Program-made: the position numbers and the translations under genes
Part shown: piece after piece, positions 1-64,000 of the stretch
How positions within the stretch are numbered: position 1 is the first letter of the stretch
Layout: the number at the start of each line of letters is the position of its first letter
DNA from: Polyangiales bacterium
GTDB lineage: Bacteria; Myxococcota_A; Polyangia; Polyangiales; Ga0077539
Length of the DNA: 64,000 bases
Assembly (NCBI GenBank): GCA_044229975.1
Contig: JBGARZ010000011.1
Span: 256,001-320,000, forward strand
Direction of reading: 5' to 3'
The notes under the pieces: generated by a model
The model's input: the letters and a program-made list of their open reading frames with translations, nothing else
Databases searched by the model: none
What the model was told of the DNA's origin: nothing

Positions 1-98
1 CTTCGTCCCGTCGGGCGACGGCGGGTCGATGAAGGTGGGCGGGTACGAGGAGTTCCACGACGGCGAGCCCACCTTGCGACGGAGATCGTCCCATCAGC

Positions 99-707
99 TC
101 ATCGCCACCCCTCGTCCAGCGCCTCGTGGTCGTCCCACAGCACCGCCTCGTCGTGAACCTTCACCACCGTCACGTCACGGTGCCCGGCGAGCGCCCGGCC
201 GAGGTCGTCCATCCAGGCGCGGTGCCGCGCTCCGGTCTCGTCGAAGGACCCACGATCGCGCCGCGTGAAGAACCGCTCGACGGCCCCGCCATCCGCCTCG
301 CGCCGCACGCGGCGGGAGAGCCGGGCCCCGTGCCGATGGACCACCGCGCGCACGTCGTCGCCCGGCGCGTCGAACCAACCGCGCGGTCCGCGCAGCAACG
401 CGTGCGACTCGCGGTAGAGGGCGCGCGAGTCGGCGCGCGACGGGCTCTCCACCTTCACGCGCAGGACGCGCACACCGTGCTCGGCAGCGAGCGCAACGAC
501 TCGCGCGCGGAGCTCGGCGAGCTGGTGCTCGTCGTGGTCGACGGCGAAGGTCACCATCGATTGGAGGAGCGATGAGCGCGCGTCGCCGGTGGGGAGTTCG
601 ATGGTGACGATCCTCGCCCGGAGCGCGTCGCGGAAGCGCTCGGTGGCGGCGGCGTCGTCGCGCTGGTCGATGGTCGCGTGCACCTCCAGCGGACGTCGGT
701 GGGCCAT
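99..707 (-). CDS. Hypothetical protein, 202 aa
   Basis: Protein-like ORF with GC-biased codons; no tyrosine recombinase motifs. Confidence 0.7.
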   Translation of the reverse strand: MAHRRPLEVHATIDQRDDAAATERFRDALRARIVTIELPTGDARSSLLQSMVTFAVDHDEHQLAELRARVVALAAEHGVRVLRVKVESPSRADSRALYRESHALLRGPRGWFDAPGDDVRAVVHRHGARLSRRVRREADGGAVERFFTRRDRGSFDETGARHRAWMDDLGRALAGHRDVTVVKVHDEAVLWDDHEALDEGWR

Positions 708-907
708 GCCGATCGCAGGCTCGCGCGGGGCGCAGCAGCGGTCAAACGGGCGGAGGGGGCACCCGGGGGGCGGTGCCGCGGGCGCTCGGCGGCTTGAGCA
801 GGTGCGTGTGGGCGGGGCAGCGCGGGGCAGGACGGGGACGGGGCGCGGTGGAGTGGAGGAGTGGAGAGGAAAGGAGAGTAGGAGAGGCTGGCGAAGAGCG
901 CCGAAAT

Positions 908-1033
908 GGGGTTATGGAATTGGGCAGCGAGCGGGCGAACAACGCGAACGGGGATATGGAACTGGGCAGCAAGCGGGCGAGCAGCGCCAGGGCGGGATTC
1001 GGTAATGGGGCGCGGGTGAATGAGATGTTGGGC
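908..1033 (+). mobile_element. Putative integron attI site
   Basis: Core GTTGGGC at 1027-1033, complementary to the GCCCAAC of attC1 and not part of an attC hairpin. Preceded by two 42-bp imperfect direct repeats (908-949, 950-991), each containing YTGGGCAGC. Confidence 0.55.
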
Positions 1034-1134
1034 AGCTTCGGCGAGCGGCAGACCACGAGCTGCCAAGGCCAACCGCGCGAAGACTTGCATGGCTTGTTTC
1101 GGCGGCAGACCGCCCCACCGATAAGCGTTAATCG

Positions 1135-1638
1135 ATGAGAGTCGTCAGTCCTCTAATCTTCAGTCTTTGGCAACGAAGCGTAGGTCTTGCGCTGTGGATA
1201 TTATTGCTTGGGCTCACGGTTGGGATCGGCGCATTGCTGAAATGTTTTATAGACATTAGCTGGCTGGAGCTTGCCATGACAGGTGTCGCAGGTGGGCTTG
1301 GCTCCCTCGGCTACGTAGCGTGGGCCGCGAGTAACGATTGGAATGGCCTCGTTTGGAAGCCACGAAGAGCATGGCAGGTGTCATTCGATGGACTCAGTCT
1401 GAGTGTCCAATCGAGCTACCTGAAGACAAATATTCCCCTGAGGTGCATCCACTCCGCATGTGTCGTCTCGGATGGATCGTGGGAGACTCTGAGGGGAATA
1501 GAAGATGTGTGCTTGGTCCTGAAAGTTAAGGGTTCCTTGCAAATTAGCATCCCTGGCTCTTCCGACGGTTTTGATGGAACGCGGAGCGCACTTGGGGCCT
1601 TGATCGATGTGAGTTTCAGGGAACTGGGAACAGATTGA
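1135..1638 (+). CDS. Cassette 1: membrane protein
   Basis: Two hydrophobic helices, AT-richer than host, ends 14 bp before attC1. Confidence 0.8.
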   Translation: MRVVSPLIFSLWQRSVGLALWILLLGLTVGIGALLKCFIDISWLELAMTGVAGGLGSLGYVAWAASNDWNGLVWKPRRAWQVSFDGLSLSVQSSYLKTNIPLRCIHSACVVSDGSWETLRGIEDVCLVLKVKGSLQISIPGSSDGFDGTRSALGALIDVSFRELGTD

Positions 1639-1652
1639 TGTGCAGTGGTGCA

Positions 1653-1743
1653 GCCCAACAAGCCGATGGTGCCGACCGCCCCCGTTTCACCCGCCGCCAA
1701 CCCGTCGCGCCCGATGCGGCGGCACATCGGCCAGCCGTTGGGC
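1653..1743 (+). repeat. attC site 1 (91 bp)
   Basis: GCCCAAC-AAGCCGATGGTGCCGACCGC...GCGGCGGCACATCGGCCAGCC-GTTGGGC; R and L boxes pair with extrahelical bases. Confidence 0.92.
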
Positions 1744-1836
1744 GGCCTCCACGCGGCAGTGCGTGGGTCACGGGCAGCGAGCGACGGGGCACGAACGGCG
1801 GTAAAGAAGATCGACGAGACCTCGGAGTGAAGTCGC

Positions 1837-2145
1837 GTGCGACGTGAGAACGGATCCCTGCGATGGTTGCGGCATCTCCCCGCTCTAGCGCTTGCGTGCC
1901 TGGCCGTTGCGAGCGTTGTATTGCTTCAACTATGGCCGAACATCCCGCGAACGAGGGGACAATGGGTCTTGCTTTGCGTGCTCGGTCCTCCACTCTACGT
2001 CTTGGCGGAGGCTCTCGCGGAGAGAATTTTCTCGGGAAAGGGCGGCAAGATTTCGCCAGAGGGGTTCCCTCTCAATCCCATCGCCGCAAGTGTAGCGGCG
2101 GCTCTGGCGATTTTCGCGGGCATATCATGGCTACTCGCCCAGTAG
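1837..2145 (+). CDS. Cassette 2: small membrane protein
   Basis: About three hydrophobic segments; GGAG upstream of GTG; stop 4 bp before attC2. Confidence 0.75.
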   Translation: MRRENGSLRWLRHLPALALACLAVASVVLLQLWPNIPRTRGQWVLLCVLGPPLYVLAEALAERIFSGKGGKISPEGFPLNPIAASVAAALAIFAGISWLLAQ

Positions 2146-2149
2146 TAGC

Positions 2150-2240
2150 GCCCAACAAGCCAATGGTGCCGACCGCCTCTACTTCACCCGTCCCCACCCC
2201 GCCGTGCCCGCTGCGGCGGCACGTCGGCCAGCCGTTGGGC
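2150..2240 (+). repeat. attC site 2 (91 bp)
   Basis: GCCCAAC...GTTGGGC, same family as attC1. Confidence 0.92.
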
Positions 2241-2295
2241 AGACAGAGATGGCTCCGTGCCTACGCTCCGGACGCACCGCATCGAGGGGTAGAAG

Positions 2296-2724
2296 ATGAC
2301 TCTCGATGACCTCGCCCAAGACCTCCCCAACGGGTTCCATGATGCGGAGGTCTGCAAGCTCACGTTCGACATTGCCCACCGCGTGGCGACGATAGAACTG
2401 GACGTCTGGATTGGCAGTATGGAAGCGCCCCCGGAGTTTGGCCGAGAAACGTATCGTCCGGCGGAACTGAACCTCCACGGTGTCGCTTATCTGGTGATTG
2501 AGGCACCAGACCCGACCTATCGGTATGCGAAGACGGGGCCAGTCTGCGTAGACCTCTGCGAGCCCGCCGACTCGGGGCAACTGCCTCCGGCTCAAGCCGG
2601 TGAGTTCGCCGCGCGCTTCTTCGTGAGCGACTGGAACTCCTTCATCAGCGTTTCCGCGAGAGACGCCGCACTTCGTTGGACCGGTGAGCCCTACGAGGCG
2701 GGGTGGAGAGGAGTCGACGAGTGA
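2296..2724 (+). CDS. Cassette 3: hypothetical acidic protein
   Basis: ATG with GAGGGG RBS; lies between attC2 and attC3. Confidence 0.8.
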   Translation: MTLDDLAQDLPNGFHDAEVCKLTFDIAHRVATIELDVWIGSMEAPPEFGRETYRPAELNLHGVAYLVIEAPDPTYRYAKTGPVCVDLCEPADSGQLPPAQAGEFAARFFVSDWNSFISVSARDAALRWTGEPYEAGWRGVDE

Positions 2725-2729
2725 GTGCC

Positions 2730-2780
2730 ACCCAGCAAGCCATTGCTGATGACGGGCCGCTGAACGGCAGGCCGTTTGAC
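2730..2780 (+). repeat. attC site 3, short and degenerate (51 bp), different type
   Basis: ACCCAGC-AAGCCATTGCTG...CTGAACGGCAGGCC-GTTTGAC, between two cassette ORFs. Confidence 0.6.
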
Positions 2781-2784
2781 CGCG

Positions 2785-3132
2785 ATGCAACGTGACGAAA
2801 TGCTCGCCGATGTTCTCTCGGAGATCACCCAGCGCCTCGGCGGGTCGGTCACAGGTCGGATTCGCGCAGATGCGCTTGTCTTGGTCTGCGAAGCGAACGG
2901 CGCAACCATCAGTATCACTGTGGACGCTGCAAGTCGTCGCTCGTTCTGCGTCACCTATCCTGGCTTCCGTCCAGAGGCCGCGTCTTGGAAAGACCGACAA
3001 GAACTTGTCGCCCAGAATGTTCTGCTGCCCGGCGTGCTGTGGATCGTTCGCGCGGTCGAGAAGGATGGCGCTGTCCTGCCAGAGTTTCCCAGACCAGGCC
3101 TTTGCAAGTGTGCGAATCGGACGCCTTCGTAG
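2785..3132 (+). CDS. Cassette 4: hypothetical protein
   Basis: ATG 4 bp after the attC3 core site. Confidence 0.65.
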   Translation: MQRDEMLADVLSEITQRLGGSVTGRIRADALVLVCEANGATISITVDAASRRSFCVTYPGFRPEAASWKDRQELVAQNVLLPGVLWIVRAVEKDGAVLPEFPRPGLCKCANRTPS

Positions 3133-3269
3133 TAGTCACCCCGCGTATGGGTGGCTGAGGGATGCGACGTGACAACGGCTAGAATCACATGCGAGACGAG
3201 GAGTGCCGGCAAAGTCAGGCTTTCGGGTGAGCCCTCAGTGACCACACCCACTTCTTCGATGATGGGCGT

Positions 3270-3360
3270 GCCCAAACAGCCGATGCTGCCGACCGGCCAC
3301 GCCTCACCCGCTCGCAACCCGTCGCATCCGCTGCGGCGGCACATCGGCCAGTCGTTAGGC
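3270..3360 (+). repeat. attC site 4 (91 bp)
   Basis: GCCCAAACAGCCGATGCTGCCGACC...GGCGGCACATCGGCCAGTC-GTTAGGC. Confidence 0.9.
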
Positions 3361-3452
3361 GGCTTCAGCGAGACGATCAGGCAGCAGGAGTTGTGCGCGA
3401 ACGACGAAAGAGCGAGTAGCGGCCAAGCCACTACGTGATGAGAGACTGAAAG

Positions 3453-3824
3453 ATGACGGCGCGAGGCAGTGGACCACTGGCCATAGGATGTGCAGCCCTC
3501 GCGATGATCTCAGCGTGCGGCGCTGGCGACTCGTTCTTTATCCTTGAGGCGCGTGTGACCTCTTGCCGCTCCGGTGCTCCCGTAAACGGGGCGAGGGCGG
3601 TCCTGAGGTTGGACAGAGGTTATGGCGAACCCGATCTAGCCGTTCAGGTCGACGTGAACGGACGACTCCATATGGCGATCAACGAGCCAGCATCGGCATG
3701 GGCCACGCTTACGGTCGAAGCTTCCAACCACAAACGGTGGACACACCAGTTTCGAGGTCGACCTCGTCCTGGAGTTGCCATCTGCCTTGAACCTCAGGAC
3801 AATCGTCCTGCGAGTACACCTTGA
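3453..3824 (+). CDS. Cassette 5: putative lipoprotein with a carboxypeptidase-regulatory-like beta domain
   Basis: Signal peptide with lipobox ISAC; SGAPVNGARAVL segment. Confidence 0.7.
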   Translation: MTARGSGPLAIGCAALAMISACGAGDSFFILEARVTSCRSGAPVNGARAVLRLDRGYGEPDLAVQVDVNGRLHMAINEPASAWATLTVEASNHKRWTHQFRGRPRPGVAICLEPQDNRPASTP

Positions 3825-3870
3825 GTGAGCCGGGCGACTATCGCGTGCCGAATCAGATTCGCGGGACACG

Positions 3871-3961
3871 GCCCAACAAGCCGATGGTGCCGACCGCCCC
3901 CGCTTCACCCGCCGCCAACCCGTCGCGCCCGATGCGGCGGCGCAGCGGCCAGTCGTTGGGC
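3871..3961 (+). repeat. attC site 5 (91 bp)
   Basis: GCCCAAC...GTTGGGC, near-identical to attC1. Confidence 0.92.
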
Positions 3962-4029
3962 AGCCTCGGCGAGAGGCGTTTTGGCCGAGCGAACTCGCGA
4001 CCCCGCGTGAGGAGGAGTAGAACCAACCC

Positions 4030-4281
4030 ATGAACGACGTTGAACATGTCTTGGCTGCTGCGCTGCAACTGCCGGCCACCGAGCGCGCGGCGGTCGTCGC
4101 TGAATTACTCGACAGTCTCGACGATCTCGGGCCGGCCGACGAGGGGGTCGAACGGGCGTGGGCTGAGGAAGCCCAGAGACGGCTAGCGGAGGTGGACTCG
4201 GGGGCGGTGACGCCAATCCCGTGGGCCGAGGCCCGGCGCCGCATTCTCGCCGCGGCGAACGGTCGACGTGAAACCCCTTGA
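4030..4281 (+). CDS. Cassette 6: addiction-module antitoxin (TIGR02574-like)
   Basis: ALQLPATERAAVVAELLDSL...AWAEEAQRRLAEVDSGAVTPIPW; GAGGAG RBS. Confidence 0.88.
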   Translation: MNDVEHVLAAALQLPATERAAVVAELLDSLDDLGPADEGVERAWAEEAQRRLAEVDSGAVTPIPWAEARRRILAAANGRRETP

Positions 4282-4555
4282 GCTACACCCGCGCGCCCTC
4301 GTTGAAAGCGAGGACGCCGCGGCATGGTATGCGGAACGCGATCCGCGAGTGGCGGCGCGTTTTGTTGAAGAACTCGACGTGACTCTTGGGCTCATCGTCG
4401 AGGCGCCAAATCGCTGACCAATCTATCTCGATGTCCGCCGGGCTCTCCTCTCCAAGTTTCCGTATGCCGTTCTCTACCGTGATGAGCCGACACGCATCCT
4501 CGTGGTAGCCATTGCTCACGCCAAGCGACAACCGGGGTACTGGCAGGGTAGGTGA
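4268..4555 (+). pseudogene. Cassette 6: RelE/ParE-family toxin with an internal stop
   Basis: MKPLELHPRALVESEDAAAWY...APNR*PIYLDVRRALLSKFPYAVLY...VVAIAHAKRQPGYW; in-frame TGA at 4415-4417; overlaps the antitoxin. Confidence 0.85.
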
Positions 4556-4561
4556 CGGCGT

Positions 4562-4652
4562 GCCCAACAAGCCGATGGTGCCGACCGCCCCCACCTCACC
4601 CGCCGTCAACCCATCGCGCCCGCTGCGGCGGCCCATCGGCCAGTCGTTCGGC
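4562..4652 (+). repeat. attC site 6 (91 bp)
   Basis: GCCCAAC...GTTCGGC. Confidence 0.9.
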
Positions 4653-4725
4653 GGGGCGCGGGCGGCGTGCTAGGACGCACACCATGCTGCTGACCCCTCA
4701 CCTCTCAATCATGAGGAGACGTACA

Positions 4726-5259
4726 ATGCCAAATACAGGCGCAGACCTTTCTGCTGTAGAGGGGGTCGTATCCTCCAGGGTCCTCGACGCCATGCGCACC
4801 GCTTCGGACGAGTTGTCCCGCCTCGGCGTGCGGCATGCGCTAGTGGGCGGCCTCGCCGTTGGCGCGCATGGCTACCCGCGCGCCACGAAGGACGTCGACT
4901 TTCTCGTGGGTGATGAGGCCTTCGAGCATCACGGAGGTGGGATCGTCACGATGAAGCCAGGCATTCCGATCCAGATCAACGGGGTTTTGGTCGATCTGCT
5001 CTCGGCACAGCCAGATGAAGGTGCGCTTGGTGCTGTGCCTGTCGTCCGGAATGGCGTCGACGTCCCTATCGCACCAATCGAGGCGCTGGTTTATCTCAAG
5101 TTGAAGTCGCCGCGCCTCAAAGACGCCGCTGACATCATTGAGTTGCTCAAGGTCGGCATTGACCATACGCGTTGCCGCGCGTGGCTCACAACGAACGCGC
5201 CAATGCTGGTACCTCAGTTCGAAGAATTGATCGAGCGCGCCCAGCGAGAAAGCGAATAG
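4726..5259 (+). CDS. Cassette 7: nucleotidyltransferase-fold protein (DUF6036/AbiEii-like)
   Basis: LVGGLAVGAHGYPRATKDVDFLV and KLKSPRLKDAAD motifs; GAGGAG RBS. Confidence 0.85.
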   Translation: MPNTGADLSAVEGVVSSRVLDAMRTASDELSRLGVRHALVGGLAVGAHGYPRATKDVDFLVGDEAFEHHGGGIVTMKPGIPIQINGVLVDLLSAQPDEGALGAVPVVRNGVDVPIAPIEALVYLKLKSPRLKDAADIIELLKVGIDHTRCRAWLTTNAPMLVPQFEELIERAQRESE

Positions 5260-5342
5260 GCAATGGGGGACAACGGACACTCCGCGCGGGATCATGGGCA
5301 GGTCGCGACAAGCCAAGTTCATTGATAGTACACCGCATGGGA

Positions 5343-5430
5343 GCAGAACAAGCCGATGGTGCCGCCCGCTCCCACCACACCCGCCAACCCGCTTCACCCA
5401 ATGCGGCGGAACATCGGCCAGCCGTTGGAT
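5343..5430 (+). repeat. attC site 7 (88 bp)
   Basis: GCAGAAC-AAGCCGATGGTGCCG...CGGAACATCGGCCAGCC-GTTGGAT. Confidence 0.85.
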
Positions 5431-5461
5431 TGCCCCGGCGCATGCCCGGAGGACTGGTCTT

Positions 5462-5950
5462 GTGGCTCCTGAACACGCGGAGTTCATCGTCACGCCGCGG
5501 TCGTTCGACCGTTCAGGCCCCAACGCGGTCACCGGTCCGATCTGGCTCCGACGCAGCGCCCGCGACGGGGCGCATGCGGACTTCCCCTATACCGGCTGGA
5601 CGGACTTTCCAATCCGCATTCTCGCGGCTTGGTTGACTGGCCTGGCCGTCCTCGCGAGCGGTGAGGTCAGCGAGTCCATGTGCCACTTCGCGGATGGCCC
5701 GTTCATGCTCGCTGTGGCCGACGCGGGGAATACGCTGCTGCGCGTACGCTGCGTCGAACACCATGCCGACAGCGACCCGCTCGTGGTCGGTGACTTCTTT
5801 ACGCCCGCCAGAGTGCTTTACGGGAGCCTTCGTGCCGCGGCGGTGGCCGCGCTGGCTGAGTGCGACCGGCGTGGCTGGTCGAACGATGACGTTGACGAGC
5901 TCAGAGACGTGCTGGTCTCTTGTAACGATGCCCGCAGTCGAGTCCCGTAG
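5462..5950 (+). CDS. Cassette 8: hypothetical protein, own attC not found
   Basis: GTG start with GGAGG RBS just after attC7. Confidence 0.75.
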   Translation: MAPEHAEFIVTPRSFDRSGPNAVTGPIWLRRSARDGAHADFPYTGWTDFPIRILAAWLTGLAVLASGEVSESMCHFADGPFMLAVADAGNTLLRVRCVEHHADSDPLVVGDFFTPARVLYGSLRAAAVAALAECDRRGWSNDDVDELRDVLVSCNDARSRVP

Positions 5951-6113
5951 CCCTACGAGACCCGATGAGTTGTTCGGACGGGGACTGCGAGCCTGACCGT
6001 TGCGCACCGCGCCGACGCTGCGGTGGGGGCCCGGCAACCGCGGGCCGGACCGTCGCGCGCCCGATGTCCATCACCGATAGCCCGACTGGTGTTCTAGAAC
6101 ACCCGCGGCGACG

Positions 6114-6473
6114 TCAGGCCGGCGGATCAGCCTTCTTGCGCGGCCAGAAGACCATCGCGAGCACCGCGCCCCACACGACAAGCGCCGACCCGTACACGAT
6201 GCCGAAGCTCTTCGGGTAGACGTTGCCCCCGAGGTCGTGGCCGCCCGCGTCGACGCAGAACGCCTCGTCGGCCTCATGCGTACGGCCGCCCGAGTACGTC
6301 CGGTAGGAGTGGAAGCGCATATGATGGCTGCCCTCCGGGCACACCAGCGTCTTCGTAAACCCGATGCCGCCCGGCGCCACGTGCGTGACGCAGCTCGTGA
6401 ACATCGCTGGGATGATCAACAGCGCCACCAGTCCCGCCGCGATGAGGTTGCCCTTCGAGATCTGTATGCCCAC
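6114..6473 (-). CDS. Small membrane protein
   Basis: Two TM segments around a Cys-containing loop; start uncertain. Confidence 0.6.
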   Translation of the reverse strand: MGIQISKGNLIAAGLVALLIIPAMFTSCVTHVAPGGIGFTKTLVCPEGSHHMRFHSYRTYSGGRTHEADEAFCVDAGGHDLGGNVYPKSFGIVYGSALVVWGAVLAMVFWPRKKADPPA

Positions 6474-6676
6474 GGGGTCCCTTCGTATCACGAGGCCCCG
6501 CGAGTGGTCAGGGGTTCGATCGGCCCGTCGACCGTCGTCCACGTCGACGGCTGCGATGCACGCCATGCAGCCGCCCATGCCGTACCCGCCGAGCGATGAA
6601 CCGATGCCCGAGTGGAGGTTCTCCGACGGAGCAACCCGGTCGACGTATCCCCGCGATGACCGTATCTGTCTCCGCG

Positions 6677-6970
6677 ATGATCGTGATGGATCAACCCCGC
6701 GACTGGGGCGGCGCGTTCAACCGTCGGTGGGGGCCGTCCAACCACCTGCTGTCCGACCTCGTCGGCGAGGAGGGCTCGCGCGAGCTCGCGGCCTTCGTCG
6801 CGGCGATGGGCGTCTCGTGGGCGCCCGTCCAGCACCCCGGCACCTACCGCGAGCACCACGACCTCGCGGGCGAGTGGATCGACCGCGCCCGCTCCCTCGG
6901 CGCGACGACGCTCGACCGCGCGGCCTTCGTCGGCGTCCTGCGCCGCAAGCGCGAGGCGATGGGCGTGTAG
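6677..6970 (+). CDS. DUF4031-family protein
   Basis: HLLSD...ELAAFVAAMGV...EHHDL...ARSLGA pattern. Confidence 0.7.
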   Translation: MIVMDQPRDWGGAFNRRWGPSNHLLSDLVGEEGSRELAAFVAAMGVSWAPVQHPGTYREHHDLAGEWIDRARSLGATTLDRAAFVGVLRRKREAMGV

Positions 6971-7259
6971 CGCGACGGCGCGTCAGTCCGGCAGCGGCGC
7001 GGGCGTCTCCAGCGCGGGACGAGCCGCTTCGATCCAGTCGGGTTCGAGCCCCGGCGTCGGTCGACACCGGCGTGGTGCCAGCGTCGTCCGCCGCCGGGGA
7101 TGTCCTCGTTGCCGGAGCGTCGCCACCGCGAGGTAGCGGCCGTCGGGTGAGTACTCCAACGTCCGCGACTCCAGCTTCCACGCGCGGCGGGCGCGGGCGC
7201 GGCACGCGGCGCGGGCCTTGGCTGTCCCCCGTTCGGTGGCGCGCGGGTAGAGTCCGCGC

Positions 7260-8096
7260 ATGGCAACCACGAGAGAGATCACGACACAGACGCTGGCGCT
7301 GAACTCGGGCGCAGCGATTCCCACGGTCGGCCTCGGCGTCTGGCAGGCGGCCGCGGGCGAGAGCACACGCGAGGCGGTGCTGGCCGCGCTGCGCTTCGGC
7401 TATCGCCATATCGACACGGCGCGCATCTACAACAACGAGGCCGACGTCGGCGCCGCCATCGCCGAGAGCGGCATCCCCCGCGCCGAGATCTTCGTCACCA
7501 CGAAGCTCTGGAACGCCGACCACGGCTACGACAAGGCGCTGCGTGCGTTCGATGCCAGCGCCGCGCGCCTGAAGCTCGATTACGTCGACCTCTATCTCAT
7601 CCACTGGCCCGTGGCGGGCAAGCGCCTCGACTCGTGGCGCGCGCTGGAGACCCTGTTCGAAGCGAAGCGGGCGCGCTCCATCGGCGTGAGCAACTACCTG
7701 GTGCCGCACCTTGAAGAGCTGCTCGCGCACGCCAGGCACCCGCCCGCCGCCAACCAGATCGAGCTCTCGCCGTTCTTGCAGCGCCGCGAGACGCGGGCGC
7801 TGTGCGAGAAGAACAACATCGTGCTGGAGGCGTACAGCCCGCTCACGCGCGGTCAGCGGCTCGGCCACCCCGTGGTGACGGCCGTCGCCCGGGAGAGTGG
7901 CCGCTCGCCCGCCCAGGTGCTCTTGCGCTGGGGCGTGCAGCACGGCTTCGTGGTGCTGCCCAAGTCGGTGCACGCCGCGCGCATCGCCGAGAACGGAACG
8001 CTGTTCGACTTCGCCCTCGACCCGGCGCAGATGGCGCGGCTCGACGCGCTCGAAGAGAACCTCGCGACAGGATGGGACCCGGCCGATCAGGCGTGA
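7260..8096 (+). CDS. Aldo/keto reductase (2,5-DKG reductase type)
   Basis: GYRHIDTARIYNNE, FVTTKLW, DLYLIHWP, IGVSN, LPKS motifs. Confidence 0.95.
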   Translation: MATTREITTQTLALNSGAAIPTVGLGVWQAAAGESTREAVLAALRFGYRHIDTARIYNNEADVGAAIAESGIPRAEIFVTTKLWNADHGYDKALRAFDASAARLKLDYVDLYLIHWPVAGKRLDSWRALETLFEAKRARSIGVSNYLVPHLEELLAHARHPPAANQIELSPFLQRRETRALCEKNNIVLEAYSPLTRGQRLGHPVVTAVARESGRSPAQVLLRWGVQHGFVVLPKSVHAARIAENGTLFDFALDPAQMARLDALEENLATGWDPADQA

Positions 8097-8221
8097 GACG
8101 TCGCTGCGACGAGGGGTGACGGTCGCGATGGCGGCTCACCGTTCGCGAGCGGTGGCGAGGCGAAGGCCGTCCCGATGTCCAACACCTGACCAGACGCCCC
8201 TCATCATCTGAGGGATCCATG

Positions 8222-8272
8222 CCGCCACTCCGCAACGAATGACGAAATACGTCATCCTTTGCGGAGTGGCGG
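8222..8272 (+). repeat. Intergenic hairpin
   Basis: CCGCCACTCCGCAA / TTGCGGAGTGGCGG perfect 14-bp stem plus inner ATGACG/CGTCAT. Confidence 0.6.
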
Positions 8273-8449
8273 TGCCGAGGTTCGTCCGCGTCGCGTGTAG
8301 CGAATAACGCCATGATTTAAGACAAAACGCGCGTCTGTCGTGGGCTCCTGGCGGTCGAGGCATGTGGCGGCAGACAACACATCGAGCGGGCGGAGAAGCC
8401 AGCGGCAAATAAGTCCGTGGTACGCGCTTCGCTACCGCGGTCGGTCGGG

Positions 8450-9358
8450 ATGAAGCGCATCACGAAGGGTGGCTGGGGCATGGCTCCAGGCTCGTTGCTG
8501 TTGTTGGTCTGCCTCCGCTTCGCGTCTTGCGGGCAGATCGCGGGCGAGGAGTCGATCGCCGAGGCAGAGCCGATACCCTCTGCGAAAGGGGGCCGGGTCG
8601 CGCGGGTAGCCGTCGCACCCGAGGCGCCCGTTGAGCGCCCGCCGCCCGCACCGACCGAGGAGCCCGACGTGCGGTCGCAGCGCCCTGTCATCGTCGAGGC
8701 GCCCGCGCTCGACCCGGCGGTGGAGTTTCCCGACGAGCCGCTGTGGCGCGCGACCTGGCTGGCCATCGACGATCCCGTCCGCGCGGCGCTCCCCGAGACC
8801 GCGCTCATCGACCGCCTCGTCGACGCACGGCCGGGTCAGTCGGTCGCAGACATCGGCGCCGGGGGCGGGTTCTACACCTTCCGATACGCCAGCCGCGTCG
8901 GGCGTCGCGGGGCCGTCCACGCCATCGACGTCGACCCGCTCGCCGCCCGGAAGATCGCCTGGGAGGCCCATCGGCGATCGGCCCGCAACGTGACCGTCGC
9001 GCACGTGCCGCGGCGGCGCTTCGGACTCGACCCGGGGCGCTTCGACGTCGTGCTCATGGTCAGCACCGGGGTGTTCGCCACCTGCGACCGCGCCGCGCGG
9101 GCCAGCTCGATGCGACAGGTCGCCACCGCGCTCCGGGTGGGTGGGCGTTTCGTGTTCCTCGACGCCACGGACTCCATCCATGTGCCGCCCCCGCTCCCGC
9201 GCTGCCCGATCCCCTCGGCCGACGAGGTGATCCGTCTGGCCGCGCCCTACTTCGAACTCGACGACCGGGTCGACACCCGCCACGCGACGGGCCCCTCGAA
9301 CACCGCCCTGCGCTTCCGGCGCGTGGCCTTCCGGCCCGCCATGGTTCCTGAGACGTGA
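8450..9358 (+). CDS. Class I SAM-dependent methyltransferase with N-terminal anchor
   Basis: VADIGAGGGFYT, VHAIDVD, FDVV, LRVGGRFVF. Confidence 0.8.
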   Translation: MKRITKGGWGMAPGSLLLLVCLRFASCGQIAGEESIAEAEPIPSAKGGRVARVAVAPEAPVERPPPAPTEEPDVRSQRPVIVEAPALDPAVEFPDEPLWRATWLAIDDPVRAALPETALIDRLVDARPGQSVADIGAGGGFYTFRYASRVGRRGAVHAIDVDPLAARKIAWEAHRRSARNVTVAHVPRRRFGLDPGRFDVVLMVSTGVFATCDRAARASSMRQVATALRVGGRFVFLDATDSIHVPPPLPRCPIPSADEVIRLAAPYFELDDRVDTRHATGPSNTALRFRRVAFRPAMVPET

Positions 9359-9453
9359 CGCAGAGCCGGCGGTCCGGACGGGGCACCGTGGACGTCGCCG
9401 ACCGCGCGAGAGCGCGGTAGCTCATGGTGCCTTCCGCCGAGGCTCCCGGTGAT

Positions 9454-10725
9454 TCAGCCGAAGGCCCGCGTGACCTCGGCCCAGCGGTCGCCCAGGCAGA
9501 CGAAGAGGCGGGTGCGGTCTTCGAAGAGCACGGTGGCGGTGATGGTGCGGGCGCCGGCGCGGAGCGTCTCGGACGCGTGCGTGACGACGCCGACGCCCCA
9601 GGCAGGGTGCTCGACGCAGGGGCCGCCGCGGGTGTGCGGCGAGAGGTCGTCGAGGGCGATGGGCGCGCCGGCGGCCTTCACCTTGCGGGCCCAGAGCGAG
9701 CGTCGCGCGGCGGCCTGCTTCGCGGCGCGCTTGTCGAAGCTCACGCGCTTCTCCTGTCGTAGCGCGGCGAGGTCGAACTCCCACGCGTGGCGGTTGTGCG
9801 TGACGAGCACGGCGTCGCGCGCGGCGACCCACACAGGCTTCGGCATGAAGAGCGGCATGGTCGGCGCGAGGCGCATCGGGCGCAGGTCGACCTCGGCGAT
9901 CTCGCGCTCGCGGGTGAACACCACCGACAGGGTCTCTTCGCCGGTGAGAAACCACAGCCCGTCCGGACCGGGCACAGCCCCCGTGGTGCGACCGACGCCG
10001 GGCGCCATGAGCTCATACGCACCGTCGCGATCGACGGCGAGGAGGCGGTCGCTCACGACGGACACGGCGCGCCCGCGATCGTCGAAGCCGGGCTGACGGC
10101 CTTCGCGCAGGGTCGTCCAGGCGGCGAGGAGGTGATCGGAAGGGAGCGCGGTGACAACGTCGCCCGACACGCGGTGCAGGCGCTCGAACCAGAGGAGCAG
10201 CGCGTCGCCGTCGGGCAGGGCGAAGGCGTCGACGCGGTCGTCGCGGTCGGGCATCACATAGCGCTGGCCGCCGTGCGTGACGGGTTCGGGCAGGGCCGGG
10301 GGGTCGAGGTCGAGCGGCGTGAGGACACCGTCGCGCCACCACGAGGGGCGGTGACCGTGGGCGCGGTAGGTTCCGCCGGGGACGACGAGGACGCGGTCGC
10401 CGATGGCGAAGACGGCGTGCGGCTCGTGCCACGGCGCGCCGAGGTCGAGCGGGCGCACCGCGCACGAGGCGAGGTCGAGCTCATAGAGCCGATAGGGGTT
10501 GGGGTGCCCGTAGCGCGCGGAGGCCAGCACGCGGCCCGACGTGGTGCGCGCCATGCTCGACGCGAAGAAGCCGGGAGCGCTGCGCGAGGAGGGCGGCCAC
10601 GCGCGGAGGTCGAGCACGTGGGTCGCGTCGGGTGAGGTCGACGTGAGCACGAGGTGATCGCCCCAGGCGAGCGACGTCTCGGCGCTCGCGGGGAGCGTCG
10701 CGGTGCGGGTCGGCGCGAGAGCCAT
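9454..10725 (-). CDS. Hypothetical protein, beta-rich with a C-terminal Tudor/SH3-like segment
   Basis: C-terminal VEHPAWGVGVV...ATVLFED motif. Confidence 0.65.
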   Translation of the reverse strand: MALAPTRTATLPASAETSLAWGDHLVLTSTSPDATHVLDLRAWPPSSRSAPGFFASSMARTTSGRVLASARYGHPNPYRLYELDLASCAVRPLDLGAPWHEPHAVFAIGDRVLVVPGGTYRAHGHRPSWWRDGVLTPLDLDPPALPEPVTHGGQRYVMPDRDDRVDAFALPDGDALLLWFERLHRVSGDVVTALPSDHLLAAWTTLREGRQPGFDDRGRAVSVVSDRLLAVDRDGAYELMAPGVGRTTGAVPGPDGLWFLTGEETLSVVFTREREIAEVDLRPMRLAPTMPLFMPKPVWVAARDAVLVTHNRHAWEFDLAALRQEKRVSFDKRAAKQAAARRSLWARKVKAAGAPIALDDLSPHTRGGPCVEHPAWGVGVVTHASETLRAGARTITATVLFEDRTRLFVCLGDRWAEVTRAFG

Positions 10726-10972
10726 GCGCGACGCTATCGCAACGCCACACCGCGGTGAACACTGCCCATCGGGGGCGAAGGCTCCCTGGAGGAGACTCGG
10801 CCCAAAGACTGAACTGCCGCGGATCAGCGGTACCGCCCCGAGCGCTCGGCGTGGCCGGCGTGGACGTGGCGGGTTCTCAACCTCGGACACTGCGAATCAA
10901 ACCCCGACGCTGCGACGACCTCACCGACGGCCCTCCATCGGCTCCATCGTCCGACGATGGTAGACAGACGGA

Positions 10973-12373
10973 GTGATCGCTCGCGCGCACAGTGCCATTC
11001 CCCGCACCCCTGCCCCGCGCCTCTTCGTCGCCGCGAGCGCGCTTCTCCTCTCCGCTGTCGCGGCAGCCCCGGTGGCATCCGCGCAGCCCCGCGCGTCGCT
11101 CCACGTCGAGCTCTCCGCGGGCCTGCTGCCCACGGCCGCACAACCCCCGGCGCCCGACCTCGGACCCGTCGTCGATGCCTCGGCCCGCGTCGGCGTCGAC
11201 CTCGTGGGACCGCTGTCGCTCCAGCTCTCGGGTGCGTACCGCCGCGCCTTCGGCAGCGAGCGTGACTCCGCCGTGAGCGCCCTCACCCTCGGCGCGCGAT
11301 TCAGCCCCCGCGTCGGCTCCGTCGGTCGCGCCTTCGTCGACCTCAACGTCGGCCCCGCGGTGACCTTCCGCGAGCCGCGCGTGTACGCCGCCTTCGACGT
11401 CGGCGCGGGCTTCGAGTTCGCTCTCTCGCGCAGCCTCCACGTGGGCCCAATGGTGCGGTACAGCCGCCTGCTCGCGACCTCCGATGACCCCATCGGCGAC
11501 GCGCAGGCTGTCACCTTCGGGGTGTCGTTGAGCTACTACACCGCGTCGGTCGTCGGCAGCGCGGCGCCGCCACCCCCGCGACTGCCCCCGCCCGAGCGCG
11601 ACACCGACACCGACGCCGACGCCGACGGCGTGCTCGACCGCGACGACGTGTGCCCCTTCAGCGCGGCGGGAGCGCTCCCCGACCCCGACGCCCCCGGATG
11701 TCCGCAGCCCGATCGCGACCACGACAGTGTGCCCGACCGCGCCGACGCGTGCCCCGACGAGCCGGGCGTGGTGGTGTCGGATCCCAGCCGCGACGGCTGC
11801 CCGGCCTCCCTGGTGCAGATCGACACCGCCGCGGTCGTCATCCTGCAGCCGGTGTTCTTCGAGCCCGCGGGCGTGACGTTTACGGCGCTGAGCGTGCCCG
11901 CGCTCACGAGGGTCGCCGATGCGCTGCGCGCGATGCCCACCATCCAGGTCATGCGCGTCGAGGGCCACGCCGACGACCGCCTGCCCGCGCCCCGCGCCCT
12001 CGCGCTCTCCCAGCGCCGCGCCGATGCCGTCGTCGCGTGGCTCGTCGCGCACGGCATCGAGCCCGCCCGCCTCACCGCCGTCGCCTACGGCTCCACCCGC
12101 CCGCTCGGCCGCAACTGGACCGCCGCCACCCGCGCCCGCTTCAACCGCGTGGAGTTCACCGTCGCTGATCCACCGTCGACCCCCGCGCGCACGGCGATGT
12201 GCCCGCTCGTCGTCAACGACCGCTCCCGCCTCGCCACGGCCTTCGACGGCGGCCCGCCCGACCGCGACCGCGACCGCGTTCCCGACGCCCAGGACCACTG
12301 CCCCGACGTCCCGACGGGCGCGCATCCCGACCCGCAGTGCACCGGGTGCCCCGTGTGGCCTATGGAGCCGTGA
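10973..12373 (+). CDS. OmpA-family outer membrane protein with TSP3 repeats
   Basis: Signal peptide, beta-barrel, DADGVLDRDDVCP repeats, VEGHADD...LSQRRADAV...RVEF. Confidence 0.88.
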   Translation: MIARAHSAIPRTPAPRLFVAASALLLSAVAAAPVASAQPRASLHVELSAGLLPTAAQPPAPDLGPVVDASARVGVDLVGPLSLQLSGAYRRAFGSERDSAVSALTLGARFSPRVGSVGRAFVDLNVGPAVTFREPRVYAAFDVGAGFEFALSRSLHVGPMVRYSRLLATSDDPIGDAQAVTFGVSLSYYTASVVGSAAPPPPRLPPPERDTDTDADADGVLDRDDVCPFSAAGALPDPDAPGCPQPDRDHDSVPDRADACPDEPGVVVSDPSRDGCPASLVQIDTAAVVILQPVFFEPAGVTFTALSVPALTRVADALRAMPTIQVMRVEGHADDRLPAPRALALSQRRADAVVAWLVAHGIEPARLTAVAYGSTRPLGRNWTAATRARFNRVEFTVADPPSTPARTAMCPLVVNDRSRLATAFDGGPPDRDRDRVPDAQDHCPDVPTGAHPDPQCTGCPVWPMEP

Positions 12374-15257
12374 CGAGCGCCCGGTCGAGGGCCGCTTGCG
12401 CGCGCTGTTCGAGGGCGCCCTCGTAGCCCGTGCGAACGCATCCTCCTGGCACGGTCGTTCCGTCGACCCGCGCGGCGTAGGCCGTTGGACCGTCGACGCC
12501 GCACACCGTGAGTCGACCCAGGTAGAGGCGCTCTCCCACCGAAGCTGCGTCGCAGAGGCGGGTGGTCCAATCGCCCTCGGCGCGCACCGTCGCGGCGTCG
12601 GCCTCGCGCCACGCGACGCCCACCGTCAGCCCCAGCGCCAGCTCACAGAACTGTAGAAACGCCGCGCTCTCCGCGTGCACCAGCACCAGCCAGTAGCGAC
12701 GGAAGGTGGGCGCGGCCGACCAGCGGCGGAAGGTGTTGATCCATCCCTGGTGGCGCGCGACGACGTACGCACCCGGCACGTCGAGCCCCAGCTCATTGAA
12801 CACCGTCACCATCAGATGCACCTGCCGCGTGACCACCGTGAACAGCCGCTCGGGCGGCGGCGCAATCACCGCGACGTCTGCAACGGTCGGAGCGGCGAGC
12901 TCGGGGTACAGCTCGGCGAAGTACGGCGCGAGGGCAGCCTCCTGGAGCATGGCCTCGACCTCCTCCAGCTCGTCGCGCATCTGCGCGAACGCGGGCTCCA
13001 CCGAGGCGTCGCGGGAGAGGCGCGCGTGGAGGTCGTCGATCCAGCTCGCCACGAGGTCGTCGGAGCCGACGGCGGCGCGCGCGACGACACCCTCGACGAC
13101 GTGCGTGCCGAGCGAGCGGTAGGCCTCGAACTGCGCCTCGTCGAAGAGCTGGTCGGAGGTCGATTGGTGGGGGAAGTCGCCGAAGCGCGAGCGGTACTCG
13201 CGGATGAGCTCGTCCTCGTCGGCCGTCAGCGACGACTTCAGGTAGACGAGCCGGCCGTGCTCTTCGGGCGTTCCGTCGTCGAGCGCGGGGTACGTGATGA
13301 GGCCGAGCGCGGCGTGGCGGCGGGAGGTTCCGTCCTCGTTGCAGCGCAGGTCGCCGAGGTCGAGGTCGATGCGGGTCTGGAGGTCGAGGCGCGCGTAGCG
13401 CAGCAGCGCCGCGAGGCCGCCGAAGCGCACGAAGCGGTCTTCCTCCGCGTCGCTCACGATGATGACCTTGCAGCGGCGGCGCAGGAGCTCGTACGCGCCG
13501 GTGTTCTCCAGGTGCCCGCCGTCGGTGAGGTAGACGTGCTGCCCGCGGTCGTCGATGCGGCTCGCCAGCTCGCGGAAGAAGTACCGGACGGCGGGGTACC
13601 ACTTCCACATCGCGAGCGAGCGCCACTGCGCCGAGCGGCTCGCCCAGTCGGTCGGGAGCCAGCGACGGAGGCGACCGGGGTGCGGGAGCCAGAAGCCCAG
13701 CCGCAGGTTGAGGAAGGTCATGAGCACCACGAGGGCGCGCAGGGTGTACGTGCCCATGTTGGGCGACGCGGCGGCGGCGGAGACTGCGACGGCGGTGGCG
13801 AGGGTCATCCCCGGCACGACCGCTTCGAGCGCCTCGGTGGGGCAGTAGCCGGTACGGTCGGAGCCGACGTGGCGCGCGCTGAAGACGAAGAAGTCTCCCT
13901 GCCGACCCGAGCGCGAACGATCGGTGGTGGCCTGGAGGTTGAGCGACGCGTTGATGAGCGCGTAGGGCGCTGTCGATCCGGGGCGGTTGAGCTCGGAGAG
14001 GCGGAGGTCTTCGTAGGGTTCGGACTGCCCGTAGGGCTCGACGGCGCGGTCGGTGGGGCGGCGGCGCAGGATGAAGGTGCGCGCGATGCGGTCGCGGAAG
14101 ATGCTGTGGAGCGAGACGTCGTTGGTGTCGAAGCTGCCGATGAGGAGGAAGACGAGCAGCGCGACGGGGAGCGCCACGTCGGTCATCGGGGCGTAGTCGA
14201 AGCCCGAGTCGAGCGCGGTGCGGATCACCACCGCGGAGCGATGCACGAAGAAGAGATACGGGGTGGCGACGCTCACGACGAAGGCGAGGCCGAGGGCGAG
14301 CGGGCGGGCGACGCGCGGCAGCATGGCGGCGAGCGGACCGAAGGAGAGCGTCGAGAGGGCGAGCGCGGCGAGCTGCGGGGCGTAGCGCCCGAAGGAGGGC
14401 GCGTCGTCGTCGGCGTTGAAGACGAAGCGGGCCCAGCGGACGATGATGAAGGGCTGGAGCTCGAGCGCGAAGAAGGCGAGGGCGGCGCCGAGGAGGATGC
14501 TGTTGGAGCGTTCGAGGCGGAAGCGGGCGCGCGGCCCTGGGCGGAAGACGAGGGTGTAGACGAAGCCGACGAGCATCCAGGCGCCGACGGCCGCGAGGGC
14601 GGGTCGCGCGTGGCGGGTGAACCACGTCCACGGCAGGCCGCGGAGGTCGGCGACGTCGGCGGTGCGGAGGTAGGCGAGCACCAGCGGGGCGGTGACGATG
14701 GCGAGGAGGAGCGCGGCGGGCAGCAGCAGCGCGACGGTGACGAGCTGTCCGCGGATCATCGACGCCGCGAGAAACACCCCGCCGCGCAGCCCCGACGGGA
14801 GCAGGGCGTTGGAGCGCCCGCGGAGGTACGAGACGACGCGGCTCTCGGTCGGGACACCGGACTCCGGGGCGAAGGGAAAGGGCGCGCCGGGTTCGCGGAG
14901 GAGGGACTGGAGGGCAGCGCCGATCCAGCCGCCGCCCGAGACGGTGGAGAGGTAGTCGACGGCGCCGAGGAGGCCCGCGCGGTGCAGCGCCTGGAGCACG
15001 CCGAGGTTGAACGCCGCCGAGCGCATGCCGCCCCCCGAGAGGGCGAGACCGACGAGGCCGTGACGGGTGGAGGGACGTTCTGCGGGGTCGACGGGCGACG
15101 GCTCGGTGGGCAGCGGCGAGCCAGCGAGGGCAGCGGCGTGGGCGAGGCGGCGGTCGCGCACGGCGGCCATCTCGGCGGGAAACACGTCGCGGCGAAACTG
15201 CGCCTGCCACTCGCGCTCGTCGTCCGCGGTCGTCGTCGCGCTCCTCGGTTGCGTCAC
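12360..15257 (-). CDS. Patatin/cPLA2-like phospholipase with multiple TM helices
   Basis: LALSGGGMRSA, YLSTVSGG, LTDGGHLEN, DFPHQSTSDQLFDEAQFEAY; GTG overlaps the kinase stop. Confidence 0.85.
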   Translation of the reverse strand: MTQPRSATTTADDEREWQAQFRRDVFPAEMAAVRDRRLAHAAALAGSPLPTEPSPVDPAERPSTRHGLVGLALSGGGMRSAAFNLGVLQALHRAGLLGAVDYLSTVSGGGWIGAALQSLLREPGAPFPFAPESGVPTESRVVSYLRGRSNALLPSGLRGGVFLAASMIRGQLVTVALLLPAALLLAIVTAPLVLAYLRTADVADLRGLPWTWFTRHARPALAAVGAWMLVGFVYTLVFRPGPRARFRLERSNSILLGAALAFFALELQPFIIVRWARFVFNADDDAPSFGRYAPQLAALALSTLSFGPLAAMLPRVARPLALGLAFVVSVATPYLFFVHRSAVVIRTALDSGFDYAPMTDVALPVALLVFLLIGSFDTNDVSLHSIFRDRIARTFILRRRPTDRAVEPYGQSEPYEDLRLSELNRPGSTAPYALINASLNLQATTDRSRSGRQGDFFVFSARHVGSDRTGYCPTEALEAVVPGMTLATAVAVSAAAASPNMGTYTLRALVVLMTFLNLRLGFWLPHPGRLRRWLPTDWASRSAQWRSLAMWKWYPAVRYFFRELASRIDDRGQHVYLTDGGHLENTGAYELLRRRCKVIIVSDAEEDRFVRFGGLAALLRYARLDLQTRIDLDLGDLRCNEDGTSRRHAALGLITYPALDDGTPEEHGRLVYLKSSLTADEDELIREYRSRFGDFPHQSTSDQLFDEAQFEAYRSLGTHVVEGVVARAAVGSDDLVASWIDDLHARLSRDASVEPAFAQMRDELEEVEAMLQEAALAPYFAELYPELAAPTVADVAVIAPPPERLFTVVTRQVHLMVTVFNELGLDVPGAYVVARHQGWINTFRRWSAAPTFRRYWLVLVHAESAAFLQFCELALGLTVGVAWREADAATVRAEGDWTTRLCDAASVGERLYLGRLTVCGVDGPTAYAARVDGTTVPGGCVRTGYEGALEQRAQAALDRALVTAP

Positions 15258-16888
15258 GGCGACGGGTCGCGCGGCAACGGCGGCGGCGGTCGACTCGACA
15301 CCATGCGAATGGCGGGGCCCGGCCGCACCGACGGGCGGTGCTCGGGGCGCGTCGCCTCGTCGTGGACCCCCGGCGCCGCGGACCTCCGCTCGGTGCGGGC
15401 GTTCGCGGCGGCGGCCTCCTCGGCGGACCACGCGAGGTCGAGCGCGCCGAGGGCCGTGTCGAGGGTGGCCATGTCCGAGAAGCGCTGCGCGGGGACGGCG
15501 GCGAGGCAGCGCAGCACGACGGCGTCGAGGCGGGCGGAGACGGCGGGCGCCCGCGACGAGGGCGGATCGGGCCGCGCGCTGCTGATCGCGCCGACGAGGG
15601 CGAGGCCCGAGAGCCCCTCGAAGGGGCGCGTCCCGGTGAGCAGGAAGTAGAGCGTCGCGCCGAGGCCGTAGAGGTCGCCGCGCGCGTCGGAGTCGTCGCC
15701 GAGCAGGGACTCCGGCGCGATGAAGTGCGGCGTGCCGATGGCGTCACCAGTGGCGGTGAGCCGGGCGTCGCGGGTGTCGACGCGGCGGGCGATGCCGAAG
15801 TCGATGACCGTGAGGTGGTCGCCGCCGGTGTGCTCGCCGAGGAAGAGGTTGGACGGCTTCACGTCGCGGTGCACGATGCCCGCGGCGTGGGCCTCGCCGA
15901 GCGAGCTGCACGCCTGCCGCACGAGGTGGACGGCGCGCGCCGGGGGCAGCGGGCCGGACTCGCGCACGAGGCGGTCGAGGTCGATGCCGACGAGGCGCTC
16001 CATCGCCAGGAAGCGCACGCCGTCGTCGCTCGCGCCGAAGTCGAGCACCCGCACGGTGTGGGGCGACGACAGCGCCCGCAGCGCCTCGGCCTCGCGCTCG
16101 AAGCGCCGCGCGACGGCCGACGAGGGCGCGTCGTGCAGGATCTTCAGCGCGACGTCGCGCTCGTGCACCTCGTCCCAGGCGAGCCACACCTCGTTCATGC
16201 CGCCGGCTCCGAGGCGGAGCTTGAGCCGGTAGCCCGCGAGCTTGCGCGCCTCGCGGAGCTGGCGGCGGAGGGTGCCGATCTCCATGGCCGCCTCCATGCC
16301 CACCACGTACACGGCGGCGATGAGCACCCACTCGCCGAAGTAGGTGGCGACCGACGCGACGTCGCGCCACTGCCGCGCCACGGCCGGGTACGTCTCGACC
16401 ACGGCGACGAGCATCGCGGTCCAGATGACGAACCAGGTGAGCACGACGAGGTAGAGGCGCGAGCGGCGCACCTCGGCGACGAGCGGCGAGGCCATCACGA
16501 AGGTCGTGAGCCCGAAGAGGTACGGGCTGTTGAGCCCGCCGAACTCGACGCCCTGGCGCGCCATCAGCGCCACGAAGATGAAGTTGGAGAAGAGCGCGAG
16601 CAGGCCGACGGTGGTGGCCGGCAGCCGCCCCGAGCGCGCCAGCCACGTGAGCAGCGGGTGCAACGGAGCGCCGATGAGGCGGCAGCCGAGCACGACGCGC
16701 CACGACGCGCCGGGCCACACGAGCCACAGCCCGAAGACGTCGAAGACGAGGCCGACGCACCACGCCCAGCGGTGCCAGCCGAGCACCGCCATGTGGTGCG
16801 CGAGGGCAGAGAGTTCGTCGTCCGAGGCGAGGGCCGCGAAGAGACCGGGAGGCGCCGGGCGAGCTGTGGTGGCGTCCGCGGAGGGCAT
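15254..16888 (-). CDS. Membrane Ser/Thr protein kinase
   Basis: N-terminal TMs; LGAGGMNEV, VALK, HRDVKPSN, DFG, GTPHFIAPE. Confidence 0.93.
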   Translation of the reverse strand: MPSADATTARPAPPGLFAALASDDELSALAHHMAVLGWHRWAWCVGLVFDVFGLWLVWPGASWRVVLGCRLIGAPLHPLLTWLARSGRLPATTVGLLALFSNFIFVALMARQGVEFGGLNSPYLFGLTTFVMASPLVAEVRRSRLYLVVLTWFVIWTAMLVAVVETYPAVARQWRDVASVATYFGEWVLIAAVYVVGMEAAMEIGTLRRQLREARKLAGYRLKLRLGAGGMNEVWLAWDEVHERDVALKILHDAPSSAVARRFEREAEALRALSSPHTVRVLDFGASDDGVRFLAMERLVGIDLDRLVRESGPLPPARAVHLVRQACSSLGEAHAAGIVHRDVKPSNLFLGEHTGGDHLTVIDFGIARRVDTRDARLTATGDAIGTPHFIAPESLLGDDSDARGDLYGLGATLYFLLTGTRPFEGLSGLALVGAISSARPDPPSSRAPAVSARLDAVVLRCLAAVPAQRFSDMATLDTALGALDLAWSAEEAAAANARTERRSAAPGVHDEATRPEHRPSVRPGPAIRMVSSRPPPPLPRDPSP

Positions 16889-17006
16889 CGGGTTCGACCT
16901 GGCACTGTATCGTGCCCAGAAGGCCGCAGCGCTGACAGAAGTCGTCACCGGCGCGGCGGTGGGTGCGACGATCTACGTCACGACGGACGCGAGTGTGGAG
17001 AGCGCG

Positions 17007-18308
17007 TCAGCCGACGCCGAGTACGCGCCGCGCCCAGTCGTTGGCGAGCTTTCCGTCGGGGTCGTACCGCGCCGCGAGCTCCCGGAAGTCTTCGAGTCGC
17101 GGGAGCTGCCCGCGCAGGTACGCGGGGTCGAAGCTCGCCTCCTTCCCCCAGTGCGGGCGCCCGCCGTTGCGCACCGCGAAGGCCTCGAACGCCCGGAGCT
17201 GATCGGCCCAGCGCTCGTCGGAGTCCATGTTGTACATGCCGAGCCAGATCGAGTCGCGGCCGTACGCGGGGCTCAGCCAGAAGTCGTCGCCGCGCGAGAA
17301 GCGGATCTCCTGGATGAAGTTGTACGTGTGCCCACTGTCGAGCAGACAGCGGCGGTACTCGCGCAAGAGGCGCGGCGCGTCGGCCAGGTCGAAGGCCCAC
17401 TCGGTCTCGCGGTGCACCGGCGGATCAGGCGTGAGGAAGCCCACGTGGCTCTTGCAGATGCGCTCGTAGCGCTTGCCCACCTCGCGGCCGAGGAGGCGGT
17501 TGACGAGCGGAACGAGCCGCTTGCGGTCGAGGCGCTCCAGCGCGACGAGCGAGCGGTACACCGCGACCGACAGGAGCTCGTCCTTGAACCACCGGACGAA
17601 CTCGCTGTCGTTGCGGGGCGCGTCGGTGCGGCGGTTCTTGAAGACGATGACGTGGTCGTCGGGGACGAGCCACCAGAGCTTGAAATGGTCGTAGGCCCGC
17701 AGGTGCTCGTCGAGGCGATCGACCACCTCGTCGAAGGGCGCGCGCTCGGTGATCGCGTGCATCTGAAACGCGCGCACCACCTGGAGCGTCACCTCGTAGA
17801 CCACGCCGCAGCAGCCGAGCCCGACGACCACGGCGTCGAAGTCCGCGTCGCCCTTCCGCAGCGCGCGCTCCTCGCCGCGCCCGTCGACGAGCCGCAGCGC
17901 GACGACCTGCGAGGCGAGGCACTGAAACGCGAGGCCCGTCCCGTGGGTGCCGGTCGAGATGGCGCCCGCGACGGTCTGTCGGTCGATGGAGCCGAGGTTG
18001 GCGAGCGCCAGTCCGCGCCGGTCGAGCTGCGCGATGAGCGCGCGGAGCGTGACGCCCGCCTCCACGGTCACCCGCAAGGTCGCCTCGTCGACGGCCACGA
18101 TGCGGGTCATGTGTTCGAGCGAAACCAGCGTGTCGTCGGTGACGATCGCGCGCGACCACGAGTGCCGCGACCCCATCACCCGCACCCGCGCCGAACGCCG
18201 GACGACCTCCCGCAGCTCGGTGGCGGAGCGCGGGGTCGCGATCTCGGCGGGCGCGAACACGACGTTGCGACCGTAGTTGACGACCTGTCGGAGCGAACCT
18301 CGGCGCAT
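17007..18308 (-). CDS. FAD-linked sugar-1,4-lactone oxidase (ALO family)
   Basis: GSRHSWS, GAISTGTHG, GGRPHWGK. Confidence 0.9.
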   Translation of the reverse strand: MRRGSLRQVVNYGRNVVFAPAEIATPRSATELREVVRRSARVRVMGSRHSWSRAIVTDDTLVSLEHMTRIVAVDEATLRVTVEAGVTLRALIAQLDRRGLALANLGSIDRQTVAGAISTGTHGTGLAFQCLASQVVALRLVDGRGEERALRKGDADFDAVVVGLGCCGVVYEVTLQVVRAFQMHAITERAPFDEVVDRLDEHLRAYDHFKLWWLVPDDHVIVFKNRRTDAPRNDSEFVRWFKDELLSVAVYRSLVALERLDRKRLVPLVNRLLGREVGKRYERICKSHVGFLTPDPPVHRETEWAFDLADAPRLLREYRRCLLDSGHTYNFIQEIRFSRGDDFWLSPAYGRDSIWLGMYNMDSDERWADQLRAFEAFAVRNGGRPHWGKEASFDPAYLRGQLPRLEDFRELAARYDPDGKLANDWARRVLGVG

Positions 18309-18394
18309 GCGGAGAGGGTAGTCGAAGGATCGCCGACGCGTGCCCGTCTCCTGCCGACGCCTCGTCCGAGCGCGTTATCGTGGCCCCCTCCGCC

Positions 18395-19537
18395 ATGGAG
18401 CTCGTGAACGATCTCCCGACCATCGACCTGCTCGACCGCAAGACGTGGCGCTCCCACCCGCTCTGGCCATGGCGGCGGAACAACCGCCGCGCCGAGTGTC
18501 TCGCCGCGGTCGAGGGCCTCACCGACCCACGCGAGGCGTGGGAGGTGCTCGCGACGCGGGGGTTCATCCCGCTCGCCGCGGTCGACGACGCGACCCGGCG
18601 GTACGCGCAGCGCGAGCCACCACCGGAGCCTTCGTCGGTCCGTACGCTCGGGGACGCGCCGCAGGCGTCGTCGGACGACGGCATCGGGTCCGAAAGTCTC
18701 CCGTACACACAGCGGGTGATGGGTCCGATCGGGCCGTGTCCGCCCAGCGTCGCGGCGTGCGTGCAGATGGCCTCGAGATGGGACCGTCTCGCGGTCGTCG
18801 AGGCGCTGGCGCGCCAGTCGTCGCAGTCGCTGTCCGGTTGGGTGCTGCCGCTCGCGACGACGCCCTCCGTGCACGCCCCCTTCCCGCGCGAGCGCGGGGA
18901 AGGTGCCTGCGTGTGGACCTTCATCCAACCGGCCCTGTATCAACCGCTGGAGCTTCTCGGCGAGACGCTGGGCACCGCGGCGCCGCACGCCGCGGGTCGG
19001 GCGGGCGCCGCCGTGCGATCACTGCTCGACGACTACGGGCTGGTCGACCTCCTGCGCCCCGTGACGCCCCTTCTCCTTGGGCACGCGCTCCTGCGCCGCG
19101 CCGCCGAGAATCCGTCGGAGGCGCCGCTCCTGCGCACGCTGCTCGTGGACGACCCTCCGGGCGATCCGCGCTGGCCCGACCCCTTCACGCCCGCGCTCCT
19201 CGCCTACGCGACCGACGACTGTCTCATCTCGATCGAGGGCGGGCTCGCGCCGCTCATCCACCCGTTTACGGGCTTGCGCAAGTCGTGGGGTGTTCGCATC
19301 GAACCATGGGACTGCAGTTATCAGCTGCCGTGGAATCAGAGCGCCCCCCGCGCGCGACGCCCCCGGCGCTGGCCGCGTCTTCGCTCGCCCGTCGACCGCG
19401 GGCTGGAGTGGTACCGCATCCTCGCGAACATCGACGCACGGGCTCCAACCGCAGCACGCTCACCGGGTCCCACGTCGCAGGGGAGGCGGGAGGTTGGAGA
19501 GGCCGCAAGGGCGCGAGGGTCGCAAGGACGACGATGA
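18395..19537 (+). CDS. Hypothetical protein
   Basis: Long ORF filling the gap; 3' end runs into a repeat. Confidence 0.5.
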   Translation: MELVNDLPTIDLLDRKTWRSHPLWPWRRNNRRAECLAAVEGLTDPREAWEVLATRGFIPLAAVDDATRRYAQREPPPEPSSVRTLGDAPQASSDDGIGSESLPYTQRVMGPIGPCPPSVAACVQMASRWDRLAVVEALARQSSQSLSGWVLPLATTPSVHAPFPRERGEGACVWTFIQPALYQPLELLGETLGTAAPHAAGRAGAAVRSLLDDYGLVDLLRPVTPLLLGHALLRRAAENPSEAPLLRTLLVDDPPGDPRWPDPFTPALLAYATDDCLISIEGGLAPLIHPFTGLRKSWGVRIEPWDCSYQLPWNQSAPRARRPRRWPRLRSPVDRGLEWYRILANIDARAPTAARSPGPTSQGRREVGEAARARGSQGRR

Positions 19538-19627
19538 GATGAGGTGTTCGTGAGGCGTTCTGGTCGTTCCTCCCTTGCGACCCTTGCGATCTTGCGGCCT
19601 CTCCAACCTTTCACCTCCCCTGCGACG
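19473..19627. repeat. Inverted-repeat element, family A
   Basis: 55-bp imperfect arms at 19473-19527 and 19573-19627 containing CGCAAGGG-type 9-mers. Confidence 0.85.
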
Positions 19628-19756
19628 GGGTGCTGGTACAGCCGCGCCCGCGCCGCGACAACGGACTGAGAATCGTGGTTGGACCCGGTCGCGGAATCAG
19701 GGCGCCGATCACGCGGGTTCGGAACGACGCGTGATCGGCGGGGGTGGCCGCGCAGA

Positions 19757-20026
19757 TCAGCCGTTGGGGTGGTCGTGATCGCAGACGGCGAGCGGCGCGC
19801 TCCGCACCGGCACCATGCACACGCGGAGGTTGGTGGCCGACGGGCAGCTCGCCGTGCCGCCGATGCGACCGCCGCGCGCCTCGCAGCCATGGCGGTTGGC
19901 GTAGGTGTCGGAGCCCGAGTAGTGGCAGTAGTCGCGACACGAGGCCGAGCTGCCCCGCGCGCAGATGTAGCAGCCGTCCGCGGAGGCCGTCCGCGAGACC
20001 GCGACGCCGCCGCCGGGGCTCCGGGC
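19757..20026 (-). pseudogene. Start-less Cys-rich secreted protein
   Basis: GVAVSRTASA-DGCYICARGSSASCRDYCHY...; no start codon; in frame after the TGA of 20027-20521. Confidence 0.5.
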
Positions 20027-20521
20027 TCAGCGATGCACCAGCACGAAGGGGTAGGCGATGCGTGTCGTCGTCGTCGTGCTCTCGACGTTCGCCATCCCGC
20101 CCCGCGGCAACGGGCGGTACGTCTCTCGGCCGATCACATCGCTCCCCACCACGAACGGCTCGAACGCTCCGACAAGCGTCTGCTGAACGCACGCATCGAT
20201 CGCCTCATCGCCATCGACATGCGCGCTCACCCGCCCCGCCTCGGGCTCGATCCGCGCCCGCACCCGGACCGTTGCGCCCGCACGCGTACACGCGCAGACG
20301 GCATGGATCACCGGTCGAAGCGCCCGCCCCACGTGCGTCACGGGCACACGAATGACGGCGTTGATCGCGGGTAGCGCGACGTCCTCGCAGCCCGGGTCGA
20401 CGACGGCATCGACCGCGCGAGCCGCGGGCGGCGACACGACCGGCGGCGCGACCCGCGCACGAGGCAGTGCCGGGTGGACGCACCCCATCACGAACACCAG
20501 GCCGAGCGCGGAGCGATGCAC
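20027..20521 (-). CDS. Putative lipoprotein
   Basis: LGLVFVMGC lipobox. Confidence 0.65.
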   Translation of the reverse strand: MHRSALGLVFVMGCVHPALPRARVAPPVVSPPAARAVDAVVDPGCEDVALPAINAVIRVPVTHVGRALRPVIHAVCACTRAGATVRVRARIEPEAGRVSAHVDGDEAIDACVQQTLVGAFEPFVVGSDVIGRETYRPLPRGGMANVESTTTTTRIAYPFVLVHR

Positions 20522-20620
20522 CCCGACATCGATGCCGGATTGGCCGTGAGGTTCCCGATGAGCGCGACGTTCGCTCCTCGTCGTGGCGGTGGCGCAGCAC
20601 GCGGCCGCCGTTGGTACCCA

Positions 20621-20813
20621 CTAGTACCTCGCCACGGGGGACTTGAAGGGTTGAAGAAGCCACCAGGGCGCGAGGGTCGCAAGGGAGAAACGACTGGACC
20701 GCGCACTCACAACCGACCCCCGCCGAGCGAATCACCCTCACCCCGTCTCGTCCTTGCGACCCTCGCGCCCTGGCGGCTTTCAACCCTTCAGGTCCCCTGT
20801 GGCGAGGTACTAG
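20621..20813. mobile_element. MITE-like inverted-repeat element, family A, CTAG at both ends
   Basis: Arms of about 62 bp at 20621-20685 and 20752-20813. Confidence 0.8.
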
Positions 20814-20996
20814 AACACCCCGTCGGGTTGTCGGTGATGGAGCGCATCGCGATACCGCGAACGGTGAGCATCGTGATGCGCGCCGTACGACAGACTCGTC
20901 GTACGACGCGGCCGTCGCAACTCAAGGATCGGTTTGCAGGCGCTGGGACGTGGGCGAGTCGTGGAGAGCGCCGCGCACGCACGGCGCAACCCGCTC

Positions 20997-23942
20997 CTAC
21001 AAGCTCGCGTACTCGCTCATCGGCGGGCACGTGCACACCAGATTGCGGTCCCCATACGGGTTGTCGATGCGCCCCACCGCCGGCCAGAACTTGTGGTCCT
21101 TCAACCACGCCACCGGGTACGCCGCCTGCTCGCGTGAGTACGCGTGCTTCCACGACTCGCTCGCGATCGCCGCCGCCGTGTGCGGCGCGTGCTTCAGCGC
21201 GTTGTCGTTGCGATCGCTGCGCCCCTCTTCGATCGCGCGGATCTCTTCGCGGATCACGATGAGCGCCTCGCACAACCGATCGAGCTCGCTCCTGGACTCG
21301 CTCTCCGTCGGCTCGATCATCAGCGTCCCCGGCACCGGGAAGCTCATCGTCGGCGCGTGGAACCCGAAGTCCATCAGCCGCTTCGCCACGTCGTCGACCT
21401 TCACCCCCGAGGTCTTCTCGAAGGGTCGCAGGTCCATGATGAACTCGTGCGCCACGCGCCCGCGCGCGCCCCGGTACAGCACCGGGTACACGCCCTCCAG
21501 GCGCTTGGCCATGTAGTTGGCGTTGAGGATCGCCACCTGCGTCGCGCGCTTCAACCCATCACCGCCCATGAGCGCGATGTACACCCACGGGATCGTCAGG
21601 ATGCTCGCGCTCCCGTAGCCCGCCGCGCTGATCGGCCCGATGGCGTCGGGGCCCGCCACCGCGGGCGCGCTCACCGGGTGACCCGGCAGGTACGGCGCGA
21701 GGTGCTTCGCCATCGCGATGGGTCCCATGCCCGGTCCGCCGCCGCCGTGCGGGATGCAGAACGTCTTGTGGAGGTTCATGTGGCAGACGTCCGCGCCGAT
21801 GTCGCCGGGGCGGCACAGGCCCACCTGCGCGTTGAGGTTGGCGCCGTCCATGTAGACCTGACCGCCGTGCGAGTGGACCTCCTCGCAGATCGCGCGGATC
21901 TCCTCCTCGAACACCCCGTGCGTCGACGGGTACGTCACCATCAGCGCCGCGAGGTTGTCCTTGTGGGCCTCGACCTTCGCGTGCAGGTCGGCCACGTCCA
22001 CGTCGCCGTTGGCGGTGCACTTCACGGCCACCACCCGCATGCCCGCGATGACGGCGCTGGCCGGGTTGGTCCCGTGGGCGGAGTCGGGGATGAGGCAGAT
22101 GTCGCGGTGGAAATCGCCGCGCGCGCGGTGGTACGCGCGGATGACCATGAGCCCGGCGAACTCGCCCTGCGACCCGGCGTTGGGCTGAAGGCTCACCGCG
22201 TCGAAGCCGGTGATCTCCGCGAGCCAGCGTTCGAGGTCGGCGAAGAGCTTGTGGTAGCCGCGGGTCTGCTCCGACGGCGCGAACGGGTGCATGTCGCCGA
22301 AGGCCGCCCAGGTCACCGGGAGCATCTCGCTGGTGGCGTTGAGCTTCATCGTGCACGACCCGAGCGGGATCATCGAGTGCGTCAGCGACAGGTCGCGCCC
22401 GCGCAGCTTGGTGATGTAGCGAAGGAGCTGCGTCTCCGAGTGGTACGCGCTGAACACCGGGTGCGTGAGGATCGCCGACCTGCGCGCGAGCGACGCAGGC
22501 AGCGCGACGGGCGACTCGCGGAGGAGCGCATCGGGCGACATCGTCGCCGAGCGGTTGCCCGCGAGGTCGAAGACGGTGAACAGCGTGCGCAGCTCGTCGC
22601 GCGTGGTGGCCTCGTCGAGGGCGACGCCGAGGGTGCCGTCGGCGTGCTCGCGGAGGTTGATGCGGTGCTGGTGGGCGCGCGTGATGACGTCGCTCGCGCG
22701 GCCGCCGGCGACCTGCACGCGCAGCGTATCGAAGAACTCGCCGTGCACGATGGTGTGCCCGAGGCGACGCAGACCCTCGCCGAGCGCGCGGGCCATGGCG
22801 TGGGTGCGCACCGCGATGCGCCGCAACCCATCAGGACCGTGATAGACGGCGTACATCCCGGCCATGATGGCCAGCAGCGCCTGCGCCGTGCAGATGTTGC
22901 TCGTCGCCTTGTCGCGGCGGATGTGCTGCTCGCGCGTCTGGATCGCCATGCGCAGCGCGACCTGACCGTGAGCATCACGCGACACGCCGATGATGCGGCC
23001 GGGCATACGGCGGGCGTGTTCGCTCTTCGTCGAGATGAACGCGGCGTGCGGTCCGCCGAAGCCCATGGGGACGCCGAAGCGCTGGCTGTTGCCGACGGCG
23101 ATGTCGGCGCCGAGCTCGCCCGGCGAGGTGAGTGAGACGAGCGCGAGGAGGTCGGTGGCCATCACGACCTGGGCGCCCGCGGCGTGGGCGCGCTCAATGG
23201 TCTCGCGCCAGTCGGCGATGGAGCCGTCCGTTGCGGGGTACTGGAGGAGCAGACCGCAGACGGGCGCGCTCGCATCGACGGGCAGCGCGGCGTGGGCGTC
23301 GACGGTGGTGACCTTGACGCCGAGGGCTTCGGCGCGGGTCGCGACGACGGCGATGGTCTGCGGGTGGCAGCCCTGGTCGACGAGGAAGGTGCGCGGGGTG
23401 TCGTGACCGCCGGCGATGGTCACGCACATGGCCATGGCTTCGGCGGCGGCGGTTCCTTCGTCGAGGAGGGAGGCGCCGGCGAGGGGGAGGCCGGTGAGGT
23501 CGGAGACGAGGGTCTGGAAGTTGAGCAGGGCTTCGAGGCGGCCCTGGGCGATCTCGGCCTGGTAGGGCGTGTATTGCGTGTACCAGCCCGGGTCTTCGAG
23601 GATGTTTCGCTGGATGACGGGCGGCGTGATGGTCGGGTGGTACCCGAGCCCGATACACGACCGGAACCGCTGGTTTTCCGAGGCGACGCGGTGGAGGAGC
23701 GAGAGCAGGCCGTGCTCGCTGCGGGCGGTGGCATCGTCGACGCCGTGCTGCGAGAGCTCGATGCGCAATGGGCGCTGGAGGCGGATGTTGGCCGGGACGG
23801 TCTCGTCGGCGAGGGCGTCGAGGGAGGCGGCGCCGATGGTGGCGAGCATGGCCGAGACGTCATCGTCGCTGGGGCCGACGTGGCGGTGGACGAAGGTGTC
23901 GGAGGGGTCGAGGAGGGCGCTGGTCTCGTGCTCGGATCGCAT
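20997..23942 (-). CDS. gcvP: Glycine dehydrogenase (glycine cleavage P protein)
   Basis: [61 protein letters not shown]. Confidence 0.98.
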
Positions 23943-24102
23943 CGTAGGGGGGTCAATCCTTTCCGGGGGAGCGGACGGGCCGTGAGGGCATCGGAGGGGC
24001 TCAGAGGGCTGAGACGCGGGGGGAGATAGGTCAAGCTGACGCGGTGGGTCAACCGCGGGACATCTGTCATCCGTGTGAGTGATGGGCGTAGTCTCCCGGC
24101 GC

Positions 24103-24510
24103 ATGGGCGACAAGGTGAAGGGATTGATCGTTCTGGCCCTCATCGCTGCGGCGGGATGGAAGGGCTACGACTGGTGGAAGGGGCGCAACGTGGCGCACCA
24201 GTTTGCCTTCGCGGTGGAGGGGCCGCAGGGCTGCGAAGTGGCGCTCGACTACGCGGTCGGCGAGGCGGCCCACACGGACCGTCAGGCGCTGCCGTGGGAG
24301 GGCGAAGGCATCGCGAGCACCGGGCACCAGACGGTGCGCTTGAAGGCCGTGGTCCCGGCGAGCTGCCACTGGCAACCCGAGCAGGTGCGGTGCGTGGTGA
24401 CGCGCGACGGAGCTCCCTGGCAGAACGTGACGTCGCACCGGCAGACGGATCCGAGCAATGGGGATCCCAACGGCGCGCTGTGCGAAGTGGAGCGCGACGC
24501 GACGCAGTAG
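24103..24510 (+). CDS. Secreted or membrane-anchored hypothetical protein
   Basis: N-terminal hydrophobic helix, 4 Cys. Confidence 0.65.
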
Positions 24511-25581
24511 CTACGCGCGGGTCAGCACGCCGAAGTCCACCAGCATCGCGACGGCGTCCGCCGGCACCTCCTCGCCCGCTGCGCCCGTCGCTGCTGCGAT
24601 CGCCGCGTCGGTGGGCCGCCCATCGAAGTGGTGGAGCTGATCGAAGAGCACCCGCGGCACCGTCAGCGGATCGAGGTGGCTGTACCCCTGCACGCGCACC
24701 GTGTCGGCGGTGAGACCGACGACCTGCGCGCGGCCGAGCGCGAGCCGTGACGGCAGCGACTCCTCGCGGAGCTGCGCCTGCGCGAGACGCACGGTGCGTG
24801 CGAGGGCGAGCACCTCGGCGCCACCGAGGGCGAGCGCGTCGCGGGCCGAGAGCGACTCGGCGACGACGGTGCAGGCGATGAAGTACCCATCGATGTCGGA
24901 GGCCCAGCGGCCCCACGCCGCGTCGGCGGAGACGAGGACATCGGCGCGCGGGTTGCCGTGCGGTTGGTCGAGCGGCGCGAGGCGAGCGATGGCTTCGGGG
25001 GGAATGTCGAGGGTGAGCGCGCAGTGCCAGGCGACGGCGCGTTCGAGGCGGGTGAGGAGCTGTTGGAGGCGGTTCCAGAGGGCCTTGGAGCGCTCGCCGC
25101 GGGTGTGCTTGCAGAACCACGTCGCGCAGGTGGCCTCGCGCCACGCCCAGACGCCGCAGCGTCCCGTGACGGGCTCGTAGTGGGGACAGCGCAGCGAGAC
25201 GTCGCGACCAAAGTGGGCAACGTCGGTGTGATGCGAAGAGACCGTCGCGTGGTCGGCGAGGAGGCCGAGCGGGGAGAGGTCCGACGCATCAGCGATGCGG
25301 CGACGGATGGACGCGGCGGCGACGGGCGAAGCATCGCGGAGCGCACCACCGACGAGGAAGTTGGCGAGCGTCGGGAGGAAGGTGCAGCAACGGGTGTCGG
25401 GCGAGAAGACCATCGCGCCGGGCGGAGCGGCGGAGTCGATCATCGCGCAGTCGTCGCAGGTGGCGTTGACCTCGTCGGGCAGCGACGGGTCGTCGAGCGC
25501 GGCCGTGAGCCAGCGCGCCTGGAGCGGCGGCAGCGCCGAGTCGGGCGAGCGCTGGAGGAGCGGGAGCGAGCGGCGGGTCAT
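24511..25581 (-). CDS. Cys-cluster protein (YkgJ/CxxCxxCC-like)
   Basis: TCDDCAM, RCCTF, RCPHY...RCGVWAWREATCATWFC. Confidence 0.7.
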   Translation of the reverse strand: MTRRSLPLLQRSPDSALPPLQARWLTAALDDPSLPDEVNATCDDCAMIDSAAPPGAMVFSPDTRCCTFLPTLANFLVGGALRDASPVAAASIRRRIADASDLSPLGLLADHATVSSHHTDVAHFGRDVSLRCPHYEPVTGRCGVWAWREATCATWFCKHTRGERSKALWNRLQQLLTRLERAVAWHCALTLDIPPEAIARLAPLDQPHGNPRADVLVSADAAWGRWASDIDGYFIACTVVAESLSARDALALGGAEVLALARTVRLAQAQLREESLPSRLALGRAQVVGLTADTVRVQGYSHLDPLTVPRVLFDQLHHFDGRPTDAAIAAATGAAGEEVPADAVAMLVDFGVLTRA

Positions 25582-25699
25582 CGCGAGGGAGCGGAGCGTA
25601 CCAGGGGTTCGCAAGGGCGCGTCAGGGTATGTCACCGACGGGTTGCAGCGGACGCGGGCTCTGTTACGGGAGGGCGATGCCTTCATTGGAGCATCAGCC

Positions 25700-26195
25700 T
25701 CCGTCGACGAAGAGACGGCTCGGGCCGCACCCGAGTTCACCATCGCCGCGGCGCTCGCCCATGCGGACAATCCCGACGCTGTGGACCTCGTGCGGGCGAT
25801 TCCAGCGGCCCTCGACGTGCTCGACGCTCCCCATGTGCGCGTATCTTCTGGCCCTGCGGCGCGCGCTTTCACCAGTCCTCCGCGACCTCCTGGAGAACCT
25901 CACCATGAGCACCGAAAACATCTTCGAGCTGCCAGCGCCTCCCTGGCTGGAGAAGATCGAGTCCGCGGCCAGCGCCCGCGGTGAAGCCCGCGGTGAGGCC
26001 CGCGGTGAAGCCCGCGGTGAAGCGCTCGCGGTGCTCAAGGTGCTCGAAGCGCGCGGCGTCGCGGTGAGCGAGGCCATTCGCGCTCAGGTTCTCGCCTGCG
26101 CCGACCGGCCTACCCTCGACCGCTGGCTCAAGCGCGCCGTCACCGCGAAGACCGCCGCCGCAGTCGTCCGCGCACCCCGCGCTACGCGTCCTTGA
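25700..26195 (+). pseudogene. Frameshifted C-terminal fragment of an Rpn/DUF4351-like GEARG-repeat protein
   Basis: RGEARGEARGEA repeats, LEARGVAV...LDRWLKRA; upstream part is in another frame (shift near 25840). Confidence 0.65.
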
Positions 26196-27348
26196 GGGCC
26201 TGCCGCCACTGCGCCGGGAGGTCGAGCAGCCCCTCGCTGTGCAGGTGGTCGTAGAACGCGTCGCACATCACCGCGCACGCCGTGCTGAACACCCGCGGAT
26301 CAGCCACGAACCCTCTCGTCTCGGGCCGCAGCGAGGCGTCCGTCGCGTCGAGCCGCGCCACCAGCGGGTCTTGCACGTTGAGCACGAGGTCTTCCAGGAA
26401 GTGCTTCTCGAACACCTCGCGAAACCGCGGAAACGCCCGCGGCCCGACGCGCGGCATCCCGTGGATGGGGTCGCCCGCGCGCGCCACGTTGGCCTCGCGC
26501 ACCACCGCCCAGCAGAACTCTCCCAGGTTGCTTCGAAACCCATCCCGGAAGAACTCCGTGAACACCTCCACCACGATGGGCAGCAGCCGACCCAGCTCCG
26601 GCGCGCGCTGCGAGAGGTACGCCGACTGGAGGTCGCGCTCCCACCGCGACAGCTTCTCCAGCGCCGTGTCGTGAAACTCCTCGCGGTCGTACTTGAGTGA
26701 GCGCAGGTCGTCGCGCAGCCGCTGCTGGTTGCGCAGCACCGCGGTGTAGAGCGCCTGCTCGGGGCTGTGCACCACGCGGGCGGCGAGCTCCTTCGGGCTC
26801 GCGTTGACCCCCAGCGCGAACTCGAAGAACAGCGTCGTGAAGCGCCGCGAGAGCAGGTCGAGCTTGAGCTTGAGGAAGGTGCCGCGGCGGGGGTCGAGGA
26901 TCTGCTCCAGGCTCTTCCTGAGCACGGCGATGAGGTCGATCTCGTAGTCGGCGCTGCTGACCTTCGACTCGGGCCGCTGCGACTGCCGAACGTCCTGGAT
27001 GGCCTTGAGCTCGTCGATCACCTGCTGCGTGATCGCGTCGAGCTCGGCGTTGGTCCGCTGCTCGGGGTTGAAGAACACCACCCGCGCGCTCACCTGCTCG
27101 CCGCGCAGCTTGAGCGCCGCGCTCGCGAGGTCGAGCCGCTGCTGGGTACTCCCACCGCCGATGAGTGAGCCGCTCGCGGGGTCGCCCGCGCTCGCCGGGG
27201 GTCGCGGGGCGGGCCGCGCGCCCGAGTCGGTGCGCTTGGTCAGGAGCATCGGCGTGCTGTCGCGCACCTCGGTGTTGTCACGCCGCGCGTCCGCAGGCAC
27301 AGGGGGCGGCGCCGTCGATGGGACTCCCGGTCGGTTCTTGTCGCTCAC
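26182..27348 (-). CDS. Hypothetical helical protein
   Basis: Long ORF with host-like codon usage. Confidence 0.75.
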   Translation of the reverse strand: MSDKNRPGVPSTAPPPVPADARRDNTEVRDSTPMLLTKRTDSGARPAPRPPASAGDPASGSLIGGGSTQQRLDLASAALKLRGEQVSARVVFFNPEQRTNAELDAITQQVIDELKAIQDVRQSQRPESKVSSADYEIDLIAVLRKSLEQILDPRRGTFLKLKLDLLSRRFTTLFFEFALGVNASPKELAARVVHSPEQALYTAVLRNQQRLRDDLRSLKYDREEFHDTALEKLSRWERDLQSAYLSQRAPELGRLLPIVVEVFTEFFRDGFRSNLGEFCWAVVREANVARAGDPIHGMPRVGPRAFPRFREVFEKHFLEDLVLNVQDPLVARLDATDASLRPETRGFVADPRVFSTACAVMCDAFYDHLHSEGLLDLPAQWRQALKDA

Positions 27349-27431
27349 AGCGCGGCGGAGTCTATCGGTCCTCGCCTGCGGTGCCCACTCCCTGCATGAT
27401 CGCGCGTTCAACCTCCCCACCCCCTCTTCCA

Positions 27432-28355
27432 ATGAGCAACCGCGAACTCCTGGCCCTCGGGACGGCGTCCCAGGTTCCGACCCGCCGCCGCAACCACAAC
27501 GGCTATTTCCTGCGCTGGGACGACGAGGGATTCCTCTTCGACCCCGGCGAAGGAACCCAGCGCCAGATGGTCTTCGGCGAGCTCCCCGCCAGCGCCATCC
27601 ACCGGGTGTTTGTCACCCACTTCCACGGCGACCACTGCCTCGGCCTCGCGGGCATCCTGCAGCGCCTCTCCCTCGACCGCTGCGCCCACCCGGTCACGGT
27701 GCACTACCCCGCCTCGGGGCAGGTGTACTTCGAGCGCCTCCGCGACTCGTCGATCTACCACCACGCCGCGACCATCATCCCCGCACCCATCGAGATCGCC
27801 CCCGACACCCTCGCCGTTGTCGCCGAGACCGAGAGCTACCGCCTCCTCGCGCACGTGCTCGACCACCCCGTCCCGACGCTCGGCTACCGCTTGGAAGAGC
27901 GCGCTGGACGAAGGTTTCTGCCCGATCGTCTCGCCGCGCTCGGCGTGCACGGCCCGATGGTGAAGGCCCTCTCCGACGCCGGCTCACTGCCCGTCGGCGA
28001 GCGGCTCGTGACCGTCGACGAGGTGAGCGTTCCGAAGGAGGGCAGCGTCGTGGCCTTCGTGATGGACACCCGCGCATGTGCTGGTGCCGTGGCCCTCGCC
28101 CGCGACGCCGACCTCCTCGTGATGGAGGCCACCTTCGCCGCGCGCGACCAGCAGCTCGCCGACGCCTACGGCCACTCCAGCTCCGTCGACGCCGCGCGCA
28201 CCGCCCTCGCCGCGGGCGCGAAGAAGCTCGCCATCACCCACTTCTCGCAGCGCTACACCAGCACCGACGACCACCTCGCCGAGGCGCGCGCCATCTTCCC
28301 CGCGACCGTGGCCCTGCGCGACCTCGACCGCGTCGACGTCCCCCGCCGCCGATAG
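27432..28355 (+). CDS. rnz: Ribonuclease Z
   Basis: LGTASQVPT, FDPGEGTQRQ, THFHGDHCLG, EATF, HFSQRY. Confidence 0.93.
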   Translation: MSNRELLALGTASQVPTRRRNHNGYFLRWDDEGFLFDPGEGTQRQMVFGELPASAIHRVFVTHFHGDHCLGLAGILQRLSLDRCAHPVTVHYPASGQVYFERLRDSSIYHHAATIIPAPIEIAPDTLAVVAETESYRLLAHVLDHPVPTLGYRLEERAGRRFLPDRLAALGVHGPMVKALSDAGSLPVGERLVTVDEVSVPKEGSVVAFVMDTRACAGAVALARDADLLVMEATFAARDQQLADAYGHSSSVDAARTALAAGAKKLAITHFSQRYTSTDDHLAEARAIFPATVALRDLDRVDVPRRR

Positions 28356-28374
28356 GCGGTATCGTCCCCACCCC

Positions 28375-29007
28375 ATGGACCTCGACGCCCTCTTCCGCAC
28401 GCTCGAACCCGTCGCGCGCGCGCGCTGCACCGACGACCCCGCCCACGACTGGCTCCACGTCCGGCGCGTCGTCGCGAGCGCCCGCACCATCGCCGAGGCC
28501 GAGGGCGCCGACCGCCACGTCTGCACCACGGCGGCGCTGCTGCATGAGCTGTTCAATCACCCCAAGGGGCACCCGGAGTCGCACCGCTCGGGGGAGGTCT
28601 GCGCCGAGCATGCGCGGCTGCTGCTGCGAGAGCACGACGCGCCCGACGGCTTCGTCGAGGCGGTGGGCTACGCCATCGCGGTGCACCCGTTTTCACTGGG
28701 CGTGACGCCGACGACCCTCGAAGCGAAGGTGTTGCAGGACGCCGACCGCCTCGACGCCATCGGGGCCATCGGGCTGGCGCGGTGCTTCGCGACCTGCGCG
28801 GTGATGCGGCGGCCGTTCTATGAAGTGGATGACCCGTTCTGCGAGCGGCGCGCGCCCGACGACAAGCTGTGGGGCATCGACCACGTCTACAAGAAGCTGC
28901 TCAAGCTCCGCGACGGCATGAACACCCCCACCGGACGCGCGATGGCGGGACGTCGCAACGAGGTGATCGAGCGCTTCATGGACGACCTGCGCGCCGAGCT
29001 CGGATAG
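28375..29007 (+). CDS. HD-domain phosphohydrolase (YedJ-like)
   Basis: AHDWLHVRRV, ALLHE, LQDADRLDAIGAIG. Confidence 0.9.
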   Translation: MDLDALFRTLEPVARARCTDDPAHDWLHVRRVVASARTIAEAEGADRHVCTTAALLHELFNHPKGHPESHRSGEVCAEHARLLLREHDAPDGFVEAVGYAIAVHPFSLGVTPTTLEAKVLQDADRLDAIGAIGLARCFATCAVMRRPFYEVDDPFCERRAPDDKLWGIDHVYKKLLKLRDGMNTPTGRAMAGRRNEVIERFMDDLRAELG

Positions 29008-29014
29008 CGCCCGG

Positions 29015-29671
29015 TCAGCGCGGCGGCGTGGCTACGACTGTGTGGGGTGACGGCACGGGCGGCGCCTCGTCGCGCTCACCGATGGGCTTCCACCCGTGGC
29101 GACGCAGGAAGGTACGCACCTTCCCGAACTGCTCCATGCACATGAACACCGGCGCGTATTCGTCGGTCAGTCGCACGGGCGCGTCGGGCTCGTCGAGCAC
29201 CACGACGATGCGCGCGACGTCGCGAGCGCCGGTCAGCTCCGTGGGCGCAGTGACCGGCCCGAAGCGCTGCTTGTCCGTCGCGCGCTCGATGCCCTTGCGC
29301 TCGACCTCGACGTCGCGAACGGCGGAGAGCGCCAAGACCGCGGGCTCTGGTTGTCCCGCGCGGGTGATGGTGAGGGCGCCGTCGTGTACGTCGAGCGTGA
29401 AGCCCGGGTCGACCTGCCTGGCCCGGCGAACGCCGTGATAGACCGCGAGCGCCAGCGCGCAGCCGATCGCGACCTCGGGCAGCTCGATCGCCACCACCGA
29501 CAGCACGAAGACCTCCAGCATCAGCAGGTAGTAGCCGCGCAGCGCCACCTTGCTGCGGGTGTCGCGGGTGGAGTCCTTCCACACGACGACCAGCGTCGGC
29601 TCCACGGTGCGCGCCTCGGTCTTGGGGGGCGTGCGGTATGGCGTGGCGCTCGACATCGCAGGTTCGTTCAT
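29015..29671 (-). CDS. Membrane protein
   Basis: Two TM helices. Confidence 0.7.
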   Translation of the reverse strand: MNEPAMSSATPYRTPPKTEARTVEPTLVVVWKDSTRDTRSKVALRGYYLLMLEVFVLSVVAIELPEVAIGCALALAVYHGVRRARQVDPGFTLDVHDGALTITRAGQPEPAVLALSAVRDVEVERKGIERATDKQRFGPVTAPTELTGARDVARIVVVLDEPDAPVRLTDEYAPVFMCMEQFGKVRTFLRRHGWKPIGERDEAPPVPSPHTVVATPPR

Positions 29672-29672
29672 A

Positions 29673-30134
29673 TCACGGCGGTGGGTGCAGGGACTCGTCC
29701 CGCGGTGTGGTGATGCCCTGGAGCATCACGCCCGCCGCCGCGATGAGCAGCGTCGTCATCACCGGCACGAAGCGCGCCCCGGCCGTGAAGAGAAACGTCG
29801 CCCCCAGCGCCGGGAGCTGCGGAACCGACGTGGCGATGTAGAGCGCCGTCATCCGGGCGTTTTCCTCCGCGTCGGGTCGGCCCACCTTCAGCTTCGCGGC
29901 CGCGAGCGCGCGCCGCAACACCACGCGGTGCACCAGCACGCCCAGCACCGAGGCCGCCACCGTCAGCGGAACGAACCCCCACGCGATGGGCGTCAGCGTG
30001 TCGCGCACCATCAACCGCAGGTCGCGCATGTCGCTGGTGAACATCACCGTGCGGATGGCGGTCTCCACCGCGAGCGAGAGCGGGCTCGACAGCGCGATGA
30101 GCGGGAGCAGCACGCGTCGACTCACCTTCGCCAT
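29673..30134 (-). CDS. Membrane protein
   Basis: Several TM helices. Confidence 0.7.
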   Translation of the reverse strand: MAKVSRRVLLPLIALSSPLSLAVETAIRTVMFTSDMRDLRLMVRDTLTPIAWGFVPLTVAASVLGVLVHRVVLRRALAAAKLKVGRPDAEENARMTALYIATSVPQLPALGATFLFTAGARFVPVMTTLLIAAAGVMLQGITTPRDESLHPPP

Positions 30135-30198
30135 GGCGCGCCCACCGTACACCGACCGGTAGGACGCCGCGGGCACTCCTCCCGTATGTTCGTCGCGC

Positions 30199-32007
30199 AT
30201 GGCCCACGCCGACCCACCGACCACGCGTGACCGACGACTCGCCTGGGCGGTGGTCCTCCTCGGTGGGCTCGCGACGAGCCTCTACCGCATCACGCCGGTC
30301 TTCGACCCCGACGCGTTCTGGCACCTGCACACCGGTCGCTTCGTCGCCGCCACGCGCTCGGTGCCCTCCGTCGACAGCTTCTCCCACACCGCCGCGGGCC
30401 GCCGCTGGGACTTCGTCGACTGGCTCGCCGACGTCATCCTCTACGCCTCGCACCGCCTCGATGGCCTGCGCGGCGTCGTCCTCCTCACGGCCCTCCTCGG
30501 CGGCCTCGGCGTCGCCATCACCCTCCGCCGCGTCACCCGCCACGTCGCTCCCCTCACCGCCCTCGCCCTCTCGCCACTGGTCATGGGCGTCGGCGTCTTC
30601 CGCGTCACGCCGCGCCCGCAGACCTTCACCTTCGCGCTCTTCTCCGCGACGCTGCTGCTCCTCGACCGACCCAACGGCGCGTGGCTCGTCCCGCCCCTCC
30701 TGGTGCTCTGGCAGAACCTCCACTCCAGCGCCCCGCTCGGCCTGCTCGCCCTCGCCGCGCATGCCGTCGGCCGTGCCTTCACCGCGCGCCGCGACAAGAC
30801 CCCGCTCGACCTCCGCAACACCCTCGGCCCCGTCGCCCTCGGAGCCCTCGCGCTCTTCGTCGCCGTGCACCCCGTCGACCGATTGCGCGCCGGCTTCGGC
30901 CACATGGTCGACCCCTCGCTGATGGCGCTCATCACCGAGTGGAAGCCCATGTACCGCATGCCGCTCGGCGTCCCGGTCAACCTCGCGCTCGAAGCCCTCC
31001 TCGCGCTCGCCGTCGTCGCCGTCGTGCACCGCCCGACCCGCGCCCGCCTCGACCCCACCGCCGTCCTCGTCGCCCTCGGAACCACCGTCCTCGCCGTGCG
31101 CGCCATGCGCTTCGTCCCCCTCGCCGCCATCGCCGTCGCGCCGCTCTCCGCCCTTGGCCTCGCGGCCCTGCTCCAGCGCACCACCGTCGTCCGCGCGCTC
31201 ACCGCCCTCGCTGTCGTCGCGCTCGGATTCACCACCATCACGATGCAGCGCAAGCCCGTCGGCGTGGGCCTCCTGCCCGGTGCGTTTCCCGTCGGCGCCG
31301 CGCGCTGGGTCAACCAGCACCAACCGCGCGGTCGCCTGCTCAACGATTTCGATGACGGCGGCTACCTGATGTTCACGCTCGGCGCGCGGCACCCGGTGTT
31401 CTCTGATGGGCGCTCGTGGGCGCTGTACGACCCGGGCTTCCTGCGCGACGCGTTGCAGCCCGACTTCGAGCGCCTCGAACGCCTCGTCCCCCGCTACGAC
31501 ATCGGCCTCGCCATCGTGAACAGCGACGCCCGCATCGAGTGGTTTCAGCGCCACCCCGGCTGGTCGCTCACCTACTTCGACGACCGCGCCTTCGTCGCCC
31601 TTCGCGACGCCGACAACCCCCACCTCGCCCGCTTCGCGTACCGCGCGCTGCGTCCCATGCACTGGTCCGAAGACATCTCCGCCTGGGCCGCCGACCCCAC
31701 GCTCGCCACCGCCTCCTGGGAAGAGTCCGCGCGCGCCATCACCGACGCGCCCGACGCCTCCATCGCGTGGGTGCTCCGCGCCGCCGCGGCCGCAGCGAAC
31801 CACCGCGACCAGGTCGCCGACGAGGCCGCTCTCCGCGCGCTGCGGCTGCGACCCGATGGCGTTCCTGCGCATCGGGCGGTGCTCTACCGCTGCGCCGTCC
31901 ACGAAGACCGGGCGTGTGTCTGCCAACACGCCGCGTGGGTGCTGGGACGCGCTCCACGCAACGGCTTCGCCCGCGGACTCTCGCAGCGCTTCCGCTGCCA
32001 GCCGTAG
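30199..32007 (+). CDS. Polytopic membrane protein, GT-C glycosyltransferase-like
   Basis: DPDAFWHLHTGR, RPQTF, LWQNLHS, GGYL, FSDGR. Confidence 0.75.
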   Translation: MAHADPPTTRDRRLAWAVVLLGGLATSLYRITPVFDPDAFWHLHTGRFVAATRSVPSVDSFSHTAAGRRWDFVDWLADVILYASHRLDGLRGVVLLTALLGGLGVAITLRRVTRHVAPLTALALSPLVMGVGVFRVTPRPQTFTFALFSATLLLLDRPNGAWLVPPLLVLWQNLHSSAPLGLLALAAHAVGRAFTARRDKTPLDLRNTLGPVALGALALFVAVHPVDRLRAGFGHMVDPSLMALITEWKPMYRMPLGVPVNLALEALLALAVVAVVHRPTRARLDPTAVLVALGTTVLAVRAMRFVPLAAIAVAPLSALGLAALLQRTTVVRALTALAVVALGFTTITMQRKPVGVGLLPGAFPVGAARWVNQHQPRGRLLNDFDDGGYLMFTLGARHPVFSDGRSWALYDPGFLRDALQPDFERLERLVPRYDIGLAIVNSDARIEWFQRHPGWSLTYFDDRAFVALRDADNPHLARFAYRALRPMHWSEDISAWAADPTLATASWEESARAITDAPDASIAWVLRAAAAAANHRDQVADEAALRALRLRPDGVPAHRAVLYRCAVHEDRACVCQHAAWVLGRAPRNGFARGLSQRFRCQP

Positions 32008-32165
32008 TCCCTCGACACAGTGGATTGGGCGCGCGGAAACGGATCCGGCCGCAAGGGCGCAAGGGCCGCAAGGGACGAAGGTTTCGAGCCACAGACCTCC
32101 ACCTCGTCTCTCCTCTGATCCTTGCGATCCTTGCGTCCTGGCGGCCTTCTCCCACCCCTCTACAT
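32005..32165. repeat. Degenerate inverted-repeat element, family A
   Basis: GGCCGCAAGGGCGCAAGGGCCGCAAGGGA (32047-32075) opposite TCCTTGCGATCCTTGCGTCCTGGCGGCC (32119-32146). Confidence 0.7.
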
Positions 32166-32222
32166 CTCCGGCGGAACGGCACGAGTCCCCATGGAGGCCC
32201 GCGCGTTGCACTGCACCGGGCG

Positions 32223-33362
32223 GTGCGCGTCACCCCCGCCCTGCTCGTCGCCGCCTTGCTCGTCGGCGCCCTCTCTGGCGTTGCGCGCGGGACCGGTCAC
32301 GTCACGGTCGAGGCTCTCTTCTCGGGCGGCCGCTCGACGGTGACGGTGGGACCCACCCCGCGCGGCCTCGCCTCCACCGACGCCGCGAGCTGCGCCACCT
32401 GCCACGCCGCCATCGCCGCCGAGTGGCGCTCGTCCATGCACGCCGCCTCGTGGACCGACGAGGTCTTCCAGTCGGCCTACGCCGTGGAGCCCATGGCCTT
32501 CTGCCGCAACTGCCACGCGCCCTCGCACACCGGCTCCTCCCCGCGCGGCGTCGCGGCCGACGATGGTGTGTCCTGCGCTGTCTGCCACGTGCGCGACGAG
32601 CACGTCCTTGGCACTGGTGGTTCGCGCAACGCGCCGCACCCGGTGATGGCCGTGCGCGCGATGTCCGAGAGCCGCTACTGCGGCGGATGCCACCAGTTCA
32701 ATTTCCCCGGCGACACGGGCCGCGGCGGCGCCCACTTCGAGACGGCGGAACCCATGCAGGACACCTACGCCGAGTGGCTCGACAGCGCCGCGGCCACCGA
32801 ACAGACCCAGTGCCAGGGCTGTCACATGCCCTGGGTCGACGACGCCCGCGGCCGCCACCGCAGCCATCGCTTCCCGGGCGGTCGCGACCTCGCCCTCCTG
32901 CGCAGCGCCCTCGACATCGCCGTCACCGCCCGCGCCGAAGGCGACCACACCGTCGTCACGGCCACGCTCACCCCGCGCGCGCTCGGCCACTCCTTCCCCA
33001 CGGGTGACCTCTTCCGACGCGTCGAGGTCACCGCGGCCTGGGACGACCAACCCACCAGCACCGTGCGCGTCGGGCTCGCGCGGGAGTTCAGCAACGTGCC
33101 CGCGCGCACGCCCCACGGCGAGCTCACCTTCGTCCGCCGACAGCGCGCCGACACCCGCCTCGCCGCTGCGGGCCTCGGTCCGCCGCGCGTCGTCACGCTG
33201 ACCCTGCCCGGTCACTTCCCGGCCGTGCCCGTGCGCTGGTCGCTCGACCACCTGCTCATGCCCACGCCGCTCGCCGCCTCGCAGGGCTTGGGCGAGCCCC
33301 GCAACCGCCTCGTCGTCGCCGACGGAACCGTTCCCGCCTCCCAAGGAGATCGCACCCCATGA
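32223..33362 (+). CDS. Multiheme cytochrome c (c554-like, 5 hemes)
   Basis: Signal peptide; CATCH, CRNCH, CAVCH, CGGCH, CQGCH. Confidence 0.9.
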   Translation: MRVTPALLVAALLVGALSGVARGTGHVTVEALFSGGRSTVTVGPTPRGLASTDAASCATCHAAIAAEWRSSMHAASWTDEVFQSAYAVEPMAFCRNCHAPSHTGSSPRGVAADDGVSCAVCHVRDEHVLGTGGSRNAPHPVMAVRAMSESRYCGGCHQFNFPGDTGRGGAHFETAEPMQDTYAEWLDSAAATEQTQCQGCHMPWVDDARGRHRSHRFPGGRDLALLRSALDIAVTARAEGDHTVVTATLTPRALGHSFPTGDLFRRVEVTAAWDDQPTSTVRVGLAREFSNVPARTPHGELTFVRRQRADTRLAAAGLGPPRVVTLTLPGHFPAVPVRWSLDHLLMPTPLAASQGLGEPRNRLVVADGTVPASQGDRTP

Positions 33363-34249
33363 AGACCCTCTTCGTCACCGCCGCGCTCGTGCTCGCCGCC
33401 TCGTCGGCCGTCGCTCAACCCGTCGTCGACCGCGCCCAACGTGCGCCCTCGCCCGAGGTCACCTTCGCCGTCGAGGACGCGCCGCTCCCGACGCCGGCGC
33501 TGCCGACCGTCCCGCCCTCCCTCCTCTCGCAGGTGTCGGCGCTGGGTCTCGTGGTCACCAACACCCAGGAGTGCTTCACCGAGCACGGGGAGCGCAGCGA
33601 GCACATCGCCGAACCCGGATGCCCCGGTCGCTTCGCGGCGATCCAACGCGGCGGCGTCGCGGGCGCCCACGCCATCGGCGCCATGCTCGACCGCGACTTC
33701 CAGGGCACCGGCATCGACTACGCCAACGTCGGCGACGGCGAGTGGATCGTGCGCCCGCGGCTCATCCGTCTCATGACCGCGGCGGGTGGGAGCGTGGCGG
33801 CGACATACCTGGTCCGGTATGTGTCGCGCGCCCTGGACACCGGCCCGACGCTCGACACGCAGACCGCCGTCGCGGCCCTCGCCACCCTCGCCACGCTGGC
33901 AGGCGAAGACCTCACCCGCGTCGGCCCGTGGGAGGACCGCGAGGTGGCGCACCGGGACGTCGCGCGCATGACGGCGGCGGTGCAGCGGTGGCTGCGCTGG
34001 CACCGCGACACGGCGGGCCTCCCGCGGGCGCAGCAGCTCGACCTCGCGCGACGACACAACGTCGCGGCGCTTCGTTCGAGCGACGCGGCGGAGCGGTGGG
34101 CGGCCATCGAGCGGTTGATGCCGACGCAGCGGGCGGCGGCGGAGGCCTCGCTGCGGGAGATGATGCAGTGGTCGGGCGAGCGGTCGGAGATGCGGAGCTA
34201 CGTGTTTCGGTGGGCGCGACGCCAGCACATCGCGCTGCGGGCGCGCTGA
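33359..34249 (+). CDS. Secreted hypothetical protein
   Basis: Signal peptide; ATGA overlap with the cytochrome gene. Confidence 0.75.
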   Translation: MKTLFVTAALVLAASSAVAQPVVDRAQRAPSPEVTFAVEDAPLPTPALPTVPPSLLSQVSALGLVVTNTQECFTEHGERSEHIAEPGCPGRFAAIQRGGVAGAHAIGAMLDRDFQGTGIDYANVGDGEWIVRPRLIRLMTAAGGSVAATYLVRYVSRALDTGPTLDTQTAVAALATLATLAGEDLTRVGPWEDREVAHRDVARMTAAVQRWLRWHRDTAGLPRAQQLDLARRHNVAALRSSDAAERWAAIERLMPTQRAAAEASLREMMQWSGERSEMRSYVFRWARRQHIALRAR

Positions 34250-34253
34250 GCCG

Positions 34254-35165
34254 TCACGGCGGCGCTTCGATGGGCACCGTGGTGGTCACGCCCGCGCCAT
34301 AGAACTGCATCGCCGGCATGGACACCACGGTGCCGACGCCGGTGCGCACGTTGATGCTGATGAACTGCCCGGTGCTGGTGAACCCGTAGAGGGTGTTGCG
34401 GTAGTACGCGAGCCCGAAGATGCGGTCGGCGCCGGTGTCGCCGATGACGGTGAGCTCGCCGGTGGAGGGGTTCATGGTGGCGAGCAGGTCGTGCGCGCCG
34501 CTCATGGCGTTGCTGCGGCGCACGGTGGCGAAGGTCCCCGCCGCGGTGGAGACGATGTCCCCGGACAGCAGGAAGTTCGTGCCGCCCATGCGGAGCTGCC
34601 CGAGCCGCGTCGACATGCCGGTGGTGGGGTCGATGCGCCAGTAGGTACCGTTGCTGGCGCCGCCGACTAGCACCTCGCTGGTGGTGCCCGGGATGGCGCC
34701 CGCGGCGAGGTACGAGAGGCCGACGAAGTTGCCGTCGGGCAGCGCGCGGATGAGCGTACAGCGCGCGGTGTCGGGGTCGATGCGGTAGAGCGCGTCCTGC
34801 GTGTTGCCCACCACGATGCCGTCGGCGTCGACGGCGAGGTCGTTCATCGAGTGGTTGTTGCGGTCGCCCGACGGAAACGTGAAGGTCCCGATGCGACGGA
34901 ACGCGTTGGTGCGCGGGTTGACCTCGTAGAGCACCGTCTCGGAGTGCGCGTACACGAGCGTGGTGCTGAGGTCGGTGCCCGTGTCGCGGATGGGGATGAC
35001 CCCGCGGTCGACGGGCCCGCCTAGGTCGACGGGGTCGGCTGCGTCCGAGGCCGCGTCGAGCCCGCCGCTGTCGGCGATGAAGCGCGAGGTGTCGTCGGCG
35101 CAGCCCACGAAAAGAAGCGCCGCGAGCGCCGGAACAAGGGAAGTACGGTCGAGCACGGCGCGCAC
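34254..35165 (-). CDS. Beta-propeller lipoprotein
   Basis: LLFVGC lipobox; LYRIDP/YWRIDP repeats. Confidence 0.8.
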   Translation of the reverse strand: MRAVLDRTSLVPALAALLFVGCADDTSRFIADSGGLDAASDAADPVDLGGPVDRGVIPIRDTGTDLSTTLVYAHSETVLYEVNPRTNAFRRIGTFTFPSGDRNNHSMNDLAVDADGIVVGNTQDALYRIDPDTARCTLIRALPDGNFVGLSYLAAGAIPGTTSEVLVGGASNGTYWRIDPTTGMSTRLGQLRMGGTNFLLSGDIVSTAAGTFATVRRSNAMSGAHDLLATMNPSTGELTVIGDTGADRIFGLAYYRNTLYGFTSTGQFISINVRTGVGTVVSMPAMQFYGAGVTTTVPIEAPP

Positions 35166-35540
35166 GCTGAACGATCCCCTGGGTGATGGCAAGACAAGCG
35201 CGGCGCCGGGGTGCGCGGAAAAATCACCGAAATCAACTTCGTGCGACCCCCCATTGCCAGCGGGTGAGGAAATGGTGTTAGGTTCCGCTCGCCTCGCGGA
35301 TTCCATTGCCGGCCCCGGAGTTGTTGCTTCGCTGAAGGGAGGTGGAACCGCCGCTCACGTCGTGAGACGCGGGCGGGGATGGTGCTCATCCCAGGCGTGG
35401 TCTGGCGGCTGATCCGTCACTCACTCACACCAACGGCGGCAACGTCGTCGGTGCAGACCACGAATCGCGTGACGGTGCATCGCTCGACGAGACGACCCAC
35501 AACTTCCGGGCGTCCGTCACCAACTGTTCGAGGTCGTGTC

Positions 35541-35900
35541 ATGGGATCCAGAATCTACGTCGGCAATCTCCCCTTCAGCGCGGACGAGTCTCAAATTCGC
35601 GCCCTCTTCGAGCCGAGCGGCAGCGTGCGGGAGGTTCGCATCGTTGAAGATCGCGAGACCGGCCGTCCGCGCGGCTTCGCGTTCGTCGAGATGAGCAACG
35701 AGACCGAGGCCCAGGCCGCGATCAAGGCTCTCCACGGCCTCAACTTCGGTGGCCGTAGCCTCACGGTCAACGAGGCGCAGGAGCGTGAGAACCGCGGTGG
35801 CGGTGGCGGCGGCGGCTTCGGCGGCGGCGGCGGCGGTGGCCGTCGTGGCGGCGGCGGCGGCGGCGGCGGCTTCGGTGGTGGCGGCGGCCGTCGCGGCTGA
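35541..35900 (+). CDS. RRM RNA-binding protein with Gly-rich tail
   Basis: RNP2 IYVGNL, RNP1 RGFAFVEM. Confidence 0.95.
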   Translation: MGSRIYVGNLPFSADESQIRALFEPSGSVREVRIVEDRETGRPRGFAFVEMSNETEAQAAIKALHGLNFGGRSLTVNEAQERENRGGGGGGGFGGGGGGGRRGGGGGGGGFGGGGGRRG

Positions 35901-35956
35901 TCGCTCCTCGACCCCGATAGACCGACGACCCCAAGGCCGTCGGTCTCGTCTTTGCG

Positions 35957-35990
35957 AAAGCCGGTGACCCTTCAAGGTCATCGGCTTTTT
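35957..35990 (+). terminator. Intrinsic terminator
   Basis: AAAGCCGGTGACC/GGTCATCGGCTTT stem with T tract, between convergent genes. Confidence 0.7.
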
Positions 35991-37147
35991 GCGTTTCCCG
36001 ATGATCGTCGCCACGCGGCCGCCAGGTGCGTGGCGTACCAGACGCCCACCAGCGCGAAGCACACCCGCGCGACGGTGACGTAGCGACCCGTGATGTGCGT
36101 TTCGTTCCAGTGATGGGCGTCGCGCAGCTTCGAGAGGTCGCCGTCCTCGTCGCTGCCGAAGAGGCTCCCCCACGGAATCAGCGACCAGTCCGCCGCGCAG
36201 CCGCGCCAGAACAGCGCCGCGTCGACGAGCGCGTACGCCCCGAGCGCGAGCGAGATCCAGCGGAAGAAGTCCCACCGCGCCTTCGGCGGCAGCGGGTGGT
36301 GAAACGCCAGCACCAGCGCGGTGGCCCACACCATCTCGCCTGCACACCCCGCCCACGTGATGACCATCTCTTGCGTGTCGCGGTCGAGCCCGAAGGTGCC
36401 CGCCATCGTCGCGACGAAGAACACCGCGGCCATCACCACGAGCATCCACGTGCGGCGCAGCAACCCGAGCGCGGCGAGCCCGACCTGCGCGACGAGCAGC
36501 CCGACGAGCACCAGCCACGAGCGACCCGGCACCCACAGCGTCAGCCCGATGGGCAGCGGAACCGCCATCCAACTGCACGCCCACGCCGCCGACGCGTGAC
36601 CGAGCTCGTGCAGCGACACCCGCACGCCCCCGAAGAGGAACGCCGTGAGCGCGAGCTTGCGCGCGACGAGGGACACCGCGAGCGAGACGGGCACCGCGAG
36701 CGCGGCGCGGCGCAGCGACGGCGGCTTCCACACGGGCGCGTCGGGGTCGACGAGCACCGGGTTGTCGGCGCGGGGTGGCGGTGGCGCGCGACGACGCTGG
36801 ACGGCCGCGCGCAGCGACGGGAGCTGCGAGAGGGCGACGAGGGTTCCTTCGCAGTAGGGGCAGCGCTCGATCCACGGGCCGAGGGGGCGCGCGAAGGGGA
36901 CGCGGTCGAGCACGAGGCCGGGGCAGCGCGGGCACGGTCGCGCGTCGTGGTCGACGGCGCCGTGGTCATCGGCGGGCTCCCACGGGTCGAGCAGATCGTC
37001 GGGGTGACCGGTGAGGCGCGAGAGCTCGCCGCGGTCGCACCACGCGAGCTCACACGCGGTGCACCAGTCGACCACCACGCCCTCGACGGCGAAGGGACCC
37101 ATGGGGAGACGGCACGCGGGGCACTGCGGCGGTGGGGTGTCGCTCAC
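35978..37147 (-). CDS. Zinc-ribbon (zf-TFIIB-like) membrane protein with HExxH motif
   Basis: CPAC..CTAC, CPRC..CPYC, LHELGH, multiple TMs. Confidence 0.75.
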   Translation of the reverse strand: MSDTPPPQCPACRLPMGPFAVEGVVVDWCTACELAWCDRGELSRLTGHPDDLLDPWEPADDHGAVDHDARPCPRCPGLVLDRVPFARPLGPWIERCPYCEGTLVALSQLPSLRAAVQRRRAPPPPRADNPVLVDPDAPVWKPPSLRRAALAVPVSLAVSLVARKLALTAFLFGGVRVSLHELGHASAAWACSWMAVPLPIGLTLWVPGRSWLVLVGLLVAQVGLAALGLLRRTWMLVVMAAVFFVATMAGTFGLDRDTQEMVITWAGCAGEMVWATALVLAFHHPLPPKARWDFFRWISLALGAYALVDAALFWRGCAADWSLIPWGSLFGSDEDGDLSKLRDAHHWNETHITGRYVTVARVCFALVGVWYATHLAAAWRRSSGNAKSR

Positions 37148-37284
37148 GCGGGAGGCATCGCAGCACGCGCCGAGGGAAGAGGGCAACGGCCACGGTGTGG
37201 GGCGGGGTGCCGACGACGGTCACGATTCCTGCCAAAAATTTCGCGACAATTTTCTGCCGACCCGTCGGCCGGGATAGGTTCGCA

Positions 37285-38865
37285 GTGGTGTCCCCCCAAC
37301 GCCACCTTCGCGGAGCTCTCGCCTGCGCGCTCGCCGCGCCGCTGCTGATCTCCACCGCGGCTCACGCGGAGGGTGGCGTGCGCAAGGGCCCGTACCTCAT
37401 GGCCCCGCGGCCGGGCGCCATCACCGTGATGCTCGAGCGCGATGCACCGGGGCCCATCGCCGTGCGCGCGTGGCGAGTGGCCCCCGAAGGGTCCCCCGTC
37501 GGGACGCCCGTCGAGGCGCGCGGCACGGCGTCGGTCAACCTCCACGAGGTGCTGCTGGAGGGCCTCGCGTCGGGCGTGCGGTACCACTACCAGGTCACGG
37601 GCCCCGGCATCGCGACCACCGAGGGGGTGTTCAGCACGGCGCCGCAGCGCACCGAGCCGTTTCGCTTCCTGCTGTACGGGGACACGCGCACCAACGCCCG
37701 CGCGCACGGCGCCATCGTCACGGCCATGCGCCGCGAGGGCGCGGACTTCGTCGTCCACACGGGCGACCTCCTCGCCGACGGCCGCCAGGAGCGGCAGTGG
37801 GACGAGTTCTTCTCCATCGAGCGCGACCTGCTGCGCGACACGGTGTTCATCCCCGTGGTGGGCAACCACGAGCTGCGCAACTCGTCGCGCATCGGCATCG
37901 AGAACTTCCGCCGCTACGTCAACTGCCCGCCGCCCGACGCGCCGCGCCCCGAGCTCGACTACGTCGTGCGCTTCGGCAACGTGCAGATGATCCTCGCCAA
38001 CGCCTACGACGACTGGTCGTCGGCCCCCATGCGCACGTGGCTGGAGAACCACCTCGCGCAGGCCCGCCGCGACGGCCCCAACGACTTCCTCCTCGTGGTC
38101 ACCCACTGGGGGATGCACTCGTCCGGTCCGCACGGGGAGAACCGCTCGCTGCGCGCCGCAGGGCTGCCCGAGATGTTTCGCCGCTACGGCGTCGACCTCG
38201 TCGTCGCGGGCCACGACCACGTCTACGAGCGCGGCGAGGAGCGCGGCCTCCACTACGTCGTCACGGGCGGCTCCGGGGCGCCGCTCTACAGCCGCCGCAC
38301 GGAGCACCCGTACACCCGCTTCTTCTCCGCGCAGCACCACTACGTGCGCGTCGACGCCGACGCCGACAAGCTCGACCTCACCGCGGTGCGACCCGACGGC
38401 ACCATCCTCGACCACTTCGTCATCCGTCACCCGCAGCGCGGCGCGCGCGTCGCCGCCGCCATCGAGGAGTCCGTCGCACCCGCGGTCGAGCCCGTCGTGG
38501 CGACGGCCGAGCCCGAAGGCGACGAGACCCACTCGCGGCACCACTCGTCGAGCCGCCACCACCGCGATGGTTCGACCCGCCGTCACCGCGAGCGCGACCC
38601 GCTGCCGCCACCACCCGCGCCGACGCCGACGACCACCGTCGCCAGCGCCGAGCCGACGCCGCGCGAGCCGACGCCTGGCGGGCTCGATCGCGAGCTGCGC
38701 AACGCACGGCTCCCGGCGCGCGCCCATCGTGACCGACGGGTGCAGTCGCACGGGTGCCTGTGCGCGTACCCCGGCGTGGCCTCCAACAGCGACCTCGGCA
38801 TCGGGCTGCTGGCGTTTGGGCTGTGCGCCGTCGGGCTGCGGGGACAGCGGAAGCGCGGCGCGTAG
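37285..38865 (+). CDS. Purple-acid-phosphatase-type metallophosphoesterase with MYXO-CTERM-like tail
   Basis: YGD, HTGDL, GNHE, GHDHVYER; C-terminal GCLC...TM...RKR. Confidence 0.88.
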   Translation: MVSPQRHLRGALACALAAPLLISTAAHAEGGVRKGPYLMAPRPGAITVMLERDAPGPIAVRAWRVAPEGSPVGTPVEARGTASVNLHEVLLEGLASGVRYHYQVTGPGIATTEGVFSTAPQRTEPFRFLLYGDTRTNARAHGAIVTAMRREGADFVVHTGDLLADGRQERQWDEFFSIERDLLRDTVFIPVVGNHELRNSSRIGIENFRRYVNCPPPDAPRPELDYVVRFGNVQMILANAYDDWSSAPMRTWLENHLAQARRDGPNDFLLVVTHWGMHSSGPHGENRSLRAAGLPEMFRRYGVDLVVAGHDHVYERGEERGLHYVVTGGSGAPLYSRRTEHPYTRFFSAQHHYVRVDADADKLDLTAVRPDGTILDHFVIRHPQRGARVAAAIEESVAPAVEPVVATAEPEGDETHSRHHSSSRHHRDGSTRRHRERDPLPPPPAPTPTTTVASAEPTPREPTPGGLDRELRNARLPARAHRDRRVQSHGCLCAYPGVASNSDLGIGLLAFGLCAVGLRGQRKRGA

Positions 38866-38874
38866 GGAGAGGCG

Positions 38875-39528
38875 CTACGGGTTGCGCGGCAGCACGCAGG
38901 TCGGCGTGACCCGGTTGAGCAGCGCCTCGTCGTTTTGCAGGCACACCTGGCCCGTCGGGCAGGTGCCGTCGTTGGCGCAACGCTGGAGGCACACCGAGAC
39001 CGTCGTCGACGTGGGCGCCGCCGCGCCGATGTAGATCGCCTGGAGCGTCGCGCAGTACGCGTTCGCCCCGTTGGGCAATCCCCGGCAGTAGGCATCGCCG
39101 GCGGTGCCGTACCGGCACGGGGCCGCGCACAGGTTGCCCAGGCAGAGGCCCGTGGTGCAGTTCATGTTGTTGTCGCAGCGCTCGCCGAGGCGGGCCGTCG
39201 CCCCCGCAAACGCCGCCTGGCAGAGGAAGCACACCCGCTCTTCGAGGCAGCTCTGCGCGCCGCCGCACTGCTCCGACAGACCGCAGTCGTTGTCGCTGCG
39301 GCACTCGTTGCGCTGCCGCAGCTCGGGGTCGCGGCACGTGCGACCCGTCGCTCCCACGAGGCACCGGCCGCCGTTGTAACAGGCCACCTCGTCGCAGCAC
39401 GGACCGCCGTTTTGCCCGCAGTCCGTTCGCACGGGCGTGTCGTGCCAGTCGTCGCCGCCGCAACCGAGCGCCAATGCCGACAGCACCAGCGCCCACCCGC
39501 GCGCCCTCGCGATGGTCTTCGTGGACAT
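38875..39528 (-). CDS. Cys-rich lipoprotein
   Basis: LALGC lipobox; many Cys. Confidence 0.8.
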   Translation of the reverse strand: MSTKTIARARGWALVLSALALGCGGDDWHDTPVRTDCGQNGGPCCDEVACYNGGRCLVGATGRTCRDPELRQRNECRSDNDCGLSEQCGGAQSCLEERVCFLCQAAFAGATARLGERCDNNMNCTTGLCLGNLCAAPCRYGTAGDAYCRGLPNGANAYCATLQAIYIGAAAPTSTTVSVCLQRCANDGTCPTGQVCLQNDEALLNRVTPTCVLPRNP

Positions 39529-39659
39529 CAACGCGGGATGCTCGCACGCGCAGGAAAAGTGCTCAACCCACGGGCGACCATCGCGACCGTCATGAACGCC
39601 GACAAGTCCGTTGACCGTCGCACCGCCGTGGGTGTCCCTTCGAAGCCATGAGGTCCCCG

Positions 39660-42062
39660 ATGCGTCACGGTTTCGCCAGCGCCCTGCTCGTGCTCGCGCT
39701 CTCCCTCGCAGCCTGTAGCAGCGGCAACTCGGTCGTCGGTGGCGGCGACGCCGGCTCCGTCGTCGACCTCGGCGCGTCCGACCTCGGCCTCCCCGATGTG
39801 CCGTCGCCCATGGATGTTCTGCCCCCCATGGACGCGCCCGACGTCCCGGCGCCGATGGACACACCCGATGTTCTGCCCGTCGACAACGGGCCCGCGCGCT
39901 GCGCCGCCGACGGCGACTGCGTGGGCAACGCCGGCGGCCCCGCCTGCGACGTCACCTCGGGCCGCTGCGTGACGTGCACCACTGCTTCCGACCGCTGCCC
40001 CGCAGGCCAGTACTGCGTCGGCGCCACCAACACCTGCGCCAGCGGGTGCCGCGACGACGCCGCCTGCAACACGGGCGGCGCGCCCGACGGCGGCGCCTCG
40101 TCGTCGCGGCGCTGCGACACCGCCACGCACGCCTGCGTCGACTGCCTCACCGACGATCACTGCCCCTCCGGAACCCTCTGCGTCGGCAACCTCTGCGTCG
40201 CCGGCTGCAACGCCGGCCGCGCGTGCCCCGCCACGCAGACGTGCTGCTCCGGCGCGTGCGTCGACGCGCAGTCCAACAGCGCCCACTGCGGCGTGTGCGA
40301 GCGACGGTGCATGGTGGCCAACGCGGTTCCGCTGTGCCTCAACGGGGGGTGCGCCATCGTCGCCTGCGTCGCGCCCTTCGGCGACTGCGACGGGATGGCG
40401 GCCAACGGCTGCGAGGTCGACACCTCGCGCGACACGGCCCACTGCGGCGGCTGCGGCATGGCCTGCGCCACGCGGCCCAACACCATCACGAGCTGCGCGG
40501 GCGGCGCCTGCGCGTACGCCTGCGCGACGGGCTTCGCCAACTGCGACGGTGACCCGAGCAACGGCTGCGAGGCCGACGTCCGCGTGAGCACCACGAACTG
40601 CGGCGGCTGCGGCGTGCGCTGCTCCCCGGTCAACGCGACGGCGGCGTGCGTGGCGGGCGCGTGCGGCTACACGGCCTGCGCGGCGGGCTACGGCGACTGC
40701 GACGGCAACGCGGCCAACGGCTGCGAGGCCGACCTGCCGGTCTCGGTGAGCCACTGCGGCGCGTGCGGCAACCGCTGCCCGGCGACGGCCAACGCGGCGC
40801 CGGTGTGCGTCGGCGGAACGTGCGGCACGGTCTGCACCGCGGGCTTCGCCGACTGCGACAGCAACCCGGCCAATGGGTGCGAGGTCGACACGCGCACCGA
40901 CATCGCCCACTGCGGCGGCTGCGGCCGGCGCTGCGGCGCCGCGGGCGGGGCGCCTACCTGCGTGGCGGGCGGGTGTTCGCTGGCCTGCGCCGCGGGCTTC
41001 GCGGACTGCGACAGCAACGCCACCAACGGGTGCGAGGTCGACACGCGCACCAGCCGCGCGCACTGCGGCGGCTGCGGCATCGCGTGCGACGCCAACGCGG
41101 CCTGCACCGGGAGCTGCGTGTGCAACCCGGGGTACATGGGCAGCGGGCTCGTGTGCGCCGACGTCGACGAGTGCGCGACGGCCAACGGCGGCTGCGACGC
41201 CAACGCGACCTGCCGCAACACCGTCGGGTCGCGCACCTGCACGTGCAACGAGGCGTACACGGGCGACGGCGTGACGTGCGCGCCGGTGATCATCGACCTC
41301 ACCATCGCGGCCAGCACCACGGCGTACAACGTGTTTCTCCAGGCGGGGGCGCCGATGATCCCGCGCGTGGTGCGGGTGACGGTGAACCCGGGCGTGGTGG
41401 TGAGCTCGACGAGCACGGGCGTTCCGGCGCTGGTCTCGGGCGCCTTCCGCGCGGGCTCCGAGCTGCGCATCGTCAACCGCGGAACCATCACCGGCGCGGG
41501 CGGCGCGGGCGGCGCGGGCGGCGGCTTCTCGGGCGCCGGCCCCAACCCGCAGAGCGCGGGTGGGGCGGGCGGCGCGGCGATCTCGACGACGACGCGCCTG
41601 GTCATCGACAACACCGCAGGCAACATCTGGGGCGGCGGCGGTGGCGGCGGCGGCGGCGCGGTGGCGACCATCACCAACGTGCTCGCGGGCGGCGGCGGTG
41701 GCGGCGGCGGCGCGGGCACGACGGCGGGCGGCGGCGGCGCGGCGGGCCCGGCGTTTTCGGGCGCGCAATACCCGGTGGGGTATGCGGGCGGCGCGGGTTC
41801 GGCGAGCGCGGGCGGCGCGGGCGGCGCGGGCGGCAACAGCGGGACGTACCCGCGGCAGTACGACGGCAGCGGTCGCGGGCTGGGTGGCGCGGGCGGCGCG
41901 GGCGGCGGACCGGGTCAGGCGGGCGGTCGCGGTGGCGACGGCAACCTCGGGGGCGCGGGCATGGCAGGCGGCGCGGCGGGCAACGCCATCGTGCTCAACG
42001 GCAACACCGTGACGTGGATGGGCGGGGACAACAGCACGCAGGTGCGCGGGCCGGTGAACTGA
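39660..42062 (+). CDS. Cys-repeat surface lipoprotein with EGF-like domains and a Gly-rich tip
   Basis: LAAC lipobox; about six CGxC...DCD..NGCExD units; DVDEC EGF; polyglycine C-terminus. Confidence 0.88.
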   Translation: MRHGFASALLVLALSLAACSSGNSVVGGGDAGSVVDLGASDLGLPDVPSPMDVLPPMDAPDVPAPMDTPDVLPVDNGPARCAADGDCVGNAGGPACDVTSGRCVTCTTASDRCPAGQYCVGATNTCASGCRDDAACNTGGAPDGGASSSRRCDTATHACVDCLTDDHCPSGTLCVGNLCVAGCNAGRACPATQTCCSGACVDAQSNSAHCGVCERRCMVANAVPLCLNGGCAIVACVAPFGDCDGMAANGCEVDTSRDTAHCGGCGMACATRPNTITSCAGGACAYACATGFANCDGDPSNGCEADVRVSTTNCGGCGVRCSPVNATAACVAGACGYTACAAGYGDCDGNAANGCEADLPVSVSHCGACGNRCPATANAAPVCVGGTCGTVCTAGFADCDSNPANGCEVDTRTDIAHCGGCGRRCGAAGGAPTCVAGGCSLACAAGFADCDSNATNGCEVDTRTSRAHCGGCGIACDANAACTGSCVCNPGYMGSGLVCADVDECATANGGCDANATCRNTVGSRTCTCNEAYTGDGVTCAPVIIDLTIAASTTAYNVFLQAGAPMIPRVVRVTVNPGVVVSSTSTGVPALVSGAFRAGSELRIVNRGTITGAGGAGGAGGGFSGAGPNPQSAGGAGGAAISTTTRLVIDNTAGNIWGGGGGGGGGAVATITNVLAGGGGGGGGAGTTAGGGGAAGPAFSGAQYPVGYAGGAGSASAGGAGGAGGNSGTYPRQYDGSGRGLGGAGGAGGGPGQAGGRGGDGNLGGAGMAGGAAGNAIVLNGNTVTWMGGDNSTQVRGPVN

Positions 42063-42078
42063 CGGCGATGGCCGCGGG

Positions 42079-42240
42079 TCACTCCAGCTCGTTGGTGATC
42101 TCGATGGGGCTGCCGACGATCTGGCCGTCGGTGGCGGTGCCCGTGCGGGAGAAGGTCGAGTAGCGCGTGTCGCCGTCGAGGTCGCCGATGGCGGTGACGG
42201 TGAAGGAGGCGTTGGCGCCCGTTCCGGCTACGGTGGTTTC
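42079..42240 (-). pseudogene. C-terminal fragment of a type IV pilin-like gene
   Basis: ASFTVTAIGDLDGDTRYSTF...ITNELE*; in-frame TAG upstream, no start or N-terminal helix. Confidence 0.6.
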
Positions 42241-42289
42241 CTACTGAGGAGATCGACTTCTTCTCTGCTTCCAACGTCGCACAGTTCGC

Positions 42290-42529
42290 CGCGTCCACGC
42301 CGGAGTTCACCGTGCCGCCCCCGCGCCCGTCACGCTCGGTTCACTCCGGGCTATTTCACGCGGATCGCCCCGCCGCAGCGGGGCTCCGTGCCTCCGTCCA
42401 GGGACGACAGAATGCCTTCAGGTGGGCCTCCTGAGCCCCGCTGCGGCGGGGCGATCCGCGTGAAATAGCCCGGAGTGAACCGAGCGTGACGGGCGCGGGG
42501 GCGGCACGGTGAACTCCGGCGTGGACGCG
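42290..42529. repeat. Long inverted repeat (REP doublet-like), family B
   Basis: Perfect 97-bp arms at 42290-42386 and 42433-42529. Confidence 0.9.
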
Positions 42530-42537
42530 ACGGGTTC

Positions 42538-43509
42538 TCAACCTGAAACACTCCGACTCAAACTCCGACACTCCCCCCGCAACCACCGCCCGACCTCGTC
42601 CCAGCGCGGCCGCTCGCGCGCTGCCTCTGGCGTCAGCCACGTCACCCCCGCCTCGCCCCGAAACCACGTCCGCTGCCGCTTCGCGAAGCCCATCGTCGCG
42701 CGCTCGATCGCCAGCGCCAGTCCATCCCCCGGCAGCTCGCCTCGCAGGTGCGCCACCACCTCGGCGTACCCGACGCTCCCGAGCGGCTTCAGGTCCCACT
42801 CGTAGCCGTCCGCCAATATCGCCCGCACCTCGTCGACCCAACCGCGCGCCAGCATCGCCGTCGTGCGCGCCACCACCCGCTCGCGCAGCGCGTCGCGCTC
42901 CGTCTCCAGGCACCACCACGCCGCTTCGTAGCGCGGGCCCTCCGCGGCGTGTCGCCGGTGGTGCTCCGACAGCGCCTCGCCGCTCACCGTCCACACCTCC
43001 AGCGCGCGCACGATGCGCACCGGGTCCGTCGGGTGGATCTTCGCCGCGTACGCCGGATCAACCACCGCCAGCTCGCGGTGCATCGCCGCCAGCACCTCGG
43101 CGCCCTCCGACGCACGTGCCCGCAGCGCCGCGCGCACGTCCGGGTCCGATGGGATGCCCATCGCCAGACCCTTCACCAGCGCCCGTTGGTAGAGGCCCGT
43201 CCCGCCGACGACGATGGGAATCCTCCCTCTCGCGGCGACGTCGGCGATGGCGCGGTCGGCGTCCTCGATGTACCGCGCGGCGTCGTAGTGGGCGCGCAGG
43301 TCGACCGTCCCCAGCAGGTGGTGCGCAACGCCCATGAGCTCCTCGTCGGTCGGTCGCGCAGACCCGATGACGAGGCGCTCGTAGAGCTGGACAGAGTCCG
43401 CGCCCACGAGTTCGCCACCGAGGGCGAGCGCGAGGTCGACGGCGAGGGCGGTCTTGCCCGTGGCGGTGGCCCCGGAGACCACCAGGAGGCGCGGACGCGT
43501 GACGGTCAC
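42538..43509 (-). CDS. miaA: tRNA dimethylallyltransferase
   Basis: GATATGKT, ADSVQLY, VGGTGLY, VRALEV, FAKRQRTWF. Confidence 0.95.
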   Translation of the reverse strand: MTVTRPRLLVVSGATATGKTALAVDLALALGGELVGADSVQLYERLVIGSARPTDEELMGVAHHLLGTVDLRAHYDAARYIEDADRAIADVAARGRIPIVVGGTGLYQRALVKGLAMGIPSDPDVRAALRARASEGAEVLAAMHRELAVVDPAYAAKIHPTDPVRIVRALEVWTVSGEALSEHHRRHAAEGPRYEAAWWCLETERDALRERVVARTTAMLARGWVDEVRAILADGYEWDLKPLGSVGYAEVVAHLRGELPGDGLALAIERATMGFAKRQRTWFRGEAGVTWLTPEAARERPRWDEVGRWLRGECRSLSRSVSG

Positions 43510-44969
43510 GCCGTCGCGGAGGCGGTGTCCTCGGAGGCCGGGAGCAGCTCGCGGTAGACGGCGGCGTAGCGGCGGGCCGAGCGGTCCCACGCGTGATCGA
43601 GGCGCATCACCCGGCGGCGCAGCGACGCGAACTTCTCGGGCTGCGCGAAGGCCGACAGGCCCCGCGCGATGGCCCCGTAGAACGCATCGGGCGTGAGCTC
43701 CTCGAACACGAAGCCGGTGCCCGTGTTGAGCGAGGCGTCGCAGTCGACCACGGTGTCGCGCAGGCCGCCCGTGTCGCGCACCACCGGGATCGATCCGTAG
43801 CGCATGGCGTAGAGCTGCGTGAGCCCGCTCGGCTCGAAGCGCGACGGCACCAGGAAGAGGTCGGAGCCCGCGAAGATGCGGTGCGCCAGCGCGTCGTCGT
43901 AGTCGGCGCGGAAGGCCACCTTCTCGGGCATCTCCTTCGCCAGCGCCGTCATGGCGTCGGCGAGCTCGGGGTCACCCGACCCCTGCACCACGAGCTGAAC
44001 GTCCTGCCGCAGGAGCTGCGTCACGCCCGCGAGGAGCAGGTCGACGCCCTTCTGCTTGTCGAGCCGCGCAACCATGCCGAGCACGGCCGTCTCCGGTCGC
44101 TGCGGGAGCCCGAGCAGCTTCTGGAGGCCGGTCTTGCAGCGGGCCTTCGGCAGCGGGTCGAACACGTCGTAGCGGGCGGCGATGTGCGGGTCGGTCGAGG
44201 GGTTCCAGACGCCCGGGTCGAGGCCGTTGAGGATGCCCGTGAGGCCCTTCGCATGCGCGCGGAGCACGCCGTCCATGTTGGCCCCGCCGGCCGCCGTGAG
44301 GATCTCCTTGGCGTACGTGGGCGACACCGTGGTCACGCGGTCGGCGTCGAGGAGCCCGGCCTTCAGCCACGACACCTTGCCGTAGAACTCGTAGCGCCCT
44401 GCGTCGGCCCCGAGGCCCAGCGCTTCGAGCGACTCGACGCCGAAGGTGCCCTGGTGGGCGACGTTGTGGATGGTGAGCACCGTCCGCACGTTGGCCAGCC
44501 GCGGGTCTTCCGCCGACGCCTGACGGAGCAGCGCGGGGACGAGCCCGGTGGTCCAGTCGTGCAGATGCACCAGCTCGGGAACGCGCGACTGCATCCGCAT
44601 CCACGCGACGGCGCCCTTGCAGAGCAGGCCGAAGCGCCGCGCGTTGTCCTCGTAGGGGGCGCCCTCGCCGTACACCCCGGGGCGATCGCTGATGCCCGGC
44701 GCGCCCAGCAGCACCACCGTGACGCCCGACGGGAGCCGCGCCTCGTAGACCTCGGCGTCGACGGTCTCGGTGCCGATGGCGACCTTCACCTTCACCAGTC
44801 GACGGGCGAGCGCGTGCTCGGCGGGGTCGATGCTGCCGTAGCGGAGCGAGAGGACGGTGACCTTGTGGCCGAGGGCGCGCAGCGCCTTGGGGAGCGCGCC
44901 GACGACGTCCCCGAGGCCGCCGACCTTCGAGTAGGGCACGACCTCCGGGCTGATGAAGAGGATTTCCAT
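43506..44969 (-). CDS. glgA: Glycogen synthase
   Basis: KVGGLGDV, HLHDW, TIHN, VSPTYA, PSRFEP, TGGLRDTV. Confidence 0.95.
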   Translation of the reverse strand: MEILFISPEVVPYSKVGGLGDVVGALPKALRALGHKVTVLSLRYGSIDPAEHALARRLVKVKVAIGTETVDAEVYEARLPSGVTVVLLGAPGISDRPGVYGEGAPYEDNARRFGLLCKGAVAWMRMQSRVPELVHLHDWTTGLVPALLRQASAEDPRLANVRTVLTIHNVAHQGTFGVESLEALGLGADAGRYEFYGKVSWLKAGLLDADRVTTVSPTYAKEILTAAGGANMDGVLRAHAKGLTGILNGLDPGVWNPSTDPHIAARYDVFDPLPKARCKTGLQKLLGLPQRPETAVLGMVARLDKQKGVDLLLAGVTQLLRQDVQLVVQGSGDPELADAMTALAKEMPEKVAFRADYDDALAHRIFAGSDLFLVPSRFEPSGLTQLYAMRYGSIPVVRDTGGLRDTVVDCDASLNTGTGFVFEELTPDAFYGAIARGLSAFAQPEKFASLRRRVMRLDHAWDRSARRYAAVYRELLPASEDTASATA

Positions 44970-45054
44970 GGGGCGCGGAGACTATCCCCGCAGCGCCCGC
45001 GGGCGCAACGAGGAGCCGCCGTTTACATGGGAGGGTATGAGGGCGCTGGACGGC

Positions 45055-47394
45055 TCAGCGCGCGACGCAGAGCGCGAAGCGACCGGAGACGGTGTTGCCG
45101 ACGGAGCACCACGACGACGACTCGGCGCCGCACGACGCGGTGTTGCCGATCCAGTGGGTGCCCATGTACTGGTAGACGCCGAAGAGGGCGGGGCACTGGG
45201 GCGGATCGGTGCCGCAGAGGGTCTGCGCGAGGCGCTGCATGGGATTGCCGCAGCTGTTCTCGAAGTTCATCTGGCGGCAGAGGCCGTCGTTGTAGGTGCA
45301 GCCCGACACGCCGGTGCAAGGCGCCGTGAGCCCCGCGCCGTTGCACGCCGCCAGCACGTTGGCGTCCGTCAACAACCCCGGCACCGGAACCCGGTACCAT
45401 GTGATGCCGCCCGCCACGCCGACCACCGTCGCCGACACGCACGACCCGCTGGTGCAGGTGCCCGACGAGCAGACGTTGCCGCACGACCCGCAGTTGGTGT
45501 TGTCCGACGAGAGCGTGCGGCACACCCCCGAGCAGTTGGTCTGCCCCGCGCCGCACACCACCACGCACGACCCGCCCACGCACGCGCGCCCGGCGCCGCA
45601 CGCGTTGCCGCAGGCGCCGCAGTGGCTGGCGTCCGTGCTCGTGTCGCGGCACGCCCCGCTGCACAGCGCGAGCCCCGCGCCGCACACCGACCCGCAGACG
45701 CCCGCCGAGCACACGCGCCCCGCGCCGCACGCCGTCCCGCACGCGCCGCAGTTGGCGTTGTCCGTCGCGAGCGAGCGGCACACGCCCGAGCAGTTGCTCG
45801 TCCCGGCCGTGCACGACACCACGCACGACCCACCCACGCAGCGGTTGCCCGCCGGGCAGACGTTGGTGCAGCTCCCGCAGCGGTTGACGTCCGTCTGGAG
45901 GTCGCGGCACACGCCGTCGCAGGCGTTGAGCCCGCTGGCGCACACCACCTCGCAGCGGCCCGCCGTGCAGACCTGGCCCGCGATGCAGGTCGTCCCGCAC
46001 GCGCCGCAGTTCTCGCGGTCGCGCAGCAGGTCGCGGCACGTCCCGCCGCAGTTGGTCGTTCCGCCGCCGCACGACAGCGTGCACACGCCCGCCGAGCACA
46101 CCTGGCCCGTCGTGCACGTGCGCCCGCACGCCCCGCAGTGGGCGCGGTCGGTGGTGAGGTCGCGGCACGTCCCCGAGCACTCGCTCAGGCCCGCGCCGCA
46201 GCTCACGGTGCACACACCCGCCGAGCACACCTGGCCCGCGTCGCAGGTCGTCCCGCACGCGCCGCAGTTGCGGCGATCGGTGTCGAGGTCGCGGCACGCG
46301 CCCGAGCAGTTGCTGAGCCCCGCGCCGCAGCTCACGGTGCACGCCCCCGCCGAGCACACCTGCCCCTCGGCGCACGCCGTCCCGCACGCGCCGCAGTTTG
46401 CGCGGTCGGTCTGCGTGTCGCGGCACGTCCCCGAGCACTCGCTGAGCCCCGCGCCGCAGCTCACGGTGCACACGCCCGCGGAGCACACCTGACCCGCGGC
46501 GCAGGCCGTCCCGCACGCGCCGCAGTTGGCGCGGTCGCTCGCGAGGTCGCGGCACGTCCCGGTGCAGTCCGTGGCGCCGCCCGCGCACGAGAGAACACAC
46601 CGCGCATCCGCGCAGATCTGCCCGGCCGCGCAGGCGCTGCCGCACGTCCCGCAGTTGGCGCGGTCGCTGCGGAGGTCACGACACGTCCCGGCGCAGTCGC
46701 TCAGGCCGGTGACGCACGACACCGCGCAGCGGCCGCCGATGCACACCTGGCCGTCGCCGCAGGCCATGCCGCAGCCGCCGCAGTGGGAGCGGTCGGTCTG
46801 CGTGTCGCGGCACGTCCCCGAGCAGTTCTGCAGGCCGCTCACGCACGACACCACGCAGCGGCCGTCGGTGCAGATCTGCCCGTCGCCGCAGGCCATCCCG
46901 CAGCCGCCGCAGTTGGAGCGGTCGTTGCGCGGGTTGGCGCAGTAGCGCTCGGCGCCCGCGTCGCTGCTCACGTTGATGGGTCCCTGACAGAGCTGGAGCG
47001 ACGCGCCGCACTCCAGCGCGCAGCGGCCCATGGCGCAGACGAGGCCCGCGCCGCACGCCGTCCCGCACGCGCCGCAGTTCGACCGATCGGTGTCGGTGGT
47101 GACGCAGCGATCGCCGCACAGCACCTGCCCCGTCGGGCACGACGCCTGGCAGGCGCCCGCGACGCAGACCTGGGTGCGCGGGCACGCGCGGCCGCAGGCG
47201 CCGCAGTGGTCGCCGTCGTCCTGGAGCGACACGCACGACCCGCCGCACGCGACCTGCGGCGCGGTGCAGGTGACGTCGAAGCCGGCGTCCATGGGGGTGA
47301 CCACGCCGCTGACGAGGGGTTCGCTGCTACAGCCGAGCGCGAGGGCGACGAGGAAGAGGGCGAAAGCGGCGACGGGGGACATGGTGCGGCGCAT
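45055..47394 (-). CDS. Cys-repeat surface lipoprotein with a distinct Cys-rich tip domain
   Basis: LALGC lipobox; about 14 units of ~37 aa (CRDxxxDxxNCGACGTxCxxGQVC). Confidence 0.88.
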   Translation of the reverse strand: MRRTMSPVAAFALFLVALALGCSSEPLVSGVVTPMDAGFDVTCTAPQVACGGSCVSLQDDGDHCGACGRACPRTQVCVAGACQASCPTGQVLCGDRCVTTDTDRSNCGACGTACGAGLVCAMGRCALECGASLQLCQGPINVSSDAGAERYCANPRNDRSNCGGCGMACGDGQICTDGRCVVSCVSGLQNCSGTCRDTQTDRSHCGGCGMACGDGQVCIGGRCAVSCVTGLSDCAGTCRDLRSDRANCGTCGSACAAGQICADARCVLSCAGGATDCTGTCRDLASDRANCGACGTACAAGQVCSAGVCTVSCGAGLSECSGTCRDTQTDRANCGACGTACAEGQVCSAGACTVSCGAGLSNCSGACRDLDTDRRNCGACGTTCDAGQVCSAGVCTVSCGAGLSECSGTCRDLTTDRAHCGACGRTCTTGQVCSAGVCTLSCGGGTTNCGGTCRDLLRDRENCGACGTTCIAGQVCTAGRCEVVCASGLNACDGVCRDLQTDVNRCGSCTNVCPAGNRCVGGSCVVSCTAGTSNCSGVCRSLATDNANCGACGTACGAGRVCSAGVCGSVCGAGLALCSGACRDTSTDASHCGACGNACGAGRACVGGSCVVVCGAGQTNCSGVCRTLSSDNTNCGSCGNVCSSGTCTSGSCVSATVVGVAGGITWYRVPVPGLLTDANVLAACNGAGLTAPCTGVSGCTYNDGLCRQMNFENSCGNPMQRLAQTLCGTDPPQCPALFGVYQYMGTHWIGNTASCGAESSSWCSVGNTVSGRFALCVAR

Positions 47395-47513
47395 CGAGAG
47401 GGCTCCTTCGGTGGGGAGGAGGGCAGCGTATGCGAAGGGCGCCGACGGGGGCGAGCGGATGATGAAGCGCACCGATGCGCGTCATCGGTGACGCGGGCGT
47501 TGGCGATGGAGCA

Positions 47514-48041
47514 CTACACCGCGGACGACGAGAAGATCCAACCGAGCGGTTCGCGGAGCCCGGCCGCATGGCGCGAATCTCCGCGAGCCAACGCGCGACC
47601 GTCGCCTCGAGCGATGGGTACGACGCGCTCAAGACGCGGCACAGCAGGCGTTCGAGGTTCTGGAGATCGTCGAGACCACCGAGGGTGGGGCCGTCCGCGC
47701 GCCAGGCGACCCCACGAAGCGCAACAGACTCCTCTGCCGCTCGCGAGAGACTCCACGTCTCGCCGCCAGGGTCGCGCGAGACCGACCACGGTGACGCGAC
47801 CGACGAGAGGTCTCCAAGCGCGCCGTGGACCCGATCGACGAACGCACCCGGTTGGTCACCATCAGGGTCGAACACGAAGGCCACGCGGTCGTATCGCGCC
47901 GATGGTGAGCGTCGCATCGCGTTCCAGGCGCAACCTCGCGCCGGAATTCCCGCCCGCAGTGGCGCCGAACAATCGCTTGCCGATCTCGATCAACGCAGAG
48001 ACGTCGTCGGGTCCTTCAACGAGGACGAGGCGCTGGCTCAC
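47514..48041 (-). pseudogene. Frameshifted TOPRIM-like (DUF3226-like) partner of the ATPase
   Basis: MSQRLVLVEGPDD start overlaps the ATPase stop; VAFVFDPD (DxD) and LERLL follow in another frame. Confidence 0.65.
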
Positions 48042-49090
48042 GCGCGGAGGTCCTGCGCGAGCTCCTCGCGAACGTAGCGGGCGCTCTCTCCGTTCACTAC
48101 GGTCGCGCGCAAAACGCCCTCAGTCAGCCGGAGCCGATGCACGGTCGGCAGCGATCCACCGTCGCCCTCAGGAAGCTGCAGCAGCAGGTCGATGAGCTCC
48201 ATGCTGTGGGTCGACAGAATCACCTGCGTACCCAGGGCGACCGCGTCGCGGAGCACGACGGCGAGCTCACCCAGGTAGCGCGGGTGCTGAAAGCTCTCGG
48301 GCTCTTCGAGCAGCACGACGCCACCGTCGCCCGCGTCGTAGACCTGCGCCGCGACCTCCAGAAAACGCTTGAAGCCGTCGCCCGCGAGGTAGGCCGGCAC
48401 CGTCGGCGCGTCCCCGTGGATCGCGTGCAGCACGAAGTCGTCCTCGACCTTGAGGATGCGAAGATCCGTAAGCGTCGGCATCGCCCGTTGTAGCGAGCCG
48501 ACCACTCGCGCCACGCGGCGCTGTTTCTCCAGCTTCGAGTAGGCGTCCTCCAGCGCGCCCGGCGCTCGCACCGCCTCGACGTCGACGAAGCTGCCTGGGA
48601 AGGGGGTGGTGACCTCCCCATGTTCCACATAGGTCTCCGAGAAGCGACGCGCCGAATCGACATGCGCGATGGACGAAGAGGAGTTGACCCGACCGGCCCA
48701 CTCGAAGCTCGCCTGCGTCTGCAATGGTCGCATGGGCTCCGTCAGCTCATGTTCACGGGCCTCGCGAAGGAGATCAGGCTGGCGGATGGAGGGCAGCAAC
48801 AAGGCGACGGAGCAACGCCGCCCATCAGGGCCGGTTGCTTCCACCAACGCGCTCTTCGCCGTCCCGTGCACCACATGCCGGGCCGCATGAAGCGCAGGCC
48901 CTCCGCGCCGCAGCAACGTCCGCCAGATGTTCGCCGCGTCGACCCCGGCGCTCACCGCCCAGATGGCCTCCAACACGGTCGACTTCCCGCAGTTGTTGGG
49001 GCCTACCAGGATGCTCATCGGCGACAACCCCTCCAGGACGCCGTCTCGAATGCCGCGAAGGTTCTGGATCGTCACGCGCTCGATGCTCAT
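48038..49090 (-). CDS. ABC-type ATPase (AAA_15/AAA_21 family)
   Basis: GPNNCGKS Walker A, GDGFKR, LLEEPE Walker B, LSTHS H-loop. Confidence 0.9.
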   Translation of the reverse strand: MSIERVTIQNLRGIRDGVLEGLSPMSILVGPNNCGKSTVLEAIWAVSAGVDAANIWRTLLRRGGPALHAARHVVHGTAKSALVEATGPDGRRCSVALLLPSIRQPDLLREAREHELTEPMRPLQTQASFEWAGRVNSSSSIAHVDSARRFSETYVEHGEVTTPFPGSFVDVEAVRAPGALEDAYSKLEKQRRVARVVGSLQRAMPTLTDLRILKVEDDFVLHAIHGDAPTVPAYLAGDGFKRFLEVAAQVYDAGDGGVVLLEEPESFQHPRYLGELAVVLRDAVALGTQVILSTHSMELIDLLLQLPEGDGGSLPTVHRLRLTEGVLRATVVNGESARYVREELAQDLRA

Positions 49091-49199
49091 CGCTGCGACC
49101 GAACCCTACGCCGTCTTCGCGCTCTGGTGTCAACGGCGCTCGGCGCTCCTGAGGTTCACGGCAAGACCACCCGCCCCGCGCGGCGTAGTCTCTCGCACC

Positions 49200-50018
49200 A
49201 TGAGCCCACCCACGCTCACCGCCCTTCGCTCGGCGCTCCCCGTCGCGCTCTCGGTCGCGGCCCTGCTCGCGCCCGCGGCGGCATCCGCCCAGCTCCTGCG
49301 ACGCGCGTCCGAGACCGTGCACACCGGCTCGTCCAACCGGCGCCGCGACGACAACGACTCGCCCTCCCCGTCGCCCTCCACGCCGTCCTCTTCTTCGTCG
49401 TCGTCCTCTGGTCGCGGCAATCGCTGGCTCCGACCGCGGGCCTTTCTGCCGTGCCCGTACGCCTGGGGCTACCAGGGCTACGCGGCGCCCGTCACCACGG
49501 CCCAGCACAGCGGGCGCGGCCTCGCGGTCATCACCACGCTCGACGGCGGCCTCGCCCTCTCGTCCGTCGGGCGCGGCGGCTTCGGGCTGCGGGTGCTGGG
49601 CTCGGTGCTGGAGTTCGAGCTGCGACTCAACGCCTTCGTCGAGCCCGCCGCCGAACAGACCACCTGGGTCGGCCTCGGGCGCTACCGCGGCGCGGTGGCC
49701 CTCGCCGACAGCGCCGACGTACGACTGCGCTTCTTCGGCGGACTGCTCCATTGGGTCGACGACCGCGGGAGCGAGTTTGGCTTCGAGGGTGGCCTCGGCG
49801 TCGACGCGTTTCCGGGCGAACCCTGGGTGCTCTCCTTCGATGTGTCGGGCGGCCTCGTCGGGCGCGCCGGGCTCGTGGGCCTGCGCGGAACCGTCGGCTA
49901 CCTCTTCGGGCCCGTCGAGGTTCAGGTCGGCTGGCAGCACGAGTCGCTCATCCCGACGGTGAGCGGCGGCAACGTCGACCTGAGCGGTCCGTTGGTGGGC
50001 TTGCGGCTCTGGCGGTAG
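49200..50018 (+). CDS. Putative outer membrane beta-barrel protein
   Basis: Signal peptide, amphipathic beta strands, C-terminal GLRLWR. Confidence 0.7.
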   Translation: MSPPTLTALRSALPVALSVAALLAPAAASAQLLRRASETVHTGSSNRRRDDNDSPSPSPSTPSSSSSSSSGRGNRWLRPRAFLPCPYAWGYQGYAAPVTTAQHSGRGLAVITTLDGGLALSSVGRGGFGLRVLGSVLEFELRLNAFVEPAAEQTTWVGLGRYRGAVALADSADVRLRFFGGLLHWVDDRGSEFGFEGGLGVDAFPGEPWVLSFDVSGGLVGRAGLVGLRGTVGYLFGPVEVQVGWQHESLIPTVSGGNVDLSGPLVGLRLWR

Positions 50019-50615
50019 GTGCCTCCCTCCACGCTCCCTCCCGAGCTGCTCGTCGGCGCCCTCGTCGTGGCGCTGCTGCTCGTCGTCGTGCAGACCGCGC
50101 GGCTCGCCTTCGCGCGCTCGCTCCCGCGCCGTCGCCTCCAGGCCGCGCGCGTCGCGGGCGCCGACGGCGAAGCGCGGGCCGAGCCGCTCCTGCGCTCGCT
50201 CGGCTACGCCATCGTCGCGCGACAGGCGCCCGCCACCTACGACCTCACCGTCGACGGCGAGCCCTGCGCCGTCGCCCTGCGCGCGGACCTCCTCGTCGAG
50301 CGCGGCGGCCGTCGCTTCGTCGCCGAGGTGAAGACCGGGCGACTCGCGCCTCGCCTGGAGACGCCCGCCACGCGGCGACAACTGCTGGAGTACCGCGTGG
50401 CCTTCGACGTGGACGGGGTGCTGCTCGTCGACGTCGACGCGGGGCGGGTGCACACGCTGGAGTTTCCCGAGGGGCCGTCGCGCGCGGCGGAGTCGGGCGG
50501 CGCGTGGCTCGCGTGGCTGCTGGTGGGCGGAGCGCTCGGCGTCGGTGCGATGGTCGCGTGGCAGCGGGCGCCGGCGACGACGGCGAGATCGGCGACGACG
50601 GGCGGCGGGCGGTGA
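50019..50615 (+). CDS. Membrane-anchored PD-(D/E)XK-fold protein
   Basis: RADLLV...VAEVKTG...RQLLEY between TM helices. Confidence 0.75.
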   Translation: MPPSTLPPELLVGALVVALLLVVVQTARLAFARSLPRRRLQAARVAGADGEARAEPLLRSLGYAIVARQAPATYDLTVDGEPCAVALRADLLVERGGRRFVAEVKTGRLAPRLETPATRRQLLEYRVAFDVDGVLLVDVDAGRVHTLEFPEGPSRAAESGGAWLAWLLVGGALGVGAMVAWQRAPATTARSATTGGGR

Positions 50616-50625
50616 GGAGCGACGG

Positions 50626-50869
50626 CCCGCTGGGCCGGAGTTCGCGGGCCCCCATTACGGGTGCGTGCAGTCGCTCACTCCGGGCTATTTCACGTCGTCA
50701 CCTCGCTGCGCGAGGTTGCAGCACTGGCTTCGATGAGCAACCCATCGACTTGTTCATCGCCAGCCGAGAGTTACTGCAACCTCGCGCAGCGAGGTGACCA
50801 CGTGAAATAGCCCGGAGTGAGCGACTGCACGCACCCGTAATGGGGGCCCGCGAACTCCGGCCCAGCGGG
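50626..50869. repeat. Long inverted repeat (REP doublet-like), family B
   Basis: 96-bp arms at 50626-50721 and 50774-50869, one mismatch; shares TCACTCCGGGCTATTTCACG with the 42.3-kb copy. Confidence 0.9.
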
Positions 50870-50938
50870 GTCAGTGACGGTCTCGGCGGTGAGGGCCAAC
50901 GCCACCCCGCCCCCCCCGATGGCACCTGTGCATAGACG

Positions 50939-51605
50939 ATGAGATGCCCCCCTCGCCTGGACCGTCGTGCTGCTCGCGGCGTGCTCCGATCGCGGCGCCG
51001 CGGCCCCCTCGTCGTGCCTGCGCTCCGACTTCAACCTCGCCGTCTTCAATGGCTACATCGACGAGCTCGACGTGCGCTTCAGCAGCGACGACGACCCGCC
51101 CACGCCCATCACCGACTTCGTCTGCGCCGCCGACCTCGGAACCTCCGGCGGCACCGTGCAGCAACCCCTGGAGGCCGCATATGGCGCGCTCATCGGCCAC
51201 GAAGCGCGGGAGCGCGCGGGCAACACCGACCCCAACGCTGGGTTCGTTCGCCCCGACGCGGCGCTCGCCCTGCTGGTGATCTCCCCCGGCGACGCCTCGG
51301 TGCGCGACTGCCACCACGCCGAAGCGGGCGTGGCCTGCGAGGACGCCACGGACGTCTTCGACCCCGCGAGCACACGATGGTCCGGGACTTCGCTCGCCGA
51401 GCGCCTCACAGGCTACGCCGACGGGTCATCGCAAGATCCGACCTGGGCGCTCGACCGCTACATGGACCCGCGACGGCCCGAACGCGGCTTGACCGGACTC
51501 AAGCCGGGACGCCCCGAAAACGTGGTGTTCGCGGTGGCGACGGAGGCCCCGTACGAGGTGCCGATGACCCGCAGCCTGACCACCGACTGGGAGTGGGGTT
51601 GGCGC
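50939..51605 (+). pseudogene. Degraded myxobacterial VWA-like lipoprotein
   Basis: LLAAC; FVCAADLGTSG..QQPLEA..NAGFVRPDAALAL; ATG out of frame, no own stop before the convergent gene. Confidence 0.55.
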
Positions 51606-53177
51606 TCAGCAACCCACGAGGTGGATGACGCGTCCGCCGACGACGAGGTCGCGTTGAAACAATCGCTCCGTCCACTGCGTCGTCGCGCGCAGGTCGAAGA
51701 GAACGAGCCAGCCCTCGGCGAGACCCAGCGAGTCGAGGTAACGGACGATCTGCTCGTGGGCCTCATCCTCGGTCTCCGTGTCGCGCCGGAGCTTCGTCTC
51801 GATCACGATGGACTGGGTCTTCCAGACGACGAGGAGATCGAGCGCGCCCTTCCCCAGGGCGTACTCACGCTCGATGCGGCCGCCGCCGTTCACGATGCGT
51901 TGCAGGAAGGCCATGAGCATCAGGTGCGGCCCCGACTCGCGGTACGAGAACCCGTCGGCCGCGAGGTGGCCGTCCTTGCGCCAGAAGGTCTGCCACGCGG
52001 CCATGATCTTCGAGACGTCGAGACTCCCGTCGGCCCCCACGTACCAGAGCGTGCGCTCGGCGAGCGACTCCTGCGCGGCGGCTGTGAGCGCCCGCGGGAT
52101 GACCTCCCGATAGATCGGGTTGGCGACCTCCCAGCCCCCGTCGGCTCGCCGCAGGAGCCCGAGGCCCACGACGTATTGCAGGTCGGCGTCGACGTCGTTG
52201 AAGGGCAGCCTTCCACCAGCGAGCAGCGGGTCGAGCACGCGCCTCACCCGCGGCTCCTGCAACCGCGCGAGGAGCGAGTCGAGGTGCGTGCGGCGCTCCA
52301 GGATCATCGCGTCCTTCGCGGCGTCGATGTGCGCCGCGGTGACCGGCCTGGTACGGTCGCGCTCCTGTCGGTCGACGGCGTGGTCGGCGAGGGCGTTCAC
52401 GAGCCATGGCTGGCCCTGCGAGAGCGACCACGCGCGCTCGACGGCGGCGTCCTCGAAGCGCTGCCCAGTGGACGCCGTGTGCTGTTCGAGGAGCTCGCCC
52501 ACCTCGGGGCGCGTGAAGGCCGCGAGCGTCACGAGCTCGGCGGTCACGTTGAAAGGGGAGCTCGTGCCGAGCCAGCTCACCGCGCGGCGGTCGTCCTGCG
52601 ACAGGGTGTAGTCGCGGATCGCGCGCATCCCGACGAGCACCACGCTCTGGGGCGCGGGCGACACCTTACGCGAGATGTAGAGCGCCCGCAGTTGCGTGAG
52701 AAACGACACCATCGCCGCGCCCACCAGACCGTCGGCCTCGTCGACGAGGAGCACGAGCGGGCGCGCGCTCGCCGCGCAGAGCGCCGTCACGTAGCGCACG
52801 AGCGCGGTGCCAGGCGTGGTGAGCCACTCGTCCACCGCTCCGGCATCAGGTCGCGCGAGGTCGGGCGCGAGGAGCCCGACCCAGCGATCGAACTCGTTGA
52901 GCACGGCGCGCATGGCGGTCGGCACGTCGGCGGTCTCACGAGCGGCCTGGATGTCGACGAGGAGCGCGCGCGGTCCGTCGCCGGTGGCGTAGTGCTCGAC
53001 GAGCCACTGGAGGCTGGTGGTCTTGCCTGTCTGCCGACCCGCCGCGAGCACGAGCCAGCGCGCCTGCGCAATGAGCTCCATCGGGCGCCCGAGCCGACGC
53101 TCGGGCGGGAGCATGTAGTGGTCGTCGCGGTTGCAGGGCCCGGACGTGTTGAAGTAGCGCGCGCGGGTCTCGATCAC
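51606..53177 (-). CDS. AAA ATPase with C-terminal PD-(D/E)XK domain
   Basis: FNTSGPC, GRQTGKTT, LLVDEAD, SPFNV, REYALG..LDL..IETK. Confidence 0.88.
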   Translation of the reverse strand: MIETRARYFNTSGPCNRDDHYMLPPERRLGRPMELIAQARWLVLAAGRQTGKTTSLQWLVEHYATGDGPRALLVDIQAARETADVPTAMRAVLNEFDRWVGLLAPDLARPDAGAVDEWLTTPGTALVRYVTALCAASARPLVLLVDEADGLVGAAMVSFLTQLRALYISRKVSPAPQSVVLVGMRAIRDYTLSQDDRRAVSWLGTSSPFNVTAELVTLAAFTRPEVGELLEQHTASTGQRFEDAAVERAWSLSQGQPWLVNALADHAVDRQERDRTRPVTAAHIDAAKDAMILERRTHLDSLLARLQEPRVRRVLDPLLAGGRLPFNDVDADLQYVVGLGLLRRADGGWEVANPIYREVIPRALTAAAQESLAERTLWYVGADGSLDVSKIMAAWQTFWRKDGHLAADGFSYRESGPHLMLMAFLQRIVNGGGRIEREYALGKGALDLLVVWKTQSIVIETKLRRDTETEDEAHEQIVRYLDSLGLAEGWLVLFDLRATTQWTERLFQRDLVVGGRVIHLVGC

Positions 53178-53216
53178 GGCGCTCTTCTCGTACCACCGCT
53201 CCCCTCGCGGGGGGAG

Positions 53217-54149
53217 CTACGCCCGGCGGATGCGCGGGTCGAGCGCGGCGTACAGCAGGTCCGTCACCAGGCTGCCCAACACGATCCCGGTCGAGGCCAG
53301 CAGCACCGTGCCCATCATCACCGGGAGGTCCATCCCTGTGATGGCCTCGAAGGCCAACCGCCCGAGGCCCGGCCACGCGAAGATCGCCTCGGTCACGATC
53401 GCCCCCGAGAACAGCGCGCCAAACGACAACCCCAGCGACGTCAGCACCGGCAGCAGCGCATTCCGCAGCGCGTGCTTCACCACCACCGCCACCGGTCCCA
53501 ACCCCTTCGCGCGCGCCGTTCGCACGTACTCCGATTGGAGCACCTCGGTCATCTCGCCGCGGACCAGCCGCGCCTCGGAGCCCGTCCCGATGAGGCCGAT
53601 GACCATCGCGGGCAGCACCCCGTGCCACACATGGTCGAGCGCCGTCGTCCCGTAGCCCCCGATGGGAAACAGCCCCCACTGATAGGCCACCACCAACAAG
53701 AACAACTTCCCCGACAGAAAGGTCGGCGTCGACAGGCCCACGAAGGTCGCGCCCAGCACCACCGACTCGGTGCGCGTTCCCTTCCGCAACGCCGCGACAG
53801 TCCCCGCGAAGATGCCCACCACCAACTGGAACACGATCGTCATCACGCCCAGCAGCATCGTGCGCGGGAGGCGCTGCGCGATGAGCGTTCGCACGGGCTG
53901 CCGGTAGCGGAAGCTCCGCCCGAGATCGCCCTGCACCAGGTTGCCCATGTAGCGGGCGTACTGCTCCAGAGGCGGGCGATCGAGGTGGTAGAAGCGGCGG
54001 ATGTACGCGCGGTCGAGGTCGCTCGCGTGCGGCCCCGCGATGGTGGCCACCGGGTCGCTGATGCGAAGCGTCCCGAAGAAGGTCACCGTCGCCACGAACC
54101 ACAGCACCAGCACGCTCCACCCGAGGCGCCGCAGGAGGAAGCGGATCAT
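53217..54149 (-). CDS. Peptide ABC transporter permease (OppB/DppB type)
   Basis: GDLGRS, YVRTARAKG, HALRNALLP, EAIFAWPGLG. Confidence 0.93.
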   Translation of the reverse strand: MIRFLLRRLGWSVLVLWFVATVTFFGTLRISDPVATIAGPHASDLDRAYIRRFYHLDRPPLEQYARYMGNLVQGDLGRSFRYRQPVRTLIAQRLPRTMLLGVMTIVFQLVVGIFAGTVAALRKGTRTESVVLGATFVGLSTPTFLSGKLFLLVVAYQWGLFPIGGYGTTALDHVWHGVLPAMVIGLIGTGSEARLVRGEMTEVLQSEYVRTARAKGLGPVAVVVKHALRNALLPVLTSLGLSFGALFSGAIVTEAIFAWPGLGRLAFEAITGMDLPVMMGTVLLASTGIVLGSLVTDLLYAALDPRIRRA

Positions 54150-55909
54150 CGCAGACCACCCACCGAGAACGGTCCCGAGAAGGCCGCGAGCGCGCCGAGC
54201 GAGCTCGCATGACGAGCGCGAGAGGCGACCCAGTTGCGGCGCGGGAGGTCGAGCCAGGCGTCGCCGAGGAAGTCGTTCCAGACGGGGTGCGGGGTCCAAC
54301 CGCGGACCCAGGGCTGCGTCGCGAAGATGTTGGACGGCGTGTACATGAACGCCCACGGAGCGTCGCGCAGCAGCACGTCCTCGGCCTGCTCGTACAACCG
54401 CACGCGCGCGTCGCGATCGCCCTCGACCTTGGCGCGATCGAGCAGCCCATCGAGCTCGGCGCTGCGATAGAACGCCCGGTTCGAGCTGCCCTCGTCGTGG
54501 ATGGAGCGCGAGTGGAAGTTGGGCTCGATGAAGTTCGACGGGTCGGGGTAGTCCATCGCCCAACCGTCGAAGCCGAGCTGCGCGGTGTGCCGTCGACCGA
54601 TGGCCGCGTAGTAGATGCTCGCCGCCGCGGGGCGCTGCCGCACGCGGAGGCCGATGCGCCGCAGGTCGGCCTGGAGGATGTCGCCGTAGATGCTGCCGGT
54701 CTCGCCCTCGCCGACCCAGAGCGTGACCTCCTCGGCGATGCCGTCGGGGTGACCCGCGAGGGCCATCTCGCGGCGCGCAGCGGCGAGGTCGTAGCGCTGC
54801 CGCAGGGGGTTGTTGGCGCGGTAGCCCGCGATGCTCGGCGGGTAGAGCGACCACGCGGGCGTGATGCGGTAGTTGCGGGCCCGCGCGATGGACTCGCGGT
54901 CGAGGGCGTAGGTGACGGCGCGGCGCACGTGGACGTTGTCGAAGGGCGCCATCTCGGTGTTCATCATGACGCCGGCGATGAGGGTGCCGGGCTCGCGCAC
55001 GACGTACGGTCGCCACGCCGCGTTGTTGAGCAGCCAGAGGTAGTCGGCCGTGCCCAGCGAGTAGTTGTGGACGTAGTCGATCTCGCCCGCGAGGAAGCGC
55101 ATGAACTGGAGGTGCCGCGCGACCGAGAGGCCCATCTCGATGGCGTCGAGGTGCGTGCGCTGGGCGTCCCAGTAGCGCGGGTTGCGGCGCATCACGATGC
55201 GGGTGTTGGGCTCCCAGACGTCGAGGGTGAAGGGGCCGGCGCCGACGGGCCGCTGGCCGAAGCGCTCGTCGCCGAGGGCCTCCACCACGCGGCGCGGAAC
55301 GACCGACGCGAAGCGCATCGCGATGAGGTTGAGGAAGGTGCGGTCGGGCTCGGTGAGGCGGACGATGATGGTGCGCGGGTCAGGCGTCTCGACGCCGGCG
55401 AGGTGGGCCGCGCGGCCCTCGCGGAAGTCGGTGAAGCCGACGATGAGGCGGTAGTTTTCGCCGCCGGGCGACGGGAGGCGCCGCGGGTTGAGCATGCGCT
55501 CCCAGGAGTAGCGGAAGTCCTCGCTGGTGATGACGGAGCCGTCGGAGAAGACGATGCCGGGGCGGAGGTGGAAGGTGTACGTGCGCCCGTCGGGAGAGAC
55601 CTCCCAGCGCTCGGCGAGGGCGGGCGCGAGCTCGACAGAGCCGGGCGCGTAGTTGATGAGCCCCTCGTGGATGAGCCGGGTGGGGATGCCCGCGGTGGTG
55701 TCGTTGGCGAGCGCGGGGTCGATGGTGTTGAGGTCGCCCTCGTAGCCGAAGCGGAGGGTTCCGCCGCGGTGCGGGGTGGCGCTGCCCGCGCCGAGGAAGC
55801 GGGGGTGGGGATACGGGTCGCGGCAGCCGAGGAAGAGGAGGGAGAGGAGGAGGAGGGGCGCCGACCTGTTATTGCCCGGGGTGAGGGCCGACGCCCGAAC
55901 CCCGGTCAC
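54146..55909 (-). CDS. Peptide ABC transporter substrate-binding lipoprotein (family 5)
   Basis: LFLGC lipobox; PALAERWEVSPDGRTYTFHLR, PVGAGPF; start uncertain. Confidence 0.92.
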   Translation of the reverse strand: MTGVRASALTPGNNRSAPLLLLSLLFLGCRDPYPHPRFLGAGSATPHRGGTLRFGYEGDLNTIDPALANDTTAGIPTRLIHEGLINYAPGSVELAPALAERWEVSPDGRTYTFHLRPGIVFSDGSVITSEDFRYSWERMLNPRRLPSPGGENYRLIVGFTDFREGRAAHLAGVETPDPRTIIVRLTEPDRTFLNLIAMRFASVVPRRVVEALGDERFGQRPVGAGPFTLDVWEPNTRIVMRRNPRYWDAQRTHLDAIEMGLSVARHLQFMRFLAGEIDYVHNYSLGTADYLWLLNNAAWRPYVVREPGTLIAGVMMNTEMAPFDNVHVRRAVTYALDRESIARARNYRITPAWSLYPPSIAGYRANNPLRQRYDLAAARREMALAGHPDGIAEEVTLWVGEGETGSIYGDILQADLRRIGLRVRQRPAAASIYYAAIGRRHTAQLGFDGWAMDYPDPSNFIEPNFHSRSIHDEGSSNRAFYRSAELDGLLDRAKVEGDRDARVRLYEQAEDVLLRDAPWAFMYTPSNIFATQPWVRGWTPHPVWNDFLGDAWLDLPRRNWVASRARHASSLGALAAFSGPFSVGGLR

Positions 55910-55935
55910 ACCACGGCGCAGCGCCCCCACGGCGG

Positions 55936-56259
55936 TCAGCGCGGGAGCGCCCGGGACTGCACCGCGAGCTGGTTGACGGCCCACGTCTCCGCCGCCCGCA
56001 GCGACAGGAACGACACCCCCATCCCGTCGCGCACCACCCACCGCACGACGCAGCGGAGCGTCGCGGGCTCCGGCAGGAGCGGCAGCGTGACGGTGACCGC
56101 GACCTCCGTGCCGAAGGGCAGCGACAGCGCCGTCGTGTCGAGGAACATCCCGCCCAGCGACAGGTCTCTCGTGCGGCACTCGACGCGCTTGCCGTCGGCC
56201 TCGAAGCTCGCCCGCAGCCTCGCGGGAAACCGGACGTGTGCTCGCTTCTCGCTACCCAT
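55936..56259 (-). CDS. PilZ domain protein
   Basis: RAHVR (RxxxR) and DLSLGG (DxSxxG). Confidence 0.9.
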   Translation of the reverse strand: MGSEKRAHVRFPARLRASFEADGKRVECRTRDLSLGGMFLDTTALSLPFGTEVAVTVTLPLLPEPATLRCVVRWVVRDGMGVSFLSLRAAETWAVNQLAVQSRALPR

Positions 56260-56342
56260 CGTGAGGGACGCGGACTCTCTCACGCGGCGGTCGTTGGTGT
56301 CATCGGGTTTCCCACCGGGGGCGTGGTGGTACCGTCGCTGCC

Positions 56343-57275
56343 ATGACCGTCGCCGCCCCGCCGAAGCCCTGGGACGTCCCTCCCCTCATCGCGCTCGGCG
56401 CGCTCGCGCTCGCGGCGGCCATCATCTTTCCGCTGGTGCGTCCGACCGCGCTCTACCCCACCGTCCTGCCGCCGCTCGCGATCGATGGTGCCGCGCTCAT
56501 GGCCGAGCACCGCCGCGACCTCGCGCGCACCCGCCCCGTCGCCACCACCGAGGCCCTCGCCGCCTGGAACGCCCTCACCCTCGCCCAGTCCCGCTCCGTC
56601 CGCGAGCGCGCCGGGTGGCAGGCGCAGGCGACCTTCGCGTCGCAGCTCTTCGAGGCCACGGAGGGCGCGCCCGAGGCGCGTCTCGCGGTGCGCGCGGTGG
56701 CGGCGCAGCAGTTTCTCGCCAACCTCGCCAACCCCGTGAGCCCCGGGACCATCGTCGCGCGGCGACACGGGCTCACGGGCCCCGAAGCCGACCCGACGAT
56801 CACGGACGCGCATCGGCTGGGGTGGTTCTTCTTGAGGTGGGAGCGGCTGGCGCTGCCGACGCCGGAGCATGGGCACGTCGAGCCGCTCACCGACACGCTG
56901 CTGCGCATCACCCCGGCGACGCAGCGGGCCTTCGCCTCGTGGCTGCTCTCCGCGAGCTGCAACGACATCACGGGCAGCGCCAACCCCGACCCGCGGGCGT
57001 GCGCCGAGGTGCGTCGCCCGATGATCGCCTTCGCGACGCGCGTCGACCCGCGCTACCCGCGCGACGAGGCGCTCGCGGCGACGGACGTGATGCTGGCCGT
57101 GGGGCTGCGGCACCCGCGTGTGGTGCCGGGCGACGAGCGCCGCGGCACCGACCTCGAAGAGGCCCAGGCCGCGCTGCACCAGGCGCAGGACCGCTACCAG
57201 GCGCTCTCGCGAGCGCAGCCCGACCGACGCTGGACGCGGTACTCGCTGGCCGTGTTGCGCGAGCTGTCGGAGTAA
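56343..57275 (+). CDS. Membrane-anchored hypothetical protein
   Basis: N-terminal TM; long ORF. Confidence 0.7.
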   Translation: MTVAAPPKPWDVPPLIALGALALAAAIIFPLVRPTALYPTVLPPLAIDGAALMAEHRRDLARTRPVATTEALAAWNALTLAQSRSVRERAGWQAQATFASQLFEATEGAPEARLAVRAVAAQQFLANLANPVSPGTIVARRHGLTGPEADPTITDAHRLGWFFLRWERLALPTPEHGHVEPLTDTLLRITPATQRAFASWLLSASCNDITGSANPDPRACAEVRRPMIAFATRVDPRYPRDEALAATDVMLAVGLRHPRVVPGDERRGTDLEEAQAALHQAQDRYQALSRAQPDRRWTRYSLAVLRELSE

Positions 57276-57291
57276 GGGGGCGACGAGCGGA

Positions 57292-58143
57292 TCAGCCGCC
57301 CATCTTCGCCAGCAGCGCCCTCAGCCGTGCGGTCTCCGCTTCTGCACTCTCCGCCCGGAGCCTGGCGTTTTCGGTCTCCGCCTCTGCACTATCGGCACGG
57401 GCCTCTGCACTCTCTGCGCGCACCTTCGCACTCTCGGCCTCCGCCTTCGCACTCTCGGCCTCCGCTTTCGCACGCTCAGCCTCCGCCGCGGCTCTCTCGG
57501 CCTCTGCCGCGGCTCTCGCTGCCTCCGCCTTCGCGCTCTCGGCTCGCTCCTCCGCGGTCGGCACCAGCACGTCTCCCCGCGCGCCCGTCGCCAGTCGCAC
57601 GCACGGCTTGCTCTTGTCGCTCACCGCCCGCAGCCAGCACCCCAGCGCACGGCTCTGCACCCGATCACCCTGCGACGCCTCCACCCGCACCAGCCGCCCT
57701 CGCACCCGCCGCCACACCTGCCAGCGCACCCGCTTGCGCGACCGCGACGTCGCCCATGGGTCGAACACCACGAGCTCCTTCGCCCCCATCGCCTCGTAGT
57801 CGGCCGGCGCCTCGTCGTAGTCCTTCTTCCAGTCGTCGCCAACGATCTCCAGCGCGAAGCTCGGCGCGTGGCCCTCCCACACCTTCCACGAGCTCACCGC
57901 CGGGATGTCCTGCGGCACGCCGTCCACCACGTAGACGTCCGGCGCGCGACGCACCCCGTTGTCGCCCTCCACCCAGTAGAAGAACTGATCCGCTCCCGCG
58001 TGGGCCACCCGTCCCTCTGCCACCAACCACTGCGCGATCAGCGGGCGCAGAAGCTCCGCGATGAGCCGCTGGAGTTCGTGCTCCGCCATGTCATCGCTCT
58101 CCGGGTAATGGACCGCGTCCCACCGCTTTGCCGTCGCGACCAT
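57292..58143 (-). CDS. Uma2-family endonuclease with heptad-repeat tail
   Basis: YPESDDMAE, APDVYVV, ALEIV, ELVVFDP; AEAESAK repeats. Confidence 0.88.
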   Translation of the reverse strand: MVATAKRWDAVHYPESDDMAEHELQRLIAELLRPLIAQWLVAEGRVAHAGADQFFYWVEGDNGVRRAPDVYVVDGVPQDIPAVSSWKVWEGHAPSFALEIVGDDWKKDYDEAPADYEAMGAKELVVFDPWATSRSRKRVRWQVWRRVRGRLVRVEASQGDRVQSRALGCWLRAVSDKSKPCVRLATGARGDVLVPTAEERAESAKAEAARAAAEAERAAAEAERAKAEAESAKAEAESAKVRAESAEARADSAEAETENARLRAESAEAETARLRALLAKMGG

Positions 58144-58229
58144 GACTCCCGATCTATCACACGCCGAGGCGCTCTGCTTAGCGCCCGCTGAAGCGCTCCA
58201 GGTACCGCTCGACGCACCGCCGCACCGTG

Positions 58230-58853
58230 GTCCCATCGGCGATGCCCAGCTGCCGAGCGGATCACCAGGTCGTCGCCGTGGCCGCGCTCTTGATCGAGCA
58301 GGGCGTTCTGCTCGTCGACGTAGGCGACGGCGTCGAGCAGCGCGGGCAGGCGCGTGTCGGCCGTCACGTCGCGAGGCACGGTGACGGTCAGCGCGTGGCC
58401 CGTCGCCAGCGCGAGGCGCATCGGGACGCCGAGCTCATCGAACCACGCCCCCAGGGCCGCGGTCACACGCTCGGCGAAGTCGTCGGCGCCGACCCACCCG
58501 GGCGCGCGCGGCTGCTCTGGAGCGGCGTCCGGAGACTGCGCCGCGAGGTCGAGCACCGCCTCACCGTGGGCCAGCGACTCGGGGGCGTGCGGGCGCAGGC
58601 GGAGGGAGGTTCCGTTGCGGCTGCCGAGGTCGATGACCCACGCGCCGTCGGGGCCACGGCCGACCAGCGCGTGCTGCGCGGAGACCTTCTCCGAGTCGAT
58701 GGCCAGCGGGACGACCCGCCACGCGGAGAGGTCGTGCGTCGACGCCACGCGCGCGGCGTCGGGCGCGCGACCGATCAGGAGCGCTGAGCCGGGTGCGAGC
58801 GTGGCCACGTGGGGTTCGGTGCGGCCGGGAACATGAACGCGCAGACGCAACAT
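58230..58853 (-). pseudogene. FHA-domain gene, probably a truncated sigma54-type regulator
   Basis: IGR, VSAQHA, DLGSRNGT; protein-like sequence ends near DDLVIRS. Confidence 0.55.
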
Positions 58854-58913
58854 CGGCGCGACGGTGTGGGAGAGACGAAGCGCGCGTCAAGGCGTTGGTC
58901 GAGGGTCGTGCGC

Positions 58914-59438
58914 TCAGTGCCGGACAGCGGCGGCCAGCATCGCGAAGGCGATTCCGCCGACGATGGCGAGCGCGTAGAGGCCCATCATCACGGCGGCCGA
59001 GATGCCGACGAAGCGCCAGAACGTCGTCTGCTTCTGCACCGCGTCGGCGAGGCCCTCCATGGGGCCGCCCGCGTCGGCGTAGCGGCCGATGCTGCTCGCG
59101 TAGCGACCGAGCAGGTACGACGGCGCGAAGTAGAAGGCACCGAGCACGATGTACATCACCCCGATCGCCGGACCGATGACCCCGCCGAGCCCGTGAGGAC
59201 CCGACGGGCCGAAGGCGCTGCCCAGCAGACCGCCCACCATCGTGACCAGGCCCAGCAGGATCATCATCCCCGCGCCGATGTACCCGAGCACCGACAGGAA
59301 CATGATCCACGGCTTCGCGCGCTTCATCGCGTCGAGGATCTGGCTCTCGGGGCCGCCGTAGCCATCGCGGAAGGCGCCTCCGGTCGGGTTCGGGTTGGCG
59401 AGAGATGGCGGGGGCGGCGCAGGGATGAAGTCGTTCAT
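58914..59438 (-). CDS. DUF5362-like membrane protein
   Basis: KPWIMFLSVLGYIG...YASSI...QTTFWRFVGI. Confidence 0.75.
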   Translation of the reverse strand: MNDFIPAPPPPSLANPNPTGGAFRDGYGGPESQILDAMKRAKPWIMFLSVLGYIGAGMMILLGLVTMVGGLLGSAFGPSGPHGLGGVIGPAIGVMYIVLGAFYFAPSYLLGRYASSIGRYADAGGPMEGLADAVQKQTTFWRFVGISAAVMMGLYALAIVGGIAFAMLAAAVRH

Positions 59439-59567
59439 GGAGGGCGATGGTATGCCCCGCCGAGGCACGTTGACCATCGCCGGGGGTGCATTGAACCTCC
59501 CGCCGTCTGAGGGCATCCCACGGCGCTCGTCCCCCTTCTTCCTTCCTCTCGTCGGAGCTCATCCATC

Positions 59568-61532
59568 GTGTCCAGAAGCTCGTCCCTCCTGCTCGCGTGT
59601 TGCCTCTCCACCGCGTGCGCGCAGACCGTCACCTCGGGCATCGCACAGCCCGACGCGGGCACCGCCGTCGACGCGCCCATCGTCATCGCTGACGTGAACC
59701 CGCCCACCGACGTAGGCGCGCCCGTCGACGCAGGTGCGCCCATCGTCATCCCCGACGGCGGCGTCTCCGACGATTGCCGCCCCGCGACGTGGTGCTGGGA
59801 GCGCCCCTTCCCCACGGGGGAAACAGCCGTCGCGGCCGTCGCGCCGTCCGCCGATCGCATGGCCTTCATCACCGAAGGCGGAACCCTCGTGCGCTGGGAG
59901 TCGGGCCGCTGGAGCACGCAGACGCTCACGCTGCCGGGTCAGCCGACGGGCCTGTGGCTCGGGGCCGATGGTGACGTGGTGCTCACCGTGGTCGAGCGCA
60001 TCTCCCAACGGGAGCGCTGGATCGTCGAGCTGCGCAGCGGCGCCCAGCGCATCACCGCGCTGGCGGGTCAAGGCTACGTGAGCAACCCGCAGTCGAGCGG
60101 CGACACCGTGTGGGTGCAGGGCGCGCGCGAGCTCTACCGGCGACGCGGCGACGCGGCCTGGGAGACCATCGACGGACCGGGGAGCGACGCGCTCATCGCG
60201 AGCCTGCACGTCGTCGGACCCAACGAGGTCATCGCGCTGGAGAGCTGGGGCTCGGGCAGCGGAACGGGCCTCCTCCACCGCTACAACGCCGGCGCGTGGG
60301 AGCTCGTGGTGGACTTCCGCGAGCGCTCCGCCGACCGGGTCGAGGGCCCCATCGTCGCGCACGACGGCGCGCTGTGGATGCGCACCTTCGAGCCCGACCG
60401 CGGGCTGCCGGGGGTCGTGCGGGTGGTGGGCTCGGAGACCGAATACCTGAGCGTTCCGCGGGGCACGAGCTCGATCAGCCTCGCCGCGGTGGGCACCGAG
60501 GTGTGGCTCATCGACGGCAACCGCGCGTGGCGTCGGCGAGGCGACGAGTGGGTCGCGGTGATGGGCTTCCCGGGTCGCTCGTACGGCGTCATCACGGGCT
60601 TCGGCGACGGCGTCGCGTGGGTGCTCAACGAGGGCATCCATCGCTTCAGCGGGGGCGCGTGGCAGCGCGTGGCGGAGGGCGACCAGCCCACCGGCAACTT
60701 CTGGGACGTGGGCGGTGAGCCGCTGCTGGTGTCGTATCGCCCGTCGGGCTTTCTCGCGCTGCGGGCGGGCACGCGACCGACGTGGGCGCTGGAGCCGATG
60801 ATGTTGCAGGGAGACATCATCGGCGACGCCGCGCCGGTGCAGGGCGTCGGAGCGCTCGCCACGGACGAGGGCGTGATGCGGGTGACCGGGCGCGCCGTGG
60901 GGCGGATGGTGACGTGGCCCGAGCGGGGCGTCGGGCGAGTGATGAGCGCGAGCCCGGCGGGCGTGTGGGCGTGGCTCACCACCAACCGCTTCATCGGCCT
61001 CGTCGGCGACGCGTGGACGGAGGTGACGGGGCCGGTGTTCGAGGACGTTCCGCGCGCGGGGTACACCGTCGACGCGGTGCACTTCACGGCGGACGGGCGG
61101 CTCTTCGTGGCGGCCTCGGTGGTGACCGGGGACAAGCAGGTGCGACGGCGGGTGTTCGTGCGCGAGGGCGAAGGGTGGCGGCTGGTCGTCAGCGAGATGG
61201 GGGTATTCGGGCGGACGGAGTCGGCGTTTGTCGTGGGTGATACGTCGAGCGACGTCTGGATCGGCCTGTCCGGCCTGCACCACTTCAACGGGATGACCGC
61301 GTCGCTGGTGGCGCCCGGCCTCGACGTGCAGGGGCTCTCGCGGCGCAGCGACGGGGTGGTGGTGGCCCTCACCGCGACGACGGTGCAGACCTGGGGCGCC
61401 GACGAACGGCGCCTCGCTCCGGTGCCGCTGCCGCCGGTGCGGGCGCACTTCACGCGGGTGCATCAGGTGGCGGGGACGCGGGTGCTGCGCGTGGCCAACG
61501 CGAGCGGGCAGGTGATGCGCTACACGCCGTAG
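59568..61532 (+). CDS. Beta-propeller-like lipoprotein
   Basis: Signal peptide with STAC; WCWERPFPTG; Trp-rich repeats. Confidence 0.8.
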   Translation: MSRSSSLLLACCLSTACAQTVTSGIAQPDAGTAVDAPIVIADVNPPTDVGAPVDAGAPIVIPDGGVSDDCRPATWCWERPFPTGETAVAAVAPSADRMAFITEGGTLVRWESGRWSTQTLTLPGQPTGLWLGADGDVVLTVVERISQRERWIVELRSGAQRITALAGQGYVSNPQSSGDTVWVQGARELYRRRGDAAWETIDGPGSDALIASLHVVGPNEVIALESWGSGSGTGLLHRYNAGAWELVVDFRERSADRVEGPIVAHDGALWMRTFEPDRGLPGVVRVVGSETEYLSVPRGTSSISLAAVGTEVWLIDGNRAWRRRGDEWVAVMGFPGRSYGVITGFGDGVAWVLNEGIHRFSGGAWQRVAEGDQPTGNFWDVGGEPLLVSYRPSGFLALRAGTRPTWALEPMMLQGDIIGDAAPVQGVGALATDEGVMRVTGRAVGRMVTWPERGVGRVMSASPAGVWAWLTTNRFIGLVGDAWTEVTGPVFEDVPRAGYTVDAVHFTADGRLFVAASVVTGDKQVRRRVFVREGEGWRLVVSEMGVFGRTESAFVVGDTSSDVWIGLSGLHHFNGMTASLVAPGLDVQGLSRRSDGVVVALTATTVQTWGADERRLAPVPLPPVRAHFTRVHQVAGTRVLRVANASGQVMRYTP

Positions 61533-61575
61533 GCGTTGCACCGGACGGCGTGACCGGGAGAGCATCGCCGCCCGC

Positions 61576-64000
61576 ATGACCACCCCAGTGGCTCCGAAGA
61601 CCGCGCCGAGGGGCGTCGCGGACGCGATGAAGCGCATCGCCGCCTCGCGAGACGTAGCAGCCCGCGCCGATGACCTCCCGGCGCTCCCGGCCTTCGACAT
61701 CGAAGCCATCCGCGTGCCGGTCGAGCGGCGGCTCGCGGAGCAGTTGGAGAAGATCCCGGCCTTCGCGAGGCTGCGCGACAAGATCGACCCGCCGCCACCC
61801 GAGGCCGTGCGTCGACGGCTCATGGCCGAGGCCCTGCGGCTGTCGGAGTCCATGGCGCCGGACACCTACGCCTACGCCCACGCCGCGCGGCGAACGCTCA
61901 ACATCGACCGCCCGCTGGAGATCTATCAATCGGGCGGCCAGGAAAACGCCGCGATCCATCTCATCGAGGAGCCCATCGTCCTCGAGATCATGGGGCGGCT
62001 CATGACCCTGCTCGACCGCGGCGCGGCCATCGCGGTCTTCGGCCACGAGTTTGGCCACTACCTCGCGCACGGTCCGTGGACGCCCATCGGCCGCACCGGC
62101 ACCGCCGCCAACGTGCTGATGCGGATGGACGACCTCGACGACACGCTCGTGTCCGTCGCCAGCGCGCTCTTCATGGCGCGCGAGCTCACGGCCGACCGCG
62201 TCGGGATGCTCGCCTGCCAGGACCTCGCCGCCCACCTCCGCCTGGAGATGATCTGCACCACGTCGCTCCCCGGCGACGCGCTCACCTGGGACACCGACGC
62301 GTACCTCCTCCAGTGTCGCGAGCTCATCGACGCCCTGCTCGAAGGCAGCGACCAGGCGGCGGGCAGCACGCACCCCGAGCACAGCGTGAGGGCGTGGGCC
62401 GCGTGGCTCTTCAGCGAGACCGCGGAGTACCGCGCGCTCACCGGCAAGGGCCCCGGCACCCGCGCGCTCGCCGACGTCGACGCCCTCATCGACCGCGTGC
62501 TCGCCGCCCCGTCGCTCGACTTCGACTGGAACATGTTCGAAGCGCCGCCCGTCGAGATGCACGAGTGCGCCCTCGCGTGCAGCGTGCTGGTCGCCAGCGC
62601 CGACGGCGACCTCGCCGACGTCGAGGCCGACGTCATCGAGAAGGTGTTCGCGCCGCTGGTCCCCGACTGGCGCTGGTACCTCGACGTGGACAACGCCCGC
62701 GAGCGGCTCGCCGAGGTGTCGCCGGTGATGCAGTCGGTCGGGGGTGACGCGCAGCGCTCGCTCTTCCTGCTGCTCATGCACGTCGTCGCCGCGGACGGGA
62801 AGGTCTTCGAGGGCGAGGTCGACATGGTGCTCGCGCTCGGCGACTACCTCGGCCTGGGCCCCCTCTTCCATCGCCTCATGGGCGCCTCGCTGCGCGCGCT
62901 GGGGTTGTCCCTCCGCGTCGACGAGGAGCCCGCCGTGTCGATCCCGCTGCCGCCGCGCAGCGGGGAGGCGCTGGAGGCGCTGCGGGCCTTCCTCACCGGC
63001 GTCGTGCGGCGCCGGGGCGCGCAGACCACGCTGCGCCGACTGGTGCGCCTCGTGGGCGCGACGGACCCGACGCCGGAAGTACTGCGCGCCCTCACCGCGG
63101 AGATCGCCCGCGCCGGGGTCACGCTCGACCCGCCCTTCGATCAAGGCGATCTGGAGACGGAGCGCTCGCTGACGGTTCCGCATGCGACCGTCGCCGCGGC
63201 CCCGGTGCGCGCCGCCCGCCGCGACGCGTCGCTGCTCCCCGAGGAGCGGGCCAACCTGCTGCGCGCCGTCACCGTGCTCCGCGACCAGCTCGTCTCGGGC
63301 AACGGCAACAGCCCCGCCGTGCGCCTCCGTCGCCCGCGCGCCGGCCGCACCATGGACCTCCACGACCTGGAGTCCCTCTCCACCGGCCTCGCCGAGCGCA
63401 CGCTCGCGCAGCTCCGCGAAGGCCGCCGCGCGAAGCTCGTCGACGCCACCGAAGCGGGCGCCCACGCGGGGGGACAACGCGTCGCCGCCGCGCTCCTGCT
63501 GCTCGACCGCGACGCGAGGCAGCGCGTGGAGGAGACCGGCGCGCGCGACCTCGCAGTGGGCCATCCCTTCCTCGCGGGCATGGTGCAGGGCTACCTCGTG
63601 CGCGGCCCGCTGGTGCTGCACCCGGTGTCGCTGGAGCGCGACGCCCGCGGCGCCCGCGGCTTCGGGCTGGTGCCGTCCAAGGACGAACCGCCGCAGGTCA
63701 ACATGGCCCTCCTGCGACTGCTCTTCGCGAAGAAGGGCTACGCGTTTACCGACGCGCTCGCGGAGTTTCTCGACGCGGCGGCGGCCGACCCCGCGCGCAG
63801 CGTCGAGGCCATTCTGGAGACGCTCGCGCAGGTGGGGCTCACGCCGACCCGCGCGCCGAGCGCCCTCTCCCCGCTGCGCGACCGCGCCGAGGAGATCTTG
63901 CAGTGGAGCGGCGACCGCCTGGAGCTGGAGGAGTGCGCCGTGCTGGGCTTCTTCCCGCAGTCCGACAGCGACCTGCTGCAAGACTACGACGCCCTGCTCA
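61576..64000 (+). CDS. Partial gene: M48 peptidase + TerB-like + DUF4011 fusion, runs off the window
   Basis: Open frame of over 800 codons, absent from the ORF track. GHEFGH, ELTADR, THP; ASADGDLADVE and AADGKVFEGE; EETGARDLAVGHPFL, RGPLVLHPVSL, VNMAL, AVLGFF. Confidence 0.85.
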   Translation, partial: MTTPVAPKTAPRGVADAMKRIAASRDVAARADDLPALPAFDIEAIRVPVERRLAEQLEKIPAFARLRDKIDPPPPEAVRRRLMAEALRLSESMAPDTYAYAHAARRTLNIDRPLEIYQSGGQENAAIHLIEEPIVLEIMGRLMTLLDRGAAIAVFGHEFGHYLAHGPWTPIGRTGTAANVLMRMDDLDDTLVSVASALFMARELTADRVGMLACQDLAAHLRLEMICTTSLPGDALTWDTDAYLLQCRELIDALLEGSDQAAGSTHPEHSVRAWAAWLFSETAEYRALTGKGPGTRALADVDALIDRVLAAPSLDFDWNMFEAPPVEMHECALACSVLVASADGDLADVEADVIEKVFAPLVPDWRWYLDVDNARERLAEVSPVMQSVGGDAQRSLFLLLMHVVAADGKVFEGEVDMVLALGDYLGLGPLFHRLMGASLRALGLSLRVDEEPAVSIPLPPRSGEALEALRAFLTGVVRRRGAQTTLRRLVRLVGATDPTPEVLRALTAEIARAGVTLDPPFDQGDLETERSLTVPHATVAAAPVRAARRDASLLPEERANLLRAVTVLRDQLVSGNGNSPAVRLRRPRAGRTMDLHDLESLSTGLAERTLAQLREGRRAKLVDATEAGAHAGGQRVAAALLLLDRDARQRVEETGARDLAVGHPFLAGMVQGYLVRGPLVLHPVSLERDARGARGFGLVPSKDEPPQVNMALLRLLFAKKGYAFTDALAEFLDAAAADPARSVEAILETLAQVGLTPTRAPSALSPLRDRAEEILQWSGDRLELEECAVLGFFPQSDSDLLQDYDALL

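Follow-up and report, generated by a model that had tools for sequence, protein, structure and literature searches.

How a set of integron gene cassettes comes to stand in a chromosome with no integrase gene beside it, and whether any integrase still acts on it, are the questions raised by an array at positions 908..5950 of a 64,000-nt stretch of DNA (the window) from contig JBGARZ010000011.1 (355 kb) of assembly GCA_044229975.1, from a Polyangiales bacterium. A preliminary description of the window had proposed a lineage-specific attC family in a myxobacterium-like host, either served by an integrase in trans or orphaned. Here, we compare the array with the other integron loci of its genome, with related genomes and with sequencing runs.

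Results

Eight integron cassettes without an integrase gene

The array is a genuine set of eight integron gene cassettes lacking intI and belongs to a common kind, the CALIN. As the preliminary description had it, eight co-oriented, lower-GC units (all on the + strand; GC content 0.63, against 0.71 for the genome) are separated by attC sites (Table 1), and the five near-copies of 91 bp that it reported were recovered as five 91-nt sites with pairwise identities of 77-96%. By our own profile and box rules, six homologous attC sites (the sixth being 88 nt long) and one degenerate site are clustered here, where a CALIN requires at least two; no intI lies nearby, and the adjacent intI of a complete integron is therefore lacking. 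The window likewise holds no tyrosine recombinase: none of the 12 matches of a PF00589 profile search of the genome falls on this contig, and the best tblastn match of IntI to the window has an E value of 0.37. The intI position is occupied, as described, by an unrelated gene, which was not found in the eight same-genus genomes searched. A genome-wide scatter of the repeat, named beforehand as a ground for rejecting the array, was not seen; the repeat profile gave 43 matches in 10 clusters, confined to 9 of the 39 contigs. An Rfam scan of positions 1-8000 of the window gave a single match, at chance level and outside the array.

Table 1. Features of the array and its immediate surroundings in the window.
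Feature	Position	Strand	Remarks
202-aa gene, not part of the integron	99..707	-	occupies intI position; no Pfam or NCBIfam match
attI leader	880..1014	+	two 41-nt direct repeats, 905-945 and 947-987, 85% alike
Predicted attI core	1015..1033	+	L box 1015-1021, 5-nt spacer, R box 1027-1033; crossover G|TT
Cassette 1 ORF	1135..1638	+	167 aa; no family above cut-off
attC 1	1653..1743	+	91 nt; 19/19 stem pairs
Cassette 2 ORF	1837..2145	+	102 aa; hydrophobic; no family
attC 2	2150..2240	+	91 nt
Cassette 3 ORF	2296..2724	+	142 aa; no family
attC 3, short and degenerate, other type	2730..2780	+	51 nt; putative, from sequence
Cassette 4 ORF	2785..3132	+	115 aa; no family
attC 4	3270..3360	+	91 nt; R'' altered; 16/19 pairs
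Cassette 5 ORF	3453..3824	+	123 aa; no family above cut-off
attC 5	3871..3961	+	91 nt
Cassette 6, toxin-antitoxin pair	4030..4555	+	antitoxin 4030-4281 (PF09720), ParE-like toxin 4268-4555
attC 6	4562..4652	+	91 nt
Cassette 7 ORF	4726..5259	+	177 aa; no Pfam match
attC 7	5343..5430	+	88 nt; R'' degenerate
Cassette 8 ORF	5462..5950	+	~162 aa; predicted GTG start behind GGAGG; no attC
Half REP/BIME-like repeat in place of attC 8	5930..6061		110 blastn segments in the genome, on many contigs

A PADLOC search of the eight cassette proteins (the ParE-like gene excluded) returned no family, and neither did a scan of a longer frame of cassette 8. The antitoxin of cassette 6 matches its family with an E value of 9.5e-17, and the ParE-like toxin, whose halves score under the cut-off, is interrupted by a TGA at 4415-4417; a 90.7% identical cassette with an open toxin frame is held by the second array of contig C23, and further copies are present in two relatives (G002 and G008). 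For cassette 7, ESM Atlas features (0.97), with AbiEii on 13% of the members of a first cluster and 75% of those of a later one, make an AbiEii-like nucleotidyltransferase a likely product, which we offer as a lead only. A candidate eighth attC at 5930-6120 was rejected, as it is the genome-wide REP-like repeat.

Properties of the attC family

The bottom strand of attC 1 forms the canonical hairpin, in which two bases are extrahelical (folding z -3.2); the folding energies of the remaining homologous sites are singly non-significant (z -2.1 to +0.8), and the homologous sites retain 16-19 of 19 consensus stem pairs. The boxes expected of attC, R''/R' with AAC/GTT, L''/L' and an unpaired central spacer, are present. 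Among the 106 sites that could be anchored, from 114 collected for the family, the AAC/GTT pairs of R''/R' are retained in 103-105 and the inner stem pairs are intact in 89-104, with a few compensatory changes; in the R''-L'' arm of the bottom strand, a C is unpaired in 105/106 and a T in 99/106. The C stands where a G is usual, and the available text of Bouvier et al. describes a first extrahelical base other than G as tolerated. No single-hairpin fold was obtained for the 51-nt attC 3; the relative G001 carries a cassette 85% identical to cassette 3 with the same short form of attC. Any decay of the attC sites away from attI is weak (rho -0.23, p 0.049, the sites being non-independent).

The canonical spacer between L' and R' of attC is 5-6 nt. 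That of this genome departs from it, being 8 nt in 31/31 filtered sites, as against 6 nt in 39/49 sites near IntI relatives; seven of the latter also have 8 nt, and six of these seven come from Polyangiales-type records. The 8-nt spacer is, on these sequence comparisons, a lineage variant. The family itself was matched in 19/24 same-family genomes and, weakly, in 2/16 genomes of other families, which bears out its description as lineage-specific, and the titles of the closest IntI relatives (Polyangiales, Deltaproteobacteria, Sorangium, Polyangium) fit the myxobacterium-like host. A search of viral contigs with the attC arms gave no match, and neither did a plasmid search.

The family also bears a footprint of shuffling: in 67 adjacent pairs, R'' is a perfect complement of the R box preceding it 52 times and of its own R' 21 times, with a permutation mean of 17.3 and none of 5000 permutations reaching 52, although these pairs come from related arrays and are hence non-independent.

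A predicted attI site at the head of the array

What is new in this array is the attI site predicted at its head; since it appears to keep this site, the array would be more than a fragment. A position weight matrix built from 13 intI-linked attI sites gives the core a score of 31.8, the background maximum being 16.9. The L box, the spacer and the first 3 nt of the R box match exactly the neighbours of intact intI genes in two relatives (G014 and G021), and the R box complements R'' of attC 1. The feature of a complete integron that is present, as judged by sequence alone, is thus an attI at the array head. Upstream, the leader is 92-95% identical to the leaders of intI-less arrays on contigs C20 and C23, and in its 5' part it shares 89% identity with the intI-attI region of a complete integron in G002; its direct repeats are predicted to be accessory integrase-binding repeats.

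A search for a sigma-70-type promoter (Pc) upstream of attI gave no match. Profile searches detected no intI relic beside the leader, and one seen by eye at 716-815 was rejected, as these searches were negative and its p value against shuffled alignments was 0.74 (tail). The resemblance of the leader flank to an intI promoter region is borderline (p 0.053, shuffled alignments). No GTT junction lies at the left end of the leader. A metagenome scan with the leader pattern returned one chance match.

One integrase and eight predicted attI sites in the genome

Eight matches to the matrix were found in the genome, at 21.9-34.2, with the next best at 16.9; seven of these predicted attI sites head arrays and one lies at a contig end. 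With a stricter matrix (nine training sites), 6/8 stay on top, that of the present array among them, by a thin margin (lowest kept 19.1, background 18.3, reversed control 19.0). The genome encodes a single intact IntI, on contig C4 (316 aa, no stop; TIGR02249 414.7 bits, cut-off 265), heading an array of the same attC family. This complete array has no cassette in common with the window, and the two attI sites differ in the L box. A tyrosine recombinase on C19 was rejected as a second IntI: its TIGR02249 score falls short of the cut-off, and an IS91 transposase accompanies it.

Two other attI sites retain intI relics, adjoining the leaders on C20 (92.6% identical to that of the window) and C28. 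Three leaders are 88-94% identical at unrelated loci of the genome, and the second leader of C23 begins, without a relic, ~25 nt past a chromosomal stop codon. Candidate attG-type junctions at C39 and at the second C23 array were rejected, their letters being those of the attI repeat or the native flank. On C19 and at the end of C2, intI-less attI sites with different leaders are followed by the same first cassette, identical over 135/135 assembled nt; the cassette after it on C19 is 99.1% identical to one with which C23 begins. C2 and C23 are linked here by inference, since a contig break separates the end of the former from the start of the latter. The first cassette common to C19 and C2 codes for its own tyrosine recombinase and an IS91 transposase, and may be able to insert independently of IntI. 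Cassettes common to the window and sister arrays are 84-91% identical.

In four sequencing runs (2016-2024), short contigs match the window cassettes nearly letter for letter; at a depth of ~2-3, they show two junctions in the order of the window and no cassette-skipping joint. No RNA run was among those listed, which has no bearing on expression. A contig of run X5, a single 368-nt record from another sample that ends inside the leader, follows window positions 989-1031 with one difference and then, at the crossover, enters a first cassette of the type shared by C19 and C2.

Graded states of intI in relatives

A 13-nt attI core pattern gave 26 matches in 15 of 31 family genomes, against one for the reversed pattern. 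By our reading, four stand beside a full-length intI, four beside a partial one and 13 have no intI within up to 1.5 kb; two lie at contig edges and three are chance matches. A closed Sorangium chromosome (G049) carries eight cores: two with a broken full-length intI, two with a partial intI, three with the post-intI segment and no blastn-level intI match, and one bare. A series from intact through broken and part-deleted to absent intI is seen in relatives and closed Sorangium chromosomes; the Sorangium strain type represented by G048 combines one intact intI with satellite attI sites. Such leaders also occur in three genomes (G001, G003 and G008; 92-94% complete) in which our search found no full-length IntI; as both full-length intI genes of G049 are broken as well, orphaned platforms exist.

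For the C14 array and the second one of C23, empty sites occur in relatives. At the window locus, a search of eight same-genus genomes, in which the flanks are non-syntenic, yielded no empty allele. A long flank is common to only two of the intI-bearing loci compared among relatives. The genome G014 holds an 87-nt attI copy without intI, 94% identical to that of the complete integron and starting beside a GTT. Homology between Sorangium platforms fades ~0-200 nt past radC, except in two pairs with shared flanks; of 14 fetched ends, one lacked an anchor, and the other 13 revealed no terminal site on the outer side.

Discussion

We favour, with a probability of roughly 0.55, the reading that a whole integron platform left this array behind when its intI was deleted in place, the attI likely still being open to the C4 integrase. 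A complete platform would have inserted at this locus and would then have gained cassettes singly at the G|TT of attI through attC x attI recombination; intI would have been lost afterwards, a step suggested by the graded relics at sister loci, and the distal end would have decayed and fused with the REP-like repeat. No intI relic was detected beside the leader, and the loss in place is therefore argued by analogy. As a weaker step, the C4 IntI, or that of an incoming integron, may act in trans on this attI and the intact attC sites, which would give the genome several entry sites with one enzyme. The near-identical cassettes behind two intI-less attI sites, together with the X5 contig, lend indirect support to an attI that is likely still reachable in trans. 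Between the two options of the preliminary description, an array served in trans or an orphaned one, we lean towards the former.

The same origin could have ended differently, with attI fallen into disuse, the C4 integrase being silent or not recognizing this attI type, and the array decaying. The broken ParE, the degenerate attC 3, 4 and 7 and the lost attC 8 would suit such a frozen state, as would the near-identical cassettes of the four runs with no alternative joint, the mere 84-91% identity to sister cassettes, the relatives with attI-headed arrays and no intact IntI found, and the recognition of attI solely by its cognate integrase, as stated in the available text of PMC2095811. However, the attI core and attC 1 are intact, X5 joins a window-type attI to a different first cassette, cassettes 99-100% identical stand behind other intI-less attI sites, and the runs are too shallow to reveal rare variants; we regard disuse as rather unlikely. 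Less likely still is that attI and cassettes moved without intI. In that case IntI would have cut out a circle bounded by a secondary site in the leader and an attC further downstream, and integration of the circle at a chromosomal GWT (attG) would have founded another entry site. In E. coli, GWT sites have been shown to serve as targets of insertion by IntI (10.1101/2022.09.11.507474, as far as its accessible text goes), and the similar leaders at unrelated loci, the relic-free second C23 leader close to a stop codon and the attI copy beside a GTT in G014 point in this direction. Such a circle cannot, however, leave C20 and C28 with a 3' half of intI but no 5' half, or Sorangium with the post-intI segment; according to the same accessible text, attI1 recombines with genomic sites at no significant rate, and the left end of the window's leader lacks the GTT junction.

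A split of the single C4 integron, through rearrangement or in the assembly, is a very improbable source of the array and is already contradicted. The attC family is the same, and Cury et al. (PMC4889954, available text) warn that draft genomes split arrays; but this array is embedded in a 355-kb contig, flanked left and right by ordinary genes, and has its own attI and a leader unlike that of C4, and the pattern recurs in closed chromosomes.

Beyond the favoured reading of an intI-less platform relic, we tentatively envisage a distributed integron in Polyangiales, in which platforms would be planted repeatedly at new loci without a transposase, most would shed intI and keep a working attI, and one integrase would trade cassettes among at least eight entry sites; in Sorangium, the spreading unit would also include an XRE regulator, an ECF-like sigma factor and RadC. 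If this is true, many "CALINs" are live satellite integrons invisible to current tools. The lineage attI motif suggests that arrays of the CALIN type can descend from whole platforms without giving up their entry site, intI being lost by degrees. Named Sorangium strains, whose closed chromosomes show the same series, allow bench tests of whether satellite attI sites are used in trans and of how platforms spread. A survey of 3,229 myxobacterial genomes counted, in its available text, 192 complete integrons; tallying these alone likely undercounts gene-capture sites in myxobacteria. Our literature search, which left subscription papers mostly outside, found no paper on several attI-headed arrays per genome or on such arrays in Polyangiales.

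Among known systems, the array is closest to the CALINs of Cury et al. (2016, PMC4889954), which in the available text are small, have two or more attC sites but no intI close by, and carry cassette genes of mostly unknown function; half of them sit in IntI-encoding genomes, and 95% have no intI pseudogene nearby. What sets the present array apart is its predicted attI with direct repeats, one of eight such heads in the genome; according to the same authors, the attI of most integrons is unknown and cannot be searched for. The SALINs and small CALINs attributed to attG insertion (bioRxiv 2022.09.11.507474, accessible part) are likewise dispersed chromosomal cassettes away from intI, but they are single or few cassettes that begin at a bare GWT with no attI, whereas here attI and a leader precede eight cassettes. 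The first cassette on C19 and C2, a tyrosine recombinase and IS91 unit ending in an attC-like hairpin, recalls the ISShvi3-like IS91 element beside attC in Shewanella (PMC9229058); unlike the latter, it is bounded by the attI crossover, outside the window, at several attI sites in two species. With sedentary chromosomal integrons (Vibrio, and the ilvD type of Xanthomonas, which in the available part of bioRxiv 2025.06.18.660453 also carries CALINs at further loci), the array shares a toxin-antitoxin cassette, frequent intI inactivation and homogeneous, taxon-specific attC sites. This last part of the sedentary character first ascribed to the array stood, whereas a single conserved locus did not, as flanks are unshared; the likeness is partial because the complete integrons of relatives occupy unrelated loci. 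Where sedentary integrons have a fixed locus, the arrays here are short and many, their attC sites have the 8-nt spacer in place of the 6 nt mostly seen near IntI relatives, and a genome has several copies or relics of intI.

Array anatomy and the attC family

The window repeats are attC sites. The preliminary description of seven sites and eight co-oriented, lower-GC cassettes was borne out: six homologous repeats and a degenerate site of another type are interspersed with eight ORF units, all on the plus strand, and the GC content is 0.63 in the array versus 0.71 in the genome (10 Mb, 39 contigs, 93% complete; the window is C2:256001-320000). The five near-copies reported at 91 bp are indeed 91 nt long, with 77-96% pairwise identity, and the remaining repeat measures 88 nt. 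No tyrosine recombinase had been seen in the window, and none of the 12 PF00589 matches in the genome lies on its contig, C2. No counterpart of the gene in the intI position was found in eight same-genus genomes.

Features of the window and of related loci in its genome (G000) and in the same-family genome G001
Feature	Position	Details
Gene in intI position	window 99-707	
AbiEii nucleotidyltransferase gene, following it	G000:C2:255119-256072	PF08843, E 8e-18
Homologous attC	window, start 1653	
Homologous attC	window, start 2150	
Seventh site	window 2730-2780	51 nt, other type, degenerate
Homologous attC	window, start 3270	
Homologous attC	window, start 3871	
Homologous attC	window, start 4562	
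Homologous attC	window, start 5343	
REP/BIME-like composite	window 5930-6061	54-nt tandem palindromes around linker; genome-wide, 110 blastn segments
Second palindromic repeat, upstream of window	G000:C2:248947-249229 (L059:448-730)	~245-280 nt, many genomic copies
IS91-like cassette	G000:C19:433340-436055 (L064)	
IS91-like cassette	G000:C2:354654-end	
IS91-like cassette	G001:C151:300860-303558	

On the bottom strand, the first site folds into a canonical hairpin (z -3.2); the remaining homologous sites fold weakly one by one (z -2.1 to +0.8) and keep 16-19 of the 19 consensus pairs. Among 106 anchored family sites (114 collected), the AAC/GTT pairs are conserved in 103-105 and the inner stem pairs in 89-104, and the bottom strand carries two extrahelical bases, C and T (attC anatomy is treated in PMC2727003). 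All 31 filtered G000 sites have an L'-R' spacer of 8 nt; near 80 IntI relatives, 39/49 sites have one of 6 nt. Because R'' is perfectly complementary to the upstream R box in 52/67 adjacent pairs (permutation expectation, 17.3) and to its own R' in 21/67, the cassette units have been shuffled in the past.

The proposed lineage-specificity of this attC family also stood, since 19 of 24 same-family genomes contain it, versus 2 of 16 others, weakly. The 43 matches in G000 are organized in arrays, forming ten clusters on nine contigs, and one cluster, on C4, has an intact divergent IntI (316 aa; TIGR02249, 414.7 bits, cut-off 265), whose nearest relatives by record title are from Deltaproteobacteria and Polyangiales (84-85%) and Sorangium and Polyangium (71-77%). 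The host accordingly probably belongs to Polyangiales.

Predicted attI at the array head

The array appears to retain an attI, predicted from sequence. Two further intI-less arrays in G000 have leaders that share 92-95% identity with window 880-1033. The 5' part of this segment matches a complete integron of the related genome G002 in its intI-attI region, and the L box, spacer and GTT of the segment are the same as those adjoining intact intI in G014 and G021. A matrix built from 13 intI-linked sites with hand-picked positions, some beside broken intI and one from C4, gave eight matches in G000 (21.9-34.2; next best 16.9), seven at array heads and one at the end of C2. A stricter nine-site matrix, trained without the three closest cores and C4, kept six of the eight on top (19.1-29.2) versus a background of 18.3, C4 and C14 falling out; the reversed matrix reached 19.0. 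The 13-nt core pattern occurs at 26 sites in 15/31 family genomes (reversed pattern, 1), which we read as four beside full-length intI, four beside partial intI, 13 without intI, two at contig edges and three by chance.

A decayed attI at G000:C39:236899 (score 12.6) overlaps a chromosomal stop codon, and the site at G000:C8:36222, downstream of a transposase-like gene, has no attI match. A TTGAC motif directed toward the array, possibly a platform-end promoter, lies 72-79 nt past the intI stop of complete integrons (7/13 post-intI regions) and, followed by GCGTAGC or similar, 193-416 nt upstream of intI-less attI at C14, C19, the end of C2 and G001:C18; it is absent from the window.

Probable loss of intI and spread of platforms

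At C20 and C28, the leader directly adjoins a decayed intI reduced to its 3' half, and relatives carry frameshifted, 5'-deleted and 3'-deleted copies. Complete integrons of relatives are located at unrelated loci. For two arrays, that on C14 and the second on C23, relatives have empty sites in which 18 and 67 nt separate the flanks. The closed Sorangium chromosomes G049, G048 and G047 present the same picture, with eight, three and one attI cores, respectively (control, 0); those of G049 adjoin broken full-length intI (two), partial intI (two), a post-intI segment (three) or nothing (one), and attC-like sites follow five of the eight under a strict rule. Together, these graded relics, unrelated loci and empty sites suggest that platforms land whole at many loci and then lose intI.

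In Sorangium, another ~2.2 kb after the intI stop belongs to the platform and contains genes for an XRE HTH protein, an ECF-like sigma factor and RadC/JAB; the end is ragged, with no defined outer end found, and the module was not found beside the compared same-family loci. This extension recurs at different loci of G047-G049 (L211, L223, L224, L225) as a deletion series, and radC-containing pieces also occur without intI. At L027 and L035 (G002:C5, G004:C194), beside a gene that we take to be rnpB-like, the flanks are 95% identical, yet the intI alleles are only 87% identical and the leaders differ; the L027 leader is interrupted by a ~1.3 kb insertion.

Activity and alternative explanations

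We favor, at a probability of roughly 55%, a relic of a whole platform whose attI is accessed in trans: an integron platform would have inserted at this locus and subsequently lost intI by deletion. Profile searches and shuffled alignments detected no intI relic beside the window leader, and comparison with eight same-genus genomes found no empty allele; in-place loss at the window is therefore inferred by analogy with the other loci. Alternatively, attI and cassettes may have relocated without intI through an attG-type insertion, proposed as a CALIN source (bioRxiv 2022.09.11.507474); given the graded relics elsewhere, we consider this improbable.

In favor of access in trans, an identical first cassette (135/135 assembled nt) follows two intI-less attI sites whose leaders differ, and the next C19 cassette is 99.1% identical to one at the C23 start. 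Furthermore, a contig from X5, a sequencing run of another sample, aligns ungapped to window 989-1031 with a single difference and continues from the crossover into that shared first cassette rather than the window's own; its 30 printed letters equal the G000 copy. Against this, the X5 record is single and unplaced as to locus, and the shared first cassette, which carries IS91 transposase and tyrosine recombinase genes, may move on its own. The idea that the attI has fallen out of use, which we regard as rather unlikely though likelier than attG-type relocation, is favored by contigs of four runs that match the window cassettes near-exactly with no skipping joint (depth ~2-3), by the stop in the ParE-like gene, by the loss of attC 8 to half a REP-like repeat and by the absence of cassettes common to the window and C4 arrays; likewise, no intact IntI was found in G001, G003, G008 and G049 despite such attI heads.

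The IS91 (Y2) transposase-tyrosine recombinase unit runs from the attI crossover to an attC-like hairpin, the R'' of which is complementary to the attI R box; three intI-less attI sites have this unit as their first cassette, and it is 89% identical between two species. The 303-kb contig G001:C151 has attI and this cassette at its end and a co-oriented attC array at its start, representing either a circular molecule or an assembly break. Cassettes are duplicated near array heads in L051 (G003:C232), L027 and G000:C23:1-1111, intI-less arrays included, an arrangement that excision followed by reinsertion would be expected to leave.

Comparison with published integrons

The array is a CALIN by definition, and neither a complete nor a sedentary integron; it likely works like a satellite integron platform. 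PMC9668308 and bioRxiv 2025.06.18.660453 put in-trans use of CALIN cassettes as a possibility, PMC8352920 describes taxon-specific attC sites, with a Deltaproteobacteria model, and PMC9229058 an IS91-like element adjoining an attC. We found no account of several attI-headed arrays in one genome in the literature covered, which was partial, and supplementary CALIN tables may include these loci. According to Cury et al. (PMC4889954), whose definition covers the window array, an intI pseudogene is absent from 95% of CALINs, and attI could not be searched for. The window array is intI-less like those CALINs, but differs in retaining a predicted attI.

Follow-up and report, generated by a model that had tools for sequence, protein, structure and literature searches.

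The gp38 adhesins of T-even phages (Straboviridae T2, S16 and PP01; Pfam PF05268; structures 6F45 chain D and 9V85) are described as binding OmpC and OmpA through their loops (PMC12892980, PMC12032242), and in PP01 gp38 it is Tyr209 and loop E that engage OmpC (PMC12892980). An N-terminal attachment domain has been described for these proteins (PMC6851490), and exchange of cassettes at the Gly-rich motifs has been reported for T-even gp38 (PMC3157838). Partly phage-like tips are also known from cells, in the mosaic adhesive trimers (MAT) of Bdellovibrio bacteriovorus, a family encoded by the cell itself whose members have the presenting end in common, vary in the tip and are proposed to serve in prey recognition; these are trimeric beta-prism fibers, many with S74 chaperones (PMC10769870). 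Among myxobacterial envelope proteins, TraA combines Cys-rich repeats with a terminal recognition domain, and it has an N-terminal polymorphic PA14-like domain, on which its kin recognition depends, a C-terminal MYXO-CTERM and a neighboring traB gene (PMC6372800).

Two further groups are known mainly as database entries. The MXAN_6577-like cysteine-rich proteins make up the family NF041328, and no paper naming this family was found in the literature searched. The He_PIG proteins WP_060192682.1 (Burkholderia ubonensis) and WP_414648148.1 (Castellaniella) bear the automatic label 'Receptor-recognising protein Gp38 domain-containing', just as such Burkholderia proteins in UniRef are automatically named 'Gp38 domain-containing', and the literature searched held no functional study of them. 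Here we describe a putative lipoprotein of a Polyangiales bacterium in which a Cys-repeat stalk related to the former group carries, as profile and predicted-fold comparisons indicate, a gp38-type tip like that of the latter.

Results

Architecture of the lipoprotein

The window analyzed is a stretch of 64,000 nucleotides (GenBank assembly GCA_044229975.1, contig JBGARZ010000011.1, positions 256,001 to 320,000) from a genome of 10.0 Mb and about 71% GC with 43 MYXO-CTERM matches, in keeping with a myxobacterial host. The features of the gene are collected in Table 1; its reading frame has an alternative start at a second ATG (39660), and the mature lipoprotein has Ser at +2 and Val at +7. The repeat motifs of the stalk lie at residues 245, 297, 349, 401, and 452, and the stalk matches NF041328 with an E value of 1.3e-18 and 67 bits, which is below the 100-bit cut-off of that family; its members share related Cys repeats with the lipoprotein but lack the gp38 tip. 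A predicted model of the stalk was unusable (pLDDT 51.5). All 75 Cys residues of the protein lie upstream of the tip, whose 258 residues include 82 Gly and no Cys.

Table 1. Features of the lipoprotein gene, with positions numbered from the first nucleotide of the window.
Feature	Position	Strand	Basis or remark
Whole gene, 804-aa putative lipoprotein (P0001)	39648..42062	+	ORF list; orthologues 787-807 aa
Predicted type II signal peptide and lipobox LAA-C23	39648..39716	+	sequence; lipobox retained in orthologues
Pro/Asp-rich linker, residues 24-83	39717..39896	+	lowest conservation; mean identity 0.62 (8 orthologues)
Cys-rich stalk, residues 84-482	39897..41093	+	five ~52-aa repeats
EGF region, residues 483-546	41094..41285	+	Pfam EGF_3 (PF12947), E 3.9e-12
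gp38-type tip, residues 547-804 (P0002)	41286..42062	+	predicted beta-helix plus Gly-rich sandwich; PHROG, profile, fold
Motif LRIVNRGTITG	41463..41495	+	
Loop L1	41514..41561	+	most variable loop in the genus, identity 0.74
Motif GGAAI	41568..41582	+	
Motif LVIDN	41598..41612	+	
Motif GNIWG plus Gly run	41619..41654	+	
Loop L2, T.TNVL core	41655..41693	+	common to several phyla
Loop L3, FSGAQYP core	41739..41789	+	most constrained segment; identity 0.90, dN/dS 0.11; cross-phylum
Loop L4, SG.YP.Q core	41826..41894	+	common to several phyla
Loop L5	41925..41972	+	conserved in genus; not in Betaproteobacterial proteins
Motif GGAAGNAIVLNGNTVTW	41967..42017	+	
Motif VRGPVN	42042..42059	+	

Features of MAT fibers were not found in this protein: EGF_3 (residues 509-544) is its only Pfam family, a second EGF-like module upstream of it being assigned from the Cys pattern alone, and the stalk consists of Cys repeats. 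Where MAT are trimeric, the lipoprotein would be lipid-anchored and its tip is of the monomeric type. The hallmarks of TraA and TraB are likewise absent, as the lipoprotein appears to be anchored N-terminally by lipid and ends in a conserved C-terminal gp38-type tip, without a polymorphic PA14-like domain, MYXO-CTERM or an adjoining traB. A two-copy complex prediction returned a score of 0.00, which gives no verdict and is evidence neither way.

Homology of the tip to phage gp38

A preliminary description of this DNA had read the tip as a gp38-like polyglycine adhesin from a series of motifs, all of which are present, in frame and in the order given, within the reading frame (Table 1). Both this assignment and the anatomy that it implied, in which a cellular stalk bears a binding head of phage type, are backed by PHROG, profile and fold evidence. 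The tip matches phrog_2056 ('tail fiber protein; host specificity') with an E value of 1.3e-5. With a profile built from 118 relatives, the top two of 16 PDB matches were the gp38 proteins of S16 (6f45_D, 4e-9) and PP01 (9v85, 5e-5), and the S16 score of 28.7 bits was reached by none of 300 shuffles that kept the Gly positions. An HHpred-type comparison, as the preliminary description had proposed, also favored gp38: hhalign of 346 domains against seven T-even gp38 proteins gave an unmasked probability of 98.5.

Other routes gave mixed results. Pairwise BLAST of the tip against S16 gp38 was not significant (E 0.36), the local Pfam GP38 model (PF05268) did not match the lipoprotein, phmmer with the single tip and with one relative retrieved no gp38 among the PDB sequences, and tblastn with the low-complexity filter on gave no match in 50,697 phage records. 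A PF05268 search of the organism's own genome was also without a match, the controls being equally silent. The same model was matched in the local scan by 78 of the 118 aligned relatives, and the precomputed PF05268 label was carried by all 85 matches in one search, among them orthologues 75-78% identical to the tip, and by all 120 listed matches in another, these being the best 120 of 223. GP38 was also named in 29 of 30 Atlas matches at 0.96, a weak result given a recognition value of 2019, below the 2300 mark.

The question of whether the similarity survives masking of Gly, raised in the preliminary description, has a divided answer. In profile-profile comparison it persists weakly, with masked scores of 25.5 and 33.9 (probability 5 and 37) that none of 60 column shuffles reached, while in profile-to-sequence comparison the S16 signal is lost once Gly or Gly runs are replaced by X, the score then being reached in one test by 31 of 300 shuffles and in another by 255 of 500. 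Against 111 GP38-labeled relatives the Gly-masked query scored 120.7 bits, reached by none of 500 shuffles. Homology beyond Gly content is indicated by the profile-profile, Gly-position-keeping shuffle and GP38-labeled-relative tests and, judged from these profiles and from the predicted fold, the tip is a homologue of gp38.

Predicted fold

The AlphaFold2 model of the tip (pLDDT 94.5, pTM 0.91) is ordered across the Gly-rich half and contains hardly any helix or strand. The match to S16 gp38 that the preliminary description had anticipated was recovered by VIA with Z 23.1 (6f45_D, 200 residues, 2.6 Å), followed by PP01 gp38 with Z 21.9 (9v85_C), so that 200-206 residues align to the two solved gp38 structures at 2.6-2.7 Å. 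The third-ranked of 48,161 chains had Z 8.7, and matches to the beta-helix only aligned at most 121 residues with Z no higher than 8.7. Foldseek (E 3.5e-10 and 3.3e-7) agrees with the gp38 match. The training cut-off of the structure-prediction models is April 2018, and 6F45 was released on 2018-08-01. The tip is predicted to consist of a beta-helix and a three-layer polyglycine sandwich.

The structural match starts at chain residue 44-45 of gp38, which indicates that the gp37-attachment domain is absent, and the tip begins at the beta-helix, immediately after the EGF region. In sum of likeness, the tip and the gp38 proteins of T2, S16 and PP01 share the beta-helix, two Gly-rich excursions, the motif order and the C-terminal closure. 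Unlike T-even gp38, the tip has neither the N-terminal Trp attachment domain nor a gp37 partner and is fused to a cellular lipoprotein stalk; its loops are longer and conserved where those of gp38 are hypervariable, and its gene lies among housekeeping neighbors rather than in a phage tail-fiber locus.

Loop conservation within the genus

Five loops were delimited in this work between the Gly-rich motifs, and alignment to S16 suggests a distal position for them. The preliminary description had pointed to loop variability among orthologues as a check, and hypervariability of the T-even type between the Gly-rich motifs is not seen: across eight full-length orthologues, from five genomes and three metagenome contigs, identity within the tip is 0.85 in the loops and 0.86 in the scaffold. 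The corresponding values for seven T-even gp38 proteins, a set more divergent overall than the genus orthologues, are 0.07 and 0.42, in line with the published hypervariability of their loops (PMC12032242). The tip is the most conserved region of the lipoprotein, with a dN/dS of 0.26 versus 0.46 for the stalk and values of about 0.5 for L1 and L2, the absolute figures being distorted by a GC3 near 0.95 and the pairs being non-independent. Between species, tips differ by up to 23%.

A shared loop set in other phyla

At least two of the three loop motifs of L2-L4 occur in 30 of 346 distinct domains (coverage over 70%). Outside the genus, the carriers include EGF or lipoprotein forms from other Myxococcota (genomes of the family f77, an Archangium MAG and the protein P0211), a lipoprotein in a cluster named Bdellovibrio sp., and the He_PIG proteins of B. 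ubonensis and Castellaniella, which resemble the lipoprotein in their gp38 tip and L2-L4 loop set and differ from it in their secreted Ig-repeat stalk and in a scaffold identity of only about 0.3. A further carrier, P0245, combines DUF7483 with Gly_rich_2, has no signal peptide that could be found, and may be a phage protein. The shared tips sit on unrelated long spacers, namely EGF, He_PIG, Big_9 and cadherin-like, and ASH-type Ig.

When 11 Betaproteobacterial-type Ig tips were compared with the query, scaffold identity was 0.34 (background 0.36, sd 0.05, n = 314), whereas identity over L2-L4 was 0.56 against a background that averaged 0.07 and did not exceed 0.24; since the group was chosen by its loop motifs, the loop value is partly circular and the scaffold value alone is independent. 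On a tree computed without the loops, comprising 74 rows (24 of the loop type after near-duplicates were dropped, and 50 others, with S16 left out), the loop-type label needs five changes, two of them forced by starred branches. Placing the loop type in one clade was neither rejected nor shown by an AU test that covered 21 of these 24 rows (p 0.08). Cassette exchange of the kind reported for T-even gp38 is a candidate explanation for this cross-phylum pattern, and inheritance is another. The loop patterns match four metagenome contigs; two loop-specific DNA patterns, exact and of fixed spacing so that variants are missed, matched no viral contig, and a plasmid search with the L019 tip gave no match.

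Genomic context and distribution

The tip gene is a cellular gene. It is chromosomal and single-copy, its neighbors include genes for an RRM protein, a metallophosphoesterase, miaA and glycogen synthase, and a Pfam scan of 11 neighbors found no phage family. The GC3 of the tip (0.93) is close to that of long ORFs (median 0.92), which had themselves been chosen for a GC3 exceeding 0.88. A search for a sigma-70 promoter at the gene found none, and terminator-like sites occur at chance frequency. Sequencing runs (17 rows, shares of at most 0.23, one RNA at 0.05) are uninformative on habitat and expression.

All eight other species of the genus that were searched carry the gene, three of these copies being cut by contig ends and one (in G002) frameshifted, and the lipoprotein fusion is intact, in frame and under purifying selection in the eight full-length sequences. 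With the same query, none of 22 genomes from other genera of the family and none of 30 from other families of the order gave a match, and a class-wide single-protein search of 300 genomes yielded one weak match with many stops. In a draw of 400 genomes from the phylum, with two candidates scored per genome, 11 match the tip part of the profile, with at least two other loop types among them, some on different stalks; of the 94 matches that the phylum search gave, most are to EGF rather than to the tip. Related-locus searches on Gly-run patterns returned at least two loci each, and the genes flanking the tip gene are unlike those of three related metagenome contigs.

A repertoire of stalks and tips

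A motif scan of the genome found 100 ORFs with Cys-repeat stalks, compared with 21 MAT proteins reported for B. bacteriovorus (PMC10769870). Tips of at least 100 residues are present in 87 of them and fall into 43 BLAST clusters, and a lipobox-like start, recognized by a crude regular expression, occurs in 74 of the 100 versus 53 of 400 control ORFs. Twenty tip representatives were scanned with Pfam: nine gave tip-type families (fibrinogen-C, PPC, RCC1, FGE-sulfatase, FG-GAP, Kelch twice, SBBP, and BNR), one gave a stalk motif only, and ten had no match.

Beyond this genome, 1,993 cluster representatives match the tip, and 52 of 316 gp38-domain proteins have a signal-peptide-like start by a crude measure, their scaffolds being ASH-type Ig, TIG, Big_9, LamG, and pilin N-methyl; from these two counts, cellular use of the gp38 domain is not rare. 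In a literature search that covered few subscription journals, no surface protein of a cell was described as having a gp38 domain, and the term 'gp38' does not occur in the main texts of the MAT paper, a predation review and a PilY1 survey. What specialists would find new is the fixed loop set across phyla and the repertoire of 100 members.

Discussion

The reading favored here, to which we give a probability of about 0.55, is that the tip acts as a surface-displayed adhesin with a single, conserved ligand on foreign bacteria, these probably being Gram-negative neighbors or prey. Because the loops hardly vary and turn up again in proteins of Bdellovibrio and Burkholderia, one conserved target is likely and discrimination between kin unlikely. 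The protein would be lipidated at Cys23 and routed to the outer membrane, because the +2 residue is Ser, neither Lys nor Asp; Lys or Asp at +2 has been linked to inner-membrane retention and, in Myxococcus xanthus, Ala at +7 to export to the matrix (PMC3222651). The +7 residue is not this Ala, which counts against a surface route. By default, lipoproteins of the outer membrane are turned toward the periplasm and reach the surface only by a dedicated route; the present one might be flipped there as CglB is (bioRxiv 10.1101/2020.07.22.216333); its surface exposure is suggested by the lipobox and the architecture only. The stalk would take over the part of the phage gp37 fiber as a spacer stiffened by disulfides, and binding would occur through L2-L4 and their aromatic residues, in the manner of the PP01 gp38 loops on OmpC. 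The ligand might be a conserved porin loop, an LPS or a glycan epitope, and breadth of recognition would come from the other tips of the repertoire. The domain probably came from a large phage-like gp38 pool and then became fixed on one specificity.

Prey or neighbor binding by the tip, the former of the two roles considered in the preliminary description, is plausible. Predation by the genus is assumed from its membership in the myxobacteria. The carriers in Burkholderia and Castellaniella are not known to be predators, and the ligand in common might therefore be found on something other than prey. The presence of the loop set in these non-predatory Betaproteobacteria also speaks for the strongest competing explanation, that the target of the tip is matrix and not cells (an exopolysaccharide, a polymer of flocs or biofilms, or a surface of eukaryotic or abiotic origin) and that the tip so anchors the cell in aggregates. 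Sister tips such as fibrinogen-C, PPC, FG-GAP, Kelch, and BNR are generic binding modules, the Tyr and Phe residues in the loops would suit sugar binding, and loop B of PP01 gp38 may contact LPS sugars (PMC12892980). The gp38 adhesins characterized in the accounts cited above nevertheless bind outer-membrane proteins or LPS on cells, and we regard matrix binding as a minority possibility, perhaps one chance in a handful. A role in the periplasm or in cis, in which the protein would hold an outer-membrane protein of the same cell and serve it in structure, assembly or receptor masking, agrees with the periplasm-facing default of lipoproteins in the CglB preprint and with the strict single-copy conservation in the genus, as expected of a fixed partner. 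Such a partner would hardly be common to Myxococcota, Bdellovibrio and Burkholderia, however, and the unrelated long spacers beneath the same tips look made for display away from the cell, which renders this explanation improbable.

Kin recognition, the other role that had been suggested, fares slightly worse still. The tip would here be a self-recognition receptor, binding the same tip on related cells as TraA does, and the Cys-rich stalk resembles that of TraA, whose recognition groups can be switched by single residues (PMC6372800); the between-species differences among tips, greatest in L1, could then matter. The tip is nevertheless the most conserved region and not the most variable, with loops conserved throughout the genus and L2-L4 common to other phyla. 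None of the 43 MYXO-CTERM matches in the genome falls in this gene, the Pfam scan found no PA14-like domain in the lipoprotein, the scanned neighbors include no traB-like gene with OmpA or TSP-3, and phage gp38 is described as monomeric with heterologous receptors. The least probable account, that the tip was left behind by a prophage or tailocin or is a Gly-rich tail that resembles gp38 by chance, could appeal to the pairwise BLAST result, to the loss of the masked profile-to-sequence signal and to the failure of the local Pfam model. It is largely refuted by the fold match at Z 23, by the masked profile-profile and GP38-labeled comparisons that no shuffle equaled, by the intact fusion under purifying selection and by neighbors free of phage families.

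A wider proposal can be put forward tentatively around the preferred reading of the tip as an adhesin for other bacteria, as one that is less likely than not to hold. A gp38 head may have been domesticated as a general cellular adhesin, its L2-L4 cassette spreading, on stalks of unrelated kinds, among myxobacteria, Bdellovibrio and mobile elements of Betaproteobacteria. Two predator lineages without close kinship would then hold on to a single conserved feature of the Gram-negative surface by the same means, derived from phages. The lipoprotein would belong to a set, not described before, of about 100 lipoproteins with interchangeable stalks and tips, which would be the myxobacterial equivalent of the MAT repertoire.

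How predatory bacteria recognize prey is largely an open question, and a predation review lists only pilus tips and, for Bdellovibrio, the MAT and MIDAS adhesins (PMC12428579). Being compact and conserved in its loops, the gp38-type tip is easily made as a GFP fusion, for which PP01 provides a precedent, and would be a direct probe for a shared receptor. A phage-virion fold would here have been put to use on proteins of cells, where its evolution runs the opposite way, with loops that are fixed and not hypervariable.

Stalk and tip repertoire of the genome

Across the source genome, 100 open reading frames (ORFs) carry a Cys-repeat stalk like that of the gp38-tipped lipoprotein, most of them with a lipobox-like start, and they end in tips of at least 43 kinds. 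Among them are several Gly-rich tips that are distinct from gp38 and match no Pfam family. In another species of the same genus, the orthologue has a frameshift inside the tip (G002:C172:58588-59360), which is either a real lesion or an assembly error.

Features at the lipoprotein gene and at other gp38-like loci
Feature	Location	Strand	Remark
Pilin-like open stretch	window ~42070-42230	-	short; resembles a pilin C-terminal end
Near-perfect palindrome	window 42287-42532		246 nt; 100-nt arms, 99% complementary
Example Cys-repeat stalk ORF	window 45055-47472	-	
Carrier of Betaproteobacterial-type loops	L019:128-16105		
Pilus-like operon	L089:8641-13306		Rhodoferax ferrireducens plasmid NC_007901.1, typed conjugative

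Downstream of the lipoprotein gene

The palindrome is likely a MITE or REP-like element, with 20 loci of at least 200 nt in the genome. The stop adjoining it forms the upstream limit of the pilin-like stretch, which resembles the C-terminal end of a myxobacterial type IV pilin; six similar ends occur elsewhere in the genome.

The gp38-like domain in other settings

Among the relatives of the tip, the gp38 domain is fused in P0018, P0019, P0023, P0034 and P0077 to proteins labeled by Pfam as FG-GAP plus Tc-toxin-B-component or SpvB-type. Hint or intein labels are found on P0027, P0050-P0053, P0056 and P0057, the Hint domain of P0027 being inserted within a loop of the tip. The Betaproteobacterial-type carrier of the L2-L4 loop set, at L019, is surrounded by genes for SLT, RNA ligase, SmpB and SRAP and by the end of a DnaE-like gene, and this mix suggests that the locus is part of a large mobile element.

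In P0115, P0271 and P0110 the gp38 domain lies behind a pilin-like N-terminus (P0271 has an N-methyl motif there, and one member of alignment A1 has Flp), an arrangement suggesting, from sequence, that these proteins may be pilus-tip adhesins. The Rhodoferax operon closes with a gene for a 1060-aa fibre-like protein, a stand-alone gp38-like ORF of 301 aa that the PLSDB table does not list, and a gene labeled "tail fiber assembly protein." The loops of this ORF are unlike the loop type of the myxobacterial lipoprotein tip, and these genes possibly supply the plasmid's pilus with a fibre tip of phage type.

What the first reader, a model, noticed from the sequence alone, without database searches (positions are those of the whole stretch)
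61576..64000. M48 peptidase-TerB-DUF4011 fusion, candidate defence protein
Seen: one frame, missing from the ORF track, with M48 motifs (HEFGH, ExxADR, THP), two TerB-like ADG..E motifs and then DUF4011 motifs. Known: DUF4011 precedes SF1 helicase and Vsr-type nuclease domains in the Hhe anti-phage system, and TerB domains occur in defence loci. Inference: a protease-gated helicase/nuclease; I do not know of this fusion being described.
Basis: partly seen in the sequence, partly recalled or inferred. Interest (0 to 1): 0.7.

Follow-up and report, generated by a model that had tools for sequence, protein, structure and literature searches.

The report
Helicase swaps nuclease for zinc protease
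This 1,955-residue bacterial protein joins the helicase frame of known anti-phage proteins to a zinc-protease-plus-TerB module with conserved catalytic motifs, while its nuclease domain has lost the residues predicted to be catalytic, so it likely defends against phages by sensing nucleic acid and cutting proteins rather than DNA.

Summary
The frame runs past the window into a 1,955-aa protein: M48 peptidase, TerB, a predicted winged helix, DUF4011, a Upf1-like SF1 helicase and an MTES_1575 (Vsr-like) nuclease fold. All 99 long hits to the N-terminus carry DUF4011, and fused proteins group together on a helicase tree (SH-aLRT 100). Peptidase zinc residues are kept in 112 of 116 members and TerB acidic residues in 115 of 116. 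The nuclease is not: 0 of 116 keep the second acidic residue, against 80 of 82 peptidase-less relatives. Defence is inferred from kinship with ProA, Hhe and PDC-S37 (below the ProA and Hhe cut-offs), patchy spread (13 of 300 phylum genomes) and clear defence neighbours at 7 of 23 loci against 0 of 12 controls. The window's own locus has none. ProA already carries a different, cysteine-type peptidase-like domain, so this is a new variant of a known kind. No activity has been tested.

The parts
61576..64000 (+). 5' part (residues 1-808) of a 1,955-aa ORF that continues beyond the window (whole gene G000:C2:317576-323443 = L001:3576-9443); a later start at Met18 (61627) is possible. Beyond the window lie: first helicase lobe with Q motif and Walker A GPPGTGKS (residues about 855-955); an insertion of about 530 residues (960-1490, not modelled); the rest of the Upf1-like SF1 helicase (1495-1830); and an MTES_1575 (Vsr-like) nuclease fold with decayed active site (1855-1952: SPFE>LPLK, RIDLAV>RVPVAV, IECDG>ILCDE, YHS lost, RD>RW)
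   Evidence: helicase motif residues in 93 of 93, Upf1 fold; nuclease counts
61798..62445 (+). Soluble M48-type (gluzincin) zinc peptidase domain, about residues 75-290: H157-E158-x-G-H161, third ligand E203, T-H-P-E 265-268
   Evidence: Pfam; H157, E158, H161, E203 in 93 of 93 and 112 of 116; model matches 3c37, BepA, ZMPSTE24
62548..62895 (+). TerB domain, about residues 325-440, with acidic residues D343, E350, D407, E414 (metal binding in TerB is recalled, not tested)
   Evidence: all four kept in 115 of 116
62938..63180 (+). Small domain, residues about 455-535, with helix-strand-helix-helix-strand-strand order typical of a winged helix and conserved arginines R478, R487, R488, R491; predicted nucleic-acid binder
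   Evidence: secondary structure of the model; conservation; no library hit, so the fold name is my reading
63238..64000 (+). DUF4011 region, residues about 555-815 (Pfam match 623-716), cut by the window end

Best explanation
It is a single-gene protein built on the Hhe/Prometheus helicase frame that likely acts in phage defence, with a Upf1-like helicase predicted to sense abnormal nucleic acid and, by ATP-driven movement, likely to switch on its own N-terminal M48 zinc protease, which would cut a host or phage protein, while the decayed nuclease fold would serve only to bind nucleic acid. Shown here: the domain order, its conservation, kept protease, TerB and helicase motifs, loss of the nuclease motifs, one origin compatible with the helicase tree, patchy spread and frequent defence neighbours. 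Inferred: defence function, the order sensor then protease, and nuclease inactivity. TerB is most simply the protease's regulatory cap, because the two also travel together as stand-alone proteins. The trigger and the substrate are unknown.
For: Protease zinc residues kept in 112 of 116, TerB acidic residues in 115 of 116, and the helicase motif residues checked in 93 of 93. Nuclease positions, fused against peptidase-less: first Asp 17/116 against 78/82; second acidic 0/116 against 80/82; R[DE] 0/116 against 80/82; aromatic-His 0/116 against 46/82. A ProA-type protein from G056 keeps all of these. In the Vsr family an essential Mg-binding Asp, a His general base and a neighbouring Asp form the active site (PMC3239194, passages). 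Fused proteins fall on one side of a 100-support branch (39 against 84 rows). The protein scores 519 bits to PDC-S37, 553 to ProA and 335 to Hhe. It is patchy: 13 of 300 phylum genomes, 3 of 8 same-genus genomes with this query. Hosts named in record titles include Polyangiales, Rhodanobacteraceae and Opitutaceae. Clear multi-gene defence systems lie next door at 7 of 23 loci, including one copy set between cas8g and cas1 of a type I-G CRISPR operon; 0 of 12 control loci have one (one-sided Fisher p 0.036). No conserved partner gene was seen.
Against: Nothing was assayed. The window's own locus has no PADLOC hit among the neighbours scanned, and 14 of 23 loci show no clear or probable defence system. 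The control came only from the window's phylum and used a stricter threshold; within that group the contrast is 4 of 15 against 0 of 12 (p 0.078). The nuclease loss is one inherited event, not 116 independent ones. One acidic position (D1903) and a new acidic neighbour (E1904) remain, so a rearranged active site cannot be excluded; mapping the residues onto Vsr rests on motif order, with only a weak structure hit (3hrl, E 0.41). Four of 116 members have lost protease residues as well and still keep the helicase, so the protease is not indispensable everywhere. No self-cleavage site or substrate was identified.
Confidence: 0.45

Rival explanations
1. Defence protein in which the protease is a gate: it cuts the protein itself or an inhibitor after sensing a phage signal through TerB, and the released helicase/ATPase, or a nuclease with a rearranged active site, does the damage.
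For: Zincin domains in large conflict proteins are proposed to act by self-processing as well as on host targets (PMC5512222, passages). A flexible low-confidence linker lies between the winged-helix-like domain and DUF4011 (model residues 503-542). D1903 is D or E in 104 of 116 and E1904 is E or D in 115 of 116. Two members add a DEDD exonuclease (PF00929; P0017, P0019).
Against: At most 2 of 4 nuclease acidic positions survive in any fused member, while 62 of 82 peptidase-less relatives keep 3 or 4. No neighbouring inhibitor gene is conserved.
Confidence: 0.25
2. Genome-maintenance enzyme, not defence: the helicase tracks along DNA or RNA and the zinc protease clears proteins stuck or cross-linked to it, in the manner of Wss1.
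For: Helicase, two predicted nucleic-acid-binding folds and a zinc protease suit this job. Most loci, including the window's own, sit among ordinary genes. Wss1 degrades DNA-protein crosslinks (10.64898/2026.09.30.754977, passage).
Against: Patchy spread, changing neighbours, a copy embedded in a CRISPR operon and copies beside BREX, Wadjet, Qat, Mza and type I RM. The nearest profiled relatives are anti-phage proteins. The peptidase model matches M48 enzymes best.
Confidence: 0.15
3. The M48-TerB module is a sensor that binds or clips a phage protein or responds to metal or stress, and passes the signal to the helicase; proteolysis is secondary.
For: Four of 116 members keep the fold but lose zinc or catalytic residues (L076 reads HQxxH). 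TerB occurs in the Shango and Bunzi defence systems.
Against: 112 of 116 keep the complete catalytic set, which is more than binding alone would need. With the nuclease decayed, no other obvious effector is left.
Confidence: 0.12

Closest known systems
Prometheus ProA (NCBIfam NF058533, antiphage_ProA)
   Same: Single large gene; DUF4011, SF1 helicase with a long insertion, MTES_1575 fold; 553 bits over model positions 642-1704 of 1903. A ProA-type protein also has a peptidase-like N-terminus (GTCLD...GHAF motif).
   Different: Below the 1500-bit cut-off. The N-terminus is M48-TerB-winged-helix-like instead of the Cys/His transglutaminase-like domain, with no similarity between them. No DUF3320. 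Nuclease residues lost.
Hhe (NCBIfam NF042953; PADLOC PDLC02194)
   Same: DUF4011 plus Upf1-family SF1 helicase plus Vsr-like fold; 335 and 259 bits. Hhe is classed as SF1_Upf1 (10.1101/2024.02.29.582594, passage).
   Different: Far below the 2000-bit cut-off. No HEPN match in Pfam, whereas Hhe is listed among HEPN systems. Carries M48-TerB and a decayed nuclease.
PADLOC candidate PDC-S37 (PDLC05009)
   Same: Best PADLOC match, 519 bits, model positions 285-1338 of 1550.
   Different: The match covers residues 850-1952 only; the peptidase-TerB part is outside it. PDC systems are described as predicted candidates; PADLOC's own calling rule was not applied.
MTES_1575-type giant proteins of Anantharaman et al. 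2013 (PMC3710099)
   Same: Stand-alone giant SF-I helicase plus Vsr-fold proteins with a fused peptidase domain, for which protein cleavage was proposed as a further line of defence (passages).
   Different: There the peptidase is transglutaminase-like and sits beside HEPN and a Vsr DNase treated as the main weapon. Here it is a zinc M48 with TerB, and the DNase is decayed.
Stand-alone M48-TerB proteins (ESM Atlas clusters; no described function found)
   Same: Same two-domain module; 23-29% identity in family relatives; a closer 446-aa stand-alone copy in G350 (L061).
   Different: No helicase. In a search of longer proteins with a stand-alone query, 6 of 7 hits were DUF4011-helicase fusions.

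Membership tests
Prometheus ProA | Score above NCBIfam NF058533 cut-off (1500 bits) | tested here: not met
   553 bits; homologues P0016 and P0055 score 559 and 513
Prometheus ProA | DUF4011 domain | tested here: met
   32.9 bits, cut-off 22.2
Prometheus ProA | SF1 helicase with insertion | tested here: met
   AAA_11/AAA_12 and about 530-residue insertion; Upf1 fold
Prometheus ProA | C-terminal DUF3320 | tested here: not met
   The protein ends 3 residues after the MTES_1575 match and has no DUF3320 hit; the ProA-type control has one at 42.8 bits
Prometheus ProA | Nuclease domain with conserved acidic and His residues | tested here: not met
Prometheus ProA | Demonstrated phage protection | not testable with these tools
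   needs an assay
Hhe | Score above NCBIfam NF042953 cut-off (2000 bits) | tested here: not met
   334.7 bits
Hhe | HEPN domain | tested here: inconclusive
   No HEPN family among the 15 Pfam hits at E 0.1; the insertion was not modelled
Hhe | Upf1-family SF1 helicase | tested here: met
PDC-S37 | HMM match under PADLOC's score and coverage rule | tested here: inconclusive
   519 bits, positions 285-1338 of 1550; rule not available
Peptidase M48 | HExxH plus downstream Glu zinc ligand and THP motif | tested here: met
   H157, E158, H161, E203 in 112 of 116; H266 in 92 and P267 in 93 of 93
Peptidase M48 | Pfam PF01435 gathering score | tested here: inconclusive
   21.1 against 20.3 on the fragment, 16.7 on the full protein; several homologues pass
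Peptidase M48 | M48 fold | tested here: met
   The four best peptidase rows are 3c37, BepA, ZMPSTE24 and Ste24, Z 8.5-6.5 (their M48 membership is recalled); Foldseek alone found nothing
Peptidase M48 | Zinc-dependent proteolysis | not testable with these tools
   needs purified protein
TerB | TerB fold with two ADG..E acidic motifs | tested here: met
MTES_1575 / Vsr-like nuclease | Pfam PF18741 score above cut-off | tested here: met
   42.4 against 38.2 bits; strand-helix order in the model fits
MTES_1575 / Vsr-like nuclease | Catalytic Asp, second acidic residue, His and distal Asp | tested here: not met
   mapping to Vsr positions is my inference

The most novel reading that the evidence does not exclude
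A one-protein immune sensor in which a Upf1-like helicase reads phage nucleic acid and directly activates a fused M48 zinc protease capped by TerB, having replaced the ancestral nuclease output: a guide-free, nucleic-acid-triggered metalloprotease, spread across several bacterial phyla and sometimes embedded in CRISPR-Cas operons.
Probability: 0.35. Interest if true: 0.78.

Novelty: new variant of a known kind. Interest (0 to 1): 0.6.

Why it matters
Helicase defence systems such as Hachiman use the helicase as sensor and a nuclease as weapon (start of abstract). This family keeps the sensor, lets the nuclease decay and conserves a zinc protease instead, which gives a clean test of whether a helicase can drive proteolysis. 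It also offers a single-gene handle on two open questions: what DUF4011 helicases (Hhe, Prometheus) sense, and what TerB domains do in defence. Members exist in named species (Fulvimonas soli, Polyangium fumosum, Amphritea pacifica), so it can be tested directly. If the protease is switched on by a defined nucleic acid, it could also serve as a reporter enzyme.

Tried and rejected
Assembly chimera or chance ORF: rejected, since 98 other proteins share the N-terminus and DUF4011. Two TerB domains: rejected, the two motifs belong to one domain. Membrane protease like HtpX or Ste24: unlikely; the highest 19-residue hydropathy is 1.62, in the alanine-rich insertion. Operon with the upstream 654-aa or downstream 212-aa gene: not supported; neither has a Pfam hit above cut-off or a PADLOC hit, and I saw no conserved neighbour in other loci (by eye). 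Paralogue in the genome: none beyond a short P-loop match. Foldseek on the 772-residue N-terminal model found nothing at E 0.001; the wide alignment search did, and Wss1 was not among its 50 listed rows, which does not exclude it. The wide fold search of the C-terminal model never ran because the machine was busy, so the nuclease fold has no structural match here; one search covers the helicase only. A sequence search of the decayed nuclease against solved structures gave no relevant hit. The Atlas gave no usable hit for the winged-helix-like part. The Rnk_N hit is below cut-off and was ignored. One search was out of frame and was replaced. test_one_clade was not run, and the tree used the quick method with a midpoint root. 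Expression and complex prediction were not examined, and residues 809-1430 were not modelled. Literature searches found no description of this fusion: DUF4011 alone gave 7 papers, 6 listed, of which I searched three for terms; M48+TerB+phage+defense gave 0. The 2012 Ter-systems paper and Gao et al. 2020 were not held under the ids I recalled, and the primary Prometheus paper did not appear. These papers or their supplements, and the unread supplement of PMC3710099, may list the architecture.

Full report
Observation. The frame starting at window 61576 has no stop before base 64000 and is listed as 3'-open. In the window's genome it ends at G000:C2:323443 and encodes 1,955 aa (P0001). Pfam on the in-window part gives Peptidase_M48 (141-273), TerB (382-429) and DUF4011 (623-716), each above cut-off, the first two barely. 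On the whole protein AAA_11, AAA_12 and MTES_1575 (1860-1952) are added, and M48 and TerB drop below cut-off.

Domain identity. An AlphaFold2 model of residues 37-808 (40-row alignment, mean pLDDT 83.7) found nothing by Foldseek. The wide structural search ranked TerB first (2ou3 Z 9.3, rmsd 4.2, 135 aligned; 2h5n Z 8.6), then M48 peptidases (3c37 Z 8.5, rmsd 4.4, 157 aligned; BepA 7.9; ZMPSTE24 7.5; Ste24 6.5) (their M48 membership is recalled). These Z values are middling, but they agree with Pfam, with a profile hit to 2ou3 (E 0.0011) and with ESM Atlas M48+TerB clusters at 0.96-0.97 for homologue P0016. Between TerB and DUF4011 the model shows a helix-strand-helix-helix-strand-strand unit with conserved arginines; I read it as a winged helix, without a library hit. 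A model of residues 1431-1955 (pLDDT 90.7) matches Upf1 best (E 1e-11; Z 15.6). No transmembrane segment is evident.

Family. A search with residues 40-560 among proteins of 1,075-3,422 aa returned 99 hits, one being the window's own record; all 99 carry DUF4011 and 91 carry MTES_1575 (only the 7,992 best candidates were scored, and the length filter favours fused forms). In an alignment of P0001 with 92 of the 98 others (six short, partial or near-duplicate ones left out), H157, E158, H161, E203, D343, E350, D407, E414 and the Walker A and B residues are invariant. Stand-alone M48-TerB proteins also exist, so the module probably came from that pool (inference). With a stand-alone query against longer proteins, 6 of 7 hits were DUF4011 fusions.

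The nuclease is decayed. A search of cluster representatives with the last 525 residues (best 150 listed) supplied relatives with and without the N-terminal module. Of 243 proteins held, 229 had both the helicase core and a full nuclease region: 116 fused, 82 peptidase-less, 31 partial or other. Fused against peptidase-less: Asp at 1884, 17 against 78; acidic at 1901, 0 against 80; R[DE] at 1914-1915, 0 against 80; aromatic-His, 0 against 46. No fused member keeps more than 2 of 4 acidic positions, while 62 of 82 relatives keep 3 or 4. A ProA-type protein from G056 (two contig halves scoring 1025 and 1102 bits) keeps SPFE, RIDL, ECDG, YHS and RD. In Vsr and I-Bth0305I the active site is Glu25, Asp51, His64, His69 and Asp97 in Vsr numbering (PMC3239194, passages); by motif order four of these five equivalents are lost in P0001, which is my mapping. 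Against this: D1903 and E1904 are kept, a 17-member peptidase-less subclade also looks partly decayed, and the loss is one inherited event. On a tree of the helicase core (39 fused and 84 other rows, quick method) the fused label needs one change, at a branch with SH-aLRT 100; the root is a midpoint and test_one_clade was not run. The peptidase set is complete in 112 of 116; four members (P0109, P0115, P0132, P0139) have lost it as well.

Defence evidence. The protein matches PDC-S37 (519 bits) and Hhe (259) in PADLOC, and ProA (553 of 1500) and Hhe (335 of 2000) in NCBIfam. The N-terminal profile hit 13 of 300 sampled phylum genomes at E 1e-60. The N-terminal query hit 3 of 8 same-genus genomes; the ProA profile hit 5 of 8, which may include split assemblies or other DUF4011 helicases. 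I called genes with a simple codon model around 23 distinct loci: 15 of the 16 (L037 left out as syntenic with L034; L042 scanned only in part), 7, and the window's own. L062 and L063 duplicated earlier loci, L076 was not scanned, and flanks vary in length. Clear multi-gene systems lie beside 7: Wadjet with a type IV restriction enzyme (L036), BREX (L040, L064), Qat (L041), type I-G CRISPR-Cas with the gene set between cas8g and cas1 on the same strand (L044), Mza-like genes (L047) and type I RM (L066). Two more are probable (L045, L046). Twelve 14-kb control loci at round-number positions in eight carrier genomes (12 of 14 fetched, size cap) had only generic kinases and RtcR-type AAA regulators. 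One-sided Fisher p is 0.036, or 0.078 for 4 of 15 when limited to loci I place in the window's phylum. The control is small, from one phylum, at a stricter threshold, and kin are not independent. The window's own neighbours give no PADLOC hit. Payne et al. argue that a single embedded instance warrants testing for defence, but they examined Hma, BREX, DISARM and RM, not CRISPR (10.1101/2024.01.29.577857, passages).

Mechanism. The parts under strict conservation are the protease, TerB and the helicase; the nuclease chemistry is not. The simplest reading is an output swap: the helicase, helped by the decayed nuclease fold and the winged-helix-like unit, binds an abnormal nucleic acid, and ATP-driven movement lifts a TerB or DUF4011 restraint from the M48 active site, which then cuts a host or phage protein. 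Every causal step in that sentence is inferred (confidence 0.45; defence in any form about 0.75-0.8). The rivals are a self-processing gate (0.25), protein-crosslink clearance (0.15) and a binding sensor (0.12).

Comparison with what is known. It is built like Hhe and Prometheus but fails both cut-offs, lacks DUF3320 and has lost the nuclease residues, so it is not filed as either. A peptidase on this frame has precedent: Anantharaman et al. described giant SF-I helicase proteins with HEPN, a transglutaminase-like peptidase, a Vsr DNase and wHTH, and proposed protein cleavage as a further defence line (PMC3710099, passages). The ProA-type control shows a Cys/His motif in its N-terminus that is unrelated to the M48 module. 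Reported Prometheus variants in Asgard archaea include loss of DUF4011 or DUF3320, an added WYL domain and a split form, with no M48 or TerB in the passages seen (PMC13700489). Effector swaps from nuclease to peptidase are reported for Tiamat-like proteins (10.64898/2026.09.30.754977, passages). TerB occurs in Shango and Bunzi (10.1101/2022.11.11.516204 and 10.1101/2024.10.26.620412, passages). Of the other papers I saw passages only (PMC5512222, PMC3424549, PMC11232893, 10.1101/2024.02.29.582594). No search found this fusion in print, but the 2012 Ter paper, Gao 2020 and the primary Prometheus paper were not seen, nor any supplements. Earlier notes of this scan had no sequence look-alike; two notes on ProA-like proteins with dead peptidases are unchecked leads.

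Verdict. A real, conserved and apparently undescribed architecture: a new variant of the DUF4011/Upf1-like defence helicases, marked by gain of an M48-TerB module and decay of the nuclease. Interest 0.6; 0.78 if nucleic-acid-triggered proteolysis is shown.

Noticed in passing
L044:2924-17738 (Fulvimonas soli): The fusion gene sits inside a type I-G CRISPR-Cas operon, between cas8g and cas1/cas2, on the same strand; the best candidate for testing.
   Followed up: partly
L015-L023, L025, L028-L031; L061:1039-2379: Stand-alone M48-TerB proteins of about 450-560 aa; those in L015-L031 have an extra N-terminal domain of about 110 residues rich in Gly, Trp and Tyr, sometimes two paralogues per genome. 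No function found.
   Followed up: partly
L014, L026, L027: M48 domain close to the fused type (95-127 bits) without TerB, followed by a low-complexity tail ending in a motif like 'IERRFRALE'.
   Followed up: no
P0017, P0019: Members with an added DEDD exonuclease domain (PF00929), N-terminal in P0017 (Nannocystis); a possible regained nuclease output.
   Followed up: no
P0027, P0032-P0034, P0036, P0038, P0040, P0043 and others: A subgroup carries a conserved C-terminal extension of about 70 residues after a flexible linker, with a GGPRRAR motif, resembling a winged helix.
   Followed up: no
L076:9637-15453; P0109, P0115, P0132, P0139: Members that have lost both the peptidase catalytic residues and the nuclease residues yet remain full length.
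   Followed up: partly
P0146, P0147, P0151, P0152 and 13 others: A 17-member peptidase-less subclade mostly reads 'GVDC..FL' and lacks the YHS histidine, so its nuclease may have decayed separately.
   Followed up: no
P0177, P0196, P0225: Relatives outside the fused group carry N-terminal TPR arrays in the position the M48-TerB module takes here.
   Followed up: no
L056:1399-4157: A copy split between two reading frames after TerB; sequencing error or pseudogene.
   Followed up: no
window 57292-58236 (-): Uma2-family putative restriction endonuclease with an Ala/Glu-rich repeat tail.
   Followed up: no
window 51606-53177 (-): AAA_22 ATPase whose C-terminus looks like a PD-(D/E)XK domain (the nuclease reading is mine).
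   Followed up: no
window 59568-61532 (+): 654-aa protein with a lipoprotein-like signal and Trp-rich repeats, 43 bases upstream of the fusion gene; no Pfam, NCBIfam or PADLOC hit.
   Followed up: partly
L001:13799-14776 (-) and L001:16065-17396 (-), beyond the window: An RNA ligase-family gene and a vWA-domain gene 4-8 kb downstream.
   Followed up: no
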